From positions 9,362,001 to 9,426,000 of the forward strand of contig NC_047066.1 in assembly GCF_902459465.1 (NCBI RefSeq): a DNA stretch of 64,000 nucleotides. Direction: 5' to 3'. Below the pieces are notes generated by a model that did no database searches, had not been told where the DNA came from, and saw only the letters and a list, made by a program, of their open reading frames with translations. Below are positions 1-64,000 of the stretch, in pieces; the first letter of the stretch is position 1, and the number at the start of each line of letters is the position of its first letter. Both the position numbers and the translations under genes were made by a program. The stretch is from Asterias rubens (taxonomy: Eukaryota).

Positions 1-413
1 TCACAATGTTTCATACCATAAACTTCTCCCCATTACTCATCACCAAGAAAGGTTTTATGCTAATAATTATTTTGAGTAATTACCAATAGTGTCCACTGCC
101 TTTAAATCTCAAAGTTTTATGCGGGAAGTTTACAGTTAATAGTTTTTAAAAACCATTGGCCATCCCCTCCCTATTGTGTCTTCGTTGTGTGCATGTAATA
201 TCGGAAGTTATATAGACGTATATAGATGGAAATTTGCATTGGGGATAACGAATATCTATTTTGGTTTAACCCATATACACATCGGTATATATGGATTTGT
301 TGGTTATGTGTGATATAACAATGAGGGGGTTGGGGTGGGGGTTTATACCATCTGCCCCAAGTCGAGGATGCCATTTTATTTTTATTTTTTTGTATGGGGG
401 GTGTCTCAAGTAC

Positions 414-3400
414 CGTTTTCCAGTGCAGAGTGGTCCACATCGTGGTCAAGAAATTGTCCGAAGTGCATGCTCAGGAGCGTCCAATGGTCGGCGCTGTTAT
501 CGTGGTCTTTCTCAGCGTCTTTGATTGTGCCCAGGCAGACGAGCCGTGGTGGTGGAAGGGCTTCACCAGATTTTGCAAGTCTTGGATTATCTAAAGCTGT
601 GGGTTCGTGTATTGGGAAAAAATATATATTGCCATTGTTTACGAGTTACTTTTGAAAAACACTTGTAAAAAAAACGCATACTGTGTAGCAGAATTCCCCT
701 ATGGAGTTTTTTCTTCTTTTGTCATTTGGTTTCATAAAAGAGTACCCTCAACAAAAAAGTAACGCATTTGAAGGCTCATTCAGGTCTCTTTATAGTGCAG
801 TCCGTAAATACATTCTCAAGGGAAGTTATGAACTAGTTCCATCCATTGTGGGAAGAAAAAAAAACAGAAGTTCATGTATACTGTTAAAAAAGTTGAGCAT
901 TCTTTATTATGATTAACTTACCATCCGCATACGCTGCCGGGAGTTGACGAACAAATGGAGTAAAAGCTTTACCCCAATTGACATTCAGTGGGTTATTACA
1001 TGCTCCATTATGGGTCCTATATATTGAGGTAGAAGGACAGTCACTGACAGTGTAATCGACCCCAGCAGCACTGCACAGTTCGCGCTTCGCTGGACCGGAC
1101 AACTCTGACAGCGTTCTGTATGAAATTCAATTTTTAGGTTGATTTAACAGAGATAATACACCTAGCTGTTGCAAACTGCTTACCAACCTAAAGGACATTA
1201 TGGTATAAATGCAACTGTTTTATGGCCTGACTTTTCGAGTTCTAGGATCGAAACATCAGGCCATTACAATTTGAATGATCTGTCTTTATATGAGAAAAGC
1301 AATGTTGCTCATAAACCCAAAAAAGACATAAACGAAACGTCGAGGTGTCAAACCACCGGTTTCTACAAAGGCCACCACTCCCCTACCCCACTAGTCAAAA
1401 CATATTATCCAAATGGTGTCACCGTTAAACCTCACCAGATTGTACTCTCGCCATGCAAAGATTCAAATCCTTCATGTTGCTGTTTGTCCGTACGCCAAAA
1501 AAAAAAAAAAAAGGACCGGTTCTCGTGCACGCCCTTTTCAGTGTGTTTTTGTTTCGTTTTCATAAATGTATTATTTCAATTCAAGGGTGTTCTTTTACTT
1601 GAGTTTGGGACCTAACCATGGAATGTTATGGGTGTTTGTTGTCCCGGTCTTTTTGGTCATGTGCTTTGTGCTTTGTCTGTGCTGTCTGTATTATCTTTAT
1701 TGTATCTGTATTGGATCATTTCTTTGTATGGGTACTCCCTATAATACAAGCTGTGCTTACTTGGTTGTTGCCCCCAATTTCCTGCATTTTGTGTATCACT
1801 TTGCTAACATTGTATTTATATTGATTGAGGAATTGGAAATAAATGTTGAACTGAACTGAACTGAATCTATGACCATCTCAGCATTAAGTATGTTTCTGGC
1901 TAAGCGATTTTATTAGAAAACTTGAATTACTGGCATTCTGGTTTTTTTTTCTCTCAATAATGAGATGAAAGTGCCGAAGAAAGACGCAGTGCGTCCTTTT
2001 TTCGGCACACGCTGTTCGTGTGCGTGCGGTGTACTCACCTCTCACTGTACGTTGACGAGACATTCTTCAGCACACGTACAGCATTTGCCATTCGATCTGA
2101 CATCATATGAGTGAAGCCAAACTGCATAAGAAGGTCATGTGGGTCACGTCTTGATCTCTCGAAAAGCTCGCCATCTTGAAAAAGATTTACGGTTGTCATT
2201 AAAAAAAAACTATAACAAAAACTGTGATTACCCGAGTAATATGCCTGTGATTTTTTTCCACAGGGCTCGAGAAAGTACTAAGTATACAGTGTCAACACAC
2301 ATCGGTGTTGGGTAAATAAAAAAATCACACAAATTAATATTCTTTATCCCCGATGCAAATTTAACATATGTTATACCGTGGTTTCTTGTTTGTTGTCAAA
2401 GGCACTGGACACCTTTGATAATTGTCAAAGACCAGTATTCTCGATTTGTATACCCCAACATAATGCATAAAATAAAAAGTCTGTGCACATTTTGACGCAT
2501 GTGGTCATCGAAGTTGCAAAAGAATAATGAAAGAAAAACACCATCGCTGTGCAAGTTTGTGCGCTTTTAGATGCATGATAAAAGACTTCATGGTTTGAAG
2601 ACTTTTAAATATATTTGAGTGACACGTTGCCTCTTTCTAAAAAATTACGTTATACCAGAAGGAGTCGTTTCGAACAGTGTTTTTTTTTTTACTATCAACA
2701 GCTCTCCGGTGCTCGTTATAATACCAAGTAAGTTTTTATGCTAATAATTATTTTGAGTAATTACCAAAAGTGTCCAGTGCCTTTAAATCGCTTCTGAACT
2801 TTGAACTCGGTGATACTCGACAAAGATTAGTTTGTTTTCAAATTGTCTCATTCCCTCTAATTTTTCGTAATCAGAAAAAAACTATGAAATAATTCTATTT
2901 ACCTGTTCCGTCTTGACCCGCTTGTTCATGCAACCATCGTTCTGTTTCTAGAATATGGCTTTCTACATCTCGAAGAAATAACCTCTCGTTGTCATCTTTG
3001 ACCAAATCGGCACCATAGTTTGTGGCAAATACAACCGGTGATATCCACAGAAATACTAAGCAAACTAGGGAAATTCTAATGAGAAGAAAAGTTAAAATCT
3101 ATTGATAAATTCTATTGATAAATAATGCTCATAATAGTCACCTCCAGTTTTTTTAATCCGCTAGATGGATGAATTTTGTTCGGTAAAAGTTACGTTTATG
3201 AACGTAAATGTAAAACGCATACGTATGCCTACCGTTCACAAATAAAGTTAATTGATCCATTGATTGATTGATTCATTAATTTATTTATTTATTAATTTCG
3301 CAAATAAAAAAATAAGAACGATAATGAAAAAAAATACATACACATAGGAGAGAAAAAAAAAACGTAGCACCCCTGATGGATTAAACAAAAAAATAGTATG

Positions 3401-4874
3401 TTGTTTGCTACATGTGCATAAAAATTTGATTGCTGCGTTTGTTTTGTTTTTATTTTAAAATTCATCATGACACATCTTCCAGTGGAATAAATATGGATTT
3501 ATTTTTGGGATAGCCTTTGGTTATACGGGCGTGGGATTCCACTCGGCATAATCAGAGTACGTCATGAAAAAAAAGAATTGGAAAAAATGTCCGTATGGCG
3601 CCAACACTTTTTCCTTCGATATGAAATAATATAGTATCTAGTTTACATCAATGAGGTATCCCTCTTTGTAAAAATGAGTGAAAAAGTGGTGGCGCCATAC
3701 GGAAAGTTATCCAAAGAATGGAATTACCATATATTGTAAACAATATGGGTAGAATAACAAGCAACTTTTTTTAAAGGCAGTCATTGTTGTACACTAAATA
3801 TTACTTTAAAGGAAAATCTGCGATGGCCCTGATATCTTTCATGATATACTCCGACTGTGTCACCAATTCCAAGCTTACATATCATCAAAGGCACAATCCT
3901 TCCTTACCAACCGACAGCATACAACTTCGAAAAACTTCTTCATGAGACCACACAAGACTTCAAGCATTTCATTGCAGCAAAGCATTCACAAGGAAATGGT
4001 AGACAGTAAGACACAAACAGGGTCTATTTCATTGGTATGCCATACATCAAATGTGCACTGATGTGTTTTAGATTTGTCTACGTAGTGCAATGGGCTAGCA
4101 TTCCAAAGTCCAGACCAACGTAATTAACAAAGTAATTCAGATTTCTTACAACAGTTAACCTGGTATTTCCAAACACAAAAAGAGTTATTCGAATAGCTTT
4201 TGAAAAGCAGCGGACATTATTAGGTCCACATGAAGGTAGAACTATTTCTATTTCTATGATACTCAATCTACCGTAGTAAAATCAGTAGGCCTAATGATGT
4301 TTTTCTCACACGGTAAAAAGGACAATGTAACAAGTACATAGTATAATGCAATTTGAGAAACAATTCGTTTCGAAGTATTGCGGTAATATGGAAAAATATA
4401 TCACTTTTTATCCACACGAATTTGAACAATGATGAGAAGCGCTACCGGTAACGCCGCTAGGTTGTGTAATAACAATTTATGGACTATTATTATTTCCTGC
4501 GTGGACATCATTGCGGATGTCGGCATTATCTCAATAACTCGAATATCTTTTGAAATAGAAGACCAGTCTTCTGTTGTATATCAACATAATATGCATCAAA
4601 TAGCGAACCTGTGAAAATTTGAACGAAGTTGTGTGCTTTCAGAAACTTGATTTGGAGACCTCAAAATCTAATCATGAGGCCTCCAAATCATTTGTGGAGA
4701 ATAACTTCTTTCTCAAAAACTACGTTACTTCAGAGAGAGAGCCGTTTCTCACAATGTTTTAGACTACAAAACAGCACTCCATTACTACCAATAGTGTCCA
4801 CTGCCTTTAAACTGCATCTTAATTTAAGAATCTTACCTCTCATTCAGGAGATTAGCTTGCTTTCTTGATGACAT
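414..4874 (-). CDS. Animal heme peroxidase (peroxidase-cyclooxygenase superfamily), 5' part; gene continues beyond left edge
   Basis: Exons 4874-4837, 3075-2903, 2174-2039, 1115-922 and 590-414 join GT-AG with consistent phases (2,1,2,1,1). Translation: [30 protein letters not shown] (signal-like) ... [39 protein letters not shown] ... [10 protein letters not shown] (distal-His motif). Exon 1 is the least certain. Confidence 0.9.
1700..1867 (+). mobile_element. Probable LINE 3' tail fragment
   Basis: AATAAA followed by (CTGAA)n at about 1836-1867, inside a peroxidase intron; no ORF is left. Confidence 0.3.
2400..2782. mobile_element. Kolobok/T2-like MITE (dominant family)
   Basis: Ends AGGCACTGGACAC ... 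GTGTCCAGTGCCT followed by TTAA; body shared with the other copies. Confidence 0.8.
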
Positions 4875-7534
4875 CTTTAATCGCAATGAAATAATTGGAT
4901 TCTAAGAACGTCTATAAATCACAGCCACCTTACCAAAAACTGAGCAAAAATGTGGAGATGAATGGATTGCTATGTTCTTATATAAGAGCGCTGACCAGCC
5001 ATATGTTGGCGAAACCACTCAAGCTTATAACCTCTGACTTGTCCTCTCGAACATGAATGATTAAATGGGCTTTCTTTTCTGAAGAGTATTTTGAGGGGTT
5101 GAGACATAAGGTTTATACGCGCTGGTGCATTCAACTTCTAAAGACAGCAAAAATAGAAACGCAGCTGTTGGAAAAGCACCTATAATTAAAATTTGTCACT
5201 CGTATTCTAAAAAATAAAGTACCAGAAGACGGAAAATGTTATTACGGTGATTTTAAAAGTAACACCTTGTTTGTTACAATCGGTCGAGTATTGTTGTCGC
5301 GGTTCGTGCTTACAGGTGAAAAGTGCCCATTTCCTTTGTTGCTCCTATTTATAAACAAGATTATAAACACAGTTCTTTTAATTCTTTAACATCTGTGGTA
5401 GGCTATGACCTAGGAATTAACCACCTTTGTGTAACATAGAACCATGTCATTATTATTTGTATGAACCGACTCTGAAACCACTTATATTTATTGAAATGTC
5501 ATGTACTTCCCTGCACTACGGGCCATTGTCAAGATAGATTTAAAATAAAAAAAATAAAAAAATAATAATAATAATCAATTACTGAAACTCTTGTCATTTC
5601 AGTCCTGGTCTATAAACCATATAGGTATACAAAAAAGGAAAAAAAAAGCATAAGGCCTATGTCACAACTGGTATAAACCCCGGCACCGCATTGAAATAAT
5701 TTACAACACATTGAATTCCATTGTTGTAAACCAAAGTATTATATCACGATGTGCAAAACAAATTAGTTTACAATAGGCGCCCCATCCCGACACTTATGAA
5801 AAGTTTTCATTATTCACAATTTATTATTATTTTACGGTAGCTTTTAGCTGTCAAAAACTCAATCATCAGGCTCCGTTTTTCACTTCATCGGCCTTGCGCT
5901 CCCAAATGTCATTGTGCCACTGGGCTCATGTATTTACAAGAATAAATGATATAGATCATTTCCCAATCACCTTCTCGGAAAAAAATATTGACCGATAAAA
6001 CATCGGCCAAAGTCAAACAATAGAAGTCAAACTATTCGTGACCTTACCTCCCCAATCATGAATACAATGGAAAGCGCTATGTCAACAAACAAACGATCGC
6101 CAGCATAAATTCTGCACGGTACCCAGACTCATACTTGCGTTAAACAAAAGTGACAGTAGATGGGGCAACAGACTATTTGGGTTTGTCACGCCATGCAATC
6201 CGAGAGGTTTACGTTGGAAATTTCAGATTAAAATATAGCTTTCACCATGGTTTCTACGACGAGTTGAAATACTAAAGACGTCACTAGTTATGTAGAGGGG
6301 TAACCTGAAGTTGGTAATTCAGTTGGACAAATTGTATTTGTAAGTATTTGTGTTTACTATAATGAAAATAAATGTAAACTTGTTTACTTGATTTCGAAAT
6401 CGCAATCTGCATTCGTTTTGTTTTGTTTAACTCCTCCCATTCTCAGATTGGGATCGTTCTGTTAGTGTTAGTGTTATAAATCGTCTCCAATATGGAGACA
6501 ATAGCGGAACAAACCCCGTCCGTCACAGCATAGAGTAAGATGGTTCTAGAAGTACGTTTTGTTGGCTTATGTGTTTGCTATTTTTAAACATAAATACATA
6601 ATATGAAAATAATAGGACCATTCATTCAATAGTCAATTTATTCAATTCAAATTTAGTTCTAAATCTATTTTCTACATCATGCAAATTGCAACCTAAGCAT
6701 GCTAAGGTTTGTGTCGTGATTCAGAATTCATATTCCTTCCCATAATGCATTGTCAAAGACCAGTCTTCTCACTTGGTGGGTGTATCTCATCATGCAGGAA
6801 ATAACAAACCTGTAAAAATTTGAACTCAATTGGTTGCCAAACTTGCAAGATGATAAAGGAAGAAAAAACACACTTGTCACACGAAGTTGCGTGCTTTCAG
6901 ATGCTTGGTTTCGAGACCTCAAAATCCGATTCTCATGAGGTCTCGAAACCAAATGTGGAAAAAAAAAATTCTTTCTCAAAAACAAAAAGCTTTCTCATGC
7001 TAAGCTGATTTTACCCTGAACATAAATAAAGAATTTTAAAGTAGGTTTACAAGCATTCAACTAACATTGTAGGTTAGGCTATAGCAAAATCGACAGGTTA
7101 ATGAATTGATTTTAGTCAGACTCTAATCAATAATACAAAAATAGAAATATACAACCTACTCATTACAATATAAAGGGCAAATGGACATCACGAGATGCTG
7201 CCACTTCACCAGATTCTCCTACATGTACCCCTAAAAAGTAGGTGTTGGAGGGGGCGGTTTAAAAAGTAGTTTTTTTATTATTTTTCCTTTAAACTTGTAT
7301 TGAACTTGGGCTCATTTAGACTGAAATATGTTAGCATTTCATCTTGAACAAACGCCATTGTAAAAAATGAAGTACAACACTCTGGAAATTCGCGCTCGAC
7401 CAATTTAAAAACCAATATTATTCAAAGAAGTTTGCGTTCATGGTCCATTGATAACATCCAAAGCAAGGTGGTTTCTTGTTTGTTTTACTAATCTCACTTG
7501 AAAAGGCTTTTGACGTAGCCATAACCGTAGTTAA

Positions 7535-7926
7535 AGGCAGTGGACACTATTGGTAACTACTCAAAATAATTGTTATCATAAAACCTTTCTTGATTACGAG
7601 TAACGCTGAGAGGTTGATAGTATAAAACATTGTGAGGGACAGCTCCCTCTGGAGTGACGTAGTTTTCGAGAAAGATGTAATTTTCCACGAATTTGATTTC
7701 GATTTGAGACCTCAGATTTAGAATTTGAGGTCTCGAAATCAAGCATCTGAAATCACACAACTTCGTGTGACCATGGTGCGACAAGGGTGTTTTTTCTTTC
7801 ATTACTATCTCGCAACTTCAACGACAGATTGAGGTCAAATTTTTACAGGTTTGTTTTTTATGCATATGTTGAGATACACCAAGTGAGAAGACTGGTCTTC
7901 GACAATTACCAAGAGTATCCAGTGTC
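7535..7926. mobile_element. Kolobok/T2-like MITE (dominant family)
   Basis: TTAA|AGGCAGTGGACAC ... TCCAGTGTC-TTAA, with the internal hairpin TTTGAGACCTCAGATTTAGAATTTGAGGTCTCGAA. Confidence 0.85.
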
Positions 7927-9711
7927 TTAAAAGAGACTTTATTATAATGGCTGAGCAGTGAGCTAGCGTATTCAGAGGGGCTGTTGAAGTGTTTTAAAAT
8001 GTGTGGCCATGTTTTTTTCTTCATCACTTTTGTCATTAACCTGAAATATATGAATTTTATCTTGAACAAATGTCCATGGACAATGGATTGTTTTTAAAAA
8101 TAAAATACATTACACTCCGGAATTTTAGTTAAGCGGAAAGTTAATTAACCAACATCATTTGCATTTTCATGGTCCATTGAATGTATTATTTACATTCAAA
8201 CCAGGTGTTTTTGTTTTTCAAAAACCTCACCTGAAAATGATTTTGACATAAAGAGAAAGTGAACTGGAAAAAACATTACCCTGAAAAACAAAATGTTAAA
8301 CTGTATGTTGATAAATTTAGTGAACAAGTGTATTGGGGGTGGCTTTAAAGTGATAAAAGCAGTATCCAAAACAGTGCTGGTAAAGCTGTACTTCCCATCC
8401 AAACCAGGCATGCCAGATGGTTTTTTGTTTTTAAAAAATCTCACAATTAAAAAGGATTTTGACGTATACAGGTAGAGAAAAAAAATCTTTAAAATAGGGG
8501 CCTTAACCCTATAAAAAGCGACTGCCAGCACAGTGAACGAGCGAATTCAAAATTGGACGAATCATTTTGGTAGATAGTGTGGTTAGATCATGCCCTAGCT
8601 CAGCTGGATGAAAAACAAGTCTCATGCAATAAGGTCAGATCAGCTTTCTGTCTTTGTACTTATTTTGAAAAATTGACTGCGCAGGATCTGATGAGCCTTG
8701 AAATCAAGTGTTGTCATGGTAACTTTGACCTCCCATTGATAGACGAGGGTAGTTACTCATGGTGTGTGCTGTGTGCTCAGTGAATAATCCTTGGACTTGC
8801 AGTAGATGTACGGTCAGAGGTCATGTTCAATTGCTATGTATGTTTGTTTGTTTCCTTTTTTCTCTCTCAAAATATTCGTAGGTAGGTGTATTGTCATATG
8901 TGTAGTGGGAACAGTTGTACTTAAAGGAATGGGAATGGACAAATAGGCCCTATCATATTTCAAAAACCGGGTTGTATGATCTTTCCAAAAGTTTACAGGT
9001 TTTTTTTAGATACGTACTATTCTTTGCAAGGCATTATAGAATATTTTTTAAATATGTAGGCCTATGTTATTAAGCAATCATTGTTATGGGTTTAAATGCA
9101 GGTAGGTTTACAGAGTTAATGCACTGGGACCAGTCAGGTGGATTAAAAAATGCTTGGATTTTATTTTCCTCTTAATACTTTTAATACCCTCGTAATGTTT
9201 AGGTAACAGAAAATACCTTAATTGTGTGATTTTTGTTTTATTTTTTTTTCAGTTCCCAATTAGTTTACTGCCTACATGCTTCCGATACGTTAGAGACACA
9301 ATTGCCTCATTTAAGATTTGGACTCTAATTCTTGAGCATAATTCAACCAGCAGCCCACCGTGCTTGCAAGCCAGATACCCGGCGCTGAGTTTGAATCCCT
9401 TGCTGTATGTATTCACTTTTCACAACTTACGAATGTAGATATCAAATTTAAAGTGTTTGACATGTTTTTTTTTCAACAGCAGTGCACAGTATTTCAACAA
9501 TTCTAGTAGCGTCCAAATCAACCTCCAACAACTTTCAACCAATGAAAAAGTGTAACACCGTGACATGTTTTTGACTGCCCTATGAAGTCCTGTGGGTTTT
9601 CACTGAGTTCAACTGGACTGGACCACCCTGTGCCTACTCAACTGGGCCGCACTGTACCTGTAATGACATCAGCTGTGTCCATTTAGCCGTGACCCAGTTT
9701 ATAAAGTCAGC

Positions 9712-12700
9712 ATGGCCGGGAGCGGAGCGTTCGTTCCCAGGATTCGTCTCCTTCCGCTAGGGTGTCGTCAAATCGGACGTACCAATACCACTTCGAACTT
9801 GAACAAGACAAAAAGCAAAACACCAGACTGCAGGGTATTCTTAGCGGCAGACAGCGGGATGGTTGCCAACATTCGGCCAATATCCGTGGTACATGATTAC
9901 AGTTTAGCAAAGCAGAAATCAAGGCCAGTTGTTTCATTTTACAACCAGACGGCTATCGACTCTGCAGCTAAAAAGGTAACATTTTAAAATAAATTTCAAG
10001 TTGAAATGTCAAAAGACGCTCACTTTATCCTCTTTTCTTCAAGTCACTGGCCCAATTAAATAGACAGTTTTGTAGCGGGAAGTAATGCTTGTAGTCAAGT
10101 TTTCTGCTAAGCGAAAATTAGCAGGAAACCAGCACTTAAGAAATTACATTTGTACAGGGCCTTTAAGTCACTTTACCTTTGTATTTGTGTGACAAAGAGG
10201 AAATATTTTTAACCTCTTACAATGTATTAAAGACTTTAACCCAATCATTTATTTATTTATATAATGAATCTGCTGGCCAGTAATGAAAATAGACGTTGTG
10301 ACATATATGTAAAGACTTAAGAGCCAACACTGTGGGTGGCCCCAGGCCTGGAGTTTAATCTTTTAGAGGACAAGGAAAGTCATGAGAATAATTTTTTTTT
10401 TTAAAGGGCTCCAAGGCAACGACCAGGGCAGCAGTGGCCTTTGATGCCTTTGTGTAATTCCAGGTCAAGTTAAGTGGCAGAAGACTTACCAGGTACATCC
10501 ATTGTTCTCGGTAATATTATGCGCAGGGTCAGAACTACGTTAATAATGGAAATTTACCTGGTAAAGTCTGCTGCCACCTAGCATTCCAAAGTCTCTCATA
10601 GTTAAAAAATACATGTAAATCATCAAAGAAAAAAACAGCTCTTGCAATACAATGCTATAAACCAGTGGAGCCTATTCGAAACAGCTTCGTTTTTGGCTTA
10701 GTTGTACAAGGTTGAAATCCTTGAAAAACAAAGTACTGTTATGTACTGTGCCAGTACATGTATATATGCAGTTCGTTGTCCAACGCTACGTGGTGAATAC
10801 AGAGCGGGCCTGTGCTTGCATAAAGTGCCTTGGACAAGGCTAATTTGTGTGAAGTGGGCGACAAGTACATACCGTACATGTAGACCTGCAAAACGAAAAT
10901 ATGTCACACATATGATCAGGATTTACCTCATAATCTACTCTAACAGATGGAGCACCTTTCAATGGTCAGAAGTACAGACCCTACTTGAGCAGCTGCTCGT
11001 TATTTCTTAAGTCAATTATAATCTCTATTGTTATCTCTATTGTTTCAGCCATCAGTGCGTCTCACTCCAGCAACTCTCCTTTATACCGGCAAGGCACCTG
11101 ATGGGAACCATCTGCTGGTGAGTATGCTTCACTATGGCTTGAAGTTAACTTTGGACCGCAGGCCCGAGGCTAGTGATATTAGGCTCGGACCAGTAAACAC
11201 ACCAGGTGGTCTGGTTGTCTTGTGTTTTTCAATTCACTAAAAGTACATGTACCTCACAGTATCTTTAAAGGAACCGGACACTATTGATAACTCCTCAAAA
11301 TAATTATTATCGTAAAACCCTACTTGGTAACGAGTAATGGGAGCTATTGTATAAAACATTGTGAGAAACGGCTCCCTCTGAAGTAATGTAGTTTTCAAGA
11401 ACCACAAGTTTGATTTTGAGACCTCACAATTTGATTTCGAGGTCTCGAAATCAAGCATCGGAAAGCACACAACTTCGTGGGACAAGGGTGTTTTTTATTG
11501 CATTATTGTCTCGCAACTTCAATGACCAATTGAGCTCAAATTTTCACAGGTTTGTTATTTTATGCATATGTTGAGATACACCAAGTGAGAAGACTGGTCT
11601 TTAACAATTACCAATAGTGTCCAGTATCTTAAAATACCTTTCAATTGGTCAATGTTTCAATTGTGTTGAGTGTTGAAGCACACCGTAAAGCCCGGTTCAT
11701 ACTTCCTGCGTTCTTGATAATTTTACTGAGACGAAGTCGAGGTAAATTATAAAGAACCAGGCCTCGGGGGGTTTAAACCACTAGTTGAAAACAGATTCAA
11801 CACACTTTAATTCCCATTCATTAATACCTTTGCGGTCAAAAACATCATCACTTTTTGGTCAAAAAGTAAAATAAATGCAAAAATTATAATTGTTAAATGA
11901 TTTCTTTCAACAACACCCCTCCAGCTATGATATGGTAAAGCCCTCCGCCGCCCATGGGTAAACAACTCCTTATAAGGGAATGCTGTGCGCGTCGCGCGTA
12001 TCGCGTGATGTGGCACAACTGTTTCAGCCATTGCTCTCGACCAATAGGAATGAAAAAAACTGTCTTATAAGAACAGGTGCAAGGTCGCGTGTCACGCCCA
12101 TGAATTAACACTTTTTACCGGTCATAAACAAAGGTTTATACACACCCACGTGACGCACTCTCCACCAATATGAATAGTGAAACTGTCTGAGGTATTTATG
12201 AATATATATTTATATAATATTTGTTTCTCCTAAATTGAAGCGGAGTGCCCAGTATTTACACAAGGAGCTGCCTGTCCGTGTGGCACACCGTATTGCCGAG
12301 TTCCGAGGCCTGCCTTTCATTGTTGGCTGCAATCCTACCATACTTCAAGTGCATGAGATGTACATACGAGCATTCCATATGACAGCAGAGTTCCCTAACG
12401 TAAGGTTACTTATAGAGTCAAGTGGGTGGCACCCATTGTTAAATGCTTGAGGTTTGGAGGCAAGAGTCACACCTTAGCCACACTAAAAAATTTGTTTCCA
12501 CCTCAAGCACTCCATATGTTTTATCATGCAGTATTTGCGGGGGTAAAAGGGACAGTGGATCGTGGCTTTAAACCTTTCTATGAGCCAGTTTGAGGTACAG
12601 TGGACACAATACTATAGATAGCACTGTTAGGTTCGGGTAAATCTGATCACATCCACCCAAATCACACAGTGCAATACCACAGTGTCCACCATTTTTCAAA

Positions 12701-15700
12701 AAAGGCTAATTGCAATATCACAGCCCGAGTTTTTGCCAACCGAGGTTGGTTAAGTATGGAAAGTCATTAATGCAAAACAAAACAGATAGCCATAGCTAGT
12801 ACAAATGTAACACTATTGTTCAAAAATATGTTAAATTTGTTGGAAATAAATCAACAAATCATTAGAGGTATTTCAGCTCATGAATCTTTACAGAAAGGGT
12901 TGCTTACCAACAATGGAAAGGTCGGAGTAACTATAAATATAAATATTAATAGTAAACTTGCGGGTACAACCATGGGTAAAATCTCTTTTGAAGGAGTGGT
13001 GGCTCTGAAAAGATAAAAAGGTCTATAGTGAACAACACAGGATCCATGAATTTTGTTCAGCGTGGTTCTTTAGCGAGTGAGGTACAAAAAGTATCATGCA
13101 TATTCTGTTTGAAGTGACATCGTAATGTATTTGTGTTTACTTTGCTGTGTAGACTTTTTTTGAAAACCTGTCTCGGTATTACTCCTACTGCAGTGGAGTA
13201 GATTTTGTTAAACTCAGAGACGGATAAACACAAAGTTTTGAAAAAGAACTGTCCTGTTTATTGTACAACCTGGGGAGGTAGGACATTAGCTAGACCTACA
13301 TGTACTATTTGCTAAGCCGTTTGAGGGATTTTTTTTAATACTAATTTCGCTGTGCGAGTTATTGAAGCCATTAATTTTTATACACTTTCGGTAAACAGTA
13401 TTGTCCAAGTCCCACACTTCGTGTATCACAACTTATATCTAAAATAACAAACCTGTGAAAATTTAGGCTCAATCGGTCATCGGAGTCAGGAGAAAATAAC
13501 GGGAAAACCCGTTTCGCCGTGTCATGACATGTGTTTAAAATAAATTAGTAATTCTCGCTATTGAGAATTGATATTGTTTAAATGTTTTCTCAAAAAGTAA
13601 AGCATTTCATGGAATAATATTTCAAGAGAAGTCTTTCACCATTACCTTCTGTAAACCCTGTAAATTATTTGTAAATCTGTGAACTTTTTTTTTTATACCG
13701 AAAGTGTATAATGGCTTTAATTGGTTTCAATGTTGCAACTAGCCTGCTCTAGTCATTGCCAGGACACCTCACAGAGTCTAGTATATATGTCTTTTCTTGC
13801 TGTCTTAGATAACCAATCATGAAACAGAGCAGAGATATTGCCAGCTCGTCAACGGTCTCCTCGACGACCATAAAGATGTCGTAACACACCTTGCCGAAGG
13901 CTTCAGAGAGTGTAAAAAACACCTCAAGGTAACAATAATAATAACATTAGTGGCTTCTTATATAGCGCGCATATCCCTCACTCAGTGACGCTCTAGGCGC
14001 TTTAACACACAGTATTTCCTGCAAGGTATGTGGGACTTTATTTGAATTACGAGACCTAATCCTTTTGCATATAATGGTTTTCAAGGTGCTGTGGCACAAT
14101 ATGCTGCCAATCAAACCTGGAACAACGGGGCAAACCCCTTCTCTTAGCGACAAGTGTAACTGGGTTCTTTTGTTTTACATGTATGCATCACACAACACAC
14201 AGAACCAGACCTACAGCTATATATGTCCCATTTGAAGGACAATGTAACAATTAAGTGTCTAGACTGGGACTCGAACCCAAACCCTGTCGATCAGAGACAC
14301 CAGAGCTTGAGTCTGTTGCTCTTAACTGCTAGGTCACAACACGCCATAAAAACATAGCCAGAGGGAGCCAGCATGACGTACTGGCCATGGAAACCCCAAG
14401 GTTGTTGGGTGTATATTTTGTATTCATAATGTTTATCAGTTTTGTGTGTCCTCTTCTTGTTTTTCATCCAGGATGAAAGCATCATTTATTCTTTCTTGGA
14501 CCGAACTTTAACCTCTCGTCTAGGGTTGAGGATGCTTGCTGAACACCATCTTGGACTTCACCAAGACAGGGTGGGTGGAGAATACATCATTCTTAGAGAT
14601 CAAAGCATTTTATTCCTGATCTTTTGAGACTTAAAACCAGAGTTTCCTTTTTTAGGAGTATCCACATGTAATTGGAGAATGTTGAACGCTAGGTGGCAGC
14701 AGATGAAATATGCATGTGTTTAGAATTAAGTTAACATGGAAAATTGTGTGCTGGCACCTTGCATCTAAAATCACAAGCCGTCTGTGTCATTTGAATTTCC
14801 TGAGGTTGTATACGGCGCCCTCAATAGGTCAGGTAGACAATTGAATTAAATGGAATTGTTTTAGTAGTTAGCAAATTTGAATTGAATTGAATTTGGCTAA
14901 TGCTTTTTCTTCTTCTTTCCTATCATCAGAGAGACTTCATTGGAATCATTTGTACAAAGATGGCTCTGAAGAGACTGATTGGCAAATGGGCTGACTTTGC
15001 AATGTAAGAAACCCTCTTTGTTTCAGGTTCCATTTAAGAAACATTATTATTGTTATTTTAAACCATTATTCATAATACCTCAGACAGTTTCGTTATTCTT
15101 ATTGGTGGAGAGCGCGTCACGTGGGTGTGTATAAACCTTTGTTTATGACCGGTAAAATGTGTTAATTCATGGGCGTGACACGCGACCTTGCACATGTTCT
15201 TTAAAGACAGTTTCTTCATTCCTATTGGTCGAGAGCAACTGCTGAAACAATTGTGCCACATCACGCGCGACGCGCACAGCATTCCCTTTTAAGGAGTTGT
15301 TTACCCCTGGGCGGCGGAGGGCTTTACCATTTCATAGCTGGAGGGGTGTTGTGTTGAAAGAAATTATTTAACAACTATAAATTTTGCATTTATTTTACTT
15401 TTTGACCATAAAGTGATGATGTTTTTGACCGAAAAGGTATTTATGAATGGGAATCAAAGTGTGTTGAATCGGTTTTCAACTAGTGGTTTAAACCTGCCGA
15501 GGCCTGGTTCTTGATAATTTACCTCGACTTCGTCTCGGTAAAATTATCAAGAACCAGGCCTCATTGGGATTAAACCACTAGTTGAAAACCTCTTCACCAC
15601 ACATTGATTCCCTTATTATCACACCTTTATTTTAAGGGATGAGTGGAATTTCTCTCCACTGCACTCCTTAATCTTGTCTGAGGAGTGTGCCCTAATGTTC

Positions 15701-18700
15701 ATTGATGCTAAATTGTTCCATGTGTTTCTTGATTCTAGGGAGCAGTGTGAGATGAGATACGGCTTCACCCCAAAGGTGCGCATTAACGGACACACTGGAG
15801 CAAACTTCCCCTATATCATGCAGCCTCTGGATTACATGCTTCCAGAACTCATCAAGAACTCACTCAGGTAAGTAAAATAATAAGATGATATGCAAAAGTT
15901 GCATGGCCAGGATTTTTCAAAACGAATATTGGAATGAACTTTGACAGATAAAGTTTAGACAATAAACAAACAGAATGCAAATTTAAGATGCATAATGTAC
16001 ATGGCTAACGGTCATGATGCAATGTAAGGCTCCTTCCAGTTTTTATGCCCATAATTTGAATCTGAGAAGCGTAACTGCCTGTAACACCACTTCTTAGATT
16101 GTGTGTTCCTATTCTGCGTGGACCTATTCGCTCCAGATAATCGGCAACATTTAAAAAAGGGGACCACCTTTTCCAAAAGTTAAAAGTATATTTTGAATTA
16201 TTAAAGCATGATCAAGAACATGCATTATTGCAATGAAAATGTGATTAAGATTCTTCTTCTTCTGATTCTGTTGTACTTTATTTAATTTTCTTTGACAGAG
16301 CAACTGTTGAGAGTCATCTAGATACACCGCATAACCTCCCAGATGTTGTGATTACTATAGTCAATAATGACATGGACTTCATCATCAGGTAGGTCAACTT
16401 GTCAGAAGGGTATTCACAACAGCGGTAAGATTGGAAACAAAAATTTTCACAAATTTGCTCATCAGTTATATTTGTAGTAAGCCAAGTCTGTCAGTAAGAC
16501 ACTCCTGGCACTAACCAAGGCATTTCTGCTAATGAGGGTACTTAAAGTCAAGACTGAACAAGTGAGTTTTCAGGTTGGTTTTGAAGCTGGAGCGTGTCTA
16601 CTAGTCTGAGGTTCAGTGGAAGATCATTCCAAAGAGATAACCAGAATGTNNNNNNNNNNNNNNNNNNNNNNNNNNNNNNNNNNNNNNNNNNNNNNNNNNN
16701 NNNNNNNNNNNNNNNNNNNNNNNNNNNNNNNNNNNNNNNNNNNNNNNNNNNNNNNNNNNNNNNNNNNNNNNNNNNNNNNNNNNNNNNNNNNNNNNNNNNN
16801 NNNNNNNNNNNNNNNNNNNNNNNNNNNNNNNNNNNNNNNNNNNNNNNNNNNNNNNNNNNNNNNNNNNNNNNNNNNNNNNNNNNNNNNNNNNNNNNNNNNN
16901 NNNNNNNNNNNNNNNNNNNNNNNNNNNNNNNNNNNNNNNNNNNNNNNNNNNNNNNNNNNNNNNNNNNNNNNNNNNNNNNNNNNNNNNNNNNNNNNNNNNN
17001 NNNNNNNNNNNNNNNNNNNNNNNNNNNNNNNNNNNNNNNNNNNNNNNNNNNNNNNNNNNNNNNNNNNNNNNNNNNNNNNNNNNNNNNNNNNNNNNNNNNN
17101 NNNNNNNNNNNNNNNNNNNNNNNNNNNNNNNNNNNNNNNNNNNNCAAAGAGATAACAGAATGTGAAAAAGAACAGTACATGTATATGGTATGACGTTTTC
17201 AGCTGCTTATGGGCTAAGGTAAGGGCTAAAAACTAATAAGCGCATAGATTTGCACAAAAGTTATACAATTGAAGTTGGTTATGGTACAAAACTTTCTCTT
17301 TTTGTTGATTTATTTTGATACCTATGCAGTATATTCGGTTTGTGGTAACACTATGTGCATATTTTCTTTGCTGTGTATATTTAAGTCTTGGGAACTAGGT
17401 CTTGCTTTTTATTTTACTGCCATAGAGTAGATTTTGGAAGTCGGGAGGCTAAAAAAAACTAATTGTCCTGTTTCAAAATGTATGTATGATTCTAATGTTT
17501 TCTTCTTCGTATTTTGTAGAATCTCGGACAGAGGGGGTGGCATCCCTAACAACATCGTCAACAAGGTATTTCAGTATAACTTCACAACAGCGCAGGATAA
17601 TCTAGATCCTAGAGTGACGGGGGGAACGTTTGGTGCTCTGACTAACGTGACTGCAGGAACGACGCCGGGGCCATTGTGCGGGTATGTACACATATTGACC
17701 TTGTTACTTGTGAACCACAAAACCAGGGGTCTATTTCATAAAGATAGTCCTACGACTCCTTATGATTTATTATAATTTAAGGCTAGTCCTAATTCGAGCT
17801 AAGACTAGTCTTAATTAACTCCTTGTGAAATCCACCGCGGACTTCCTTCAGGAGCAATTTTCAATGGAAGAAAATGTTAAATCTGGTTTTTTTTTTTTTT
17901 GTGGATCCCACTTGATATTGTGCCAGATTTATTATACACACTGTGAATCACCACAGCATATAGCCTGCCAGAAAATGCCCTGGAGGGAATGCATAAGGTC
18001 AAACTTTTGTTCAGTAAAAATTGTGCTGTTGTTGACAATTGAGTATTTTATGATAAAAGTAATGACCCATGGACTGTGTAGGGTCATTCTTTAACTTCAT
18101 TTGGAAATGAATTTGAAGATGATAGACTGGCTACGTATTTTCTACATGTCTTTACCCTGTGTATCCCCAAATACTTGAAGCTGGTTTCTACTGGTCCCCT
18201 GCATACTTGTAAATTATTACTTCCTTACTACATTTTTTTGATTGTAGTTATATGCATTGTCACATAATGATGTTTAATGAATGCATTTGTTGTATTTCTC
18301 AGTGTTTCCTTGCTTATGACCACACAAGACCCAAACTGAGGTCAATGAAGGCCTAATATTGGCCGAGAGATGTGCGCTGCGTTTACACCCGTGCATGTTT
18401 CTATTGTCTGACAATGTCTGACCTGAGCGTTAGGCAGCTAATGCATCGGGTCCATCCATTTTAAGACATGATTTTTGTCAAATATCTATTCCATTTTTAT
18501 CATGTTTCTACTTCAAATTGTCCATGTACTGTATCTTTGTAAGTAACACTGTACTTTTATTATTGGGATTCTTTCCTTAAGTATTTGTTGTCTAAGTAGA
18601 GCTTGGTTTCTTTTTTCATTAATTTTGGCGTTCTTTAAATCCTGGTTTATAAATTATTTAAAGTTAGCCATTGAGTTGTATTCATGTTACATTGGCCAGT

Positions 18701-19411
18701 TGTTGTATTTCTGCTTCTATTTCCCAGTTGTTGTATTGCTGCTTCTATTTCCACACTCTTTTAGGATTCCCTCACTTGATCTTTTGCTTTCCTTTTCTAT
18801 CATAAAGTGGAGGTGTGTCATGTTTGGATTTTGTCTGTGTCTGTGATGAATGTCCAGCCACCCTTTGGTATTTTACCTAAATTATTAACTCAATGTAAAC
18901 AATAACAACAACAGCAAAATACTTTCACAACATTTTATGCCATTGCTCACCGAATAAATTTTGTGACGACGGCGACCTATAATGCATGTATTTCTATGTC
19001 CGATAAGCTCATAATTCCTTTCATCAAGGAGCACCATGATACAGGGCACCAGTCTTAAGATGATGATTACGAAGTTAATAAGCCTGTAGAATATATAAAT
19101 TCATACTTAAATTTACATCTTAGGTTAAGCAAAGGTAATGAATTGATTCACTTTTAGGCTTAAACGTAATTCAATGTTGGTTTCCTTTAAAATGGCCTTG
19201 TAGGTTTCGCTATAAAAAAAAATCTAGAGTTCATTGTTGACTTATATCCACTTTCTTTTTTTTCAGGTTTGGTTTTGGGTTGCCAGCCTCCAAAGCCTAT
19301 GCGGAGTACCTGGGAGGGTCGTTGACCTTGCAAACCATGCAGGGTTTTGGCACAGATGTCTACTTAAGACTCAGACACATCGATGGCAAGCATGAAAGCT
19401 TTCGTATCTAA
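9712..19411 (+). CDS. BCKDK: Branched-chain alpha-ketoacid dehydrogenase kinase, mitochondrial (436 aa)
   Basis: Ten exons: 9712-9975, 11049-11117, 12241-12399, 13809-13928, 14472-14570, 14930-15003, 15739-15867, 16299-16388, 17520-17681, 19267-19411 (1311 nt, open frame). Motifs [41 protein letters not shown]-box [11 protein letters not shown]1 DRGGGI, G2 GFGFGLP, C-terminal [13 protein letters not shown]. Confidence 0.97.
11270..11630. mobile_element. Kolobok/T2-like MITE in BCKDK intron 2
   Basis: TTAA|AGGAACCGGACAC ... GTGTCCAGTATC-TTAA; body matches the dominant family. Confidence 0.8.
11710..12203 (+). repeat. Unclassified ~500-bp interspersed repeat, copy 1 (inverted relative to 15068-15615)
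   Basis: Reverse-complement match to 15068-15615, roughly 90% identical by eye; internal palindrome GTTCTTGATAATTTTAC...GTAAATTAT(A/C)AAGAAC. Confidence 0.9.
13163..13767 (-). mobile_element. Degenerate copy of the hammerhead-bearing repeat (family of 45598-45920), split by a MITE
   Basis: Shares GGAGTAGAT...GAAAAAGAACTGTCCTG and TTAATTGGTTTCAATGTTGCAACTAGCCTGCTCTAGTCATTGCCAGG with the 45.6-45.9 kb copy. Confidence 0.65.
13366..13716. mobile_element. TTAA-type MITE with AGCCATT...AATGGCT termini
   Basis: TIR AGCCATTA..ATACACTTTCGGT / ACCGAAAGTGTATAATGGCT, with TTAA on the right and TTGA on the left; same family as 52589-52951. Confidence 0.85.
13931..14345 (-). mobile_element. tRNA-derived SINE with LINE2-like tail
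   Basis: On - strand: A-box-like TGACCTAGCAGTTAAG, B-box GGTTCGAGTCC (14267-14277), body shared with 20372-20675 and 57398-57690, tail GCGCTATATAAGA...TTATTATTATT. Confidence 0.8.
15068..15615 (-). repeat. Unclassified interspersed repeat, copy 2 (inverted relative to 11710-12203)
   Basis: Starts 65 nt after the BCKDK exon 6 donor; reverse complement of copy 1. Confidence 0.9.
16650..17144. other. Assembly gap (495 N)
   Basis: Run of N. Confidence 1.
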
Positions 19412-20371
19412 TCTCGAGGCCGAAAGTTAGCGACAATAACTCAGAAAGTTTTCCATATCTAATAGTTAGTCCAGAAGGTGGGGACTACGGCACTTTAACA
19501 ACAGTTCTGAAGCAAGAAAGTTTTCATATCTAATCCTGAGTCTACATGTACATGGTGGGAATGTGAAGACAACATTCAAGTTGTGACTACAGCTCTTTTA
19601 AGAAAGTTCTGAAAGCATCCGCATTTATCCGTAATTCTTTTGGATAGTGTTGTTTGCCAGCGGCTTACCCATATCAGCCAACCTGCAGCCGATTTGACGA
19701 AACGCTAGGATTAATCCTATCTCGAGTTAGCACGCTACAGTGCAGGGTTGGGACTCGTCCTAAGTCCTAAGATAAATCTTAAGTTAGGATGAGTTTGGTG
19801 AAATCGACGGCTGGTCACACTACCCATGTACATGTAGCAGCCCATGTAGCGGTTACTACGGCGATACAATATTCATTTCTTTTGTTCACTGCCTTGCAAC
19901 TAAACATACCCCAACAAATGTTAGTCAACTTCAAAGAGCACAGGTGTAATCAACACTGTACCCACTTGGTCATGGGTTTGAATTCTACTCGAGTAATATG
20001 CCTGGTATCTTTTTTTCACAGAACTCGGGAAAGTACTGATAAATACAGTGCTAACACACATCGGTGTAAGGGTTAAACAAGAATTAATGTTCTTTATCCC
20101 TGATGCAGTTTTAACATATATTAAATCCTTGCAGTGTAGCTGCTACAAAAAATGAATTCAAACTGCCTCTAGCCACCGACAACCTTCAAAAACGTGTAAA
20201 AATTAACACTTTGGCTCTAAAGAGGCACACTCTAACAGCTTTTAGAATCCGGAAGACTAATGATGGGATAATGCGATAATGTGAATGTTCTGTCTTCTTT
20301 TAGACTGCTTCATGAGCTGGTGGGTCTTAGTCTTGGCCTAAGACCTCAGTAATTCACAGTAATTTAATATT

Positions 20372-20675
20372 GAAGTCTTATTTAGCGCATGTATCTTTCA
20401 GAGAGATAGGTTATTGCAGTTATGAATTCTGAGACTCAATTATTTAGCACCTTATAAGGGTTTACAATGTGCTACGGCGCATACAGCAGCCACAGCCAGG
20501 AACACCGGGGCTAACCCCTCCTCTTTTCGATAAGTGCACTGGGTTCTTTTACATGTGTTACACAACACATGGGACCAACTGTTTTACGTCCCATCCGAAG
20601 GACGAGGCAATGATAAGTGTCTTGCTGAAGGACACAAGTGTCAAGGCTGGGGATTCAAACCCACACTCTGCTGAA
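20372..20675 (-). mobile_element. tRNA-derived SINE, 5'-truncated
   Basis: B-box-like GGTTTGAATCC on - strand; body is the reverse complement of 57398-57690. Confidence 0.8.
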
Positions 20676-21564
20676 TTTAATCATAGAGTAAGGACAGTTA
20701 ATCGTTATAGCCGCTCTTTAGTGCATGATTTACAAGTTGGTTAAATCATGCCCTAAGAGGGCGCTATAACGATTTACCCCTGAGTGCAGTACACTTTCCA
20801 CTGTGGATTGCTGAGGTCTTGGGCCAATCCATATCTAACCTGGAACTTAGGCAGTTCGGCAGGAAGAGCCTTGTTTCTGTGAAACTAAGGCACTATTTTA
20901 TAACTAGCATGAAATTCCTTCCATGCACAATTAGTGTTCACTTTGCTTAGAGTAATATAAAACTGTATTGAAATTATAATAATTTGAACCAACCTGGGTC
21001 AGAATATCTTGTTTAAAATCTGAGAAGACTTGAAGAAGGTATCACAAAGCCAAGTCAAGATTAGAAATTTGTCTTGCATAGTTACCAAAGAACAGCCAGC
21101 TAGCTCAATGCAATTTATATGGGTTTTTGGTAATAAGTGGAACCGCTGCCAGTTTGTGTGACATGGAAGTGGACTAACGTCACCCAAAATGGGTATTAAT
21201 TTGCAGAAAGTATCAAGATAACTGGATTTAGTACTGCTAAGCATGATTGAATGACCGTCAGCTGAAAATAGAAAAGAGCATTCGCTTTTTTTTTGGGGGG
21301 GGGGAATCTAAAAATAATAAATCGCTGCTGAAATAAATGTTTTTAACTTTTTATTTTTGTTGTTTAGTTTATTTGTTGTCGGGAAAGTAAAACTGAAGCC
21401 TAAAATTCTACAGTGTAAAAAAACGACCCAAGGGAAGATATGGCTAAAAATTTAGTATTTTTATTTAGTTTTTGTATATAATTGGAAAAGTAATATAAAC
21501 GTTAGTGTGACCAATTGAAATATGAAGTAACTAAGGATGAACCAAAAATCAAAATTTAGCTTAA

Positions 21565-21935
21565 AAACACTGGACACTATTGATTGTCAAAGACCAGTTT
21601 TCACTTTGATGTATCTCAACATATACATAAAATAACAAACCTGTGAAAATTTGAGCTTAAATCGGTCGTTGAAGTTAAGAGATAATAATGAAAAGATAAA
21701 AAATTGTCACACGAAGTTGTGTGCTTTCAGATGCTTGATTTCTAGACCTCAAAATCTAAATCTGAGGTCTCGAAATCAAATTCATGGAAAATTCCTTTTT
21801 TCGAAAACTACGTCACTTCAGATGGAAACGTTTTTCACAAATTGTTTTACTATCAACCTCTCCCTATTACTCGATACAAAATAAGGTTTTATGTTGATAA
21901 TTATTTTGAGTAATTACCAATAGTGTCCACTGCCT
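21565..21935. mobile_element. Kolobok/T2-like MITE (dominant family)
   Basis: TTAA|AAACACTGGACAC ... GTGTCCACTGCCT|TTAA. Confidence 0.85.
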
Positions 21936-23264
21936 TTAACAAACGATGTTGATAGGCCTCTCTCTCCCCTTCTTTGTCTTTATTTCTATTTGCTTGGTTT
22001 TTCCCTTCTCTTTGTCGTTGGGCTTATGGTAGAGGTTGTAAAATGAAACTAAATTAATCGTTGCTGAAATTGACTTGGAGAATCTATACACAGGGCGTGT
22101 GTTGTTTTATTGTGCTGCCATTTTAAGTGTCTGAACGTGTGTATTAGTGACTGGTATTTTGCATTTTCTAAACATTCGGATATTATACGAGGTTTTATTG
22201 AACTTGCAACCATAATATGTCACATTGACATTGTTTAAATGTTTATCTCCAAACTTTAATTAAAAGTAAACGATTGATCAAGTTATATACGTTTTCTTCT
22301 TTAAAAAAAACCCAGTTTATTCTTCGTGCTCTTCGAAAAGAACCCAAAGTTTAGGGTATCCTGCTTTCAAAATTTAATATGTCAACGTTGTTTTGTTTTT
22401 TAGTGGAGGCGTCTGTACGTTACCTAGCGTTTAAATTAATGTAACTGAAACAAGGTTTGGATGTTATTAGTCGGAGCCCCGTTTAGGTGTAATAAAAATC
22501 ACTATTACTCAATGCTGATTGGGAGTACAGAAACTAGACAATGTGATACTAGACCGACTAAGGTTTTATACTTCTATAGCATGATGATACTTTACAAGAA
22601 AATTATTGCATAACAAGTAATCGATAGCGTGGAATCGGACTCAAATAGCGCGCGTTACTTTAAGGCAAAAATGTTATTTCTGCTGTTATTTTCGAATATA
22701 TTGCTATGATTTAGATGTACATGTAATTTAATCGCGGCCGCACAGTGCCCAAAATATCCAAGCATCGTTTCTCGTGCCTTTTTGCGTACTTGTGTGTAAA
22801 CAAGATATTAATTAATTGCAATAATTTGTATTATGTTTATAACTTTTGCAACCCTTGCTCTTGATTAATCTATCAGCCACTTTGCAAAGTCGGTGGATGT
22901 TTTTTTCCCTTACTTTTCCTGTCTCGTACATAGTGTATGGCGTAATGGTGCATTACGAATAGTAAATCAAAACTAAACTTTTAAAATGGTGATTACATTA
23001 TTTGTACATTTTGATCAGTGCGTTTTAGCACAAATAATGTTGGTGATGCTTCGTAATATGACAGCGTTTCTCTGGCAAAAAATCTTAAAAGTTTAAGGAA
23101 AACATTGAATTCTTAAGTCACTTCACCACTCATTTAAACTTAAAAAAGTAAACTTATTGTTGAAATTTTTCCGAAACAGTAATTGGAGTTTATTATATGA
23201 AATAAACCAGAAATGAGAATCAATTTACGTGTTACGTTTGGATGTTTGTTTTGTGTTGCTTTAA

Positions 23265-23800
23265 AGGCACTGGACACTGTTGGTAATTACTCAAAATAAT
23301 TATTAGCATAAAACCTTTCTTGGTGACGAGTAATGGGGAGAGGTTGATGGTATGAAACATTGTGAGAAACGGCTCCCTCTGAAGTGGCATAGTTTTCGAG
23401 AAAGGAGTAATTTTTTTACGAATTTGATTTCGAGACCTCAGATTTAGAACTTGCGGTCTCGAAATCAACCATCTAAACGCACACAACTTCGTGTGACAAA
23501 GTTTTTTTTCTTCTTTCATTATTATCTCGCAAGTTCGATGACCGATTGAGCTCAAATTTTTACAGGTTTATTATTTTATGCATATGTTGAGATACACCAA
23601 CTGTAAAGGCTAGTCTTTGACAATTACCAATAGTGTCCACTGCCTTTAAGGGCACTGGACAACTTTAGTAATTGTCAAAGACCAGTCTTCTCACTTTCTG
23701 TATCTCAACCCATGCATAAAATAACAAACCTGTGTTTTTCAAACTCAATTGGTCGTCGAAGTTGCGAGATAATAATGAAAGAAAAAAACCACCCTTGTAA
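23265..23800. mobile_element. Two adjacent Kolobok/T2-like MITEs sharing one TTAA (23646-23649)
   Basis: ...GTGTCCACTGCCT TTAA GGGCACTGGACAAC...; the second copy is truncated. Confidence 0.85.
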
Positions 23801-24116
23801 CATATTTCTCTACCCTGTAAAATAGTAACAAACAGTCTCTAATCTGACCCCCCCTTTTTTAATGTGGAATGGTCATTTCTAGGAAATAAAGGAATTTGAA
23901 ATGGTTTTAATGCATGCACCCCGACTTCATTTCAATGGGACACTTTTGGTCGGTCCTTTTCTCTGACAGTTCTCGCCAGTAGTGATAGTGCGCGTGCTCA
24001 GACCTACGCGCGCAATACTGAGCATAATGTACATAAAAGGCACGCTCAGAACCGCAAAAAAAAAAAAAAAACCATGATGCTCAAAGTTTTCCACATCTAG
24101 TCCATCCGCGTGTGAA

Positions 24117-27100
24117 TCACATCCTTATTTCCTCCGTCTGCCCACACGTCCTTGCACGCTTTTGCCTCTTCAGTCTTATCTCGACGACATAGTATAGCGA
24201 GACAGACACAAGAAGTAGCGAGATGATAGAGTAGAGTTTGTAAGACACACATACCGACGCTGGGATGCTGACAGCAAATGAAGCTGTTAGTCCACAGAAG
24301 AAACAGAAGTAGTAGGCAGAGAAAGCTGGCCCTGGGTTATCTGGATACAGCACGCTGATGAACACTAGATATAAAGAGAAACGAGCCAGCTAAAACATGC
24401 CTATTCGTTTTCACTACCTTATGGAGACCAAGGAAAAAACAAAAAAGGGAAAATAAAAGGACTCCATAGGGACACTCTAAAGGCCTGGGTGCCCCACAAG
24501 GAGTTTTGTGGGAAGATCTACAGTACGGGGCAATGGAAAGAACAAAACATGTCTCCAAAGGGATGGAAAAAAGGGAATTGTGTACCCCTGGAGATTGTGC
24601 CACTAACCCCCACCCCCCCCCCCTCACGGCGAATTGTGTACAAACTCTCTTCCATCCCATGAAATCATTTCCAATGTGGGGGACATACAAAATCTCCGGT
24701 GACAGATTTCCCTAGGGCACCGGTACGGTACCACATTTATACAAAAACATTGACTCATGTTAACTGATGTAACTAATAATTGTGTCCAAATACAACAGCT
24801 CTGCAAACTTTCAATCAAAGAAAATTACCTTCCGTGAATAATTGTTTTTATTTTTTTTATTTTTGAGTGACATTCAAATTATTTTTGGCTTTTCACTTAA
24901 TACGGCTGCCCATAGTTGTCCATTTTGCAACAACTTCGGCAGTCTACATAATGTATAAATCTGCTGGACAGTGTATAAATTCTGCTGAACCCACCTCGTG
25001 TTTGTAGTTGCCACACTGCATCCCCATACCCGAACAAAACAGCAATGGCGTACAGGTGCCAGACTTCACCTGTCTCTGGGTCCCAGACTAAACATACGAC
25101 CAACAAAGCCAAAGTATGAGCTCCGGATATTGTTATAAACATCACTCGCCCAACATACTGACGGATCAGTCCGATGGCCAAGTTTCCTACGGCATCGGCA
25201 GAAGCAAATGCCATAATGACGTAACCGACTGCGTGTATACCCTGTGTACAGTTCACGTATGACTGTGTGGGAAGAAAAGAAAGAACAACTAAAAACTAGA
25301 GATGTGGTTTTCTCATGTTTGTTCTAGTATGGTTGAGATGGAACCCCGTCACTCTCAATGCTGTCTTCCTATGGGTTGTACGATTCTCCCAGCGAGAACG
25401 ATTCTTTCGAAAACAAATCTTTTTTTCCCCGAGCTATTTAAAAATGTTAATAATTTTAAAATGTTGAATAGTCTGTCACAGTTATTCAGTCGTTTTTATC
25501 TAAGATGATTTGCAAATGAATAAACATAATATTAAAAGATATGTTGATGTGACTGTCCTGGGTTAAAACCCTGGAGGCCGAGGCTGCTAAACAAAAAACA
25601 CTGACGAAATAATTTCGCTTCATTGGAAGGGACTTTTAATTAGAGTACATTTAAGTCTGTTCGAGGGTAGTCCGAAGGTAATTACCATACTAGAAATCCG
25701 TTGTTTTAACCTGGTATGGGATTTGACGCATTGCATGGTGAGATATTTTTGTAACTTGACTTGCGGTACACCAACATTCTACCTTGCAAGTGGACATGTT
25801 ACCGCAAACCAAACATAATTATATTTAGATATATATACTATATATATAGATATATATACTTAGCCTAACAAACAGATAGAAAGGTATAGACTCTTGTTGG
25901 CTGCAGACCGTGGTGACCGTGGTGACCTTTGACTGAACTCAATCCCATCTCAAAGGTTGATGGAGATAATGTAATATTACGTAATATAAACAGTTCCTGT
26001 GGTATTGGTAGAAACTTTTTTCTCGGCAATAATATAAATTGCATACTCAAAGGTCTACATTCCTCACTGAGATGAGACATATAATTTGGTTACCATGGGT
26101 TTCTATAAAGATTTATTACCCTTTGATTGTATTACAATCAAGCGCGGATTCAGGAATTTGCCAGAAGATGGTGGAACCAATATAGCATGTAACAAAGGCC
26201 ATGACGGAGAGAAAGGTTAGAGGTAGGATCGAACAACGAAGAAGTACCTGACGAATTGAAATCAAGCGAGAAGCGTTATTTTTTTTCCAGGACAGATGAA
26301 ACCGCTTACCATAATGGGCGCATGCTAAGTGGCCCTCATTCTGTCCTGGTGGGAACAGACCCGAAAGTTGGTAAAACGCGCCCATTTATGGTAAGTGGCC
26401 TCATCTGTCCTGGGAAAAAAAGATGCACAAGCGGGCACACGAAAGTTAATTCTGTGGCGAGGTAACAGCTATTATACGGCACTAGTTATTGAAGCTTACA
26501 CAAGAGCATGCAGGAGTCGGGGCCCGTGGATACACACATGACTTCTATCATCTGCCCATTGCTCAGAAATATCACTCTGGCGTATTTTGTAAGGGTTTCA
26601 TAATGGGAGACTTTGGAACGCTAGGTGTCAGCAGACTTACCAGGTAAATTTCCATTGTTTACGTATAGTTCTGAGCATGCGCACATTACCGAGAACAATG
26701 GATTTTACCTGCTGCCACCAAGCGTCCCAAAAGTCTCCCATTGCCTTTGCATAGTTTGGAGCTCCTGGTAGTTCGGGTTTATTGATCAAAAGTGGTCTCC
26801 AAAGTAATTGTTTGGCAAAAAGAAACAATCACTTTGTAAGTAAAGCAATCACTTGTTTAATTGTACCTATTTTAAAAAAAACATTTTTCATTAATTAACA
26901 TACTTTGATCATTACAGATAAAGTTGCCATTAGTGACCTTGTTCGGAGAAAACGTTATTATTATTTGAATACCAGGGTTTACCAGGGATTACATAACACG
27001 ATTGATAACGGTGTCCTTGGACAACGGGTAATGTATTGGTCCCATATTGTAACATATAAAGGCAGACATTGTTGGTAATTACTCAAAATTATTGCTAGCA

Positions 27101-28365
27101 GAAAAACTTACTGAACAAGTTATGTAAAGCTGTTGACAGTATACAAAAAAACTGTGAGAAACGGCTTCCTCTGAAGTAATGTAGTTTTTGAGGAAGACAT
27201 TATTCTCCTAAAAATATAAGAGACCTCAGCTGAGGTATCGAATTCAAGGCATCTGAAGCACATTGTTTACTTGGAATCTGGACGACCAATTGAGCTCAAA
27301 TTTTCACAGGTTTGCTATTTTATACATGAGACATACCATGTGAGAATACTGCACTGGTCTTTGACAAAGGTCTCCATAACCGTGCCTTTAAATATATTAT
27401 TCACAAACAAAGTTAAAATAAATGTCCCATTCAAGCAGTTAATAATACTACACCTTGGTGAAATCTCCCATGACAAAAGAGAAATGGACTCCAGCAAAGA
27501 AAGCCAGTGGCATGAGCATCAGTAGGTGTGGTTCCTTCAAGGCTCTCAGCACCGCTAACCAACCAGCATCACTAGTAGTACCCTCCTTGACAGTCACTAC
27601 CTCTTTCTCAGACATCTCAGCATCATCCTTAGAGACGGTAGAGTACAAGTTTGGTTTCATCGGATCAAGGAAAATGACAAGAACAAGAGGCGAGAGGACC
27701 AAACCACATGCTGAGAAACACCCGAGAAATATCCAGATGATTTGACGGGGTGCCTCGACTGCACCAGTTGCCTCCTGCGGGATCTCCGCTCCGCAGTCCC
27801 GGGCTCCACAACGCCCCAGACTGAAATTCCGGCCCTTGAAGATATTATCCTCCGAACCAGTCATAGTAACTGCTAACACTTTAGATACAAGAAACGTTGA
27901 CACTACATAGCTGATTTGCCAAGACATTTGAATAAGCGCTAAGTAGCGGTTCGTAAGGCCCTCTGTTGTTTGGCTTGTCAAACGTGCCTTCTTCGAGGCA
28001 AGGGTATTCAAATACGTCGATATTGCTGTCCATATAGAATTGATTCCAAGACCACATAGAAGAGCCAAAGGAATGATGATTTCAAAACGAGGAAAGAAAT
28101 TGCTGACAGCGTACACACCGATTGACAGTGAACCTATGATCATTGTGGTCTTAAGTCCAAGCCTCCTATTCATAACGGGTGCGAGCAGCAGAGTGGACAC
28201 CATGCCTGCTGCGTACATGCAACTCAAGCTCGCTAGACCGAGACCTTCGGACGAATTAAAACTGCTCTGTAGTGATTGTAAAGAGCTAAAACACAGCGAA
28301 TTGAGAGCAGCCATGAGCATCACAGCTCCAAGGTTCTTGAGGATATTTCTATTTCCCTGATCCAT
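24117..28365 (-). CDS. UNC93A: UNC93A-like MFS membrane protein, divergent paralog (475 aa)
   Basis: Exons 28365-27454, 25262-24995, 24364-24117 (1428 nt, phases 0 and 1). Motifs SLQSLQSSFNSSEGLGLASLS, NFFPRF, CGARDCG, GDFTKSYVNCTQGIHAVGYVIMAF, GDAVWQLQ. The symbol means family-level similarity, not orthology. Confidence 0.9.
26279..26421. mobile_element. Short palindromic MITE-like repeat
   Basis: TTTTCCAGGACAGATGAAACCGCTTACCATAATGGGCGC is inverted to GCGCCCATTTATGGTAAGTGGCCTCATCTGTCCTGGGAAAA; resembles the arms at 40710 and 41490. Confidence 0.6.
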
Positions 28366-28794
28366 CGTGATACTGAACCGTTTTCCTCGCACAAAGTTAC
28401 CTTTACCTTGATACCCGTTGAAAGCTTGACCTGGATTGATAGCGGCGTGAATTGGTCGTAATTTCCAGATAAATTGACACTCTGTGCAAATAATGGTTTT
28501 AAAGGCATATACACTATTGGTAATTACTCAAAATAATTGTTAGCATAAAAACTTACTTGGTAACTAGCAATGGAGAGCCGTTGATAGTATTAACCACTGT
28601 GAGAAACGGCTCCCTCGTCTGAAGTAACGTAGTTTATGAATTTTTCACTAAGATATTTGAATGGAATTGGAGGCCTCAGCTGAGTTCTCGAACTCTGAAA
28701 GCACACAACTTCAAGGGTGTTTTCCCTCTTTTATTCTCTCGCAATTTCGAAGACCAATATTGAGTTCACATTTTCACAGGTTTGTTGTGTTATG

Positions 28795-29156
28795 CAGCGG
28801 AACCAGGGGGTGGCCCGGAGGGCACGTGCCCCCCGGGTAAAGCAAAATCAGGAGTATCACAAGGCTCCAACAATATTTTGTTGACAAACTTTTACTGCAT
28901 TATTTGTATTGCATGTGTACCTTTAAGTAACTTCAGATGAAGTGGAAGGGTCCAAGAAATGTCTCCGAAAAGGCCTTAGATTGCACCAGAGAGTATCTAC
29001 GGCATAACGATTTCCCGGGGCCCTAAAGCGGGCCTAGGACCCCACGCCGTAATGGCCGCGCGCTTCGCGAACAACAAAACAATTTGTTTCAGCAAAACAA
29101 CAAATACTATGACTACAAAGTTGTCCCCCGGTTAAAAAATCCTGGATCCGCGCCTG
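28795..29156. mobile_element. hAT-like MITE nested in a Kolobok-like MITE, in the UNC93 head-to-head spacer
   Basis: Right TIR CCTGGATCCGCGCCTG and eroded left TIR CAGCGGAACCAGG, flanked by TTATG(CA)/TTATGCAT; the host MITE resumes on both sides. Confidence 0.7.
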
Positions 29157-29453
29157 TTATGCATAATTAAAAAAAATTGAGATACACCAAAGGAAAAGAC
29201 TGGTCTTTGACAAAATTACCAGAGGTGTCCATCAGTGCCTTTAAGGGGCATTGTTTGCCGTATATTCGTACAATCTGATAATATGCACAGTCCTGATGCG
29301 TTATTGACTAGATGTACGTGAGTATTATTAGCCCATCCAGTTTACAATTTGGTTGTTATCAGTCTCCCTATATTAACAACCTTTCTGTTTCATGTTATAT
29401 TCTACACTGAACATGATACCTATTCCAGAGCCAGTGAACGGCAGTTGTGCATC

Positions 29454-32400
29454 ATGGAGACCGCAGGGAATGTGTGAGTTGGTGTCATGAACTATAATAA
29501 CCTGTTTTTATTGTTTGTGTTACATTGTTACGATGTGTTTTTGCCTTGTATTTATGGCCTCCCAATCTTTGCCAATCTTTACGACGTTGCATTAAAACAA
29601 TATATTTATACAGCTATCAATGGACATCCAATCTGACGGTGGTGTCGCTCAGTCCAAATGTTTCATAGAAGTTGTGGACAAGTCGTTAATGGTATGTCGC
29701 TGTAAGATAGTTGAGTCGTGGTGGTGGCGTAATGGTTCAGGTTTGCACGATCGAAGACTATCTCTCGCGAGATCACTGCTCTCGCGCGAAGCTCCTGGCT
29801 GCCGACTAATGCCCCCCCCCCCCCCCCCCCCCCCCATTAAAGGCAGTGGACACACTTCACACTATTGGTAATCACTCAACATAATTATTAGCATGAAACC
29901 TCACTTGGTAACGAGTAAAGTGGATTTCGAGACCTCAGATTTAGAATTTGAGGTCTCGAAATCAAGCATCTGAAAGCACACAACTTCGTGTTTTTACTTT
30001 CATTATTATCTCGCAACATTCGATGACCGATTGAGCTATCATTAATTTAGCGTTGTATTTTAAGTGTACACTTTTTGCCCAGCAATACAAACAAACAAAT
30101 AAAACGAAGAAGAAAAAAAATCCAGAAGATAAAACGGTGTTTGAGCCAAGAGTTGAAACTAGTACAAGGCAATATAACTATCTTTGTTCTATTTCAGCTT
30201 CAATACGACTTCAAGAAGGAACACGGTAAACATCGTAGCAGTATGCGTAGTCTTTGCTTTTAACTCGTTTTCCTATAGCTCTCTACAGTCCATGCAGAGC
30301 AGCTTGAACCCGTCCAAAGGGCTTGGCCTGGCTAGCCTGAGCTGTCTCTACGCTGCAATGACTTTGTCAAGTCTATTTATATCTCCAATAATGATCAGGA
30401 AACTCGGCACGAAGAGGACCATGATTCTTGGCTCACTGGCCTTTGGTCTGTACGCAGTGTCGAACTTTTTCCCGCGGTTTTATACGATAGTCCCGTCTGC
30501 GCTCATCTGTGGGCTTGCCACCGGACCGAACTGGTCCGCGGTGTCGACTTATTTGCACACCCTTGCTCAGGACAAAGCCAGGGGTACCGGTGAAGAGCGG
30601 GCAGAGGTGCTCACAAGTCGATATCTCGGTTTGATCAATACTGCATGGCAAGTAGCGTACATCATCTCAACATTTCTAGTTTCAAATGTGATGACAAATA
30701 ACGCCGAAGAAGATGGCGTCTTGATGATGCAGAATTTCAGCGTGTCCCGATGTGGTGCGAGGGACTGCGGTGCTGATATGCCGCAAGAGGCAGTCGGTGC
30801 GGTCAAACCGCCTGATTATATCATCCACATTTTCTTAGCATGCTTTTCAACGAGTGGTTTGATTGTGGCACCTCTTGTGGGCGTATTCTTCATTCAAGAC
30901 ATCGGGCCAAAGTATAAGGCTGTGTCTGCTGCAGAAGTGGATGCAACGCCTGGAGAGGAGACTATTAACTGGCTGGCTACACTCAAAGCATTACAAAGGC
31001 CACAGCTCTTGATGCTCACACCGTTTGCTGTATATACCGGCATGTTCTACTCATTTGTAATGGCGGACTTTACAAAGGTAATTTTGTTTTCAGTTCAGTT
31101 GAATTAATTTGGCTTAAAAAAGCCAATCTAACAAAACAAAGGACGATCAAATATTTTTTACATACCTATTTTTAAATTATTAAAGTAAAAGTTGAGCGGG
31201 CAGAAGTCACAACAATGTTGAACATGGTGGAATTTTTGCTAAATTTCTTAAAGGCAGTGGACACTATTGGTTATTACTCAAAATAATTGTTAACGCCTTA
31301 CTTGGTTACGAGTAATGGAGAGAGGTTGATAGTGAAAAACATTGTGAGAAATGGCTCCCTCTAACGCTGAAGTAACGTAGTGTTCGAGAAAGAAGTATGT
31401 TTCCACGAATTTGATTTCGAGACCTCAGAATTAGATTTTGAGGTCTCTAATTCAAGCATCTGAAAGCCCACAACTTCGTGTGACAAGGGTGTTTTTTTTT
31501 TTTCATTATCACTCGCAACTTACTTCGACGACCAATTGAGCTCAAATTTTCACAGGATTGTTATTATGCATAAAAGTGAAAAATGTGTTGAGATACACCA
31601 AGTGAGAAGACTGGTCTTTGACAATCTCCAGTAGTGTCCAGTGTCTCTAAGCAAGGTATCAAACTTGACCGCTTGCTAGACCAGCATGCACCTCATTCAA
31701 CGCCAACAGCACACGTCGACTATTTGCGATAAGGTCTACTGTCAGACCAAGACAGTGACCATGAGCAAGTTCGAGTGTGCACAATGGTTAACTAAAGGTT
31801 GACCATTTTTACTCGAACCCAGGCTGGTCGACCATTGGTTGACTACTGTGGTCGACCATTTGGAACCAGCCTCGAGCCCATGGTTTCTTCACTGGTCCCA
31901 ATAGCATGTTCCGTTCTAACATGTGTTAAGCGCAGAGGGGAACCAGTGACACTTAAGCAAAAAGGTGGGAGGTCGACTAGACTACCAAACGAGTCGTTCG
32001 GGTGAGTACGTCACTGCACATGTGCGTTGCTAGTCTGTGGTCGACCACTGGTGGACTAAAATGTGCGCACTCGAAGTTGCTAAATGTAATATGTTGCTTG
32101 TTTATAAAACTATATTTTTTTTTCAAATGTTATCTACATTTTTTTTTTTTATGAATTCCAGTCTTTCGTTAGCTGCACGCAAGGCATTCACATGGTCGGT
32201 TACGTCATCATGACGTTTGCAACAGCTGATGCAGTTTTCACAGTAGTGATAGGCTGGATTGGGAAGGTGCTGGGTAGATTGGCGTTATTTACTGGGGCAG
32301 CGGCGATAAACATTGCCGTAATGGCCGTGTGCTTGGTCTGGAACCCTGACTTAGGAGAGAGATGGCATCTGTACTCACTGGCAGTGGCATTGGCTTTGTG

Positions 32401-33515
32401 TGATGCAGTATGGACGATACAGATACGAGGTACAAGTTAATTTTGTGTAATGAATAACCACAAATTCACAAAGTTTGCAACCTGTTATAAATATAGGCAT
32501 AATAAAATAATCTTTGAACATAGTTCAACAGCGAATGCATTATTTTGGTTATTGTATAGTTTCGTTTTGTACAGAACAAGTACAAGCACATCCGATCACT
32601 CAGCAGATCTCTCTGATTTTCGCTAACGGAATAANNNNNNNNNNNNNNNNNNNNNNNNNNNNNNNNNNNNNNNNNNNNNNNNNNNNNNNNNNNNNNNNNN
32701 NNNNNNNNNNNNNNNNNNNNNNNNNNNNNNNNNNNNNNNNNNNNNNNNNNNNNNNNNNNNNNNNNNNNNNNNNNNNNNNNNNNNNNNNNNNNNNNNNNNN
32801 NNNNNNNNNNNNNNNNNNNNNNNNNNNNNNNNNNNNNNNNNNNNNNNNNNNNNNNNNNNNNNNNNNNNNNNNNNNNNNNNNNNNNNNNNNNNNNNNNNNN
32901 NNNNNNNNNNNNNNNNNNNNNNNNNNNNNNNNNNNNNNNNNNNNNNNNNNNNNNNNNNNNNNNNNNNNNNNNNNNNNNNNNNNNNNNNNNNNNNNNNNNN
33001 NNNNNNNNNNNNNNNNNNNNNNNNNNNNNNNNNNNNATGTTTTGGCTGTTGTTACTGTTGGCGTTGTTTTTTATTTTTTATTTTTTATTTTTTATTGTTG
33101 GTATATTGTTAATTAAGCTGTTTTTCAGTATTGCACCTGCCTGCTACCGTTGTTGTATTTGATGTGTTGATACCTATAATTCGGAAGTAAACAAACCACA
33201 ATCTTGATATTGTACATTGCAGTACTAGCCAGCGTGCTGTTCCCAAACAACCAAGAGGCGGTATTCTCCGCGATTTACTTCTTCAGTTCTATCGGATACA
33301 CCATATCATTTGCTACCAGTATCCCATCATCTGTATGCATCTCTTACAAGTTGTATGGCCTCACCACTCTACTCTGTGTTTCTATGCTCCTCTACTACAC
33401 TGATGAAGTCCTAGTGAAGATGAAAGACAAGCGAGGGTATAAAGAGGGTGGTGAAGTTACTAGAGAAGTCGTCATGGTCAGCTTTGATGGTGATGGTGCA
33501 GTCAAAACACTCTAA
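29454..33515 (+). CDS. UNC93A: UNC93A-like MFS membrane protein, copy A (486 aa)
   Basis: Exons 29454-29473 (METAGNV), 30198-31077, 32162-32429, 33223-33515 (1461 nt, phases 2,0,1). The last two introns are in the same positions as in the - strand paralog. Family-level symbol. Confidence 0.9.
31256..31647. mobile_element. Kolobok/T2-like MITE in UNC93 copy A intron 2
   Basis: TTAA|AGGCAGTGGACAC ... GTGTCCAGTGTCT; the homologous copy is at about 38390-38908. Confidence 0.8.
32635..33036. other. Assembly gap (402 N)
   Basis: Run of N at the same intron position as gap 39787-39954. Confidence 1.
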
Positions 33516-33517
33516 AA

Positions 33518-33753
33518 ACTAAAGAGTTGAATCCAACACTTGGAATAGTTCGGTGAGTGACTACACTTTGAAAGTGATGAGTCCAGCATTGTATATGTTA
33601 AATCCAGCATTTTAAAGTATTCGGTCAACAACCCTTTTTATTCTGGATCAGAAATGTTAAACGCTAGATTTAACAAAAAAAACAATGGATGCAACACTTT
33701 CAAAGTGTAGTCACTCACCGAAATCATGCACGGATTGGATTCAACTCTTTAGT
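33518..33753. mobile_element. Palindromic MITE starting 3 nt after the UNC93-A stop codon
   Basis: ACTAAAGAGTTGAATCC...CGGTGAGTGACTACACTTTGAAAGTG is inverted to CACTTTCAAAGTGTAGTCACTCACCG...GGATTCAACTCTTTAGT. Confidence 0.8.
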
Positions 33754-34120
33754 GTGTTAGTAACTAGTTTCGGAATTCTTTATCTGCCATTCTAAATGAT
33801 CTCTGAAATGTCGGAAACAGCGATTTGACGCGAGGGAATGGAGACTTTGATTTTTGTAGATTTGAAAATCTACAAATCTCGTCGACCGACGCATTCCTGC
33901 ACCTTACTAGTTAGTAAACGATTGGAAGTGACTTTTAATTAGAGTACATTTAAGTCTGTTCGAGGGTAGTCCGAAGGTAATTACCATACTAGAAATCCGT
34001 TGTTTTAACCTGGTATGGGATTTGAGGCATTGCATGGTGAGATATTTTTGTAACTTGACTTGCGGTACACCAACATTCTACCTGGCAAGTGGACATGTTA
34101 CCGCAAACCAAATATATATA

Positions 34121-35972
34121 TACATGTAATGAATAGGGTAGATGGCCTTAGCTTTCGATCCAATCCGGACCTTCTTCAGAGGCATAAAACAAGTACAAAC
34201 AAATACATATCCATTTATAGAAAAAGAGAGGGGGAAAGGGATTAAGGAAAGGATCCAGAAAGAAGCGGGAAAATAACAGCCAATCATAGTTTCTATTTCA
34301 GAGACAATACTGGTGGCTATGAACCAATAGGAGTGAAGTGGCGAGGACAAAGGATGTTTAGAATGAAAGGATGGGTTACTGGACCATAAAAGTGGTAAAT
34401 GTATTGTTCGACAACAATGCAGGGAGACATGAAAGGGTAGGATTAGAGAGCAAGTTGCATCATGATGCAACTAACAATGGTCAATTAATAAGAATAGCAA
34501 GATCAAAGGTATGATGATTTTTAAAAAAGGTATGAGGGACCTGTGGAAAAAAAGGGGGGGGGGTTACTTACATCAGATAGTTACAGTGATGAATTTATAA
34601 AAACAACTTTAAACTAGATTAATTTATACTTTATGTACAAAATATATACAACAGTGTTTATGTTGAGTCCAAAGGGTTTGACTGTCTTGAGTTGGTGGAT
34701 CCAGTGTGATTCTCTACTCTTGCGGTGTGTGTCATCACCATTGCAAGCTTCAATCACCAGAAGTTCAACATCAATGACACTATGATTGGGGCTGTTGAAG
34801 TGGATAGAGACTGGGTACGGTTTCTTAGTCTTTATGGAAGAGACATGATTCGCAAAGCGAAGACTAAGTTTTGTCTTAGTCTCTCCCACATATTGTAGCC
34901 CACATCTCTTACATGATATGACATAGACTACATTAGACGTGCTGCGTTCAGAGTCGGTCTTGATGGTGTATGAAGAGCCAGTGGTATGACTCTTCACCTT
35001 AAGTGAGGGCTTAATGTGCAGACACGTTTTGCATTTGGAACGGGTAAATTTGTGACAGCCCAGTATATCTGTCGGGGTTGTGTTTGGACTGTACCTAGGG
35101 GAAGTTTGGCCCTGACTAGTATGTCACCAAGGTTCTTAGGGCGGCGGAATGCAACCATGGGAACCTCAGGGATTGCTGAGTGTAACCTGCTGGAGGAGTG
35201 AAGTATAGGCATGTTATTATTGAGAATTGAGGGAAGTTTGGGTAGTTTGGGGTGGAAGGTAGTGACCAAAGCCACTCTATTGGTAGGAGCTTTTTTAGCT
35301 CCCGTGTTAGTCAACAGAGTATGACGAGGTACGTTGAGAGCCCTGTTGATAGCAAGTTGGACCCTACGTTCGCTATGTCCCCTAGATACAAGGTGTTACC
35401 TTAGCTCTGATGAGCGCCTCTTGTACAGGGTATCTGTGGAACAGATACGCCTGATACGTAAGGCCTGACTGTAAGCAATTGCCTTCTTACAGTGACCAGG
35501 GTGAACTATTGGAGAGAAGGTACTGGTGGGTGTCGGTGGGTTTACTGTAAACATCTGTGGCAAGGCCATTAGGAGACTTGGTTATTGTCACATCTAGAAA
35601 GTTCACACTGGTGAGAGATTGTTCGGTAGTGAACTTTATGGTGGGGTGAAATGAGTTGATATGGTCAATAAACTCATCCAAGCTGTCTTGGTCACCACAC
35701 CAGATGGAGAAAATATTATCAATAAATCTCCACCAAACTAGTGGTCGGTTGGGGGCGGAGGACAGGAGTCTGTCCTCCAACTGAGACATGAATAGGTTAG
35801 CATATGAGGGTGCCATTTTGGTACCCATGGCAGTACCCTGTACCTGTAGAAAATGCCTGTCAGAAAATGTGAAATTATTCTTCATTAGAATGTGGCTCAT
35901 GAGTTCCTTAATATGACTCACTGAGGGGCGGGACTGATTACTAGCATTGAGGGCAGAGACACAAGCACTCAG
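34121..35972 (-). mobile_element. Penelope-like retroelement, 5'-truncated and disrupted (RT C-half plus GIY-YIG endonuclease)
   Basis: RT: NNFTF..QVQGTAMGTKMAPSYANLFM..WWRFIDNIF..FLDV..VYSKPTDTHQYL (35487-35970). Linker LVTTFHPKLP..AFRRPKNLGDILVRA. GIY-YIG VVYVISCKRCGLQYVGET..RESHWIHQLKTVKPFGLN (34614-34997). Frameshifts present; TA-rich flanks. Confidence 0.95.
34142..34185 (-). ncRNA. Minimal type I hammerhead ribozyme
   Basis: - strand: AUGCCU-CUGAAGA-A-GGUCC(GGAUU)GGAUC-GAA-AGCU-A-AGGCCAU. Core intact; stems I and II pair; stem III is the palindrome AGCU. Confidence 0.85.
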
Positions 35973-36662
35973 TATATAGATATATATACTTAGCCTAACA
36001 AACAGATAGAAAGGTATAGACTCTTGTTGGCTGCAAACCTTTATCCATCCATACAATTCAAGGTTCGTGTAGAAATGCTTGCTGCAAAAGTTAGTCTCCA
36101 TGTGTTTCAATATGGATGTGTACAACATGTGTATGTGGGCATGTCAAAGGGGACACTGCCGGTTGGCAAACTTCAGAAGGGTCGTGGTGACCTTTGACTG
36201 AACTCAATCCCATCTCAAAGATTGATGGAGATAATGTAATATTACGTAATATAAACAGTTCCTGTGGTATTGGTAGAAACTGTATTCTCGGCAATAATAT
36301 AAATTGCATACTCAAAGGTCTACATTCCTCACTGAGATGAGACATATAATTTGGTTAAAAAATCCTGGATCCGCGCCTGTTATGCATAATTTAAAAAAAA
36401 TTGAGATACACCAAAGGAAAAGACTGGTCTTTGACAAAAAATTACCAGAGGTGTCCATCAGTGCCGTATATTTGTACAATCTGATAATACGCACAGTCGA
36501 CCTGATGCGTTATTGACTAGATGTACGAGAGTATTATAAGCCCACCCAGCTTACAATTTGGTTGTTATCAGTCTCCCTATATTAATAACCTTTCTGTTTC
36601 ATGATATATTGTACACTGAACATCTTACCTATTCCAGAGCCAGTGAACGGCAGTTGTGCATC

Positions 36663-39600
36663 ATGGAGACCGCAGGGAATGTGTGAGTTGGTGTCATTAA
36701 CTATAATAACCTGTTTTGTTTGTTTTTGTAACATTGTTACGATGTGTTTTTGCCTTGTATTTATGGCCTCCCAATCTTTATCAACCTTTACGACGTTGCA
36801 TTAAAACAATATATTTATACAGCTATCAATGGACATCCAATCTGACGGTGGTGTCGCTCAGTCCAAATGTTTCATAGAAGTTGTGGACAAGTCGTTAATG
36901 GTCTGTCGCTGTAAGATAGTTAAGTCGTGGTGGTGGCGTAATGGTTCAGGTTCGCACGATCGAAGACTATCTCTCGCGAGATCACTGCTCTCGCGCGAAG
37001 CTCCTGGCTGCCGACTAATACCCCCCATTAAAGGCAGTGGACACACTTCACACTATTGGTTATTACTCAACATAATTATTAGCATGAAACCTCACTTGGT
37101 AACGAGCATCTGAAAGCACACAACTTTGCGTATGACAGGGGTGTTTTTACTTTCATTATTATCTCGCAACATTCGATGACCGATTGAGCTATCATTAATT
37201 TAGCGTTGTATTTTAAGTGTACACTTTTGGCCCAGCAACACAAACAAACAAATAAAACGAAGACAAACAAATCCAGGAGATAAAACGGTGTTTGAGCCAA
37301 GAGTTGAAACTAGTACAAGGAAATATAACATTCTTTGTTCTATTTCAGCTTCAATACGACTTCAAGAAGGAACACGGTAAACATCGTAGCAGTATGCGTA
37401 GTCTTTGCTTTTAACTCGTTTTCCTATAGCTCTCTACAGTCCCTGCAGAGCAGCTTGAACCCGTCCAAAGGGCTTGGCCTGGCTAGCCTGAGCTGTCTCT
37501 TCGCTGCAATGTCTTTGTCAAGTCTATTTATATCTCCAATAATGATCAGGAAACTCGGCACGAAGAGGACCATGATTCTTGGCTCACTGACGACTGGTCT
37601 GTACGCAGTGTCGAACTTTTTCCCGCGGTTTTATACGATAGTCCCGTCTGCGCTCATCTGTGGGCTTGCCGCCGGACCGAACTGGTCTGCGGTGTCGACT
37701 TATTTGCATACCCTTGCCCAGGACAAAGCCAGGGTTACCGGTGAAGAGCGGGCAGAGGTGCTCACAAGTCGATATCTCGGTTTGGTCAATACCGCATGGC
37801 AAGTAGCGTACATCATCTCTACATTTTTTGTTTCAAATGTGATGACAAATAACGCCGAAGAAGATGGCGTCTTGATGATGCAGAATTTCAGCGTGTCCCG
37901 ATGTGGTGCGAGGGACTGCGGTGCTGATATGCCGCAAGAGGCAGTCGGTGCGGTCAAACCGCCCGATTATATCATCCACATTTTCTTAGCATGTTTTTCA
38001 ACGAGTGGTTTGATTGTGGCACCTCTTGTGGGCGTATTCTTCATTCAAGACATCGGGCCAAAGTATAAGGCTGTGTCTGCTGCAGAAGTGGATGCAACGC
38101 CTGGAGAGGAGACTATTACCTGGCTGGCTACACTCAAAGCATTACAAAGGCCACAGCTCTTGATGCTCACACCGTTTGCTGTATATACCGGCATGTTCTA
38201 CTCATTTGTAATGGCGGACTTTACAAAGGTAATTTTGTTTTCAGTTCAGTTGAATTTATTTGGCTTAAAAAAGCCAATCTAACAAAACAAAGGACGATCA
38301 AATATTTTTTACATACCTATTTTTAAATTATTAAAGTAAAAGTTGAGCGGGCAGAAGTCACAACAATGTTGAACATGGTGGAATTTTTGCTATTGGTTAT
38401 TGGTTATTAGGCCGTGTCCGAAACGACGACTTCGGCTACAGCTACGTCTAGATCAGCGCGTCTGTCAGTGTTGAAGAATAGGCAGACGCGCGCGATCTAG
38501 ACGTAGCTGTAGCCGAAGTCACCGTTTCGGACACGGCCACTCAAAATAATTGTTAACGCCTTACTTGGTTACGAGTAATGGAGAGAGGTTGATAGTGAAA
38601 AACATTGTGAGAAATGGCTCCCTCTAACGCTGAAGTAACGTAGTTTTCGAGAAAGAAGTATGTTTCCACGAATTTGATTTCGAGACCTCAGAATTAGATT
38701 TTGAGGTCTCTAATTCAAGCATCTGAAAGCACACAACTTCGTGTGACAAGGGTGGTTTTTTTTTCATTATCACTCGCAACTTACTTCGACGACCAATTGA
38801 GCTCAAATTTTCACAGGATTGTTATTATGCATAAAAGTGAAAAATGTGTTGAGATACACCAAGTGAGAAGACTGGTCTTTGACAATCTCCAGTAGTGTCC
38901 AGTGTCTCTAAGCTAGGTATCAAACTTGACCGCTAGCTAGACCAGCATGCACCTCATTCAACGCCAACAGCACACGTCGACTATTTGCGATAAGGTCTAC
39001 TGTCAGACCAAGACAGTGACCATGAGCAAGTTCGAGTGTGCACATGGTTAACTAAAGGTTGACCATTTTTACTCGAACCCAGGCTGGTCGACCATTGGTT
39101 GACTACTGTGGTCGACCATTTGGAACCAGCCTCGAACCACTGGTCCACATAGCATGTTCCGTTCTAACATGTGTTAAGCGCAGAGGGGAACCAGTGACAC
39201 TTAAGCAAAAAGGTGGGAGGTCGACTAGACTAAAATGTGCGCACTCGAACTTGCTAAATGTAATATGTTACTTGTTTATAAAACTATAATTTGTTCAAAT
39301 GTTATCTACCTTTATTTTTTTATGAATTCCAGTCTTTCGTTAGCTGCACGCAAGGCATTCACATGGTCGGTTACGTCATCATGACGTTTGCAACAGCTGA
39401 TGCAGTTTTCACAGTAGTGATAGGCTGGATTAGGAAGGTGCTGGGTAGATTGGCGTTATTTACTGGGGCAGCGGCGATAAACATTGCCGTAATGGCCGTG
39501 TGCTTGGTCTGGAACCCTGACTTAGGAGAGAGATGGCATCTGCACTCACTGGCAGTAGCATTGGCTTTGTGTGATGCAGTATGGACGATACAGATACGAG

Positions 39601-40437
39601 GTACAAGTTAATTTTGTGTAATGAATAACCACAAACTCACAAAGTTTGCAACCTGTTATAAATAGGCATAATAAAATAATCTTTGACCATAGTTCAACAG
39701 CGAATGCATTATTTTGGTTATTGTATAGTTTCGTCCAAGCACATCCAATCACTCAGCAGATCCCTCTGATTTTCGCTAACGGAATANNNNNNNNNNNNNN
39801 NNNNNNNNNNNNNNNNNNNNNNNNNNNNNNNNNNNNNNNNNNNNNNNNNNNNNNNNNNNNNNNNNNNNNNNNNNNNNNNNNNNNNNNNNNNNNNNNNNNN
39901 NNNNNNNNNNNNNNNNNNNNNNNNNNNNNNNNNNNNNNNNNNNNNNNNNNNNNNGAAGATGTTTTGGCTGTTGTTACTGTTGGCGTTGTTTTTTATTTTT
40001 TATTTTTTATTTTTCATTGTTGGTATATTGTTAATTAAGCTGTTTTTCAGTATTGCACCTGCCTGCTACCGTTGTTGTATTTGATGTGTTGATACCTATA
40101 ATTCGGAAGTAAACAAACCACAATCTTGATATTGTACGTTGCAGTACTAGCCAGCGTGCTGTTCCCAAACAACCAAGAGCCGGTATTCTCCGCGATTTAC
40201 TTCTTCAGTTCTATCGGAAACACCATATCATTTGCTACCAGTATCCCATCATCTGTATGCATCTCTTACAAGTTGTATGGCCTCACCACTCTACTCTGTG
40301 TTTCTATGCTCCTCTACTACACTGACGAAGTCCTAGTGAAGATGAAAGACAAGCGAGGGTATAAAGAGGGTGGTGAAGTTACTAGAGAAGTCGTCATGGT
40401 CAGCTTTGATGATGATGGTGCAGTCAAAACACTCTAA
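36663..40437 (+). CDS. UNC93A: UNC93A-like MFS membrane protein, copy B (486 aa)
   Basis: Exons 36663-36682, 37349-38228, 39333-39600, 40145-40437. About 98% nucleotide identity to copy A by manual comparison; frame intact. May be an allelic haplotype rather than a paralog. Confidence 0.85.
38410..38538. mobile_element. 129-bp near-perfect palindromic MITE (Harbinger-like ends), present only in copy B
   Basis: GGCCGTGTCCGAAACG..GACTTCGGCTACAGCTACGTCTAGATC / GATCTAGACGTAGCTGTAGCCGAAGTC..CGTTTCGGACACGGCC; absent at the homologous site near 31275. Confidence 0.85.
39787..39954. other. Assembly gap (168 N)
   Basis: Run of N. Confidence 1.
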
Positions 40438-40676
40438 AAACTAAAGAGTTGAATCCAACACTTGGAATAGTTCGGTGAGTGACTATACTTTGAAAGTGTT
40501 GAGTCCAGCATTTTACATGTTAAATCCAGAATTTTTAAGTATTCGGTCTCGTCGGTGTCTTTATCTCAAAGTATTTCCATTCTGTGGAGCCATTCTGTGT
40601 ATTTTTTTTACTTTTTATCCCGCGAAACTCCTTAGTCTGTTCAGTTCGCGGAGAGTTGATCAAACAGCCCAGTTGT

Positions 40677-42169
40677 GGGTGCGTTCGATTAGCTTCCCCG
40701 GCTCGCGTATTTTTTTTTCCTAGGACGAACGTGGGCAATTTACATAAATGGGCGTAGTTAACTATACATTTTCCCATGCACATGCGTACTTCGACGTAAT
40801 AATAGTTGTGGAAATACACTCACGCATATTATTAAACATGTACACATACACGCATACACGTGTTCATGTTACATGTACAATGTACATTATATTTAGTACC
40901 ATGTACCATGTAAAACTGCGTATTTGTACAACTCTACCGTTTGTCCATAAAATGCGTCGCGCTTGCTTTCATTGCCAAGTCTTGATTGCCCGATAAAATA
41001 CGTTTGGATATGGTTGGGAGGGGGAGGGAGGGTAACTATGAAAATAGACTTACGGTCATAATGAACGGTTGTGGTCCCTAATTTTTTAATTTTTTTATTT
41101 AATACTGCATTACAAACAGCACATATGCATCTGGACCACACACAATTATGCAACCACAATCATGTGTTTTTTTTTCCACAGGTTTGTTATCTTATGCATG
41201 TTTGGATACATCAAGTGAAAATACTGGTCTTCGACAATAATTACCAAATGTGCCCAGTTTAAAAATCGACCATATATCTCCATGGTGAGACCATGGAGGA
41301 GGAGGTAGACTGGTTCATCACAACCTGTACACCATTGTGTGAAGCGTAGTAGAAGAAAAGCAGGTTGTGTGGTCCCCATTTATTTACCACAACTATTTTC
41401 ATTCCACATACCACCACCAGTGGTCCAAGGTCCCTTGCGGTCATCACTAAAGCTCGTGCATGCCCGAGGGTGTTTTTCTGGCAAAAACACGCCCATATTA
41501 TGTTAATTGCCCACGTTCGTCCTAGGAAAAAAAATACGCCCCCGGGTCGACCCCGGTGTGGCGGTTTCAACTTTCCGCCGTGTTCAGTTTTCCGAATGAC
41601 CAAATACGGTAAAATTACGTCATGCGATGCCTGCGCACAGCAAGCAAAAGCAGTCAATTTTTAGTGCTGTATTGAGTCATCCGTGTTACTCTCCGGTAGC
41701 TGTCATGGCGGCGTCCACGAGTACAACGAGCGGCGAACGCGTGTGGATCGTATGAGAGAATTTGGTGTGGCACAAGCAGTGTGACCTGCTTACAGCTGTA
41801 CGCATGAATACGTGTAAAGATGGGGCAAGAGAATGTGACCAAACAGAAAAGAATCGTAATAATAAACAATTTGGGGTCACTGAGAGAACTACAGTACTCG
41901 CCAGGGTACTCGCGGCTGTATTTTTGTCTGGCTAAGTCACCCGGAAAACTGAACACGCCGGAAAGCTAAAACCGTTCCAACAACGTGGTGAAATGTCCGG
42001 CTACGTCACCCGGAAAACTGAACACGGCGGAAGACTGAAACCGCCACACCGGTGTGTGTCGTTTCATTTTCCAGGACGAATGGGTGCAGATAATTACCCA
42101 CGTGCGTCCTGGAAACAAAAACCGCCACACACCGGGGTCGACCCACAGGGAAGCTAAACGAACGCACCC
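40677..42169. mobile_element. ~1.5-kb composite foldback-like DNA element
   Basis: 22-bp TIRs GGGTGCGTTCGATTAGCTTCCC / GGGAAGCTAAACGAACGCACCC with TGT on both flanks; nested internal inverted repeats. Confidence 0.7.
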
Positions 42170-42837
42170 TGTATTATCTGACGTGTAGTCAAAATTCGTA
42201 TATTACTCTGAGGTCGGGGTTCATCCTTATTCGGTCCTATTTGTAATTTCCTGTACTTTTATGTAAGTTTTAATTCCCTTTTATTAAAATACTTTTCTTT
42301 TATATTTTAAGGAAAGAATCGTGTTCATCCTGTTGATTTATTTGAGTTCGCTGGATGTTTATGTTACCTTACTTGGTAACTTAGTAATGGGGAGAGGTTA
42401 ATAGTATAAAACATTCGGAGAAACGGCTCCCTCTGAAGTAACGTAGTTTTCTAGAAAGAAGTAATTTCCCATGAATTTGATTTCGAGACCTCAGATTTAG
42501 ACTTTGAGGTCTCGAAACCAAGCATCTGAAAGCATACAACTTCGTGTGGCAAGGGTGTTTTTTTCTTTCATTATCTCGCAACTTCAACGACCAATTGAGC
42601 TCAAATTTTCAAAGGTTTGTTATTTTATGCATGTGTTGAGATACACACAGTGAGAAGACTGGTCTTGACACTATTTCCACTGTCTGTAAGGGAAGCAGTT
42701 CTACTATCATTATTTTCAAACTGTGTAGTAAACCTGTATTTTTGTGTTCTACAAAAAGTACCCAGGCCCTTTAAAGAGAACATTCTTACAGTGTACATGT
42801 TTTCTTTTTCTCTTTTCTGTGCCTACACGTCTTTAAA

Positions 42838-43205
42838 GGCAGTGGACACTATTGCCAATTACTCAAAATAATTAGTAGCATAAAACCTTACTTGGTGACG
42901 AGTAATGGGGAGAGGTTGATGGTATAAAACATCGTGAGAAATGGCTCCCTCTGAAGTGCCATAGTTTTCGAGAAAGAAGTAATTTTCCACAAATTTGATT
43001 CCGAGACCTCAGATTTAGAACTCGAAATCAACCATCTAAACGCACACAACTTAGTGTGACAAGGGTGTTTTTCTTACATTATTATCTCGCAAGTTCGATG
43101 ACCGATTGAGCTCAAATTTTCACAGGTTTGTTATTTTATGCGGATGTTGAGACACACCAACTGTGAAGGCTAGTCTTTGACAATTACCAATAGTGTCCAC
43201 TGCCT
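42838..43205. mobile_element. Kolobok/T2-like MITE (dominant family)
   Basis: TTAA|AGGCAGTGGACAC ... GTGTCCACTGCCT|TTAA (perfect ends). Confidence 0.9.
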
Positions 43206-44145
43206 TTAAGGAGTGCAGGCTACGTATCAAAAGCGCTTTCAGAATGGTTGCACAATACCTCTTTCGCAACCCCAACCACTCTTTCGGTGTACCTTGTACT
43301 CCAGTACACAGGTCAGTCGACACGGGTCGAGGTGCTTACAAACAAACTGACCAACAAGTACAATGTAGTCTGCCATGTACTACAATTCAGCATTGGAAGT
43401 GAACGCTGCCTTCATTAGTATACTCTCAACGAATTAGAACCTTTTTTCGTAGCACTCAAGTCGGTAAGTGTAAAACTCTCCATTAGCAGCGATCCATGCA
43501 GAGCTTGAGCATAAAACAATCCTAAAGGTTAGTATTATACATACTTAATCTCAGTTAGCTCCGAAGTGCTATATGTGTCATTTAAAACAACTTAACTGTT
43601 TGTTAGTCAACTCACAACCATGTAGTGTTCCGCAACGCAGAGGCATTGCCATCACAACTCAAATTAAAGGTACATTACAGAATTATTAAGACAAAAAACC
43701 GTCCATAAAGATCACATAATTTACATAAAACATCAATAGACTGTTTAAAAACAGTCTAATGATGACGATAGTAGAAAGCATCCCTTGAAATGTCATATCA
43801 TTAATTTGATGCGAAATAAATAAAACTTATTTCTCGTTTGGAGTTTATCCCTCAGTGATCGGTTTATTCTCTTTTTTTTTTAAGATGTCATGCAAAATGT
43901 GTCATCGGTTTTTCCACATTTTCTCCTGACCCAGATGGCCAGTCGATCTAAAAATTCTACTGGTTTGTCAGTCTATGTATGTGGTGGATTATATGGAGTG
44001 CTTACTCTACCAGCAAATGTTAAGCTAAAAAAAAAAATAATAAAAATAAATAATAATAATAATAATAATAATAATGTTCCTAATCTTTCTGAAAGTTTGT
44101 ATAATTATACTCGGCACATTGAGTACCTTGTTTGGTAGAAACGTG

Positions 44146-44414
44146 NNNNNNNNNNNNNNNNNNNNNNNNNNNNNNNNNNNNNNNNNNNNNNNNNNNNNNN
44201 NNNNNNNNNNNNNNNNNNNNNNNNNNNNNNNNNNNNNNNNNNNNNNNNNNNNNNNNNNNNNNNNNNNNNNNNNNNNNNNNNNNNNNNNNNNNNNNNNNNN
44301 NNNNNNNNNNNNNNNNNNNNNNNNNNNNNNNNNNNNNNNNNNNNNNNNNNNNNNNNNNNNNNNNNNNNNNNNNNNNNNNNNNNNNNNNNNNNNNNNNNNN
44401 NNNNNNNNNNNNNN
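44146..44414. other. Assembly gap (269 N)
   Basis: Run of N; the left flank is a SINE tail fragment. Confidence 1.
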
Positions 44415-44436
44415 ATTGTTCCAGTTGGATATCACC

Positions 44437-47400
44437 ATGGGCCTGACGGTGTATGGATCCGGTATCTCGCCACCAAGTCGCAGCGTTTATGTATTCTGCA
44501 AAGTCACTGGTATCCCGTATACAGATAAAACTATACAAATGACAGAATGTGAGTCTATTCATTAAAGGCAGTGGACACTTTTGGTATACTCAAAATAATT
44601 ATTAGCATAAAACCTCACTTGGTAACGAGTAATGGTGAGAAGATGATAATAAAACATTGTGAGAAACGGCTCCCTCTGAAGTGACATAGTTTTCGAGAAA
44701 GAAGTAATTTTCGAATTTGATTTCGAGACCTCAGATTTAGAATTTGAGGTCTCGAAATTAACAATTTATAAAAGCACACAACTTCGTGTGACAAGGGTGT
44801 TTTTTCTTTCACTATTATCTCGCAACTTCGACGACCATTAGAGCTCAAATTTTCACAGGTTTGTTATTTTATGCATATGTTGAGATACATTAAGTGAGAA
44901 GACTGGTTTTTGACAATTACCAATTGTATCCAGTGTCTTTAAAATATATATATATATTTATTCAAAATCACACCTATAATACACTCTTTTAATGTAAAAG
45001 AGTGAAACAACACTCGTTTTGTTCGACAACTTTTGCAAAGAGCCATTATGGCGGACAACTCTTTTTAGAAAGACGGGTACTTTCAACTCGATTTATAGAT
45101 TGGAAGTCGTTCCAATGGGAGACTTTCTGGGACGATAGAGGGCAGCAGACTTACCGGGTAAATCCATTGTTCTCAGAATTATGCGCATGTTCAGAACTAC
45201 GTAAACAATGGAAATTTACCCGGTATGTCTGCTGCCGCCTAGCGTTGGAAAGTCTCCAATTGCACTTTTAAAAAATGTCACAGTAGAGTGATACTGACAC
45301 CACTCCTGCAAAAGACTGGAACTGACACTCTTTTAAATTAATTTTTGTTTAGGGACAAATAATTACAAACATTGATTATTGTGTCATATTTTAATTATTA
45401 ACTAGGAATGTTTTGTTTAGTGACACATTATTGAATATACAATTTAATAAATGTGCCATTTATTTAAAATTATATAATATTTTGTTTAGTGACAATCCAT
45501 TAAAAATCTTACAAATTAATGTATCATCTAATCATTTATTTACTCATTTATTTTTATGTGTTAAAAGGTGAACATGTCCAACTTAGTCTATAAGATTTTA
45601 GGCATTGCATGGTGCGGTATCAATGTATATTTGGTTTGCGGTAACACCATGTGTGTATCTACTTGGCAGGTAGAGTTGTTCGTAGAGAACTGTCTTTCTT
45701 TATTCTACTGCCGCGGAGTAGATAATCGGAGGTTCGGGAGACTTTTCAGTTTTGAAAAAAACTGTCCTGCTTATTAACTGTTACCTGGGCGGATGGTATA
45801 GAAAATAGGCTGGACTACTACTTTAGCTTATAGGATCGTAATTAACTGTACTGCCGTAGAGTCAGCTATTAAATTGGTCTCAACGTTTTGACTGGCTTGC
45901 TCTAGTCATCGTCAGGAGACTTGAGTCGCAAGGAATTGCCTTTTCTAATAAAACAAAGCCACAAATGTTTACCCATTACATGTAGTTGATTGTATGTATT
46001 TTGATTTATGTTTACATTTGTTGCTGTTCAAACCTTTGTGAATGTCCAATGTACAATATCGAAAAAGCAAATGTTCAACTGTCCAGTAAATATTGTTTTC
46101 TTTCTTCAAATTCACAGGGGAACACAAAGGAGAAGCCTATCTGAAAATAAATCCCGTCGGGAAAGTCCCGTGCATCGTGGACGATGACTTCATTCTCACT
46201 GAATGGTAAGCAATAATTTGCAATATAAAAATATGAAAATACCAACTAATCTTTTCAAAGAAAAGCAAAAACACAACAACTTGTACCCTAACAGACAAGT
46301 TTGACAACGGCGGGGGTGACATTGTTATGTCGCCGGCAGGCTGGTGGCACACAAACATAGTGCGTGCTAATTGAAAAACAGCCCACAAAACATCAACACC
46401 CCAACAGACACACAAAAAAACAAACAACCCCTAATGAACAGACAATCATACCAACAAACAAATGAACTTATGTATTTGAAAACACTCTACTCAACTTAAC
46501 AACATAACCACCTCATCACCTCGATTGCAATATTGTGGCAATCGAAACGTGAATGTGGAGGAATGAAGCGATACAAGAAAATAAAACGCCTTAATCAACA
46601 AACATGAGAGTCCCGCTTTTGAGTCAAATTTTGTCCATACATTTCTGTGACAGCTTTTCGATCTTAAAGTATCTGGCGGATAAGCACAAGGTAGCCGATC
46701 ACTGGTACCCGGCTGAGTTGAAGGCCCGAGCGAAAGTGAATGAGTATCTGGACTGGCACCATACTACTCTCCGGAAGGCGGTATCAGCCGTCAAACACGA
46801 ACAGGTAAGCCCGGACATCTGACGTCACACTCCTTCGGATCAATCAAAACACAGATAGGAAAGCTTTACGTCACTGCACCTTTAAAGACACTGGACACTT
46901 GGTGTATCTCAACATATGCATAAAATAACAAACATGTGAACATTTGAGCTCAATTGGTCGTCGAGATAAGTTGCGAGATAATAAAGAAAGAAAAAACACC
47001 ATTGTCATACCATACCTGCCAACTGTCCCGATTTCCCGGGACAGTCCCGGTTTCTGAGTTTCAAAGACGCCTAAAATCGGGACTGTCCCGGTTTCTCAGA
47101 TTTCACGATTTTATTATTAAAAAGTAAGAAAATTGATAATGAACGGCTGAAAACAAGACTAGATGTATTTTAGACTTGCTGAGCGAACGTGCATTTCATC
47201 CCAAAGTAGCCGTGTGAGTGAACAAGTACGCACGTGTAGAGGGAGATTCGTGTGGAGGACTTGTATCAAGTTTATTAAATCATTTGTCAAGCATGTGGTG
47301 TGTGCGTGTGTGTGTGTGTATATCAATAAAAACAAATGTTGTAAACGACTGATGAAGAGTTTAGTTGTATCATAGACTTGTTGAAACATGCGCTCCCTCA

Positions 47401-49607
47401 AAAAGTGTCCGTTTAGTCCGTGCAACAACATTGTACGCGTAGAGAGATTCGTGGAGAAGACTTGTACCAAGTTTATTGTGTCAAGCCAATACATGCGGTG
47501 CGTGAGTGTGTGCGTGTGTACATACATAATACGTTATGCACATGTATTTGCTTCGTCGACGACGTCGTGGTACGAAGGGTGTTGCGGTCGCCATTTTTTT
47601 AAAACCGTAAGTTGATTTTCAAAATGAGTGGCAGTAAATCGAAGAGATCCTGCGTTTTTAACGATAATTACGCCACAGATTTCTTGTGCCTTAAAAGCTC
47701 AACAAAAAGTAGGCATCACGCTTTCTGTGGTAGTAGAACCGATGTGAGTATTGCTCACGGTGGACGGGGAGATATAGTCGCCCACCTAAAAACTGCCAAA
47801 GAGGGAAACTTGCTTCGACACAAAATACAGTCCAGCCCTCCTAAAACAAGCAAAACAATCCACATACAAAGGTCTACACCAATAGAAAGGTGGTGAAAAG
47901 CTGTGTTATCAAATAATAATGAACTAATGTATTGTTTTTATGGAGTAGTTCCACATTCAAAGTTAATTTACTTTATGTTAATGTTTAGCCCCCAAATGAC
48001 TCTGGAAGCTGTGTAGTTCTGTTAGCTTCCAGGGGGCACTGTCCCCTGCAATGCAGAGCCCCCTGGAAGAAAACACTCATTCACAGTACCCCGCCTTAAT
48101 AATAATAATAATAATAATAACAGTATTTATAAAGCGCCAAATTGCCAAAGGATACAAGGCGCCTTGGTGACCCCTGGACCCTGGCCAGGCTTGTCCATAT
48201 TTCTGGGTTTCGAATGTTGGCAGGTATGGTCATACGAATTTGTGTGCTTTCAGATGCTTGATTTCGAGACTCCTTGACTTCTTTCTCGAAACTACGTCAC
48301 TTTCGAGGGAGCCGTTTCTCACAATGTTTTATACTATCAACCTCTCCCCATTACTCGTTACCAAGTAAGGTTTTATGCTAACAGTTATTTTGAGTAATTA
48401 TCAATTTGTGTACTGCCTTTAACTTAACAAATGAAATCATTGCTTCCAATGAAATAATTGTAACCAATGAAATCATGTCCATGTTCAATGCAAAATGTAT
48501 AAAATATAGTGATTTTTTCGATTTTCTCACAGAAGTTTTTTATTTCTTATTTCCCAAGGTTTGGAACAAATTAAAGTTTGGAAAGCCAACAGATGAAGCA
48601 AAACTCGTCAAAGATTATGAGTTCCTCGATGAAGTACTTGGACATCTGGAAAAGATATTTCTTGGCGATGATGCATTCTTATTCGGTGGTGAGATAAGCA
48701 TAGCGGACATTTGTGTCATGTCAGAGGTGAGGAACTTACAGTGACTAGACTTGTCGAAAAGTCGTTAAAGGCGTCTGTCGCAGTGATAGCGAAACGGCTC
48801 TCTTGCGACTATTTCGACTATCACCGCGACATACAATATTAACGACTTGTTCACACGTCTAGGCAAGGAGATGTTTTGCAGTGTGCGTTGAGGAAGGCTA
48901 AAATGCGTTGCTAATTTGCAGTATAGGTTTTTCCTAGCCTATTTTAACAGAAATTCATTAATTTTAACACCAGGCTCACTCAGTTACATTTCAATCGGCA
49001 TTGAAAGGCACCGGACACGTTTGGTAATTGTCAAAAACCAGTATTCTCACTTGTGGTGTATCCCAATATATGCATTAAAATAACAAACCTGTACAAAATC
49101 GGGCTCATTGTTTGTTATCGAAGTTGCAAAAGAATAATGAAAGAAAAAACACCCTTGATGCACAAATTTGTGTGCATTTATGCGATGTAGAAAAAAGACT
49201 TCAACTGAAGTATTGTATTAATTATTTGAGTAACCTCTTTCTCCTACGTTACTTCAGAGGGAGCCGTCTCAAACAATATTTTATACTATCAACAGCTCTC
49301 CATTGCTCGTTTGAGTAATCTGTTATGCTAATAGTTATATGAGTCATTAGTGTCCAGTGCCTTTAAGCATGGAGGTAGAAATAAGCTGACATTTTTGTTA
49401 TATGTCTTTTTTTAGATATCGAACATTGTTCCAATACAACGGCGTGACATACTGGCGAGTCACCCCAAGCTAGCGGCATGGAAGGACCGAGTGACCAAAC
49501 GTCTCAACCCTGCATACGATGAAGTTTACCGTGATTTTCGCAAATTGGAGTCGGCCATCCCCATGTCAAAGTTGTTTGACGAAAATGCCCCCGTCGAAAA
49601 CTTGTAA
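44437..49607 (+). CDS. GSTT1: Glutathione S-transferase theta-class, paralog 1 (236 aa)
   Basis: Exons 44437-44548, 46118-46205, 46654-46804, 48559-48726, 49416-49607 (711 nt). MGLTVYGSGISPPSRSV, INPVGKVP, WYPAELKARAKVNEYLDWHH, ISIAD, PKLAAWKDRV. Family-level symbol. Confidence 0.92.
44568..44938. mobile_element. Kolobok/T2-like MITE in GST1 intron 1
   Basis: TTAA|AGGCAGTGGACAC ... TCCAGTGTCT|TTAA, 20 nt after the donor site. Confidence 0.85.
45598..45920 (-). mobile_element. Non-coding ~320-bp repeat carrying a mutated hammerhead (PLE-related or retrozyme-like)
   Basis: Homologous segments at 13163-13767 and 57135-57397. The - strand begins GUCUC-CUGACGA-U-GACUAG(AGCAAG)CCAGUC-AAA-ACGU-U-GAGAC and runs to ...GTTACCGCAAACCAAATATA. 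Confidence 0.7.
47011..48228 (+). mobile_element. Non-autonomous hAT-like element with transposase N-terminal remnant, nested in a MITE in GST1 intron 3
   Basis: Perfect 13-bp TIR CATACCTGCCAAC / GTTGGCAGGTATG; GTCATAC duplicated on both flanks; subterminal GGGACAGTCCCG repeats. ORF from 47624: MSGSKSKR..HAFC..TDVSIAHGGRGDIVAHLKTAK (zinc-finger-like). Confidence 0.8.
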
Positions 49608-50280
49608 TTCTCGACAATCTTACCTTCAGATACTCTACTTTTTGTACAATGTGCTCAGCATTTATTTCCATTTTTTTTAAATACTGTATTATGAGGTATT
49701 TCCGATGTAAAAATCATATCCACTGGTGTATAGCGATTGCATAAAAGTATACACACGTTTGTTATGTTGTACACGTGTCAAATACTGTTTATATGAAATC
49801 CAAGATGGCGTCTGCCGTTGTTCTTTTGCTACGATTGGTTAACAGCTGGTAAATAATTTTATCGTTTGTGATTAGCCACAAATATACCTTACTTTATGAG
49901 TGTATATTATTTACATTATTTCATGCTCAACAAACTTTTATGGTTTTGGTGCACATTGTAATGAAACTTTTCCGGTGGTTAAATTAAGTAGAAAAACGAT
50001 GCAGATTATCGTCTGCACAGTGTTCTGTAAGGCTAATTAATATTCATGAGATGATGTCTTACAATTTTTATCAATGAAAATCAGGTTTGTTTGTAATATG
50101 CATTCTCGAATTTGATGAATGGATATCTTTACAAGCTAGGTTTGCGCTTAATTAATTATTTCTTTTATTCAATGGAAAGGACAATTATCACAGAATATTT
50201 TAGCACTTTCATTCAGTATAAATCTGAATAAAATACGTGTTTCTGAGCCGATTCTTTACTTGAACTTATTGAGCTGAAAT

Positions 50281-50568
50281 CCCACAACTGTCACGGCAAA
50301 ACAAAAAGCACTACGGCAAAACAAAAAGCACCACGGCAAAAAAAAAAAAGCGCCACGGCAAAACACAAAGCGCCACGGCAAAACAAAAAGCGCCACGGCA
50401 AAACGAAAAGCGCCACGGCAAAACGAAAAGCGCCACGGCAAAACGAAAAGAGCTACGGCAAAACGAAAAGAGCTACGGCAAAACGCAAAGAGCCACGGCA
50501 AAACGCAAAGAGTCACGGCAAAACGCAAAGAGCCACTGCAAACCAAAAAACAGTTGTGGGCCACCATA
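50281..50568. repeat. 20-bp minisatellite (13 units, consensus CCACGGCAAAACGAAAAGCG) between short inverted repeats
   Basis: Units run 50291-50552; flanks CCCACAACTGT (50281-50291) and ACAGTTGTGGG (50550-50560). Confidence 0.95.
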
Positions 50569-52033
50569 GATAATGGGGGCGTTCATATGCGTGAGAACTG
50601 TTTGTGTGCGTAAGGCGCGCAATTTAATTTGTATAAATAGTGCCACGTTTGGAGATTTAAACACCACGACTGATAGCTGAATTTGAGCTCAGTTGACAAA
50701 TAATTGTTACTGACCTTCAAACGAAACAAATTCACCCATACACATAACATTTTTTTTTTTTTGGTGGGGGGGGGGGAGCTACTGAACTAGAGGTATGTAA
50801 ATAATATTTCAGAATACTATTTACTGTATGGAACCAGAAATTACATTGTTTTGTTTTTTTAGGAGGATTTGATTTGGAGTGGATGTAAACCAACAACCTT
50901 TGCGGAAAATCGTCCCGATGTCGCTGATTTTCAATCTGGAGCACTTTAGGTATACTTGCCGTATACTTGCCTTCTAAAAAAGATGACCCCTGTTAAGCGT
51001 GGCCCATTTTTGTTGAAGATGGAGTCTGGCTTGAATTTATTGATAAAGGATGAGCACAGCTATGTATTGATTGATGCTGACATGAAATAAATGTATCTGA
51101 AATTAAAATCTAACTGCGAAATAATAAGTTTTAGCATTTGGTACCTTATGCTCGTTATACTCTGGTGCACCCAGTGTCTGGCGCCACCTATACCTACCGG
51201 TGCATACAGTTGAAACTAAAGGTCGTGGAGTCTAAAGCTATTCTTGTATACAAACATATACTGGTAGAAGGACCTTGATCTCTGCATGTTTTGTGCCTTT
51301 CCAAACAGGATAGATCTCTTCAAACCACTCCAACACACCACTGTAAAAGCTCACACAATAAACGTGCGTGAGTTATGGGGGTTAACGGAAATACAAACAG
51401 TTTGTTAAATAATGATACAAATTTAAAGGCACTGGACGCGTTCGGTAATATTGTCAAAGACCAGTAACTTGGTGTATCCCAACATAATATATGCATAAAA
51501 TAATCTTCGAACAACTTGGCTCAATTGTTCATCGAGGTTGCAAGAAAATAATGAAAGAAAAAACACCCTTGTTGCACACGTGTGCTTACTGATGCCTTAA
51601 GACTTCAGGCCGAATTCCTCTTGAAGTTGCCTCTTTCTCAAAAACTAGGTTACCCCTAGAGAGGGCAGTCTCTTACAATGTTTTATACTATCAACAGCTC
51701 TCCATTGCTTTTTACAAAGTGAGGTTTTATGCTGACAACTATTTTGACTAATAACCAAAAGCATCTGTGCCTTTAAAGGCCACCACAATTCATTATTGCC
51801 GCATTCATAGACTTGTTGGTCGCTTGATAAAAACCCTCTATAGTGATAATCCATAGTCACGGGTGTGTGCTTTCGACAACTGCTTGGGTAAATATAAATT
51901 GACATAGCAGGAATGTTTTCATTTTAGACAACACCGAGTAATGAAAAAGTAAAACTCAAATCCACTCCGTGGACAAGCCGTCTTCTTTTTAAAAAGCTAC
52001 GGATAAATTGGGTTGTTTACGTCGTCTCGGAGA

Positions 52034-52046
52034 AGAACAGGTAAGC
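52034..52046 (+). promoter_or_regulatory. Probable donor of a non-coding first exon of GST paralog 2
   Basis: AGAACAG|GTAAGC, downstream of the TATA-like AAATATAAAT (~51890). The same AGAACAG|GTAAG context precedes paralog 3. A candidate acceptor lies just before ATG 53503. Confidence 0.5.
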
Positions 52047-52588
52047 ATTTTTTTTCTTCGGTTTAATGTATTCATTGGAATTTTATTTGCATTGTTCAGT
52101 GTTACACAATGTTCAGGCATCCCCAAGTTTCGACACCCCTCATGTTCCAACACCCCCAACAAAGTTTTTTCCCCTAACCCTATAATACTCTACCCTAAAC
52201 TCTAGCAAGTAAATCAATCATAAGTAGGATTTCTGATGGTCGGAATGTTACTAAAGTTTCACCCAGTGATAGTTTTGAAACCATAAACTAGGCACCTGAC
52301 AACTTAATCATCATAAACTTGCATGTTTTTGAAAATGTGTTAATATGAAGGTGTAAATATTTTTCATGGTTTATGAACCATGTTTTATGATAATGCTTAA
52401 TGTTTTGGTTCAGGCCTACATTTTGTATTGTTGATTTCATACCCTTTTATCGCAGATGGTAAATTCGATGGGAAGAGTTGTTCTAATAGTTGAACCAATG
52501 GCTTTTTAAACCGAATACCAAAATAATATATTAATTTCCACTCCATATATTTACACAATGGTACTATGTTGAACCAATGACATTTTAA

Positions 52589-52951
52589 AGCCATTAGAAC
52601 CTTTCGGTAAACAGTATTGTTCAAGGCCCACACTTCGTGTATCACAACTTCTATATCAAATAACAAACCTGTGAAAATTTGGGCTTAATCGGTCATCGGA
52701 GTCGGGAGAAAATAATGGGAAAACCCACCCTTGTATCCGCGCGTTTCGCCGTGTCATGACATGTGTTTAAAATAAATCCGTAATTCTCGTTAACGAGAAT
52801 TGATATTGTTTTACTGTTTTCTAAAAAAGTAAAGCATTTCATGGAATAATATTTCAAGAGAAGTATTTCACCACTACTTTCTGTAAACCCTGTAAGTTAT
52901 TTGTAAATCTGTGAACTTTTTTTTTTTCTGTTCCGAAAGGATCCAATGGCT
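52589..52951. mobile_element. TTAA-type MITE (AGCCATT...AATGGCT family)
   Basis: TTAA on both sides; same family as 13366-13716. Confidence 0.85.
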
Positions 52952-53036
52952 TTAAACCGAATACCCAAATAATATATTAATTTCAACTCCATTTATAATG
53001 TACACAATGGTACTATGTTGAACCAATGACATTTAA

Positions 53037-53420
53037 AGGAACACGTTGCCTTGGATCGGTCGAGTTGGTCTTTGAAAAGCGTTTTGTGACCGTTTGTTAT
53101 AAAATGCATATGGTTAGAAAGATGATGTCAAAGTAGAATACATTGATCTACACAAATATGCCTCGAAATTGCATGGTTTTCTTTTTACCTTCGTTCAATA
53201 TCACGGTCGGCCATTTATGGGAGTCACAATTTTGACTCCCATAAATGACCGACCATGATAGTTCGCGACGTAAAAAGAAAACCGTGCAATTTTGAGAGAT
53301 ACTTGTGTGGATCGTTATATTCTACTTTTAAAACATCTTTCTAACCATATACGTTTCATAACAAACGATTTCAAACGCTTTTTATGGACCAACTCGTCCG
53401 ATCCAAAGCGACGTGTTCCT
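53037..53420. mobile_element. TTAA-type MITE (AGGAACACGTTG family)
   Basis: TIR AGGAACACGTTGCCTTGGATCGGTCGAGTTGGTC / GACCAACTCGTCCGATCCAAAGCGACGTGTTCCT, with TTAA flanks. Confidence 0.85.
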
Positions 53421-53502
53421 TTTAAACCGAATACCAAATACATTCATTCCACCCCAACTGTATAAAAATGGTTCTATATTAACTTATTAAAGTGTGATCG
53501 CC

Positions 53503-56500
53503 ATGGGTCTCATCGTGTATGGAGACATGATCTCCCAACCAAGCCGGAGTGTGTTTTTGTTCTGCAAAGTCACTGGTATCCCGTACACGGAGAAAACTGT
53601 CGCCATAGTCAAAGGTGAGAGTGAGGAGACGATGGACACCAACGCTATTAAAAATTATGATGCAGTGTCGAGAGTCCATCTTTCTCCAGAAGACGATCAG
53701 CGCATAGGCCATACACTGCGTCAAGTTGAAACAACGTTCTTTTCAGAACCACCCCTACTCATTTAGAGGCATTTACATGGTGTTACACCAAACATTTTTG
53801 TATCGTATTTCCACCATGAAAAGTTTCAAATCCTACTGACATTTAAAATATTGATCTGAAAACCTCTGACCTAGATATTAGCACCGTGAGTTTAGCCCCA
53901 ATGTCGGTCATTATGACCTGGAACCTGCGTCAAAGTGACCCTAAATTGGTCAAACTGACGCAGAATCAGAGTTAACCCCCATTTAAAAAAAAACTGGTTC
54001 GGGGTTGTATTTATAGCCTGAACCATAAATGTGTCAAGTCCCTGCATGGATACCAAAAACCTGGGTCAATGCTGAACCGGGTCACTGTTTTCAGAGTTCA
54101 AAATGATATATCTAGCGGTAAATACCCGGAACCATTGATTGCGTGTCAGTTTTGTTTTGAAAACCCCCTGCTTCTAACTAGACAGAGAAGTAGGCCTAGA
54201 TCAGATTCAGTCCGTAAAGCGATTTGGAAGTCCAGTATGACAGGAGATTTTGTACCCCATGGTGAACTGTACAGACTTCTTCTGATAGCGCCCTCTTTTG
54301 AATCATCAAGATTTTTGACTTACCGGGTAATTAATTTCCATAGTTTGAGTACCCGCACATAAAAACTGGTTTTCACCTTGTAAGTCTGCTGCCACCTAGC
54401 GTTCTAAAAAATACCAACATTGTGACTGTTTTCGAATTCACAGGTGAACACAAAGGAGAAGACTACCTGAAAATCAATCCCTTCGGGCAAGTTCCCAGCA
54501 TCAAGGATGACGACTTCGTTCTCACTGAATGGTAAATCAATTTGAAACAATAACTGTTTATGCAATTAATCTTCACATGAAACCAAAGGAAGGTTTGGAA
54601 TGTCGCAAGCTTGGGGAGTAAAAGTTATGAAAGCCTCCAAAGTTGTAAACGAAAATTAAACGACATGAGAAACTAAATCAAATTAATCAATCAAAATGAA
54701 TGTCTTCTATTCCTTTAAACAACTAAATTGTAACCATGTATTTCTCTGTTTAGTTTTTCGATAATAAAGTATCTTGCGGATAAGCACAAGGTCGCCGATC
54801 ACTGGTACCCGGCAGAGTTGAAGGCCCGAGCGAAAGTGAATGAGTATCTGGACTGGCATCATACCGGTCTTCGACGGGGGGGCATGGACATCTGTCGAGA
54901 GCAGGTAAATGGTGCGCGACTCGTGAATCAGACCCCTACTCGACCTGCGTAACTCTGACTCTGACTCTGACCCTGACTCGACCGTAGTGCCTCATTACGC
55001 TGACTCTAACTCGGAATCTGACTCGACAGTTGGGACCCGTTACTCTGATACCAACCCGGACCCTGAATCGACCTTAAAGGCAGTGGACACTATTGGTAAT
55101 TACTCAAAATAATTATCAGCCTAAAACCTTTCTTGGTGACGAGTAATGGGTTTTATGGTATAAAACTCTATGAGAAACCACTTCCTCTGAAGTGACGTAG
55201 TTTTCGAGAAAGAAGTAATTGTCAATGAATTTGATTTCGAGACCTCAGATTTAGAACTTGAGGTCTCGAAATCAACCATCTAAACGCACACAACTTCGTG
55301 TGACAAGGGTGTTTTATTCTTTCATTATTATCTCGCAACTTTGATGACCGATTGAGCTCAAATTTTCACAGGTTTGTTATTTTATGCATATGTTGAGATA
55401 CACCAACTGTGAAGGCTAGTCTTTGACAATTACCAATAGTGTCCACTGCCTTTAAAAGTAATTTGTGACTAGGCCCTTTATCACGAAGTTGATCTCGGGC
55501 TCGACACAATGAACTCGGAGTTGAACTTGAGATTTATGTACCCAAATACATGGCTCGATATGTACCTGAAATAAAGACAACTAATTTGTACAACTGGAAA
55601 CACTGGTTTAAAGTTTGAAAAACTAATTTCATTAACTATTGAACTTCATCGTAAATTTGTGAGCTTCGTACTTTTTTATTTTTATTTCTACTATCTGTAT
55701 CATCTATATGTGGACAATGTTTTGTTTTCGATGTTTTTGCAATTATTTTATATTTTCAGGCCAACGGGGTATTGTGTTACAATTCAGCCCCAATTTGCCA
55801 CAACTTTGTGTCAACTTCTCAAAGGCTAGTTAGTACACATTCCCTATCATTATTTGAAATAAAGTGTGAACAAATCACAAAGTATGTTTTCTTTTATTTT
55901 CAAAGTTCCTAAAAACCTCGCTGTTTGGAATGCCGACAGATGAAGAAAAGCTCGTCAAAGATTACGATAACTTTGACAAGATACTTGGGGTTGTGGAAAA
56001 GACATTTCTTGGAGATGGTGATTTCCTGTGCGGTGATGAGATAACCATTGCAGACATTTGCGCCATTTCAGAGGTAAGGAACAAAGATGAAAGAGGCGCA
56101 AGTTGAAAATATTGCTATTCAAAGGAAAATAATTATATTTTGGAACCGTTCGATTTGTTCAAGTTATTTAAGCGTTCTTACTAATTCAGTTTCAAGTTTT
56201 CTGTTAAATGTTACATTAATTTTCTTTTTTTTTTGTGCGCCTTGGGTGTCTCTATTGAGACAGATATGTGCGCGTTATAAATTTACAATTATTAATTATT
56301 ATTATTTTTATTATCTATTGAAACCTATAAATTTAAAAATGATATACGATGAAACTAGCCTATGAACATTTCAAAGATTGCGCTGTTATTTCTTAAATAT
56401 TTTTTGTCTAATTTTTTATGATCCGCAGCGGTTAGGTCCACCCTAATTGGATACATAATCTGAGAAACGTCTGACAGTAACGTTTCTCAACTTCAAACTG

Positions 56501-57039
56501 GTTGACATAAAAACCTGCTATCATTTAAAAGTGAAATGGTTCTAAAAATTACAGATTAGCATTAAAACTTACACGGTCTAATGATGATGATAGTAGAAAA
56601 CATCCCCTGAAATATTATTGTCAGAAATATTATATTTGTTGAGAGATAAATAATCTTATTTTGTGTTAGTGAGCGTTTTATTCTTTTTTCATTTTGCATC
56701 GATGCCATGCAAAAATGTGTTATCGGTTTTGCACTATTTTCTCAAACTTCTACAGGTTTGTCAGTTTATGTATAAGGTGGATTACATAAAGTACTTACAC
56801 AACCAGCAAATGTTTGGTTAGCAAAAAAAACAATTTTGTAATAATTGTGTTTATACATTTTTTTGTTCTTTTCTCGGTGGCAGTTCACGCAAATTCTTTG
56901 GTTCCAACGGCCGGGAACTCATATACTGGCAAACCACTCCAAGCTAGCGGCATGGAAGGACCGAGTGGCCAAACGTCTTAACCCAGCATACGATGAAGTT
57001 CACCAAGACCTCGTCAAATTTGCTGAGTCCAAGAAGTAA
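53503..57039 (+). CDS. GSTT1: Glutathione S-transferase theta-class, paralog 2 (224 aa)
   Basis: Exons 53503-53614, 54444-54531, 54754-54904, 55906-56073, 56884-57039 (675 nt); exon 1-4 lengths (112/88/151/168) equal those of paralog 1. MGLIVYGDMISQPSRSV, KGEHKGEDYLKINPFGQVP. Family-level symbol. Confidence 0.93.
54948..55073. repeat. Degenerate 45-bp tandem repeat built of CTGACT-like hexamers in GST2 intron 3
   Basis: Units start at 54948, 54993 and 55038; the third is cut by a TTAA MITE. Confidence 0.75.
55078..55451. mobile_element. Kolobok/T2-like MITE (dominant family)
   Basis: TTAA|AGGCAGTGGACAC ... GTGTCCACTGCCT|TTAA (perfect ends). Confidence 0.9.
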
Positions 57040-57397
57040 ATCCACCCACAATATCTTCAGAGGAAAGAGATACATCGATGAAAATAATGTTAGAAAATTT
57101 GTCAAGTCATAATAATTTTATAACCATTTTATAGTTGGTTTGCGGTAACACCATGTGTGTGTCTATATGCCAGGTTGATTTTCGTTCTTTAGAGAACTGT
57201 CTTGCTTTAAATATTCCTAACACGGAGTAGATTATCGGAATTAGGGAGACTTCTCAGTTCTGAAAAGAACTGTCCTGCTGATAACTGATAACAGGATGGG
57301 AGGAAGGTATAGAAAATCGGCTGGGACTAATACGATAGCTTTTAGTGGATCGTTATTAACTTCACTATCACGGAGTGAGTTATTAATTGGTCTCAAT

Positions 57398-57690
57398 TAA
57401 TTCGGATGGGACGTAAAGCCGTTGGTCCCATGTGTTGTGTAACGCATGTAAAAGAACCCAGTGCACTTATCGAAAAGAGAAGGGGTTCGCCCCGGTGTTC
57501 CTGGTTGTGGCTGCTTAATGCGCCGCAGCACCTTGTAAACCCTTATAAGGTGCTAAATAATTGGGTCTCAGAATTCATCACTGCAATAACCTATCTTTCT
57601 GAAAGTTTGTATAATACTCAGCGCCTTGAGTACCTTGTTTGGTAGATACGTGCGCTATATAAGACTTCGATATTATTATATTATTATTAT
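57398..57690 (+). mobile_element. SINE (same family as 13931-14345), head missing
   Basis: TTCGGATGGGACGTAAAGCCGTTGGTCCCATGTG..AGAACCCAGTGCACTTATCGAAAAGAG..GCGCTATATAAGA..(ATT)n. Confidence 0.8.
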
Positions 57691-57713
57691 TTTGCCTAAA
57701 CTATTCCATGGAG

Positions 57714-58168
57714 GTCATCATCATCATTTAGAGGTCGCAACCGAGATTCCATGCACAACGTCACGCCAGAGTTGTTTATCCCTCATCATGTTTGGAAGGT
57801 CTACTATCTCAGCCTCCGTATCCCGATCACGTCGATGTAGTTGAGTGGTCGATGTCCTCTATTAGGGCGCGGTAGTCTCCAGTATAACACGTCAGGGATG
57901 ACCTGGTCTTTGGCTGGCACGAAAGCAGTGACCTGCGAAGCGGACTCTGAGTTGAGCTAACAGTAGTAGAGATTGGTGGATCTCCGTAGATCTGTTCATT
58001 GGTCTTGTGCTCCGGCCATGAGATGTTCTGTACCCTCATAAGAAGCCTGGTGTATGTGCCGTCGATGCGATCTTGAAACTCTTTTTTTCATGGTCCAGGT
58101 TTCCGCTCCATACAGAAGGATGCTCTCTACACAGGCTCTGAAGAAGACCAGCTTGGTTGTATTCGCTA
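57714..58168 (-). mobile_element. 3' end of an RTE-type non-LTR retrotransposon
   Basis: The - strand translates, with frameshifts, to KLVFFRACVESILLYGAETWT..IDGTYTRLLMRVQNISW..RFAGHCFR..LWRDVV, ending in a (TGA)n tail. Confidence 0.85.
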
Positions 58169-59240
58169 TTTAAAGGAGGTAGAATTGCTGGATAGTCGTC
58201 GTCAGGCGATTGATCCTTAATTAGATCATTATATTCATAGTTATATGGTAGGCCTACTTATAACTGACGGTGCACAATTGCAAGAGACATATTATATTTT
58301 GTACAGTTTACAATATTGACGGTTTTTGAGGTCGCCCCTTATTTGCCATCATTTAGCATCAAAACTTACTTGGTAAAGTGCGATGGAGAGCTGCTGATAA
58401 TATAACACATTGTGAGAAACGGCTCCCTCTGAGAAGTAACGTAGTTTTTGAAAAAGAGGTAAATTTCTCTTTAAAATATCTGAACCTGAGAAGGACCTCA
58501 GGTTTGAAGCCTTTCTCAGGCATCTGAAAGCACACACTTTGTGCAGCAAGGGCATATTTTTCTTTCATTAATTTCTTGCAACTTTGATCACTAATTGGGC
58601 CCAAATTGTCACAGATTTTTGTTTTTATAGTTTTTGACAATACTAACAATTCATGTCGAGTGCCATTAAGGTAAAACGGTTACGATTATAAGCCTGCGTT
58701 GATTTAAAAGAGACTTAGCGTATTTGAATAAAAAACCGTAATGCTAACAAAGTTTTTTTTTAAGGGTACTTTGTGTGTCAAACTTCCTGAAAATGTCTCG
58801 CTGAATTATATACAAGAACAAAATCGGTCACTGCTGAGAATTGTTTTCGTCGGGACGCCATTCTACTTGCTAAAATAATGACCTCAAAGCTACTAAAGGC
58901 ATTGAGGTCAAACCGGGTGGAATGATTTGGTTCGGCTCGAAAACACAACGCCCTCTTTTGAAAGCCCATTTTCATTTTTCTTTCGCGTTAAACTTTGACA
59001 TAATGAGCACTAAACAATTTAGCACTATTCTTACTTAAATAATGTGACTCAAGAGACGATTCTTTCTCCAGGATAACAACGTATCAAGTTTTCGATGGGA
59101 ACTCTCGCCTAATGTGTTGTTATTAATTTTGTTTGTTTTAATAAAAACGATCGTAGCTTTTTGTTAAGGTTTGATGGAAATTTACTTCATTTCTGACCGC
59201 ATGAGGGCGCTTTCAAAGGGTAAACTTTTCTTGCATGACA

Positions 59241-59394
59241 ATAGACCTTTTCGCAAATACTGGGGCGCGCGCGTAAAGCTTGGAATTAGGTGCATTGTGG
59301 TCTAGCTGGTATCCAAATTTGATCCATATCTATCCCACAATGCACCTCATTCAACAGTCTGCGCTTGCGCATTGGTATTTGCGATAAGGTCTAT
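59241..59394. mobile_element. 154-bp MITE, TIR ATAGACCTT(T/A)TCGCAAATAC
   Basis: Inverted termini; an opposite-orientation copy is at 63111-63264, with fragments near 31700 and 38960. Confidence 0.85.
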
Positions 59395-59692
59395 TAGTGC
59401 AGTTTTATTTTGACTACCCGATAGTGTTGTTTTCCTGTATCAATGGGGAAACAATACAAAATTATTAACAAACGGAACAATAGAAAGACCACGCACGCCC
59501 CACGTGGTCATAGATTCTGAGAACATACACGAACTGAGACAAAACTATTGTCTGTTAGTTTTTGGGTAGCATAGTTTCATATTGTACGCATTCCAAATTC
59601 GGAAGTTCTAATTTGCCGATGTAATTTTCAATTATTTACTTCGTTTCTTGCACCAAACAATATTCTTCCCTTCAGAGTAAAAGAGATTTAAA

Positions 59693-60015
59693 GGCAGTGG
59701 ACGATATTGGTTATTTCTCAAAGTAATATTGTTAAAAGCTAACAGCCCCCTCTGAAGTAACGTAGTTTTCGATAAAGAAGTATCTTTCTACGAATTTGAT
59801 TTCGAGACCTCAAAATTACTAGATTTTGAGGTCCCGAAATCAAGCATCTGAAAGCACACAACTTCGTGTGGCGTGGATGTTTTTTCTTTCATTATTATCT
59901 CGCAACTTCGACGACCAATGTTCAAATTTTCACGGGTTTGTTATTTTGTGTATAATTTGAGATACACCAAGTGAGAAGACTGGTCTTTGACAACTACCAA
60001 AAATGTCCTGATGTC
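59693..60015. mobile_element. Kolobok/T2-like MITE (dominant family)
   Basis: TTAA|AGGCAGTGGAC ... GTC-TTAA, with an internal deletion. Confidence 0.8.
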
Positions 60016-61411
60016 TTAAAGAGGTTTTTAGAAAGACCAATATCAAGAGGGTTAAAATAAACTTCAAATGAATTGTTTTTAAAACCATATGACAGTTAAC
60101 TTGTCCCATATCAGAGTAATAACAAAATAATTTGCTTTATCCACGATCCAATTATTACGCATGTTAAATAAATATAACGGTATAGTAAGCCGTATTTGTC
60201 CGTAGATAAAACAAAGAAGATAGTGGAAGCACTTCAAGTGGTATCTTAACTGTTGAGTATTATTATTATATTATACTCCTGAACTAAATTCCAGGAAGTT
60301 GCGATGTTAATAGATAAATAAAACATGGAATGAAATAAGCATGTAATAGTCTCTGAGCATTCATATTAAAGGGAAGGTACACCTTTGGTAATTGTCAAAG
60401 ACCAGTGTTTTCACTGGGTGTATCCCAACATAAGCATAAAATAACAAACCTGTGAACATTTGAGCTAAATTGGTCATCGAAGTTGCGAGAAAATGATGAG
60501 AGAAAAAACACCCTTGTTGGACGAATTTGTGTGCTTTCAGATAGGAATAAAATACTTCTGGCTAGAAGTCTTTTACTATTTTAGTGAGAAATTACCTCTT
60601 TCTCAAAATCTATGCTACTTCAGAGGGAGCCGTTTCCTAAATATTTTATACTATCAACAGCTCTCCAATGCTCGTTACCAAGTAAATTTTTAAGTTAATA
60701 TTTGTTTTGAGTAATTACCAAACGTGGTTTTTGGGGGGAGGTTCGATTCCGCATAATCGTTTATGATGGATGTCTGGTGGGAAAAGTCTTGAATAGTGAC
60801 GTAAGGCCACCCCCCCCCCCCCGCAAAACTTAATAATAATAATGTTTAGCGTCGATTTTTTTTAACGAAACCAAAATAATAATAAATACATCTCAGACGA
60901 AAACAAACCATTTTGACAAAAAAACGGTTGTCTTATTAAAAAATGTGTCGTGCGGTCATTTTGTGTACTAAAAAGGGCATCCCCCTTTTTTTTTCAAAAA
61001 TGCGTAACGCCAAACATGTTTTTTTCTTTTCTTAATTTGGCTTAAAACTCCATGGTAATATCACAAATTTTTCCCGAAACAGCGAAATTGATGTGCCACT
61101 TAATGGGGTTATAAAACGCCCCTACTCCCACAACTCCCCCCACTCCCCGGTTTGCAATTTTCTGTGTGGCCCCTCCCTGTGAGTCAAAATTTACATGCGC
61201 CAATCTCGACAGGGCACCACACCAACCAGGGTATTGTCCGATAAAGCTTACAGACAAACACAAACACAAAGAAGGCCAACAGTGACTTGCAACTTCTTTG
61301 CTGTCGTGGCATGCATGGGCCAGTGATGACACAACCAATGGGTAGTCCTAATCATTATACCATCATCACTGTATAGGCGTAGGGTGTGTGTAATAAGTGT
61401 CTCTGGCAACT

Positions 61412-61424
61412 AGAACAGGTAAGT
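61412..61424 (+). promoter_or_regulatory. Probable donor of a non-coding first exon of GST paralog 3
   Basis: AGAACAG|GTAAGT, same context as 52034-52046; a polypyrimidine tract plus AG lies about 50 nt before ATG 62749. Confidence 0.5.
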
Positions 61425-62051
61425 GCCATAAAGCCATGTTGAGATATAGGTGGACAATAACTATACCACTAAATTTGGATTGGGTAAATTTGTCTGTAGA
61501 CACCCAAATCAAACCGTACACTCATTTATAGTGGCCACCACACTTCGACAAGGCTAATTGAATGTGCTGTATATATATAGAATGTTCAATTCAATCCAGT
61601 AAGACATTTATTTCAAATTGACATCCTCAATGACGACAGAGAACACAATTTATATCAGGACCTTTAAACAGTAGTTTGCATTGCAACAGAATTAGTATAA
61701 CCAACTTTGTTTCCAGCACGGATCTTGCTTTTTTTAACGTCTTCGAATACCGTAAGGAGAGTCGGTTCAACCATGGGCTCCATGGTTCAACCATGGAGAT
61801 GGTATTAGGCTATATGGTTTATTGAAATCAAAACGAAACATGCATGGCATATCAATACGATATTTGGATAATGCATTCTACAAAAAGGAGGGTAAGCCAG
61901 GCTAGGAATGATGGTACATTCCATTCCACTGAACCCCAGATATGCACTCAGCGAAGGTTGCGCCCCTCGCCATTTGTGCCCATGTCACATCTATGACCTA
62001 TACCGAGTCGGATCCAATACCGAAATCCACCATGATACTGGATATGACCAG

Positions 62052-62298
62052 GGGACCCAATTTCATCGAGCTGCTAAGCACACAAATTTGCTTAGCATAA
62101 AATTTATTCCTTGATAAAAACAGGATTAGCAACCAAATTTATAATTGTTGCATATTGCTCGTTACTGGTATTCAGCTGTTGTTTGCTTATAAAAACCACG
62201 GGGAAATTTGGTTGGTAATCCTGTTTTTATCAAAAGGAAGACATTTTATGCTAAGCAAATTTGTGTGCTTAGGTTAGCAGCTCTATGAAATTGGGCCC
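62052..62298. mobile_element. Long-TIR palindromic MITE
   Basis: GGGACCCAATTTCATCGAGCTGCTAAGCACACAAATTTGCTTAGCATAAAAT is inverted to ATTTTATGCTAAGCAAATTTGTGTGCTTAG..CAGCTCTATGAAATTGGGCCC. Confidence 0.85.
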
Positions 62299-62748
62299 AG
62301 ACCAAAGCTCTGCGGACCCGAGGAGGTAGACATATTTTAAAGGTCTGATAATGGAGGAAAAACTTTAATTTCTCCTCCATTTTCTGACTAAACTAATGGT
62401 CCGAATATTACAGTTGTTCAGTTGTTGTGTTTTACTCACTTGTTTCCACAAAAAAGGGATATTCTTTTATTTTTGTCACAAAGTGGACAAGTTGTGACAT
62501 GATACGTATATTTTTTTCCAGTAACAAACCGTTATTCTAAAAAAAAAAAAAAGTAACACGTAAAATATTTTCTCTGTTGTCCTGTTTTGGGTTTAGTTTT
62601 GATTGGCTTTTCTTACATCTTCAAGTGCTTTTTTCTTGATTTTCCTTGATTTTCTTTTTGATAAAAACTAAACTACAAATAACTTTGTTTTCTCAGTTGT
62701 AGTGTTTTTGAAATCGCATTATCTCCGCTCCACCATCCTCCACTCACC

Positions 62749-63868
62749 ATGGTTCTTACCGTATACGCACACGGCGTGTCCCAGCCTTCGCGGACAGTCA
62801 ACATATTCTGCAAAGTCAACAAACTCGACTACACAGACACATCTATCGATTTGATGACTGGTGAGATAATAAATTCAAATTAATTTACCTAATCAAACCA
62901 TGGAAGTTTAGGTATTATACATGATTGGTTGAATGGTTGAACTGGCAGACTAGTCAGTTTCTGGTTTGATTTGTAGCAATTGTGCCACACCGTGTAAACC
63001 ATTTCTTGGGGCTATTATGTAAAAGGAATAGGTCTCATAATGGACCCTTCCCATGAAATATGCTAATCACATTCACGCATGCGAACAGACCCTGTCGGTT
63101 GGCAAACGCCATAGACCTTATCGCAAATACCAATGCGCAAGCGCCGACTTTTGAATAAGGTGCATTGTGGGATAGATATGGATCAAATTTGGGTACCAGC
63201 AAGACCACAATGCACCTAATTCCAAGCTTTACGCGCGCGCCCCGGTATTTGCGATAAGGTCTATAGAGTTGTGCACTAAGCAGCTAGACGCGCAATCGCG
63301 TCTGCGTCACGCACCCATTAGATGTGTACAAAACAGCGCGATGTTCCCTCATTTTGCCAACCAAAACGTTAGTGCGCACGCGCTATGTGCAATTTACATA
63401 TTTCATGGGAAGGGTCTATTCAAACGTACAGCCTAACAAACTTTACAGGAAAATACGGAATGTGTAAGTGCCTTGAGCGCGTTATAAGAAGCCACTATTC
63501 GTTACAGCCGGTGTTTATGATTTATGTGATGAGCTATGACACATGGAATTACATAACTGGAAAAGTTTGGATTTAAACCGTTGTCTGAGTCGAGAAAAAA
63601 ATTTGATAGAAAACAAAAACATCCAAAATTTCCTTACCAATCTTTCCTTACGTCTTTACCATTTTTTTAAAACTTCTCCCCATCACCCCCATACTTTATT
63701 TTCCTCCAATTAAATGACGACTGATAATCATTAATTTTTTTTCTTTAAATGTTTCTAATGTTGTCGGTTTTTGTTTCCAGGTGAACACAAGAAGGAGCCT
63801 TACTTGAAGATTAACCCTGCGGGACAGGTCCCAGCTATAACTGATGATGATTTCTGTCTTGCAGAATG
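62749..63868 (+). CDS. GSTT1: Glutathione S-transferase theta-class, paralog 3, first two coding exons (gene runs off right edge)
   Basis: Exons 62749-62860 (112 nt) and 63781-63868 (88 nt): [66 protein letters not shown]. Family-level symbol. Confidence 0.9.
63039..63420. mobile_element. MITE with TIR ATGGACCCTTCCCATGAAATATG containing a nested 154-bp MITE (63111-63264)
   Basis: Outer termini ATGGACCCTTCCCATGAAATATG / CATATTTCATGGGAAGGGTCTAT; inner termini ATAGACCTTATCGCAAATAC / GTATTTGCGATAAGGTCTAT. Confidence 0.8.
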
Positions 63869-64000
63869 GTAAGTCATTGAAAACAGCATTACTGTAAAAA
63901 ACAAATACTGTTCTTTCTTTTGTCCCTGCATTTTAGAACCTTCCACATACTTTGTACAGAAAGTTCCTTGTGGAGCAACACTGTCTTAAGAATTCCCATA

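What the first reader, a model, noticed from the sequence alone, without database searches (positions are those of the whole stretch)
34142..34185. Apparently intact minimal hammerhead ribozyme at the 3' end of a Penelope-like element
Seen (- strand, same strand as RT/GIY-YIG): stem I AUGCCU/AGGC(C)AU; core CUGAAGA; one extra A; stem II GGUCC/GGAUC with loop GGAUU; GAA; palindromic stem III AGCU; predicted cleavage after CUA (between 34149 and 34148). It lies about 25 nt from the element end. Known: PLE terminal repeats carry minimal type I hammerheads whose very short palindromic stem III is thought to need dimerisation. Inference: the catalytic RNA has outlived the protein (RT is FIDN and frameshifted). 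Any - strand transcript passing here, antisense between the two UNC93 copies, could be cleaved, especially with a second copy in trans.
Basis: partly seen in the sequence, partly recalled or inferred. Interest (0 to 1): 0.75.

Follow-up and report, generated by a model that had tools for sequence, protein, structure and literature searches.

The report
Penelope-type minimal hammerhead, solo dead copy
The motif is a real, intact copy of the small "minimal hammerhead" self-cutting RNA that Penelope-like jumping genes are already known to carry. Here it sits at the tail of a truncated, dead insertion, is one of more than 500 identical copies in the genome, and shows no sign of being transcribed or cut at this locus.

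Summary
**Observation: confirmed.** Window 34185..34142 (- strand) reads helix I, CUGAAGA, one extra A, a 5-bp helix II, GAA, the palindrome AGCU, and A17. The predicted cut lies between 34149 and 34148.

**What it is.**
- Rfam hammerhead models do not detect it.
- Stems covary across three hammerhead families in this genome: 94% of cells pair, against 24-36% in slid controls.

**Where it sits.** It lies 22 nt from the 3' end of a 5'-truncated PLE fragment (35971..34127).
- The fragment inserted into a (TA)n microsatellite. An empty paralogous site survives at about 25823-25843.
- At least 517 identical copies exist in the genome.
- Full-length copies carry the motif twice, in the upstream pseudo-LTR and in the 3' UTR.

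- "Outlived the protein" is not meaningful. The copy is about 2% diverged, so 44 nt stay unchanged by chance 33-45% of the time, and the ORF was truncated on arrival.
- There is no second hammerhead in the 64 kb window.
- Four RNA-seq runs give zero depth in the bins that lack other repeats, beside the insertion.
- No read ends pile up at the cut site.
- The AGCU trans-dimer is very weak.

The kind is known. This scan has already reported Penelope-type hammerheads elsewhere in this genome.

The parts
34142..34185 (-). Minimal type I hammerhead motif (PLE min-HHR), whole
   Evidence: Sequence read. Pattern unique in the window, 0/100 shuffles. 65 bits with model R1, although the model includes this sequence.
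34180..34185 (-). Helix I, 5' strand AUGCCU
   Evidence: Pairs with 34148-34142 with C44 bulged. The inner 4 pairs covary across families.
34173..34179 (-). Catalytic box C3-A9, CUGAAGA
   Evidence: Columns are invariant in alignment A1 except N7.
34172..34172 (-). Extra unpaired A between A9 and G10.1
   Evidence: A hallmark of PLE min-HHRs (PMC4209133). 517 genomic copies have it and 0 lack it.
34157..34171 (-). Helix II hairpin GGUCC-GGAUU-GGAUC
   Evidence: Present in the MFE fold. G10.1-C11.1 in 19/19 rows. 4 of 5 pairs have double changes across families.
34154..34156 (-). G12 A13 A14 of the core
   Evidence: invariant columns.
34150..34153 (-). A15.1-G15.2-C16.2-U16.1, palindromic AGCU (helix III only as a dimer)
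   Evidence: It is ACGU in family C, so the palindrome is kept through a double change. Duplex energy -2.5 to -4.5 kcal/mol.
34149..34149 (-). A17; predicted cleavage 3' of it (between 34149 and 34148)
   Evidence: Standard hammerhead numbering applied. No read ends pile up here.
34142..34148 (-). Helix I, 3' strand AGGC(C)AU
34127..34148 (-). 22-nt terminal segment AGGCCAUCUACCCUAUUCAUUA that ends every copy of the family
   Evidence: 41 loci share it and then diverge into (TA)n and unrelated flanks.
34112..34126 (-). TA-rich remnant of the target microsatellite, 3' side
   Evidence: Comparison with the empty paralogous site.
34127..35971 (-). 5'-truncated Penelope-like element fragment (about 1.85 kb)
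   Evidence: Family matches begin at 35971. blastn/tblastn against a long-ORF copy covers aa 465-907 at 98% nt identity, with 2 frameshifts. The insertion is bounded by the empty site.
34614..34997 (-). GIY-YIG endonuclease domain ORF piece
   Evidence: Pfam PF01541, E 1.6e-07.
35505..35972 (-). RT fragment (motif C reads FIDN at 35726..35715; FIDD in a long-ORF copy)
   Evidence: RVT_1 weak hit. tblastn and the FIDD comparison.
35972..35995 (-). TA-rich target microsatellite, 5' side of the insertion
25823..25843 (.). Empty paralogous site (TA-rich) in an upstream copy of the segmental duplication
   Evidence: 33921-34122 matches 25622-25823 at 97%. 35973-36039 matches 25843-25909 at 98.5%.

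Best explanation
This is a genuine minimal hammerhead of the kind carried by Penelope-like retroelements (PLE min-HHR). It is preserved in a young, 5'-truncated, dead-on-arrival insertion.

**Shown for the family.**
- The motif lies about 520 nt downstream of the RT/GIY-YIG ORF stop, and 22 nt upstream of the point where every genomic copy ends and a (TA)n target begins.
- Every sampled copy that keeps the very start of the 5' region carries the motif twice. An upstream pseudo-LTR joins the 5' UTR through a near-constant junction: hammerhead, 22 nt, UAUAUAUU, CCCGGUCACC.

**Inferred for the family.**
- The template is a longer-than-unit transcript.
- Reverse transcription starts internally at the UA-rich stretch, primed from a nicked (TA)n target.
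- The two hammerheads of such a transcript can pair their AGCU palindromes into a double hammerhead and trim the RNA to unit length, probably with help from the element's protein, as shown for an Anolis PLE.

**At this locus.** The motif is a single copy with no partner within 64 kb and no detectable read-through transcript. It is most likely an inert relic, not a working cleavage site.
For: **Motif and hallmarks.**. The hallmarks were compared with PMC4209133: the extra nucleotide between 9 and 10.1, G10.1-C11.1, palindromic 15.2-16.2, a long helix II and a short helix I.

**Covariation** across three families in the same genome.
- 94.3% of cells pair, against 24-36% for slid controls.
- 9 of 11 pairs show double changes.

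**PLE identity.**
- RVT_1 plus a C-terminal GIY-YIG in a 908-codon open frame in other copies.
- Hammerheads both upstream and downstream of the ORF, about 4.42 kb apart.
- The same junction, bar one or two bases in a few copies, in all 15 distinct places where the anchor at the very start of the 5' region was found.

**Copy number and insertion.**
- Uniform 3' end followed by (TA)n.
- At least 517 identical 35-mers, against 0 in the control.
- The 3' end gives 1363 candidates and the 5' region gives 53.
- This copy is truncated at aa 465, frameshifted, and reads FIDN.
- The insertion is bounded by an empty paralogous site.

**Inertness here.**
- No second hammerhead in the window.
- Zero RNA depth in the flank bins free of other repeats, no ends at the cut site, and equal coverage across it.
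- Weak AGCU duplex.

**Protein-assisted cleavage and internal RT initiation in a PLE:** PMC11167929.
Against: - No Rfam hammerhead model matches, even on 91 nt at E <= 10.
- There is no direct evidence of cleavage anywhere in the family. The RNA-seq libraries look unstranded, and their protocols would under-sample 5'-OH and cyclic-phosphate ends.
- Covariation rests on three lineages, so on few independent events. The rows were ascertained with a pattern that required the core boxes.
- Helix I has a bulged C and only 4+2 pairs.
- Every genomic copy retains the 22 nt beyond the cut site. The RNA used as template was therefore not cut at its 3' hammerhead, so cleavage cannot be obligatory at that site.
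- Published min-HHRs cleave poorly in vitro (PMC4209133). PLE clades without hammerheads still proliferate (PMC8557442).
Confidence: 0.85

Rival explanations
1. This solo hammerhead is an active cleavage site for antisense (- strand) transcripts running between the UNC93-like gene copies, working through dimerisation with hammerhead RNAs from other loci in trans.
For: The motif is sequence-intact. RNA from the family's 3' region is present at about 150-180x per orientation in four runs, so partner RNAs exist in principle.
Against: - Zero depth in the flank bins free of other repeats (33900-34007, 34062-34088) in all four runs.
- No pile-up of ends at 34148/34149, and equal coverage at 34142 and 34164.
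- The 4-bp AGCU duplex is -2.5 to -4.5 kcal/mol. My inference is a millimolar Kd, far above cellular RNA levels.
- Single min-HHRs showed no detectable activity in vitro (PMC4209133).
- No partner in cis within 64 kb.
Confidence: 0.04
2. At the family level the motif works mainly as a structured 3' recognition or positioning signal for the element's RT/EN. It sits 22 nt upstream of the reverse-transcription start. Its catalysis is vestigial or purely protein-dependent.
For: - The distance to the copy end is fixed and (TA)n follows.
- All copies retain sequence 3' of the cut site, so the template was uncut there.
- In the Anolis PLE, hammerhead catalytic mutants did not affect insertion in vitro, cleavage needed the protein, and no RNA-seq ends were found at the site (PMC11167929).
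- No ends at the site here either.
Against: - The catalytic core is strictly kept: CUGANGA, GAAA, G10.1-C11.1 and H17 across three otherwise unrelated stem sequences. A mere binding hairpin would not require that.
- Fungal and plant PLE hammerheads cleave well as monomers (PMC4209133).
Confidence: 0.1
3. Chance resemblance: the hammerhead-like boxes are a coincidence in a repeat.
For: Rfam hammerhead models give no hit.
Against: - 0 of 100 shuffles.
- All four non-descriptor hallmarks of PLE min-HHRs are present.
- Stems covary across three families.
- The location in PLE terminal repeats is as published.
Confidence: 0.01

Closest known systems
Minimal hammerheads of metazoan Penelope-like elements (min-HHR; Cervera & de la Peña 2014, PMC4209133)
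   Same: - Type I topology with an open helix I of 4-5 bp.
- Helix II of at least 5 bp.
- Unpaired nucleotide between A9 and G10.1.
- G10.1-C11.1.
- No real helix III, only a palindrome at 15.1-16.1.
- Sits in the pseudo-LTR / 3' end of an RT + GIY-YIG element.
- Hundreds of dispersed solo copies from 5'-truncated insertions, and several covarying families per genome.
   Different: Nothing essential. The host appears to be a marine invertebrate; earlier scan notes say a sea star, which I did not verify. No echinoderm is named in that paper's main text. The family is unusually homogeneous, with at least 517 identical copies, which resembles the D. virilis case of recent invasion.
Poseidon PLE of Anolis carolinensis (PAc; PMC11167929)
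   Same: - Hammerhead in the pLTR.
- Reverse transcription starts internally on a longer RNA.
- No RNA-seq ends at the cut site.
- Cleavage is not needed for insertion in vitro.
   Different: - In PAc the ORF starts inside the hammerhead. Here the ORF starts about 1.1 kb downstream of the upstream hammerhead, and the ATG in helix I is not the ORF start.
- Here the 3' junction is a UA-rich stretch matching a (TA)n target.
CChMVd (+) hammerhead with extra A10 (De la Peña & Flores 2001, as cited in PMC4209133)
   Same: One extra unpaired nucleotide between A9 and G10.1 in an otherwise canonical core.
   Different: It is a viroid type III hammerhead with a full helix III and loop-loop contacts, and it is not a retroelement motif. 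This comparison rests on the citation and my own knowledge and was not tested here.
Metazoan non-LTR retrozymes (PMC7229834; bioRxiv 10.64898/2026.07.22.740005)
   Same: Elsewhere in this genome the same hammerhead occurs in short tandem units of 258-nt and 165-nt period. These are made of the PLE's 3' end joined to its 5' start, as expected if retrozymes derive from PLE pLTRs.
   Different: The window locus is a single copy inside a 1.85-kb coding fragment, not a tandem array. Retrozymes usually carry canonical type I hammerheads with loop-loop contacts.
Rfam Hammerhead_1 (RF00163) and other Rfam hammerhead models
   Same: Same catalytic core.
   Different: No match at any threshold tried. 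The motif lacks helix III and loop 1.

Membership tests
PLE minimal hammerhead (min-HHR, Cervera & de la Peña 2014) | Catalytic boxes CUGANGA and GAAA in type I order, with H (not G) at position 17 | tested here: met
   CUGAAGA at 34179-34173, GAAA at 34156-34153, A17 at 34149.
PLE minimal hammerhead (min-HHR, Cervera & de la Peña 2014) | [quoted passage not shown] | tested here: met
   A at 34172. 517 genomic copies have it and 0 lack it. Families B (A) and C (C) also have one.
PLE minimal hammerhead (min-HHR, Cervera & de la Peña 2014) | G10.1-C11.1 closing pair of helix II | tested here: met
   G34171-C34157. 19 of 19 rows of alignment A1.
PLE minimal hammerhead (min-HHR, Cervera & de la Peña 2014) | Palindromic 15.2-16.2 (helix III only by dimerisation) | tested here: met
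   AGCU at 34153-34150, and ACGU in family C. The pair 39/40 of A1 is GC:14, CG:3, UG:2.
PLE minimal hammerhead (min-HHR, Cervera & de la Peña 2014) | Helix II longer than canonical, short helix I, supported by compensatory changes among families of one genome | tested here: met
   Helix II is 5 bp and helix I is 4(+2) bp. 8 of 9 helix I/II pairs show double changes. 94.3% of cells pair over all 11 pairs counted, against 24-36% in slid controls.
PLE minimal hammerhead (min-HHR, Cervera & de la Peña 2014) | Location in the terminal repeats (pLTR) of an element encoding RT plus GIY-YIG | tested here: met
PLE minimal hammerhead (min-HHR, Cervera & de la Peña 2014) | Self-cleavage (weak, as dimer or with protein) | tested here: inconclusive
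   No pile-up of RNA-seq read ends at the site and equal coverage across it. The libraries are not designed to capture 5'-OH or cyclic-phosphate ends. No bench assay was possible.
Rfam Hammerhead_1 / canonical type I hammerhead | Match to the covariance model; helix III hairpin; loop 1-loop 2 tertiary contacts | tested here: not met
   No hammerhead hit at the gathering threshold or at E <= 10, even on 91 nt. There is no helix III hairpin and no loop 1.
Non-LTR retrozyme | Short (about 150-450 bp) head-to-tail tandem repeats, each with a hammerhead | tested here: not met
   Only one hammerhead in the 64-kb window. Such arrays do exist elsewhere in the genome.
Canonical EN+ Penelope-like element | Single ORF with RT followed by a C-terminal GIY-YIG; pLTR from partial tandem; frequent 5' truncation and tail-to-tail inverted pairs; microsatellite targets | tested here: met
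   - 908-codon frame with RVT_1 at 421-572 and GIY-YIG at 813-895.
- pLTR junction.
- 53 candidates for the 5' region against 1363 for the 3' end.
- Inverted pairs over (TA)n.
- Clade (Penelope/Poseidon, Neptune or Nematis) not determined.

The most novel reading that the evidence does not exclude
The hammerhead and the UA-rich stretch 22 nt downstream might form one functional module. The folded ribozyme would position the PLE protein so that a nicked (TA)n target primes reverse transcription at a fixed site. Protein binding would also switch on cleavage. The hundreds of solo copies embedded in host transcripts would then become cleavage sites only when the element's protein is expressed.
Probability: 0.05. 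Interest if true: 0.6.

Novelty: new member of a known kind. Interest (0 to 1): 0.2.

Why it matters
It matters little for this locus. The motif is a textbook Penelope-type minimal hammerhead in a dead insertion.

The family as a whole could be a convenient natural system for an open question: what PLE hammerheads do.
- It is young and homogeneous, with at least 517 identical copies.
- Some copies keep a long open frame.
- The pLTR junction is near-constant.
- Derived mini tandem arrays exist.
- The ribozyme sits a fixed 22 nt from the reverse-transcription start.

It also adds in-genome covariation support for the min-HHR architecture, from three unrelated stem sets sharing one core and one extra-nucleotide position.

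Tried and rejected
1. **Rfam.** Searches at the gathering threshold, at E <= 10 on 2.5 kb, and on 91 nt gave no hammerhead hit. I take this as a limit of the models, because the motif has no helix III, and not as evidence against it.

2. **ATG in helix I as the ORF start** (ATG at 34185 opening MPLKKV..., as in the Anolis PLE). Rejected. In two copies examined whose frame is open for 908 codons, the first Met lies about 1.1 kb or about 170 nt downstream of the upstream hammerhead, in another context.

3. **Element running on to about 34014.** RNA reads and "opposite strands" joints cover 34008-34119. Rejected. The empty paralogous site shows that 33921-34122 is host flank, so those reads come from a different repeat.

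4. **Histone stem-loop after the hammerhead** (lead from earlier scan notes). It is absent from this family. It belongs to a separate family C.

5. **RNAcofold of two 44-mers.** It cannot represent the double hammerhead, because the pairs cross. Its MFE is an artefactual extended helix II duplex. I used the energy of the isolated AGCU duplex instead.

6. **Genome count with covariance model R1.** Only 150 candidates are scored and all reach 57-67 bits, so the result is saturated and gives only a lower bound. I used exact-pattern counts instead.

7. **Selection test on old copies.** An unbiased sample was not possible, because the genome search scores only the best 40 candidates.

8. **Host organism.** I did not run the large protein searches, since the element's identity was already settled by Pfam and its structure. 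The host therefore stays unverified.

Full report
**1. Observation**

On the - strand, 34185..34142 reads AUGCCU / CUGAAGA / A / GGUCC-GGAUU-GGAUC / GAA / AGCU / A / AGGCCAU. In standard hammerhead numbering:
- C3-A9 = 34179-34173
- extra A = 34172
- G10.1-C11.1 = 34171/34157
- G12-A14 = 34156-34154
- A15.1-U16.1 = 34153-34150
- A17 = 34149
- predicted scissile bond between 34149 and 34148

The pattern CTGANGA-N(8-30)-GAAAGCTA occurs once in the window and in none of 100 dinucleotide-preserving shuffles. The minimum-free-energy fold of the 44-mer, and of the same region with 30 or 60 nt of flanks, forms helices I and II around an open junction. With 100-nt flanks the fold differs.

**2. Rfam**

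No hammerhead family matched in any of three searches:
- gathering threshold over the whole window
- E <= 10 over 2.5 kb
- E <= 10 over 91 nt centred on the motif

The motif has no helix III hairpin and no loop 1, and Rfam's hammerhead models expect both. So it is not a member of the Rfam type I family as modelled. That does not bear on the separate, descriptor-defined class below.

**3. Match to the known class**

Cervera & de la Peña 2014 (PMC4209133) defined minimal hammerheads in the terminal repeats of Penelope-like elements (PLEs). They listed features that were not part of their search descriptor but recur:
- an unpaired nucleotide between 9 and 10.1
- G10.1-C11.1
- palindromic 15.2-16.2
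- a long helix II and a short helix I
- several covarying consensus families per genome

All are present here. In this genome, 517 copies of the 35-mer GCCU...GCUA carry it (control 0) and none lacks it.

**4. Covariation**

A genome-wide pattern search (827 hits against 21 in the control) and a second search (336 against 0) revealed three families.

| Family | Core, extra base and helix II | Helix I |
|---|---|---|
| A (this one) | as described in section 1 | AUGCCU / AGGC(C)AU |
| B | CUGAUGA-A-GUAGU-UGUU-GCUAC-GAAAGCUC | UGCAU / AUGCA; one copy has UGUGU / ACACA |
| C | CUGAAGA-C-GAGCAG-AGUAUA-CUGUUC-GAAACGUC | UCUC / GAGA |

On a 19-row alignment (A1), the hammerhead pairing gives these results:
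- 94.3% of cells form standard pairs, against 24-36% when the 3' partners are slid by 1-3 columns.
- 9 of 11 pairs show changes on both sides.
- The covariation score is 0.66, against 0.02-0.09 for slid controls.
- G10.1-C11.1 and A15.1-U16.1 are invariant.

Two caveats apply. The rows were found with a pattern that fixes the core boxes but not the stems. They also represent three lineages, so independent events are few.

**5. The element**

The motif lies on the same strand as a GIY-YIG piece (34997..34614, Pfam E 1.6e-07) and an RT piece.

*This copy.*
- Family matches to the window begin at 35971.
- Against a copy with a 908-codon open frame, the window covers aa 465-907 at about 98% nucleotide identity.
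- It has two frameshifts (near 35536/35505 and 35075).
- It reads FIDN where the other copy reads FIDD (35726..35715).
- So this copy was 5'-truncated on insertion and is also decayed.

*Other copies.*
[quoted passage not shown] This is a canonical EN+ PLE.
- I built no consensus and single out no copy.

**6. Ends and insertion**

In 41 loci the sequence after the cut site is the same 22 nt (AGGCCATCTACCCTATTCATTA), followed by a (TA)n run and then unrelated DNA. Several loci are tail-to-tail inverted pairs across the (TA)n.

The window itself holds an older paralogue of the flanking DNA:
- 33921-34122 matches 25622-25823 (97%).
- 35973-36039 matches 25843-25909 (98.5%).
- Only a TA-rich stretch of about 20-30 nt lies between these in the paralogue.

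So the PLE fragment is a clean insertion of 35971..34127 into a (TA)n microsatellite, made after the local duplication. The cut site is 22 nt from the element end.

**7. Family architecture and likely mechanism**

- Two copies with a long open frame were examined. In one, with the complete 5' region, the hammerheads lie about 4.42 kb apart. In the other, which lacks most of the 5' UTR, they lie about 3.44 kb apart.
- In both, one hammerhead lies upstream of the ORF and one about 520 nt after the stop codon.
- At all 15 distinct places where the first 25 nt of the 5' region were found, the hammerhead-bearing piece lies directly upstream. The junction is the same apart from one or two bases in a few copies: hammerhead, 22 nt, TATATATT, CCCGGTCACC.
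- The 5' region gives about 53 candidate matches, and the 3' end gives 1363.

From this I infer three things. None of them is shown.
- The template RNA is longer than one unit.
- Reverse transcription begins internally at the UA-rich stretch, using a nicked (TA)n target as primer. This agrees with the internal initiation shown for an Anolis PLE (PMC11167929) and with the (TA)n bias noted for PLEs (PMC8557442).
- The two hammerheads of such an RNA could pair their AGCU palindromes into a double hammerhead and trim it.

One direct consequence of the data limits this model. All copies keep the 22 nt beyond the cut site, so the template was not cut at its 3' hammerhead before copying.

**8. This locus: is it active?**

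- Model R1, built from A1, finds only this hammerhead in the 64-kb window with filters off. The next hit scores 12 bits. So there is no partner in cis.
- The AGCU/AGCU duplex is worth -2.5 to -4.5 kcal/mol. I infer a Kd of roughly 1-20 mM, so pairing in trans is implausible without help.

Raw reads of four RNA-seq runs labelled as the same species show the following:
- Depth of 150-180 per orientation over the hammerhead. 80-90% of the laid reads are only 95-99% alike, so they come from other copies.
- Depth falls towards the element interior, in step with the genomic copy-number gradient.
- Both orientations are equal, so the libraries are unstranded or both strands are represented.
- Depth is zero in the flank bins free of other repeats (33900-34007, 34062-34088).
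- No position shows a pile-up of read starts or ends.
- Coverage at 34142 (about 250-320 reads) equals coverage at 34164.

So there is no sign that this locus is transcribed through, and no sign of cleavage in the family. The caveat is that standard libraries under-sample 5'-OH and cyclic-phosphate ends.

**9. "Outlived the protein"**

At 1.8-2.5% divergence, 44 nt remain unchanged by chance with probability 0.33-0.45. Intactness here needs no selection.

Common variants seen in reads inside the motif fall in three places:
- loop 2 (34164, 34166)
- the outermost helix I pair (34142)
- a 1-nt deletion of the extra A or A9 (34172), in 13% of reads in one run only

None falls elsewhere in the core or in helix II. 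That fits selection on source copies, but the evidence is thin.

**10. Comparison and novelty**

The kind is known (PMC4209133). Its unresolved function is discussed in PMC11167929 and PMC8557442. Links between PLE pLTRs and retrozymes are proposed in PMC7229834 and in bioRxiv 10.64898/2026.07.22.740005.

This scan has already reported Penelope-type minimal hammerheads at other places in the same genome. Those notes concern mainly a family with a histone stem-loop. I confirmed that it exists as family C, and it is distinct from the family here.

The present finding is a new member of a known kind. At this locus it is most likely an inert relic.

Noticed in passing
window 25622-26092, 29130-30149, 30000-33750, 33921-34122, 35973-37300, 37153-40650: Local segmental duplication carrying UNC-93-like (MFS) gene copies, in at least three partial units at 87-99% identity. 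The PLE insertion is present in only one unit, and the unit around 25823-25843 keeps the empty (TA)n site.
   Followed up: partly
window 34008-34119: Host flank just beyond the PLE end belongs to another repeat. RNA reads cover 34008-34061 and 34089-34115 at up to 460x. Hundreds of reads join about 34039 to about 34119 on opposite strands, which suggests a foldback or palindromic repeat with a shorter loop at other loci.
   Followed up: no
window 33518-33753 (and paralogue 40440-40534): Long imperfect hairpin with 95-nt arms, 81% complementary. It gives a sub-threshold Rfam hit to the plant family MIR161 (33.8 bits against a gathering score of 90, E 7e-05). Most likely a chance resemblance of a hairpin repeat.
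   Followed up: no
G000, e.g. L065-L070 (C1:706735, C1:1960641 ...): A third min-HHR family: CUGAAGA-C-GAGCAG...CUGUUC-GAAACGUC. About 11 nt further on comes a perfect histone-mRNA-type stem-loop, GGCUCUUUUCAGAGCC-ACCA. There are 336 exact pattern matches against 0 in the control. This agrees with earlier scan notes and is a different family from the one in this finding.
   Followed up: partly
G000, e.g. L032-L037 (C1:11273739, C1:12561694 ...): A second min-HHR family (B) that shares the AGCU palindrome and the extra A. It has unrelated helix I and II sequences and compensatory changes within the family (UGCAU/AUGCA against UGUGU/ACACA).
   Followed up: partly
G000 C8:13302220-13302894 (L091/L092/L094); C2:3838653-3838848 and C2:8012260-8012455 (L045/L046): Short head-to-tail units of 258-nt and 165-nt period, each with the family A hammerhead. 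They are built from the PLE 3' end joined to the first about 80-160 nt of its 5' region. These are retrozyme-like non-autonomous derivatives.
   Followed up: partly
window 34172 (reads of run X21 only): 13% of reads (33 of 258) in one RNA-seq study lack one A of the A9/extra-A pair. That would give a canonical core spacing. The assembly holds no copy with that sequence (0 against 517). It could be individual polymorphism, another population, or an artefact.
   Followed up: partly
window 32525-33200 and 39760-40113: Long minisatellite with an 8-9-nt period, inside or next to the last exon region of the UNC-93-like copies and present in both duplicated units.
   Followed up: no
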